This document shows positions 1-64,000 of a stretch of DNA of 64,000 nt, one piece after another. Source of the stretch: Escherichia coli (GTDB lineage: Bacteria > Pseudomonadota > Gammaproteobacteria > Enterobacterales > Enterobacteriaceae); the NCBI RefSeq assembly GCF_003334385.1, contig NZ_QOWN01000013.1; one strand, written 5' to 3'. The notes beneath the pieces were generated by a model. That model saw only the letters and a list, made by a program, of their open reading frames with translations, was not told the origin of the DNA and did not search any database. Both the position numbers and the translations under genes were made by a program. Position 1 is the first letter of the stretch; each line of letters starts with the position of its first letter.

Positions 1-3000
1 GTACATCATGGTCATCCCTGCCGGAACACGCTGGCTGACAACCGCACGGGCAGTCAGAGCACCGTTGCTGTTGAAGACTTCAATCCAGTCGTTATCGGCG
101 ATACCCAGATCTTTGGCATCGGCTTCACTCAACCAGACCACCGGACCACCGCGACCTAAAGTCAGCATCAGCAGGTTGTCGCTGTAGGTGGAGTGGATAC
201 CCCACTTCTGGTGCGGCGTCAGGAAGTTGAGCGCTTTTTCCTGGTTGCCGTTGGATTTCTGGCCTATCACTTCTTTCACCGAACGGGTGTCGATCGGCGG
301 ACGATAAACCAGCAGGCTTTCACCGAAATCACGCATCCACTGGTGATCCTGATACAGTTGCTGACGACCAGAGAGCGTACGCCATGGGATCAGCTCGTGA
401 ACGTTGGTGTAACCGGCGTTGTAAGAAACGTGTTCATCTTCCAGACCAGACCAGGTCGGGCTGGAGATAATTTTGCGCGGCTGTGCCTGAATATCGCGGA
501 AGCGGATCTTCTCGTCTTCTTTATTCAGCGCCAGATGCGTATGGTCACGACCGGTAAATTCGCTCAGGGCAGCCCAGGCTTTCACGGCTACCTGACCGTT
601 GGTTTCCGGTGCCAGTGTCAGGATCATCTCTGCCGCATCAATTGCGGTGTTCAGCATCGGCTGGCCTTTCGCCGGACCTTCCGCTTTGGTGTAGTTGAGC
701 TTACGCAGCAGATCCATCTCGCTCTGGGTGTTCCAGGCAATCCCTTTACCGCCATTACCGATTTTCTCCATCAGCGGGCCGATAGAGGTAAAGCGTTCGT
801 AAGTCGCCGGATAATCGCGCTCTACGACCATAATGTGTGGCGCGGTTTTACCTGGGATCAGGTCGCACTCGCCTTTTTTCCAGTCTTTCACATCCAGCGG
901 CTGCGCCAGTTCAGCGGCAGAGTCATGCTGGATAGGCAGCGTGACGATGTCGGTTTCTTTACCCAGATGGCCGACGCACACTTCGGAGAATTTCTTCGCG
1001 ATGGCTTTGTAGATTTCCCAGTCGCTTTTCGCTTCCCAGGCCGGATCGACCGCCGCAGACAGCGGGTGAATAAACGGATGCATATCCGAAGTATTCATGT
1101 CGTCTTTTTCGTACCAGGTCGCCGTCGGCAAAATGATGTCGGAATAGAGACAGGTGCTCGACAGACGGAAGTCCAGCGTAACCACCAGATCCAGCTTGCC
1201 TTCCAGACCATTGTCCTGCCAGTCCACTTCTTCCGGCTTCACGCCGCCCTGTTGCCCCAGATCTTTACCCTGGATACCGTGCTCCGTCCCCAGCAGGTAC
1301 TTGAGCATAAACTCATGACCTTTACCGGAAGAACCGAGCAGGTTAGAACGCCAGATGAACAGGTTGCGCGGGTGGTTTTTACCGTTTTCTGGTTGTTCTG
1401 CCGCAAAACGGATGGAACCCTCTTTCAGGGATTTCACCGTATAGTCCACCGGATTCATCCCGGCTTTTTCCGCTTCGCCAGCGATAGTCAGCGGGTTAGT
1501 GCCTAACTGCGGTGCAGACGGCAGCCAGCCCATGCGTTCCGCACGGACGTTAAAGTCGATCAAGTGTCCGGTATAGCGGGATTTGTCCGCCATCGGTGAC
1601 AGCAACTCTTCCGCCGTGACGGTTTCATAACGCCACTGGCTGGAGTGGTTATAGAAATAAGAAGTGCTGTTCATGTGACGCGCCGGACGCTGCCAGTCAA
1701 GGGCAAACGCCAGCGGCTGCCAGCCGGTTTGCGGACGCAGTTTTTCCTGACCTACATAGTGCGCCCAGCCGCCCCCGCTCTGACCGACACAGCCGCAGAA
1801 AATCAGCATGTTGATCAGACCACGATAGTTCATATCGAGGTGATACCAGTGGTTCAGCCCCGCACCGACGATAATCATCGAACGACCGTGCGTTTTATCA
1901 GCGTTATCGGCAAATTCACGGGCGATGCGAATAATCTGGCTGCGAGAAACGCCGGTAATCTGCTCGGCCCAGGCCGGGGTATAAGCTTTCACATCGTCAT
2001 AGCTGGTTGCACAGTTAACGTCGTTCAGGCCACGTTCCAGACCGTAGTTTGCCAGCGTCAGATCATAAACGGTGGTCACCAGGGCGGTGCTGCCATCAGC
2101 CAGTTGCAGGCGTTTCACCGGCAGTTTGTGCAGCAGCACGTTTTCCAGTTCCACTTTGTTGAAGTGTTCCGTGCCGTCGCCACCAAAGTACGGGAAGCCT
2201 ACCTCAGCGATCTCATCCTGGCTACCCAGCAGGCTCAGTTGCAGCTCGGTTTCTTCGCCAGTTTTGCCGTCGCGCTGCTCAAGATTCCATTTGCCCTTCT
2301 CGCCCCAGCGGAAGCCAATAGAACCGTTCGGCGCAACCATTTCGCCATTGGTATTAAAGGCGACAGTTTTCCATTCCGGATTGTTTTCCTGGCCCAGCGC
2401 ATCAACCAGATCAGCAGCGCGCAGCATACGACCTGCAGCGTAGTAACCGTCGCGTTCTTCCAGCATCACCAGCATCGGCATGTCGGTGTAGCGACGCACA
2501 TAGTCGGTGAAATACTGGCTTGGGTTGTCGAGGTGGAATTCACGCAGCATTACGTGGCCCATCGCCAGCGCCATTGCCGCATCGGTGCCCTGTTTCGGTG
2601 CCAGCCACAGATCGCACAGTTTGGCGATTTCAGCGTAGTCTGGTGTGACGGCAACAGTTTTGGTCCCTTTGTAACGCACTTCAGTAAAGAAGTGAGCATC
2701 CGGGGTACGCGTCTGCGGCACGTTTGCCCCCCAGGCGATGATGTAGCTGGAGTTGTACCAGTCAGCAGATTCCGGTACGTCAGTTTGCTCGCCCCAGGTT
2801 TGCGGAGACGCAGGAGGCAAGTCGCAGTACCAGTCGTAGAAGCTTAAGCAAGTACCGCCAATCAGCGAGAGATAGCGTGCACCCGATGCGTAAGAAACCA
2901 TCGACATTGCCGGAATTGGCGAGAAACCAGCAACACGGTCCGGGCCGTAGTTTTTGATGGTGTAAACGTTAGATGCGGCGATCAGTTCGTTCACCTCCTG

Positions 3001-3489
3001 CCAGGAAGAACGAACAAATCCACCGCGTCCACGCGCCTGCTTAAAGCTTTTCGCTTTATCGGCGTCTTCAATGATAGAAGCCCATGCCTCAACCGGATCG
3101 CTATGCAGCGCCTTCGCTTCACGCCACATTTTCATCAGGCGTTTGCGCATCATCGGGTATTTCAGGCGGTTGGCACTGTAAAGATACCAGGAGTAGCTGG
3201 CACCGCGCGGGCAGCCGCGAGGTTCATGGTTTGGCAGATCCGGACGGGTACGCGGATAGTCAGTCTGCTGGGTTTCCCAGGTGACCAGACCGTTTTTGAC
3301 GTAGATTTTCCAGCTGCAGGAGCCGGTGCAGTTTACCCCGTGGGTAGAGCGGACGATTTTGTCATGCTGCCAACGCTGGCGATATCCATCCTCCCAGTCA
3401 CGGTTGGTATTGAGAAGCTGGCCATGCCCATCGGCAAAGGTTTCACCCTTCTGTTTGAAGTAGCGAAACCGGTCCAGGAATTTACTCAT
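1..3489 (-). CDS. narG: Respiratory nitrate reductase 1 alpha subunit NarG, 5' portion (about residues 1-1163; C-terminus lies beyond window start)
   Basis: Reverse complement of 3481-3489 reads ATG AGT AAA (MSK) with GGAG RBS upstream; reverse complement of window start reads VPAGMTMMY, matching the NarG C-terminal region. Plus-strand ORFs 193-1506 and 1645-2847 are antisense artefacts. Confidence 0.93.
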   Translation of the reverse strand, partial: MSKFLDRFRYFKQKGETFADGHGQLLNTNRDWEDGYRQRWQHDKIVRSTHGVNCTGSCSWKIYVKNGLVTWETQQTDYPRTRPDLPNHEPRGCPRGASYSWYLYSANRLKYPMMRKRLMKMWREAKALHSDPVEAWASIIEDADKAKSFKQARGRGGFVRSSWQEVNELIAASNVYTIKNYGPDRVAGFSPIPAMSMVSYASGARYLSLIGGTCLSFYDWYCDLPPASPQTWGEQTDVPESADWYNSSYIIAWGANVPQTRTPDAHFFTEVRYKGTKTVAVTPDYAEIAKLCDLWLAPKQGTDAAMALAMGHVMLREFHLDNPSQYFTDYVRRYTDMPMLVMLEERDGYYAAGRMLRAADLVDALGQENNPEWKTVAFNTNGEMVAPNGSIGFRWGEKGKWNLEQRDGKTGEETELQLSLLGSQDEIAEVGFPYFGGDGTEHFNKVELENVLLHKLPVKRLQLADGSTALVTTVYDLTLANYGLERGLNDVNCATSYDDVKAYTPAWAEQITGVSRSQIIRIAREFADNADKTHGRSMIIVGAGLNHWYHLDMNYRGLINMLIFCGCVGQSGGGWAHYVGQEKLRPQTGWQPLAFALDWQRPARHMNSTSYFYNHSSQWRYETVTAEELLSPMADKSRYTGHLIDFNVRAERMGWLPSAPQLGTNPLTIAGEAEKAGMNPVDYTVKSLKEGSIRFAAEQPENGKNHPRNLFIWRSNLLGSSGKGHEFMLKYLLGTEHGIQGKDLGQQGGVKPEEVDWQDNGLEGKLDLVVTLDFRLSSTCLYSDIILPTATWYEKDDMNTSDMHPFIHPLSAAVDPAWEAKSDWEIYKAIAKKFSEVCVGHLGKETDIVTLPIQHDSAAELAQPLDVKDWKKGECDLIPGKTAPHIMVVERDYPATYERFTSIGPLMEKIGNGGKGIAWNTQSEMDLLRKLNYTKAEGPAKGQPMLNTAIDAAEMILTLAPETNGQVAVKAWAALSEFTGRDHTHLALNKEDEKIRFRDIQAQPRKIISSPTWSGLEDEHVSYNAGYTNVHELIPWRTLSGRQQLYQDHQWMRDFGESLLVYRPPIDTRSVKEVIGQKSNGNQEKALNFLTPHQKWGIHSTYSDNLLMLTLGRGGPVVWLSEADAKDLGIADNDWIEVFNSNGALTARAVVSQRVPAGMTMMY

Positions 3490-3580
3490 CGGTTTTCTCC
3501 TGTGGGAGCCTGTCGGCCCTCTGATAAATCGACATTGCTAATGTTTAAGGGCAAGGTAACGCTCTGAAACAGCGTGGGAA

Positions 3581-3594
3581 TTGATAACGATCAA
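3581..3594. promoter_or_regulatory. FNR box TTGAT-N4-ATCAA in narG promoter
   Basis: Perfect palindrome ttgataacgatcaa about 98 bp upstream of narG ATG; narG is known to be FNR-activated from a site near -41.5. Confidence 0.7.
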
Positions 3595-3629
3595 GAGTGA
3601 TGGGGATGAAAAATAAAGTAAATTCCTAA

Positions 3630-3760
3630 GATACCCCTTTAGGATAATTAACAGCCACCACATAACAGACTGTAAATTAAGACGTTTTATACCTGTAGTT
3701 ATTTAAACTATTAAGATTTTTATGCAGATGGGTATTAAGGAGTATTCCCCATGGGTAACA
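3630..3760. promoter_or_regulatory. Candidate NarL heptamer cluster upstream of narG
   Basis: TACCCCT at 3633-3639 on plus strand, with TACTCCT and TACCCAT on minus strand near 3739-3756; all fit NarL heptamer consensus TACYYMT. Positions approximate. Confidence 0.45.
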
Positions 3761-4004
3761 TATTAATGGCTCTTAATGAAATCCGGCGAAATAAACCATA
3801 TAACATTAGTATGTTGTAACTAAATGACGCATAAAAAAAGCGCGACATCATGCCGCGCAAAGGATAATCAAATATTTTACTCTATATAATTCGGTTTACA
3901 GGAAGGCGGCAAGTGAATGAATCCCAGGAGCTTACTAAAGTAAGTGACTGGGGTGAATGAACGCAGCCGCAGCACATGTAACCCGAAGTATGACGAGTAA
4001 CGGT

Positions 4005-5396
4005 TTATTTTTTAGAATGCCGACCATATACCGCCCAGGTAATCACTACGCAGGCGATATAGAAAATCAAAAATACCTTCATTGCGCCGACTGGCGAACC
4101 CGTTAATGCCAGCGAGCTACCAAACGCTTTCGGGATAAAGAAGCCACCAATCGCGCCAATCGCAGAGATGAAACCCAGCGCCGCCGCCGTGTCGGTTGCC
4201 GCTTCACGCATCGCACGTTCGTCAGAACCCCCTTCTGCTTTCACGCGATCCATTGTCAGTTTACGGAAGATCACTGAAATCATCTGGAAAGTGGAACCAC
4301 TACCCAGCCCAGCTGTCAGGAACAGCGCCAGGAAGACCGCGAAGAACGCCATGAAGCTTCCGCCCTGCCCGTCAGTCGGTAAGGTCAGGAACAGCAGGCC
4401 GCTGAAAATCGCCATCAGAATAAAGTTCACCAGCGTGACACGAGTTCCGCCCAGACGGTCAGATAATGCACCACCTGCAGAACGCGCCAGCGCACCAATA
4501 AACGGCCCGAAGAAAGCGTATTGCAGAATCTGAACATCCGGGAACTGCGTTTTTGACAGCATTGCAAAGCCCGCGGAGAAGCCGATGAAGGAGCCGAAGG
4601 TTGCCAGATACAGCAGGCTCATAATCCACAGATGACCCCGTTTGAGTACCGGCAACTGCTCCTTGATGGAGGCTTTCGAGGTAGCAAGATCGTTCATGCC
4701 AAACCACGCCGCAATGGTGAAGATGGCAAGGAACGGCACCCATATCCAGGACGCATTCGCCAGATACAGCTCAGTCCCATCCGGCTGTTTGACGCCCTGG
4801 CTACCAAATACTGCGAAAATCGACAGTGATACCACCAGCGGAGCAACCAACTGCATGACGCTGACGCCCATGTTTCCCAGACCACCATTCAGACCCAGCG
4901 CGCCACCCTGCTTCTGTTTCGGAAAGAAGAAGCTGATGTTTGCCATACTGGATGCGAAGTTCGCGCCAGCAAAGCCGCATAGCAGAGAGATGATGATGAA
5001 GACGCTATAAGGCGTGGAGGTATCCTGCACGGCAAAACCCAGCCAGACGCAAGGAATAATCAGAATACCGGTGCTGAACGCCGTCCAGCGACGACCACCG
5101 AAGATAGGAACCATAAAGGAGTATGGAACACGTAATAACGCGCCAGAAACCGAAGGCAGCGCAGTCAACATAAATAGCTGATCGGTCGTAAAATTAAAGC
5201 CGACTTTCGGTAGGTTCACCGCAACAGCGCTGAACAACATCCATACGCAAAACGCCAGCAGCAGACAGGGAACGGAAATCCACAGGTTGCGGCTGGCAAT
5301 ACGTTGACCGCGTTGTTGCCAGAACGCAGGATCTTCCGGTCGCCAATCTGTAATGACAGCTCCAGTAGCCCTTTCGGGGGCGGATGAGTGACTCAT
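4005..5396 (-). CDS. narK: Nitrate/nitrite antiporter NarK (MFS), 463 aa
   Basis: ORF-track protein matches NarK; start set at ATG 5396 (MSHSSAPE), two codons inside the GTG-started track ORF. Confidence 0.93.
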   Translation of the reverse strand: MSHSSAPERATGAVITDWRPEDPAFWQQRGQRIASRNLWISVPCLLLAFCVWMLFSAVAVNLPKVGFNFTTDQLFMLTALPSVSGALLRVPYSFMVPIFGGRRWTAFSTGILIIPCVWLGFAVQDTSTPYSVFIIISLLCGFAGANFASSMANISFFFPKQKQGGALGLNGGLGNMGVSVMQLVAPLVVSLSIFAVFGSQGVKQPDGTELYLANASWIWVPFLAIFTIAAWFGMNDLATSKASIKEQLPVLKRGHLWIMSLLYLATFGSFIGFSAGFAMLSKTQFPDVQILQYAFFGPFIGALARSAGGALSDRLGGTRVTLVNFILMAIFSGLLFLTLPTDGQGGSFMAFFAVFLALFLTAGLGSGSTFQMISVIFRKLTMDRVKAEGGSDERAMREAATDTAAALGFISAIGAIGGFFIPKAFGSSLALTGSPVGAMKVFLIFYIACVVITWAVYGRHSKK

Positions 5397-5503
5397 AGAC
5401 ACCTCTGATACTCGTTTCGATGTCTGCCACCTTAGTGTCTGTAGCTAAAGGCAATTTGATGTAAATCAAACGATAAGATAACTTTATCTATCATTGATAT
5501 TTA

Positions 5504-5517
5504 TCATTACCCATAGT
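5504..5517. promoter_or_regulatory. FNR-like site TTGAT-N4-ATCAT upstream of narK
   Basis: ttgatatttatcat, one mismatch to FNR consensus, about 114 bp upstream of narK start in the narK/narX divergent region. Confidence 0.5.
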
Positions 5518-5734
5518 GAGTACAGTGACTTCATAAAAATTATGAGATTTTTCACGGTGCTGTAAAATCCCTACCCTTACCGATGTAAAGCGACTAACCA
5601 CACGGCAAATAAGGAGTAACTCTTTCCGGGTATGGGTATACTTCAGCCAATAGCCGAGAATACTGCCATTCCAGAATGTATCGTCACATTCATTAAGGTT
5701 ATTGCTCATTTAAAGCCTGAAGGAAGAGGTTTAC

Positions 5735-7531
5735 ATGCTTAAACGTTGTCTCTCTCCGCTCACCCTGGTTAATCAGGTTGCGCTTATTGTGTTGCTTTCT
5801 ACTGCTATTGGACTGGCAGGGATGGCGGTTTCTGGCTGGCTGGTGCAAGGCGTTCAGGGCAGCGCCCATGCGATCAACAAAGCGGGATCGCTGCGCATGC
5901 AAAGTTACCGTCTGTTGGCGGCAGTGCCATTAAGCGAGAAAGACAAGCCCTTAATTAAAGAGATGGAACAAACGGCATTTAGCGCCGAGTTGACTCGAGC
6001 AGCAGAACGAGACGGACAACTGGCGCAATTACAGGGTTTACAAGATTACTGGCGTAATGAACTGATCCCTGCGCTGATGCGTGCACAAAACCGAGAAACG
6101 GTGTCAGCGGATGTCAGCCAGTTTGTTGCCGGGCTTGATCAACTGGTATCTGGTTTTGACCGCACCACGGAAATGCGCATCGAGACAGTGGTACTGGTCC
6201 ATCGGGTAATGGCGGTATTTATGGCACTTTTACTGGTGTTCACTATTATCTGGTTGCGGGCGCGACTGCTACAACCGTGGCGGCAACTGCTGGCAATGGC
6301 GAGTGCCGTCAGTCATCGCGATTTTACCCAACGCGCAAACATCAGCGGGCGCAACGAAATGGCGATGCTTGGAACTGCGTTGAACAATATGTCTGCAGAA
6401 CTGGCCGAAAGTTATGCCGTACTTGAGCAGCGGGTTCAGGAGAAAACCGCCGGGCTGGAGCATAAAAATCAGATCCTCTCTTTTTTATGGCAGGCTAACC
6501 GCCGTTTGCATTCCCGCGCCCCGCTGTGTGAACGCCTGTCACCTGTACTCAACGGCTTACAGAATTTAACCCTGCTACGTGATATCGAATTGCGGGTGTA
6601 TGACACTGATGATGAAGAGAATCATCAGGAGTTTACCTGCCAGCCAGATATGACTTGTGATGATAAAGGCTGCCAGCTCTGCCCGCGCGGCGTATTACCC
6701 GTTGGTGATCGCGGCACGACCCTGAAGTGGCGGCTGGCTGACTCTCATACGCAGTACGGTATTTTGCTGGCGACCCTGCCGCAGGGGCGTCATCTTAGCC
6801 ATGATCAACAACAACTGGTGGATACCCTGGTTGAACAACTCACCGCCACGCTGGCGCTGGATCGCCATCAGGAACGTCAGCAACAGTTGATCGTGATGGA
6901 AGAGCGTGCCACCATTGCGCGCGAACTGCATGATTCTATTGCCCAATCTCTCTCTTGCATGAAGATGCAGGTGAGTTGTTTACAGATGCAGGGCGATGCG
7001 CTGCCAGAAAGCAGCCGCGAACTGTTAAGTCAGATCCGTAACGAACTGAATGCATCCTGGGCGCAGTTGCGTGAATTGCTCACCACATTCCGCTTGCAGC
7101 TCACCGAGCCTGGATTACGTCCGGCGCTGGAGGCGAGTTGCGAAGAGTACAGCGCCAAATTTGGCTTCCCGGTGAAGCTGGATTATCAATTGCCGCCTCG
7201 CCTGGTGCCTTCGCATCAGGCAATCCACTTGTTGCAAATTGCCCGTGAGGCATTAAGTAACGCCCTCAAACATTCGCAAGCGAGTGAAGTCGTGGTGACG
7301 GTGGCGCAAAACGATAATCAGGTCAAACTGACCGTCCAGGATAACGGCTGCGGCGTGCCTGAAAATGCCATCCGCAGCAATCACTACGGCATGATAATAA
7401 TGCGCGATCGTGCGCAAAGTTTACGAGGCGATTGCCGCGTCCGCCGTCGTGAATCAGGTGGCACCGAAGTGGTGGTCACCTTTATTCCCGAAAAAACTTT
7501 CACAGACGTCCAAGGAGATACCCATGAGTAA
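5735..7531 (+). CDS. narX: Nitrate/nitrite sensor histidine kinase NarX, 598 aa
   Basis: ATG at 5735 preceded by aggaagagg RBS; translation contains the H-box ELHDSIAQ and a HATPase C-terminal domain. Confidence 0.95.
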
Positions 7532-8174
7532 TCAGGAACCGGCTACTATCCTGCTGATTGACGATCACCCGATGCTGCGAACTGGCGTAAAACAGCTTAT
7601 CAGTATGGCACCAGATATCACCGTGGTTGGCGAAGCGAGTAATGGCGAACAGGGTATTGAACTGGCGGAGTCTCTTGATCCCGATCTGATCCTGTTAGAT
7701 CTCAATATGCCCGGCATGAACGGTCTGGAAACGCTGGATAAACTGCGCGAAAAGTCCCTCTCAGGGCGCATTGTGGTATTCAGCGTCTCTAACCATGAAG
7801 AAGATGTGGTCACCGCACTGAAACGCGGCGCGGATGGCTATCTGTTAAAAGATATGGAACCGGAAGATCTGCTGAAAGCATTGCATCAGGCAGCTGCTGG
7901 CGAAATGGTATTAAGCGAAGCATTAACGCCTGTTCTGGCCGCCAGCTTGCGCGCTAACCGTGCCACTACTGAGCGCGATGTTAACCAGTTAACCCCACGC
8001 GAGCGCGATATTCTCAAGCTGATTGCCCAGGGTTTGCCGAACAAGATGATTGCCCGCCGCCTGGATATCACCGAAAGCACAGTAAAAGTGCACGTCAAGC
8101 ACATGCTGAAGAAAATGAAGCTCAAGTCTCGCGTGGAAGCAGCGGTATGGGTGCATCAGGAGCGCATTTTCTGA
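7524..8174 (+). CDS. narL: Nitrate/nitrite response regulator NarL, 216 aa
   Basis: ATG at 7524 ([19 protein letters not shown]), overlapping the narX stop by 8 nt; receiver plus LuxR-type HTH. Confidence 0.95.
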
Positions 8175-9569
8175 TTACGGTTCCCAGCGCAGTTCGTCGT
8201 TTGACAATGCATCGAACGGTTCGACAAGCGTTAGCGTGATCTCATTGGAGGAGACACGCTGCCCCTGGTTATCTTCCACCACCACAGACAATCGCCAGTG
8301 ATTGCTTGCCCCTTCCCCGTTCTGCCAGTCAGGCATGATCAGCGTCCAGCCCTCCGCGCTGTTGGCTTGTGCGCCCGGCGTCAAACTTAATATCTGCGTA
8401 TCGCCCTGCCAAATCAGTTGCCGAATACCGTAACGACTGCGGATTTGTAATTTCAGCGGCACTGTTTCGCCAGGTTTTAGATCCCACGGCGGTGTCGCCA
8501 GAAACACCGTTAACGTTTTTCGCTGTCGGTACTCAAGAGTCGGTAGATTATTTCGCTGCGGATTGTCATAGCGACTACCACGTAACGACTGACTTTCGGC
8601 AACCTCGCCCGCAGAAAGTTGTTTTTTGAGCGGTACACCAAAGCGGTAATTAAGATTCAGCCCGAGGTTATTTTGATTTTCGCCACTTTCACCCTGTTTA
8701 TGCTGGGCCGTCACAGTGACTAATGGCACAGGGGTGTAATTTAATCCCAGACTCAACGCGACGGGATTGTGATAACCCGTACCAGAGTTAAACAAATCAA
8801 CACGATCACCAAAATACTGTTCTAGGCTGACACTGGTATTGAGGTGTTGATAGAACGGCATGCGCATCCGAGCTGTCAGGTCGTACCCGCGCGCCATCCG
8901 TTGTTCCTGCGTGGCTGTCTGTTCATGCCATGCAGCAAACGGCTGATAAAAGTTTGCCGATAATCGCAAATATTCGCCCCACGCTTCGGCACCAAAGCCC
9001 GCTCGCTGAAGATTTTCGTCCAGCAAGTTGTCATAAAAAGTGTTATAACCCACCAGCCAGTTGCCGCGCGCCCAGCGTTGCCCAACGCCCACATTGCTCA
9101 CCAACCCATTATCCTGCTGAGTAAGACCAAGCTGGCTCCAGGTGAGATAACGATCATTATCTTGTAACGGCACAAACCAGCTTCCACGACTGCCGGTGAA
9201 ATGTCCTTCGTTATCCACTTTGACGTCAACACTGGCATTTCCCCACGGTGATAGCCAGGACTCTACGTGCTGATTAACCTGTTGACTAAGCGCGTCGCGG
9301 ACTTTTCCCAATGCGAAAGCTTTTGCCTGCTCGCCAGTATCCAGCCCGTTATCATTCATACTGGTTTCGCCGAAATCTTTCACAATTTCAGCAAAGTGTT
9401 TTTCCCCATCATGATTTTCGGGAGCCATGCCTAAATCCGGCAGACCATCATTGTTATTATCAAAGGGATTTGCCGCTTTTTGCTCGAAGGTAGATTGTGC
9501 GTTAGCTGTACCGCCTGCTACAAGCAAGAGTAAATAAAACGGGATAATGCGAGGAACGAAACGGCTCAA
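8175..9569 (-). CDS. ychO: Putative invasin/intimin-like outer membrane protein YchO
   Basis: 464-codon ORF with N-terminal signal peptide (LLLLVAGGTANAQS); apparent TTG start at 9569; stop codon immediately abuts the narL stop. Confidence 0.8.
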   Translation of the reverse strand: MSRFVPRIIPFYLLLLVAGGTANAQSTFEQKAANPFDNNNDGLPDLGMAPENHDGEKHFAEIVKDFGETSMNDNGLDTGEQAKAFALGKVRDALSQQVNQHVESWLSPWGNASVDVKVDNEGHFTGSRGSWFVPLQDNDRYLTWSQLGLTQQDNGLVSNVGVGQRWARGNWLVGYNTFYDNLLDENLQRAGFGAEAWGEYLRLSANFYQPFAAWHEQTATQEQRMARGYDLTARMRMPFYQHLNTSVSLEQYFGDRVDLFNSGTGYHNPVALSLGLNYTPVPLVTVTAQHKQGESGENQNNLGLNLNYRFGVPLKKQLSAGEVAESQSLRGSRYDNPQRNNLPTLEYRQRKTLTVFLATPPWDLKPGETVPLKLQIRSRYGIRQLIWQGDTQILSLTPGAQANSAEGWTLIMPDWQNGEGASNHWRLSVVVEDNQGQRVSSNEITLTLVEPFDALSNDELRWEP

Positions 9570-9591
9570 AACGTCGGTAACTTCCGGTAAT

Positions 9592-9631
<40 letters not shown>

Positions 9632-9632
9632 A

Positions 9633-9736
<104 letters not shown>

Positions 9737-9753
9737 GAATACAGGAGTAAATA

Positions 9754-10107
9754 ATGCAAAAAATCGTGATCGTTGCCAATGGCGCACCTTACGGGAGCGA
9801 ATCCTTGTTTAACAGCTTGCGGCTGGCCATTGCGTTACGAGAGCAGGAGAGCAATCTGGATCTGCGTCTGTTCCTCATGTCTGATGCGGTCACAGCCGGG
9901 TTGCGCGGGCAAAAACCAGGGGAAGGCTACAACATTCAGCAAATGCTGGAGATCCTTACCGCTCAGAATGTACCGGTGAAATTGTGCAAAACCTGTACCG
10001 ACGGGCGCGGGATTAGTACACTTCCTCTGATTGATGGGGTGGAAATCGGTACTCTTGTGGAACTGGCGCAATGGACGCTGTCAGCCGATAAAGTGCTCAC
10101 ATTTTAA
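9754..10107 (+). CDS. ychN: DsrE/DsrF-like protein YchN, 117 aa
   Basis: ATG at 9754 with AGGAG RBS; protein matches YchN. Confidence 0.9.
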   Translation: MQKIVIVANGAPYGSESLFNSLRLAIALREQESNLDLRLFLMSDAVTAGLRGQKPGEGYNIQQMLEILTAQNVPVKLCKTCTDGRGISTLPLIDGVEIGTLVELAQWTLSADKVLTF

Positions 10108-10114
10108 TGTTTGA

Positions 10115-10132
10115 GGGGGCGTCTGACGCCCC
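10115..10132. terminator. GC-rich hairpin between convergent ychN and chaC
   Basis: ggggcg-tctga-cgcccc stem-loop; no clear U-tract on either side. Confidence 0.35.
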
Positions 10133-10150
10133 ACTATGCGGGAAGTTTAC

Positions 10151-10846
10151 TCAGGCGAATCCCGGACGTAACACACCATCCGGAAAATTCTCCGCCAGCA
10201 GTTTTTTTACCGATACCAGCAAATCATTCAGCCCATCGTCCTGCATTCCTAGTTTGATAAGCTCCTGTTCCAGTGAAAACAGGTATTGTGCGTTGGTTCC
10301 CAGCGGACCGCTCGCCGCCGCAATCAACGGCGCGATGACCTGAGCGCGAGTATCAGATTCATATTCTGGATGTCGCGGGTCCATAATAAACACAATGGCG
10401 TTTACTGTGCGTCCATCATCAAGATCAAGCTGACACCAGGTTGGCAGATAACAGCCGGTAATCATCTCTCGCTTCCACAACAGGGTTAGTTCCTGCTCCA
10501 GCGTCTCTTCTGGCAGTCGATAGGCGACGCCTGTGGTGCGTCCGCCCTCTTTCAGTGCAAGCATCCGTCCCGGCTGGTGCGCAGTCCCGCGCCCGGCGGT
10601 CAGGCGCAGGCAAAATGCGCGATGCCATCCAACCAGTGTACCGGTGCACGATTCGGTAAACTCCAGTGCCGGATTCCACATCAACGATCCATAGCCGAAG
10701 ATCCACACCGGTCCCTCATCAGGTCGACAAGCCAGCGTCGCCGCCAGCGAAGCCGCCCGTTGTTCTGCTGACCATAAGAGTGATTCTTCAATGGCACCAA
10801 ATGCCGTTTTACAATCGGCATTCATCAAGAAATCACGCGTTATCAC
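10151..10846 (-). CDS. chaC: Glutathione-specific gamma-glutamylcyclotransferase ChaC, 231 aa
   Basis: Protein matches ChaC from MITRDFLMNADC; start taken at GTG 10846, 12 codons inside the track ORF. Confidence 0.85.
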   Translation of the reverse strand: MITRDFLMNADCKTAFGAIEESLLWSAEQRAASLAATLACRPDEGPVWIFGYGSLMWNPALEFTESCTGTLVGWHRAFCLRLTAGRGTAHQPGRMLALKEGGRTTGVAYRLPEETLEQELTLLWKREMITGCYLPTWCQLDLDDGRTVNAIVFIMDPRHPEYESDTRAQVIAPLIAAASGPLGTNAQYLFSLEQELIKLGMQDDGLNDLLVSVKKLLAENFPDGVLRPGFA

Positions 10847-11003
10847 CTTACACCTCCGCCACTGCATACTTCCCTGCGACAACTTTTTGGTGTCTTCCGG
10901 ACATTTTTACTGCTCATTTTGAAACCACTAACGGGACAATATGCAATCCACGGACCACTTGCAAGGCAACACCGCACGAATAGCTTTAACTAAGCGACCG
11001 GTT

Positions 11004-64000: not shown

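Follow-up and report, generated by a model that had tools for sequence, protein, structure and literature searches.

The interval between narG and narX in this Escherichia coli contig corresponds, with a probability of roughly 0.96, to the textbook promoters through which oxygen and nitrate control narGHJI and narK in E. coli K-12, narXL being divergent from narK. This promoter region is already known and is among the best studied in bacteria. At the narGHJI promoter, the sequence, FNR site, +1 and heptamer positions all coincide with those of K-12; no difference was found, and it is the same promoter. The narK promoter, where NarL and IHF act as co-activators alongside FNR at -41.5, is likewise identical in sequence to that of K-12, and the ChIP-seq/PWM site published for it is the palindrome at 5456-5469.

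Identity and layout of the region

Positions 3400-5800 of the window (the whole stretch of 64,000 nucleotides) are 100% identical to the narG-narK-narX region of E. coli K-12 MG1655, where the annotated genes are narG, narK, narX and narL. The coding boundaries were placed as follows.

3487..3489, minus strand: narG start codon ATG (the K-12 narG CDS end maps to 3489; translation MSKFLDRFRYF...)
4005..5396, minus strand: narK CDS, nitrate/nitrite antiporter (ATG at 5396)
5735..5737, plus strand: narX start codon (ATG at 5735)

The divergent narK/narX spacer at 5397-5734, as delimited in the first-pass annotation, is bounded exactly by these two start codons. The narK-narG spacer measures 515 bp and consists mostly of the upstream activating region and the narK 3'UTR rather than the narG leader. 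Three further elements share it: NarS together with the terminator, an insertion resembling ERIC repeats, and a Ter site.

Transcription starts and FNR sites

The narG transcription start was anchored independently of any motif. A published narG fragment bounded by primers narGup223 and narGDown extends from -223 to +70 (PMC9314961), and these primers map to 3769 and 3477 of the window, respectively, which sets narG +1 at 3546.

3490..3546, minus strand: narG 5' untranslated leader, 57 nt (+1 = 3546), highly conserved among 36 orthologues
3553..3558, minus strand: narG -10 hexamer TACCTT, -12 to -7, placed by its position relative to +1 = 3546 only
3581..3594, unstranded: narG FNR site, perfect TTGAT-N4-ATCAA, centre -41.5, class II position (motif match and Myers et al. 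2013)

The perfect palindrome that had been reported upstream of narG is indeed present, with TTGATAACGATCAA occupying exactly 3581-3594. With +1 at 3546 its centre falls at -41.5, where a class II FNR site is expected. The same site, TTGATCGTTATCAA at 1278982 and position -41.5, is assigned to the narG FNR ChIP-seq peak by Myers et al. 2013. The palindrome is perfect in all 36 orthologous loci, and the columns of the -10 hexamer are conserved across the 36 species. Thus, no inconsistency between the sites and mapped starts, which would have spoken against the first-pass reading, was seen.

A second perfect palindrome, TTGATGTAAATCAA, is located upstream of narK.

5456..5469, unstranded: primary narK FNR site, perfect TTGAT-N4-ATCAA, -41.5 (motif match and Myers et al. 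2013)
about 5421 (±1), minus strand: narK +1, counted solely from the -41.5 value in Table 1 of Myers et al. 2013
5429..5434, minus strand: probable narK -10 hexamer TAAGGT, columns conserved

Myers et al. 2013 list the narK site as TTGATTTACATCAA at 1277107, position -41.5, with a PWM score of 17.06, the highest among the sites in the listed excerpt. The distance between the narK and narG palindromes is 1875 bp in the genome as well as in the window. As at narG, the narK palindrome is perfect in 36 of 36 enterobacterial orthologues, and both palindromes keep a near-constant distance from the respective ATG across the 36 species. The narX/narK region is an FNR ChIP-chip target (PMC1802558), and published FNR expression ratios of 0.02-0.07 indicate strongly changed narK and narGHJI RNA (Myers et al. 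2013, supplementary file 12).

NarL heptamers and IHF

Exact matches to the NarL heptamer consensus TACYYMT were located on both sides of narK. Four of them lie upstream of narG.

3632..3638, plus strand: heptamer TACCCCT, centre -89, high-affinity NarL-P region
3728..3734, minus strand: distal heptamer TACCCAT, -185
3738..3744, minus strand: distal heptamer TACTCCT, -195
3751..3757, minus strand: distal heptamer TACCCAT, -208
3728..3757, minus strand: distal NarL heptamer cluster of narG, -185/-195/-208

These heptamers had previously been placed in a "~500-bp narG leader"; the heptamers themselves stand, but the leader is only the 57 nt at 3490-3546. NarL-P gives DNase I footprints at the narG -89 region and at the -195 region, the latter needed for induction (PMC4549865), and the four heptamers coincide with these protected regions. 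Conservation varied, with at most one mismatch seen in 36/36 orthologues for the -195 heptamer, 27/36 for -185, 22/36 for -89 and 1/36 for -208.

The narG and narK heptamers share the TACYYMT consensus with the 7-2-7 sites of nirB, yeaR and ogt. In contrast to those sites, the narG heptamers are single or form direct repeats 10-13 bp apart. No 7-2-7 pair (inverted heptamers with a gap of exactly 2 bp) was found in the narG region, consistent with the published description of narG as lacking such sites (PMC4549865); the closest candidate for pairing with the -89 heptamer is TTATCCT, which by eye agrees at 5 of 7 positions.

In the narX-narK spacer, exact TACYYMT matches were found at 5508-5514 (plus strand), 5612-5618 (minus strand) and 5632-5638 (minus strand), within the following arrangement.

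5508..5522, unstranded: inverted NarL heptamer pair TACCCAT(+) a GTGAGTA, 1-bp gap, about -90/-98 of narK
5612..5645, unstranded: conserved distal heptamer block, TACTCCT(-) at -194, TACCCAT(-) at -214 and TACTTCA(+) at -221 of narK

The -90/-98 pair is inverted like the 7-2-7 sites of nirB, yeaR and ogt, but its gap is 1 bp instead of 2 bp. With at most one mismatch allowed, the -98 heptamer is retained in 35/36 orthologues and the -90 heptamer in 6/36. As neither the -208 heptamer of narG nor this -90 heptamer is conserved beyond Escherichia, exact consensus matches probably differ in importance. The individual narK heptamers are candidate sites, placed from the sequence and from general background on this promoter. 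Separately, a sigma-70-like minus-strand sequence at 5566-5539 with 10/12 matching positions was set aside as a probable chance match, with no conservation outside Escherichia; the generic sigma-70 scan returned 3 promoter-like matches against 3.0 expected.

The IHF-binding region of narG presumably lies at approximately 3656..3686, about -110 to -140. A scan with the IHF consensus WATCAANNNNTTR, allowing at most one mismatch, gave no match between -100 and -180 of either narG or narK and two matches only, one at narG -326 and one that overlaps the FNR site of narK. The narG promoter requires IHF (PMC3688515, PMC4549865), and narX/narK carries an "IHF ChIP-chip" flag in the excerpted site list of Myers et al. 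2013.

Alternative readings of the sites

One could argue that AT-rich intergenic DNA yields such palindromes and heptamers by chance and that they play no part in regulation. One-mismatch FNR matches are indeed not enriched as a class (6 in the window against 3.06 expected), and several exact heptamers (narG -208, narK -90) are not conserved. In contrast, the 64-kb window contains 2 perfect palindromes where 0.13 would be expected, the count of 2 was reached in none of 100 shuffles, and both palindromes combine perfect conservation at near-constant ATG distance with a position under published FNR ChIP-seq peaks. The heptamers are also enriched and lie within footprinted regions: local first-order Markov simulations predict 1.14 for the 622 bp in which 7 were counted (P about 0.0003), and their density of 11.3 per kb compares with 0.81 per kb over the whole window. 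Conservation and published occupancy have thus already refuted the chance reading, to which we attach next to no credence. A different question is which of two FNR-like sequences operates at narK. The first-pass annotation had implied that it is a one-mismatch site at 5504-5517, where the window instead reads TCATTACCCATAGT, with mismatches at 6 of 10 consensus positions by our own count; this segment takes in the final 4 nt of an FNR-like site together with a NarL heptamer. The one-mismatch sequence is in reality found 10 bp away.

5494..5507, unstranded: secondary FNR-like site TTGATATTTATCAT, 1 mismatch, centre about -79.5 of narK

Its spacing is compatible with a tandem upstream activator, and the narK promoter papers of 1992 reportedly describe two Fnr boxes, of which the upstream one would act as a second FNR site. 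Against a primary role stands the perfect palindrome, overlooked earlier, which lies 38 bp downstream of 5494-5507 at the canonical -41.5 and carries the highest PWM score among the listed sites. Moreover, only one FNR site is counted at narK by Myers et al. 2013, and only three loci, those of E. coli, E. albertii and one additional Escherichia, carry the upstream sequence with a single mismatch, the other 33 orthologues having 3-8, whereas the -41.5 site is perfect in all. It is therefore very improbable that 5494-5507 is the operative site; the primary functional role at narK falls to the perfect FNR palindrome at 5456-5469. For the distal block at 5612-5645, the question is which gene it serves. 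Lying just 90-123 bp upstream of the narX ATG, and being the best-conserved part of the narX-narK spacer (exact TACCCAT in 35/36 orthologues, TACTCCT-type matches in 32/36), the block may serve narXL control, through NarL autoregulation, instead of or besides distal activation of narK. On the other hand, its distance from narK +1 (-194/-214) mirrors that of the narG distal cluster (-185/-195/-208), which suggests the same NarL-IHF-FNR design at both promoters, so a role in narXL control is held only tentatively and at clearly less than even odds.

Terminator, NarS and ERIC-like repeat at the narK 3' end

The narK 3' end contains three further elements.

3831..3858, minus strand: narK intrinsic terminator, also the NarS sRNA 3' end (terminator scan: GCGCGGCATGATGTCGCGC then T7)
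3859..3872, minus strand: likely NarS seed, TTTGATTATCCTTT, conserved, single-stranded and located upstream of the terminator
3875..3997, unstranded: ERIC-like repeat inserted in the narK 3'UTR

The terminator hairpin is present in the RNA fold, and its stem shows compensatory variation across species. Conservation at 3859-3872 is 0.7-0.9 across the 36 species, most of which retain TGATTATCC upstream of the terminator. An Rfam search returned no curated family at threshold and none matching NarS. The sRNA NarS is derived from the narK 3'UTR and has a conserved seed upstream of its terminator hairpin (PMC7038943); both the conserved single-stranded stretch and the Rho-independent terminator are found here directly downstream of narK.

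The ERIC-like repeat was the sole sub-threshold Rfam match (V_AS5, 30.9 bits, E = 6e-4) and folds as a stable hairpin (z = -3.9). The ERIC2 primer matches it at 19/19 positions. The repeat is absent from the loci of other Escherichia species and is present at full length in 2457 of 5417 E. coli genomes (about 45%). A "170-nt insertion" in E. coli has been noted (PMC7038943).

A Ter site in the narK-narG spacer

The same spacer holds a replication terminator site, found 5 bp past the T-run of the narK/NarS terminator, with the distal narG heptamers following about 50 bp downstream.

3804..3826, plus strand: Tus-binding replication terminator (Ter) site CATTAGTATGTTGTAACTAAATG (core match and TerB alignment)

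From its map position, this site is presumably TerD. Its conserved 15-mer, TAGTTACAACATACT, was first compared with ArcA, OmpR, Lrp, LexA, TrpR and GntR-type motifs. Its reading as a site for an unknown transcription factor was rejected, as a literal literature search for the sequence identified it as the Ter core. In 29 related loci the 15-mer recurs exactly and in the same place.

The 12-nt core GTATGTTGTAAC is exact at 3809-3820 and corresponds to the strictly conserved 12-bp Ter core starting with G6 (PMC8707476). By our own alignment the site matches the TerB oligonucleotide of PMC4499146 at 19 of 22 positions, and positions 3808-3824 reproduce the 17-nt core of TerB, AGTATGTTGTAACTAAA, without change. 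Occupancy of TerA-E and TerG by Tus has been observed with ChIP-seq (PMC8707476). As a component of Tus-Ter fork traps, the site is unrelated to the FNR/NarL regulatory reading and merely shares its intergenic region; as far as is known, it is not part of nar regulation.

At least 29 enterobacterial loci retain this placement near the narK terminator. The terminator could shield Tus-Ter from strong anaerobic narK transcription arriving at what appears to be the permissive face, or bound Tus could delimit the upstream activating region of narG or shape its architecture. Such a functional rather than incidental placement seems improbable. Published deletion constructs starting at -223 are still nitrate-responsive, which argues that Ter is unnecessary for narG induction.

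Proposed regulation

The K-12 identity, the site positions relative to the independently anchored narG +1, the enrichment and the 36-species conservation were obtained here, and protein occupancy and the activation mechanism are taken from the literature. In the absence of oxygen, dimeric [4Fe-4S]-FNR would bind the narG palindrome at -41.5, overlapping the -35 region, and as a class II activator would recruit RNA polymerase. When nitrate is present, NarX would phosphorylate NarL, and NarL-P would occupy the non-7-2-7 heptamers of narG, i.e. the -89 region and the distal -185/-195/-208 cluster. Bending of the intervening DNA by IHF may then allow the distal NarL-P complex to act on the FNR-polymerase complex. 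The narK layout would be analogous, with FNR at -41.5, a weaker, Escherichia-specific FNR-like site at -79.5, and NarL at about -90/-98 and -194/-214.

The first-pass view that the region matches known narG/narK regulation is upheld by the complete MG1655 identity, the annotation, the narG site of Myers et al. 2013 and the NarL-P footprint regions. The re-examination fixes the site map with respect to the primary narK FNR site, a 10-bp coordinate error and the 57-nt narG leader. In addition, footprinting across 36 species separates conserved consensus matches (both -41.5 FNR sites, narG -195/-185/-89 and narK -98/-194/-214) from Escherichia-specific ones, namely the narK -79.5 FNR-like site, narG -208 and narK -90.

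Genomic context

The sequence at window positions 3400-5800 matches E. coli K-12 MG1655 along its entire length at 100% identity, as it does many other E. coli genomes; of 5426 complete genomes, 5416 contain at least 80% of this stretch. Gene coordinates were carried over from the K-12 annotation:

narG, ATG at 3487-3489, - strand
narK, 4005-5396, - strand
narX, from 5735, followed by narL and ychO, + strand

This placement of narG, narK and narX shows that the genes named in the first-pass annotation, and the divergent narK/narX spacer it gave as 5397-5734, are correct. The nitrate-regulon control regions it described are a real finding, properly interpreted in outline, and their biology in the reference strain is already fully known. 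The coordinate offset between the window and the K-12 record NZ_CP032667.1 at narG (~3400) is 535 bp different from that at hlyE (~52400), indicating that window and record differ by an indel somewhere within the intervening 48 kb.

Conservation was assessed with a NarK scan of one genome per species. Among the 80 loci obtained, 36 have the narX-narK-narG arrangement with clear orthologues, and these span Escherichia, Citrobacter, Enterobacter, Kluyvera, Raoultella, Lelliottia, Kosakonia, Cedecea, Pluralibacter and others. Many NarK relatives with 70-77% identity (loci L042-L071) are a paralogue beside another nitrate reductase operon, of the narU-narZ type; these lack an upstream narX and the 15-mer of the Ter site described below.

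FNR sites and the narG transcription start

The perfect TTGAT-N4-ATCAA reported upstream of narG is found exactly at 3581-3594 (TTGATAACGATCAA). A second perfect copy, TTGATGTAAATCAA at 5456-5469 upstream of narK, had been overlooked, and it is the main narK FNR site. These are the only two copies in the whole 64-kb window, compared with 0.13 expected, and two were reached in 0 of 100 dinucleotide shuffles. Myers et al. 2013 (PMC3688515) list FNR ChIP-seq peak sites TTGATTTACATCAA at 1277107 (narX/narK, PWM score 17.06) and TTGATCGTTATCAA at 1278982 (narG, PWM score 14.78), which are the two palindromes read on the opposite strand; the published narK and narG sites are 1875 bp apart, the same distance as from 3581 to 5456. 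Their Table 1 places the top-scoring site of each operon at -41.5 and has a single FNR site for narK, their supplementary file 12 gives expression ratios of 0.02-0.07 for narK and narGHJI, and narX/narK is a known FNR ChIP-chip target in the list of Grainger et al. (PMC1802558). Both sites are perfect in 36/36 loci, at an almost constant distance from the ATG.

The one-mismatch narK site of the first-pass annotation exists (TTGATATTTATCAT, recovered by a one-mismatch scan), but at 5494-5507 rather than 5504-5517. The latter interval reads TCATTACCCATAGT, which is not FNR-like; it spans the end of the true site and a NarL heptamer, pointing to a 10-bp slip. As a class, one-mismatch FNR sites show no enrichment: the window has 6, with 3.06 expected. 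This secondary site, at -79.5 from a putative narK +1 at ~5421, is lineage-restricted: of the 36 loci, only those of E. coli, E. albertii and another Escherichia keep it at one mismatch, and the remaining 33 have 3-8 mismatches. The same 14-mer recurs at 52283-52296 (+), ~130 bp upstream of the hlyE (clyA) ATG at 52424, and this copy is probably the site that FNR and CRP share at the hlyE promoter. Published work describes hlyE as FNR-regulated and masked by H-NS.

The narG start was located from the 'narG223' fragment amplified by Hothersall et al. (PMC9314961), given as -223 to +70. The genomic 5' ends of primers narGup223 and narGDown map to 3769 and 3477, and both agree on a +1 at 3546, an A on the narG strand. 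This start puts the centre of the narG FNR site at -41.5, TACCTT at -12 to -7 and the first base of the ATG at +58. The leader is therefore 57 nt, not the ~500 bp previously assigned to it; comparison of the sites with mapped starts revealed no inconsistency.

NarL heptamers

Seven exact TACYYMT heptamers were found in 622 bp, versus 1.14 expected from a local first-order Markov simulation (P about 0.0003), a density of 11.3 per kb, compared with 0.81 per kb for the window as a whole.

Table. NarL heptamers, with conservation as orthologues having at most one mismatch to consensus unless stated exact. Centres upstream of narG are counted from 3546.
3632-3638, +, narG -89, exact; 22/36
3728-3734, -, narG -185, exact; 27/36
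3738-3744, -, narG -195, exact; 36/36
3751-3757, -, narG -208, exact; 1/36
5508-5514, +, narX-narK spacer (narK -90), exact; 6/36
5516-5522, -, narX-narK spacer partner (narK -98), one mismatch; 35/36
5612-5618, -, narX-narK spacer (narK -194, distal block), exact; exact in 32/36
5632-5638, -, narX-narK spacer (narK -214, distal block), exact; TACCCAT exact in 35/36
5639-5645, +, narX-narK spacer partner, one mismatch

The heptamers proposed upstream of narG are real (four exact), and the sequence is in full agreement with the account of NarL-P DNase I footprints on narG in Katsir et al. (PMC4549865), who summarise a high-affinity region centred at -89 and a lower-affinity one centred at -195, both needed for induction together with FNR and IHF, and no 7-2-7 sites at narG.

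The narK-narG spacer

The 515-bp spacer is not all narG control DNA. From narK to narG it holds an ERIC-like element, a conserved stretch with a terminator, a Ter site and the narG upstream activating region, which starts only past the Ter site:

3875-3997, ERIC-like palindromic repeat inserted into the NarS precursor part of the narK 3'UTR
3831-3858, - strand, narK terminator
3804-3826, + strand, Ter site 23-mer CATTAGTATGTTGTAACTAAATG

The ERIC-like element forms a stable hairpin (z = -3.9) and matches V_AS5 in Rfam below threshold. It also matches the ERIC2 primer at 19/19 positions. Full-length copies occur in only 2457/5417 complete E. coli genomes and none was found in the loci of other Escherichia species, E. 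albertii included (spacers 392-393 bp); a related element, apparently in opposite orientation, occupies the corresponding position in four Citrobacter species. The NarS paper (PMC7038943) notes for E. coli K-12 a '170-nt insertion near the narK stop codon', to which the ERIC-like element corresponds. According to the same paper, the 3' narK mRNA at 3831-3872 (-) is the 3' part of the Hfq-dependent sRNA NarS. This segment comprises a conserved TGATTATCC stretch and the terminator hairpin, which shows compensatory changes across genera; no Rfam family matched it.

The segment at 3804-3826 is a Tus-binding replication terminator, its 12-nt core (GTATGTTGTAAC, 3809-3820) and 17 contiguous bases matching without difference the TerB sequence given in PMC4499146. 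The T-run of the narK/NarS terminator ends 5 bp before it, and the -208 heptamer of narG is ~47 bp downstream of it. Located near 1.279 Mb on the map, it is presumably TerD. Judging from the G6 position, it would block forks moving from narG to narK, i.e. counter-clockwise, in agreement with the polarity reported for TerA, TerD and TerE. Each of 29 related loci has one exact copy of the 15-mer TAGTTACAACATACT, always at this position, and no other.

IHF and the regulatory model

An IHF consensus scan of the expected regions gave no match at one mismatch or fewer, and the IHF element is accepted here from the literature only. The block at 5546-5555 (-; narK -134 to -125), GTGAAAAA(T/C)C with a T-run after it, is kept in almost every one of the 36 orthologous spacers. 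This block may belong to the IHF region, given that Myers et al. (PMC3688515) flag 'IHF ChIP-chip' at narX/narK.

To the observed identity, position, enrichment and conservation of the sites, the cited papers add protein binding and activation. By the textbook mechanism, FNR at -41.5 gives class II activation in anoxia; with nitrate, NarX phosphorylates NarL, which occupies the proximal and distal heptamer clusters, and DNA bending by IHF allows the distal NarL complex to contribute. Conservation across the 36 loci defines the core of this design: at each promoter, one perfect FNR site at -41.5, a proximal NarL element and a distal NarL element.

Follow-up and report, generated by a model that had tools for sequence, protein, structure and literature searches.

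A spacer-free tail-to-tail junction of narL and ychO in Escherichia coli and the Rho-dependent loss of probable narL read-through

In the 64,000-nucleotide stretch of Escherichia coli DNA analysed here (the window), the nitrate/nitrite response regulator gene narL and the invasin-like gene ychO meet tail to tail with no nucleotide between their stop codons. We consider it probable that this is an incidental, compacted junction of two unrelated genes, at which Rho ends the read-through of narXL and the complementary RNA tails are tolerated. Neither gene would then depend on an intergenic intrinsic terminator. Ribosomes would be released at the narL stop codon and the narXL transcript would go on as untranslated RNA antisense to ychO; Rho would load on a C-rich, G-poor stretch about 65–185 nt past the narL stop, and narXL transcription would be terminated about 200–300 nt beyond it. 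The weakly expressed ychO transcript presumably enters narL in the antisense orientation and would be ended likewise, by Rho or by decay. Both mRNAs would thus carry complementary 3′ tails of a few hundred nucleotides at most, most likely without a regulatory role.

The coding sequence of narL (7524–8174, plus strand; 216 residues) ends with a TGA at 8172–8174, and that of ychO (8175–9569, minus strand; 464 residues) with a TAA that is the reverse complement of the TTA at 8175–8177. The window reads ATT TTC TGA directly followed by TTA CGG TTC, and the two opposite-strand stops form the hexamer TGATTA (8172–8177) with a stop-to-stop gap of 0 nt. The first-pass annotation had described the two stops as abutting, and this is confirmed by direct reading of the window, by the list of open reading frames and by the RefSeq annotation of both K-12 MG1655 and strain ETEC1703, the latter being identical to the window over 7400–9700. 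In K-12 MG1655, ychO occupies 1273784–1275178 and narL 1275179–1275829, again with a 0-nt gap, and window positions 8100–8520 align with this genome at 100% identity. An 80-mer spanning the junction is present at an identity of at least 95% in 5,422 of 5,426 complete E. coli genomes.

The order of genes around the junction is narK (minus), narX (plus, 5735–7531), narL (plus), ychO (minus), ychN (plus) and chaC (minus). The sensor kinase gene narX is the first gene of the narXL operon and its end overlaps the start of narL by 8 nt, in the list of open reading frames as in RefSeq. An annotation artefact was rejected because both genes pass curated equivalog models: NarL scores 423 bits against NCBIfam NF007935 (cutoff 250) and YchO, an inverse-autotransporter invasin-like protein, scores 802 bits against NF007556, the YchO/YchP invasin model (cutoff 508); RefSeq agrees with both assignments. 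The two open reading frames are thus genuine protein-coding genes, with orthologues in 62–80 species, and they lie tail to tail on opposite strands with their coding sequences abutting, not overlapping.

Zero-spacer arrangements of this kind are a minority class, yet an ordinary one and not rare. The window contains 14 convergent pairs, with gaps of 0, 1, 43, 45, 51, 54, 56, 78, 99, 102, 148, 206 nt and more, and in two of them the gap is at most 1 nt. The second near-zero convergent junction is that of ycgR, which ends at 39559 on the plus strand, and emtA, which ends at 39561 on the minus strand, with a 1-nt gap. Overlapping convergent pairs in E. coli have been counted as 58 (Lillo and Krakauer 2007, PMC2174442) and as 75 (Huvet and Stumpf 2014, PMC4161906), and the modal class is the shared-stop tetramer (CTAA, TTAA, CTAG or TTAG). 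The short convergent stop–stop overlaps of prokaryotes resemble the present junction in that two real opposite-strand genes meet with no space for a terminator, and narL/ychO itself forms a 4-nt shared-stop overlap in 23 of 62 other species. In E. coli, by contrast, the narL and ychO stops abut (TGA, then TTA) and share no bases, which makes the pair strictly a non-overlap. It fits the class of convergent pairs that overlap in other species though not in E. coli, of which 55 have been reported (PMC4161906).

The terminator-less junction of narL and ychO is ancient. Of the narL loci taken from 80 species-representative genomes, 62 have a convergent ychO homologue beside narL, and in 57 of these 62 species the distance between the ends of the coding sequences is at most 11 nt, leaving no space for a terminator. 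The distance is −48 to −54 nt in 3 species, −4 nt in 23 (CTAA in 7, TTAA in 10, CTAG in 5 and TTAG in 1), 0 nt in 12 (3 with TGATTA and the rest with other stop–stop hexamers), 1–11 nt in 19 and 21–46 nt in 5. The arrangement spans Enterobacteriaceae, Serratia, Rouxiella and Mangrovibacter. A gap of at most 11 nt is found in 0 of 12 syntenic loci for the neighbouring ychN/chaC pair, a weak control in that this pair is syntenic in only 12. What is new here is the depth to which the terminator-less junction is conserved, together with its natural variants; this is a modest addition, and the rest is already in the literature.

On the narL strand, published data place a Rho-sensitive drop in coverage shortly past the junction. 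A Rho termination region has been reported at K-12 1274961 on the minus strand and labelled 'antisense ychO' (Adams et al. 2021, PMC7815308, supplementary file 2). Transferred through the 100% identical alignment, this position, the published site at which the Rho score, a measure of coverage loss sensitive to bicyclomycin, is highest (with a resolution of a few hundred nucleotides), falls at 8392 on the plus strand of the window, 218 nt past the narL stop. Coverage over the region goes from 101 to 6 reads without bicyclomycin and from 649 to 408 reads with it, with a Rho score of 10.58 and p = 5e-14 (PMC7815308); we reproduced the score as (408/649)/(6/101). In these data, which come from one split culture and 800-nt windows and therefore give an approximate position, bicyclomycin raises transcription downstream of the narXL 3′ end. 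We infer that the Rho-sensitive RNA is read-through from narXL, the alternative in principle being an independent antisense transcript. With its extent taken from the Rho peak, the untranslated 3′ extension of the narXL mRNA would cover 8175–8392 (plus strand), antisense to approximately the last 72 codons of ychO.

The RNA in front of the termination zone is untranslated, weakly structured, C-rich and G-poor over more than 50–80 nt. A C-rich, G-poor tract at 8240–8360 (plus strand; 41% C, 18–19% G), which resembles a rut site and is a putative Rho loading region, sits immediately upstream of the published Rho position at 8392. The ratio of C to G peaks at 2.46 at 8254–8331 (plus strand), the 99.2nd percentile among all 78-nt windows of the 64 kb. 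Around the 1,078 Rho regions reported in total there is an enrichment of C over G; 51.5% of the regions are antisense to an annotated gene, and just 4.5% are 50 nt or less from the end of a gene, since more than 50 nt of untranslated RNA are required by Rho (PMC7815308). The narXL 3′ end is a typical member of this class of Rho-terminated untranslated or antisense read-through: the bicyclomycin-sensitive drop occurs more than 50 nt past the stop and antisense to the neighbouring gene, C-rich and G-poor RNA precedes it, antisense regions are the largest Rho class, and nothing material sets it apart. Rho-dependent termination of untranslated or antisense read-through is reportedly also treated by Peters et al. 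in 2012.

A second Rho region in the same data, at K-12 1272857 on the minus strand ('antisense chaC', Rho score 12.3; PMC7815308), corresponds to about 10496 on the plus strand of the window, inside chaC (10151–10846). Read-through from ychN apparently extends about 390 nt into the convergent chaC, the same behaviour as at narL/ychO one gene pair along.

The first-pass annotation had also held that transcription from each gene must read into the other. For narL into ychO this holds, by the Rho region 218 nt past the stop and by the overlap of transcripts found with ExcludonFinder (below), and Rho bounds the extent to about 200–300 nt. For the opposite direction, ychO into narL, the tables of PMC7815308 list no 3′ end and no Rho region on the ychO strand inside narL. 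The missing entry for a ychO-strand 3′ end is probably due to the poor expression of ychO in LB, and the ychO strand presumably behaves like the narL strand.

Rho-dependent termination is relaxed in its sequence requirements, and a spacer between the genes is therefore dispensable. Because no spacer is needed, deletion bias and stop-codon turnover would keep the gap near zero across Enterobacterales. The zero-spacer arrangement is thus likely to be neutral, and both the drift of the gap between classes and the negative outcome of tests for embedded function fit neutral compaction. Diversity at four-fold sites stays level towards the 3′ ends of the two genes, giving no sign of hidden constraint: it is 0.62 in narL codons 191–210 (gene mean 0.53) and 0.47–0.56 in ychO codons 391–460 (against 0.53). 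Selection for the rut-like tract was rejected by synonymous resampling of ychO codons 406–439, in which the antisense C/G ratio was 2.05 observed against 1.81 ± 0.29 (p = 0.20); the sequence of the YchO protein therefore explains the C-rich tract. Species with ychO (median 1.94) and species without it (1.91) are also alike in the maximal C/G ratio downstream of narL. As counterpoints, the tightness of the junction across genera (57 of 62 species, against 0 of 12 for ychN/chaC) could also reflect selection, and excludon pairs have been found to show higher synteny than other pairs (PMC12288877).

The pair ychO–narL is one of 165 convergent excludons listed for E. coli MG1655 (ExcludonFinder; Sanmartin et al. 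2025, PMC12288877, Table 1), a list restricted to transcript overlaps present in 50% or more of 58 MG1655 RNA-seq samples. Short intergenic distances are typical of these excludons, with a mean spacer of 95 nt as against 0 for ychO–narL. At this junction the transcripts of opposite-strand neighbours overlap, with independent support for the narL strand and ExcludonFinder as the sole source for the ychO strand. The pairs emtA–ycgR, ychH–dauA and ymgM–cvrA of the same window are in the list as well.

In a functional convergent excludon, narXL and ychO would each work against the expression of the other, by transcriptional interference, by RNase III cutting the RNA duplex or by both, and nitrate sensing would be coupled to the expression of a host-induced adhesin. 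We regard this, and with it the antisense interference that the first-pass annotation suggested, as speculative and improbable, with several observations in its favour: the pair belongs to the published core excludome (PMC12288877), narL-strand RNA covers approximately the last 200 nt of ychO (PMC7815308), the tight junction is retained in 57 of 62 species, and avian pathogenic E. coli induces ychO strongly in vivo (PMC4787180), so that conditions of high ychO transcription do exist. However, the criterion of ExcludonFinder is the overlap of coverage-defined transcript ends, which comes about almost automatically at a gap of 0 nt, and validation by p19 capture of double-stranded RNA was, according to its authors, not feasible for convergent excludons (PMC12288877). 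The overlap is free of synonymous-site constraint, and about 94% of the read-through is lost to Rho within the stretch over which coverage was compared. Moreover, ychO has been lost from E. albertii, and ychO is absent from beside narL in 18 of 80 species. Functional excludons are recognized by mutually exclusive expression and RNase III processing, whereas narL/ychO is known from transcript overlap only.

The ychO promoter, furthermore, has no NarL sites. No pairs of NarL heptamers occur in the ychO promoter region, and control of ychO by NarL was rejected, the sole heptamer match there (9743–9749) being the Shine–Dalgarno sequence of ychN. Over the whole window, NarL heptamers (TACYYMT) are over-represented (52 against 31.7 ± 5.5 expected) and cluster at 3483–3757 and 5508–5638, the promoter regions of narG and narK/narX, as expected for known NarL targets. 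It is more doubtful still that the junction, whose gap is at most 11 nt in 57 of the 62 Enterobacterales species, is a selected cis-antisense switch in which transcription of ychO into narL, on strong induction of ychO in the host, dampens the synthesis of NarL and narXL read-through in turn destabilises the ychO mRNA. Were that so, the control of nitrate respiration and the expression of the adhesin would be mutually exclusive.

That there is no intergenic terminator, a further point of the first-pass annotation, is true by construction at 0 nt, and no conserved terminator is embedded in either coding region. A consensus scan found no canonical terminator at or near the junction, and on neither strand of 8100–8250 is there a GC-rich hairpin with A and U tracts of the kind that makes a bidirectional intrinsic terminator. 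For the 300 nt that follow each stop, the fold is matched in stability by shuffled sequences (z = +0.63 on the narL side and −0.13 on the ychO side), and an Rfam search gave no match in the junction region. Over 5400–10200, terminator-like matches number 8, against 4.9 ± 3.0 in shuffles.

We consider it very unlikely that intrinsic terminators inside the opposite coding regions end the transcripts, at 8428, 8488 and 8523 on the plus strand for narXL and at 8106–8090 on the minus strand for ychO. Such sites do turn up in the consensus scan, and for 20% of the genes that overlap convergently in E. coli an intrinsic terminator has been predicted within the partner gene (PMC2174442). However, the matches do not exceed the shuffle level, and their stems are short and weak. 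The three plus-strand candidates were rejected as neither above the shuffle count nor conserved; of the 62 species, only 14 show terminator-like matches past narL, and the positions of these are not homologous. The minus-strand candidate is a weak hairpin within narL (8080–8106; 6 bp including one G–U) with a TTTT, and was rejected as a ychO terminator: just one of the 62 ychO-carrying species passes a lenient threshold, and the T-run is missing from another E. coli. In addition, the tables of PMC7815308 contain no discrete Term-seq 3′ end within K-12 1274700–1275899, and the coverage drop is Rho-dependent.

Least probable of all is that head-on collisions of RNA polymerases at the gene boundary set both 3′ ends: the orientation is convergent, the spacer is zero and the mechanism is reported for E. 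coli convergent pairs in a preprint (Wang et al. 2022, bioRxiv 10.1101/2022.10.23.513370), but that model requires a nascent-RNA stem-loop to position the collisions and this junction has no such hairpin, collisions should be rare between two weakly transcribed genes (the narL strand has about 100 reads in 800 nt), and the narL-strand drop is bicyclomycin-sensitive and therefore Rho-dependent. Programmed collisions and bidirectional intrinsic terminators share with narL/ychO a convergent pair whose two transcripts must both end in one short region; narL/ychO differs from the bidirectional intrinsic terminators in that its two genes share no GC-rich hairpin flanked by A and U tracts. Bidirectional intrinsic terminators between convergent genes are said to have been described by Ju et al. 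in 2019.

If, as we favour, Rho ends narXL read-through at an incidental junction, the biological importance of the arrangement is small: narL/ychO would be one of many spacer-free convergent pairs of E. coli and a textbook case of Rho tidying read-through. There is, however small that importance, a practical side to it, namely that any deletion of ychO or narL, or insertion of a cassette, necessarily rewrites the 3′ untranslated region of the other gene. The reverse homology arm of a published ΔychO mutant of avian pathogenic E. coli (PMC4787180, Table 2) corresponds to the final 50 nt of narL, TGA included, and matches window positions 8125–8174 at 49 of 50 nt. Since the arm ends at the narL TGA, the ΔychO cassette adjoins that stop, and the Rho-termination region of narXL is lost with the deletion. 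No discussion of narL is given in the paper, and complementation in trans restored the phenotypes tested (PMC4787180); the 'pleiotropic' phenotypes of ΔychO described there are worth checking for effects on narL. The pair also offers a convenient, deeply conserved natural test case for the regulatory consequence of listed excludons, with natural variants in the 4-nt overlap, the overlaps of about 50 nt, the hairpin-bearing spacer of Kluyvera and the loss of ychO in E. albertii.

The longer overlaps are found in Shimwellia (two loci) and Entomohabitans, where the ychO frame stays open across the junction and continues for 48–54 nt into the opposite-strand coding region of narL, presumably through loss of the stop codon. 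In Kluyvera spp. (three loci), narL and ychO are separated by a spacer of 43–46 nt with a palindromic hairpin, TTAATTGTCGTGACAGG...CCTGTCACGCACAATTAA, of −23 to −25 kcal/mol. A strong palindromic spacer hairpin is found only in the Kluyvera junctions and looks like an inserted element, similar to a bidirectional terminator or to a REP sequence. In E. albertii NBRC 107761, a clean 1,270-bp deletion corresponding to 8319–9588 of the window joins 8175–8318 to 9589 onward (4652–4790 of its narL locus). The deletion takes the start and about 90% of ychO, and about 144 nt of decayed ychO 3′ end abut the narL TGA. The strain is thus a natural ΔychO that keeps the proximal part of the narXL 3′ extension.

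Elsewhere in the window, three Ldr toxin genes lie in tandem at 13008–13115, 13543–13650 and 14078–14185 (within 12895–14185). Rfam at the gathering threshold returns only two rdlD antitoxin RNAs among them (12895–12960 and 13430–13495), and the antisense RNA of the third copy was not detected. Finally, positions 9985–10001 on the minus strand, inside ychN, match exactly the sigma-54 ChIP-seq motif TCGGTACAGGTTTTGCA (PMC4591121), which has been reported as an intragenic sigma-54 site about 405 nt upstream of ychO and pointing toward it. This site may be an input to ychO, or it may be an inert binding site.
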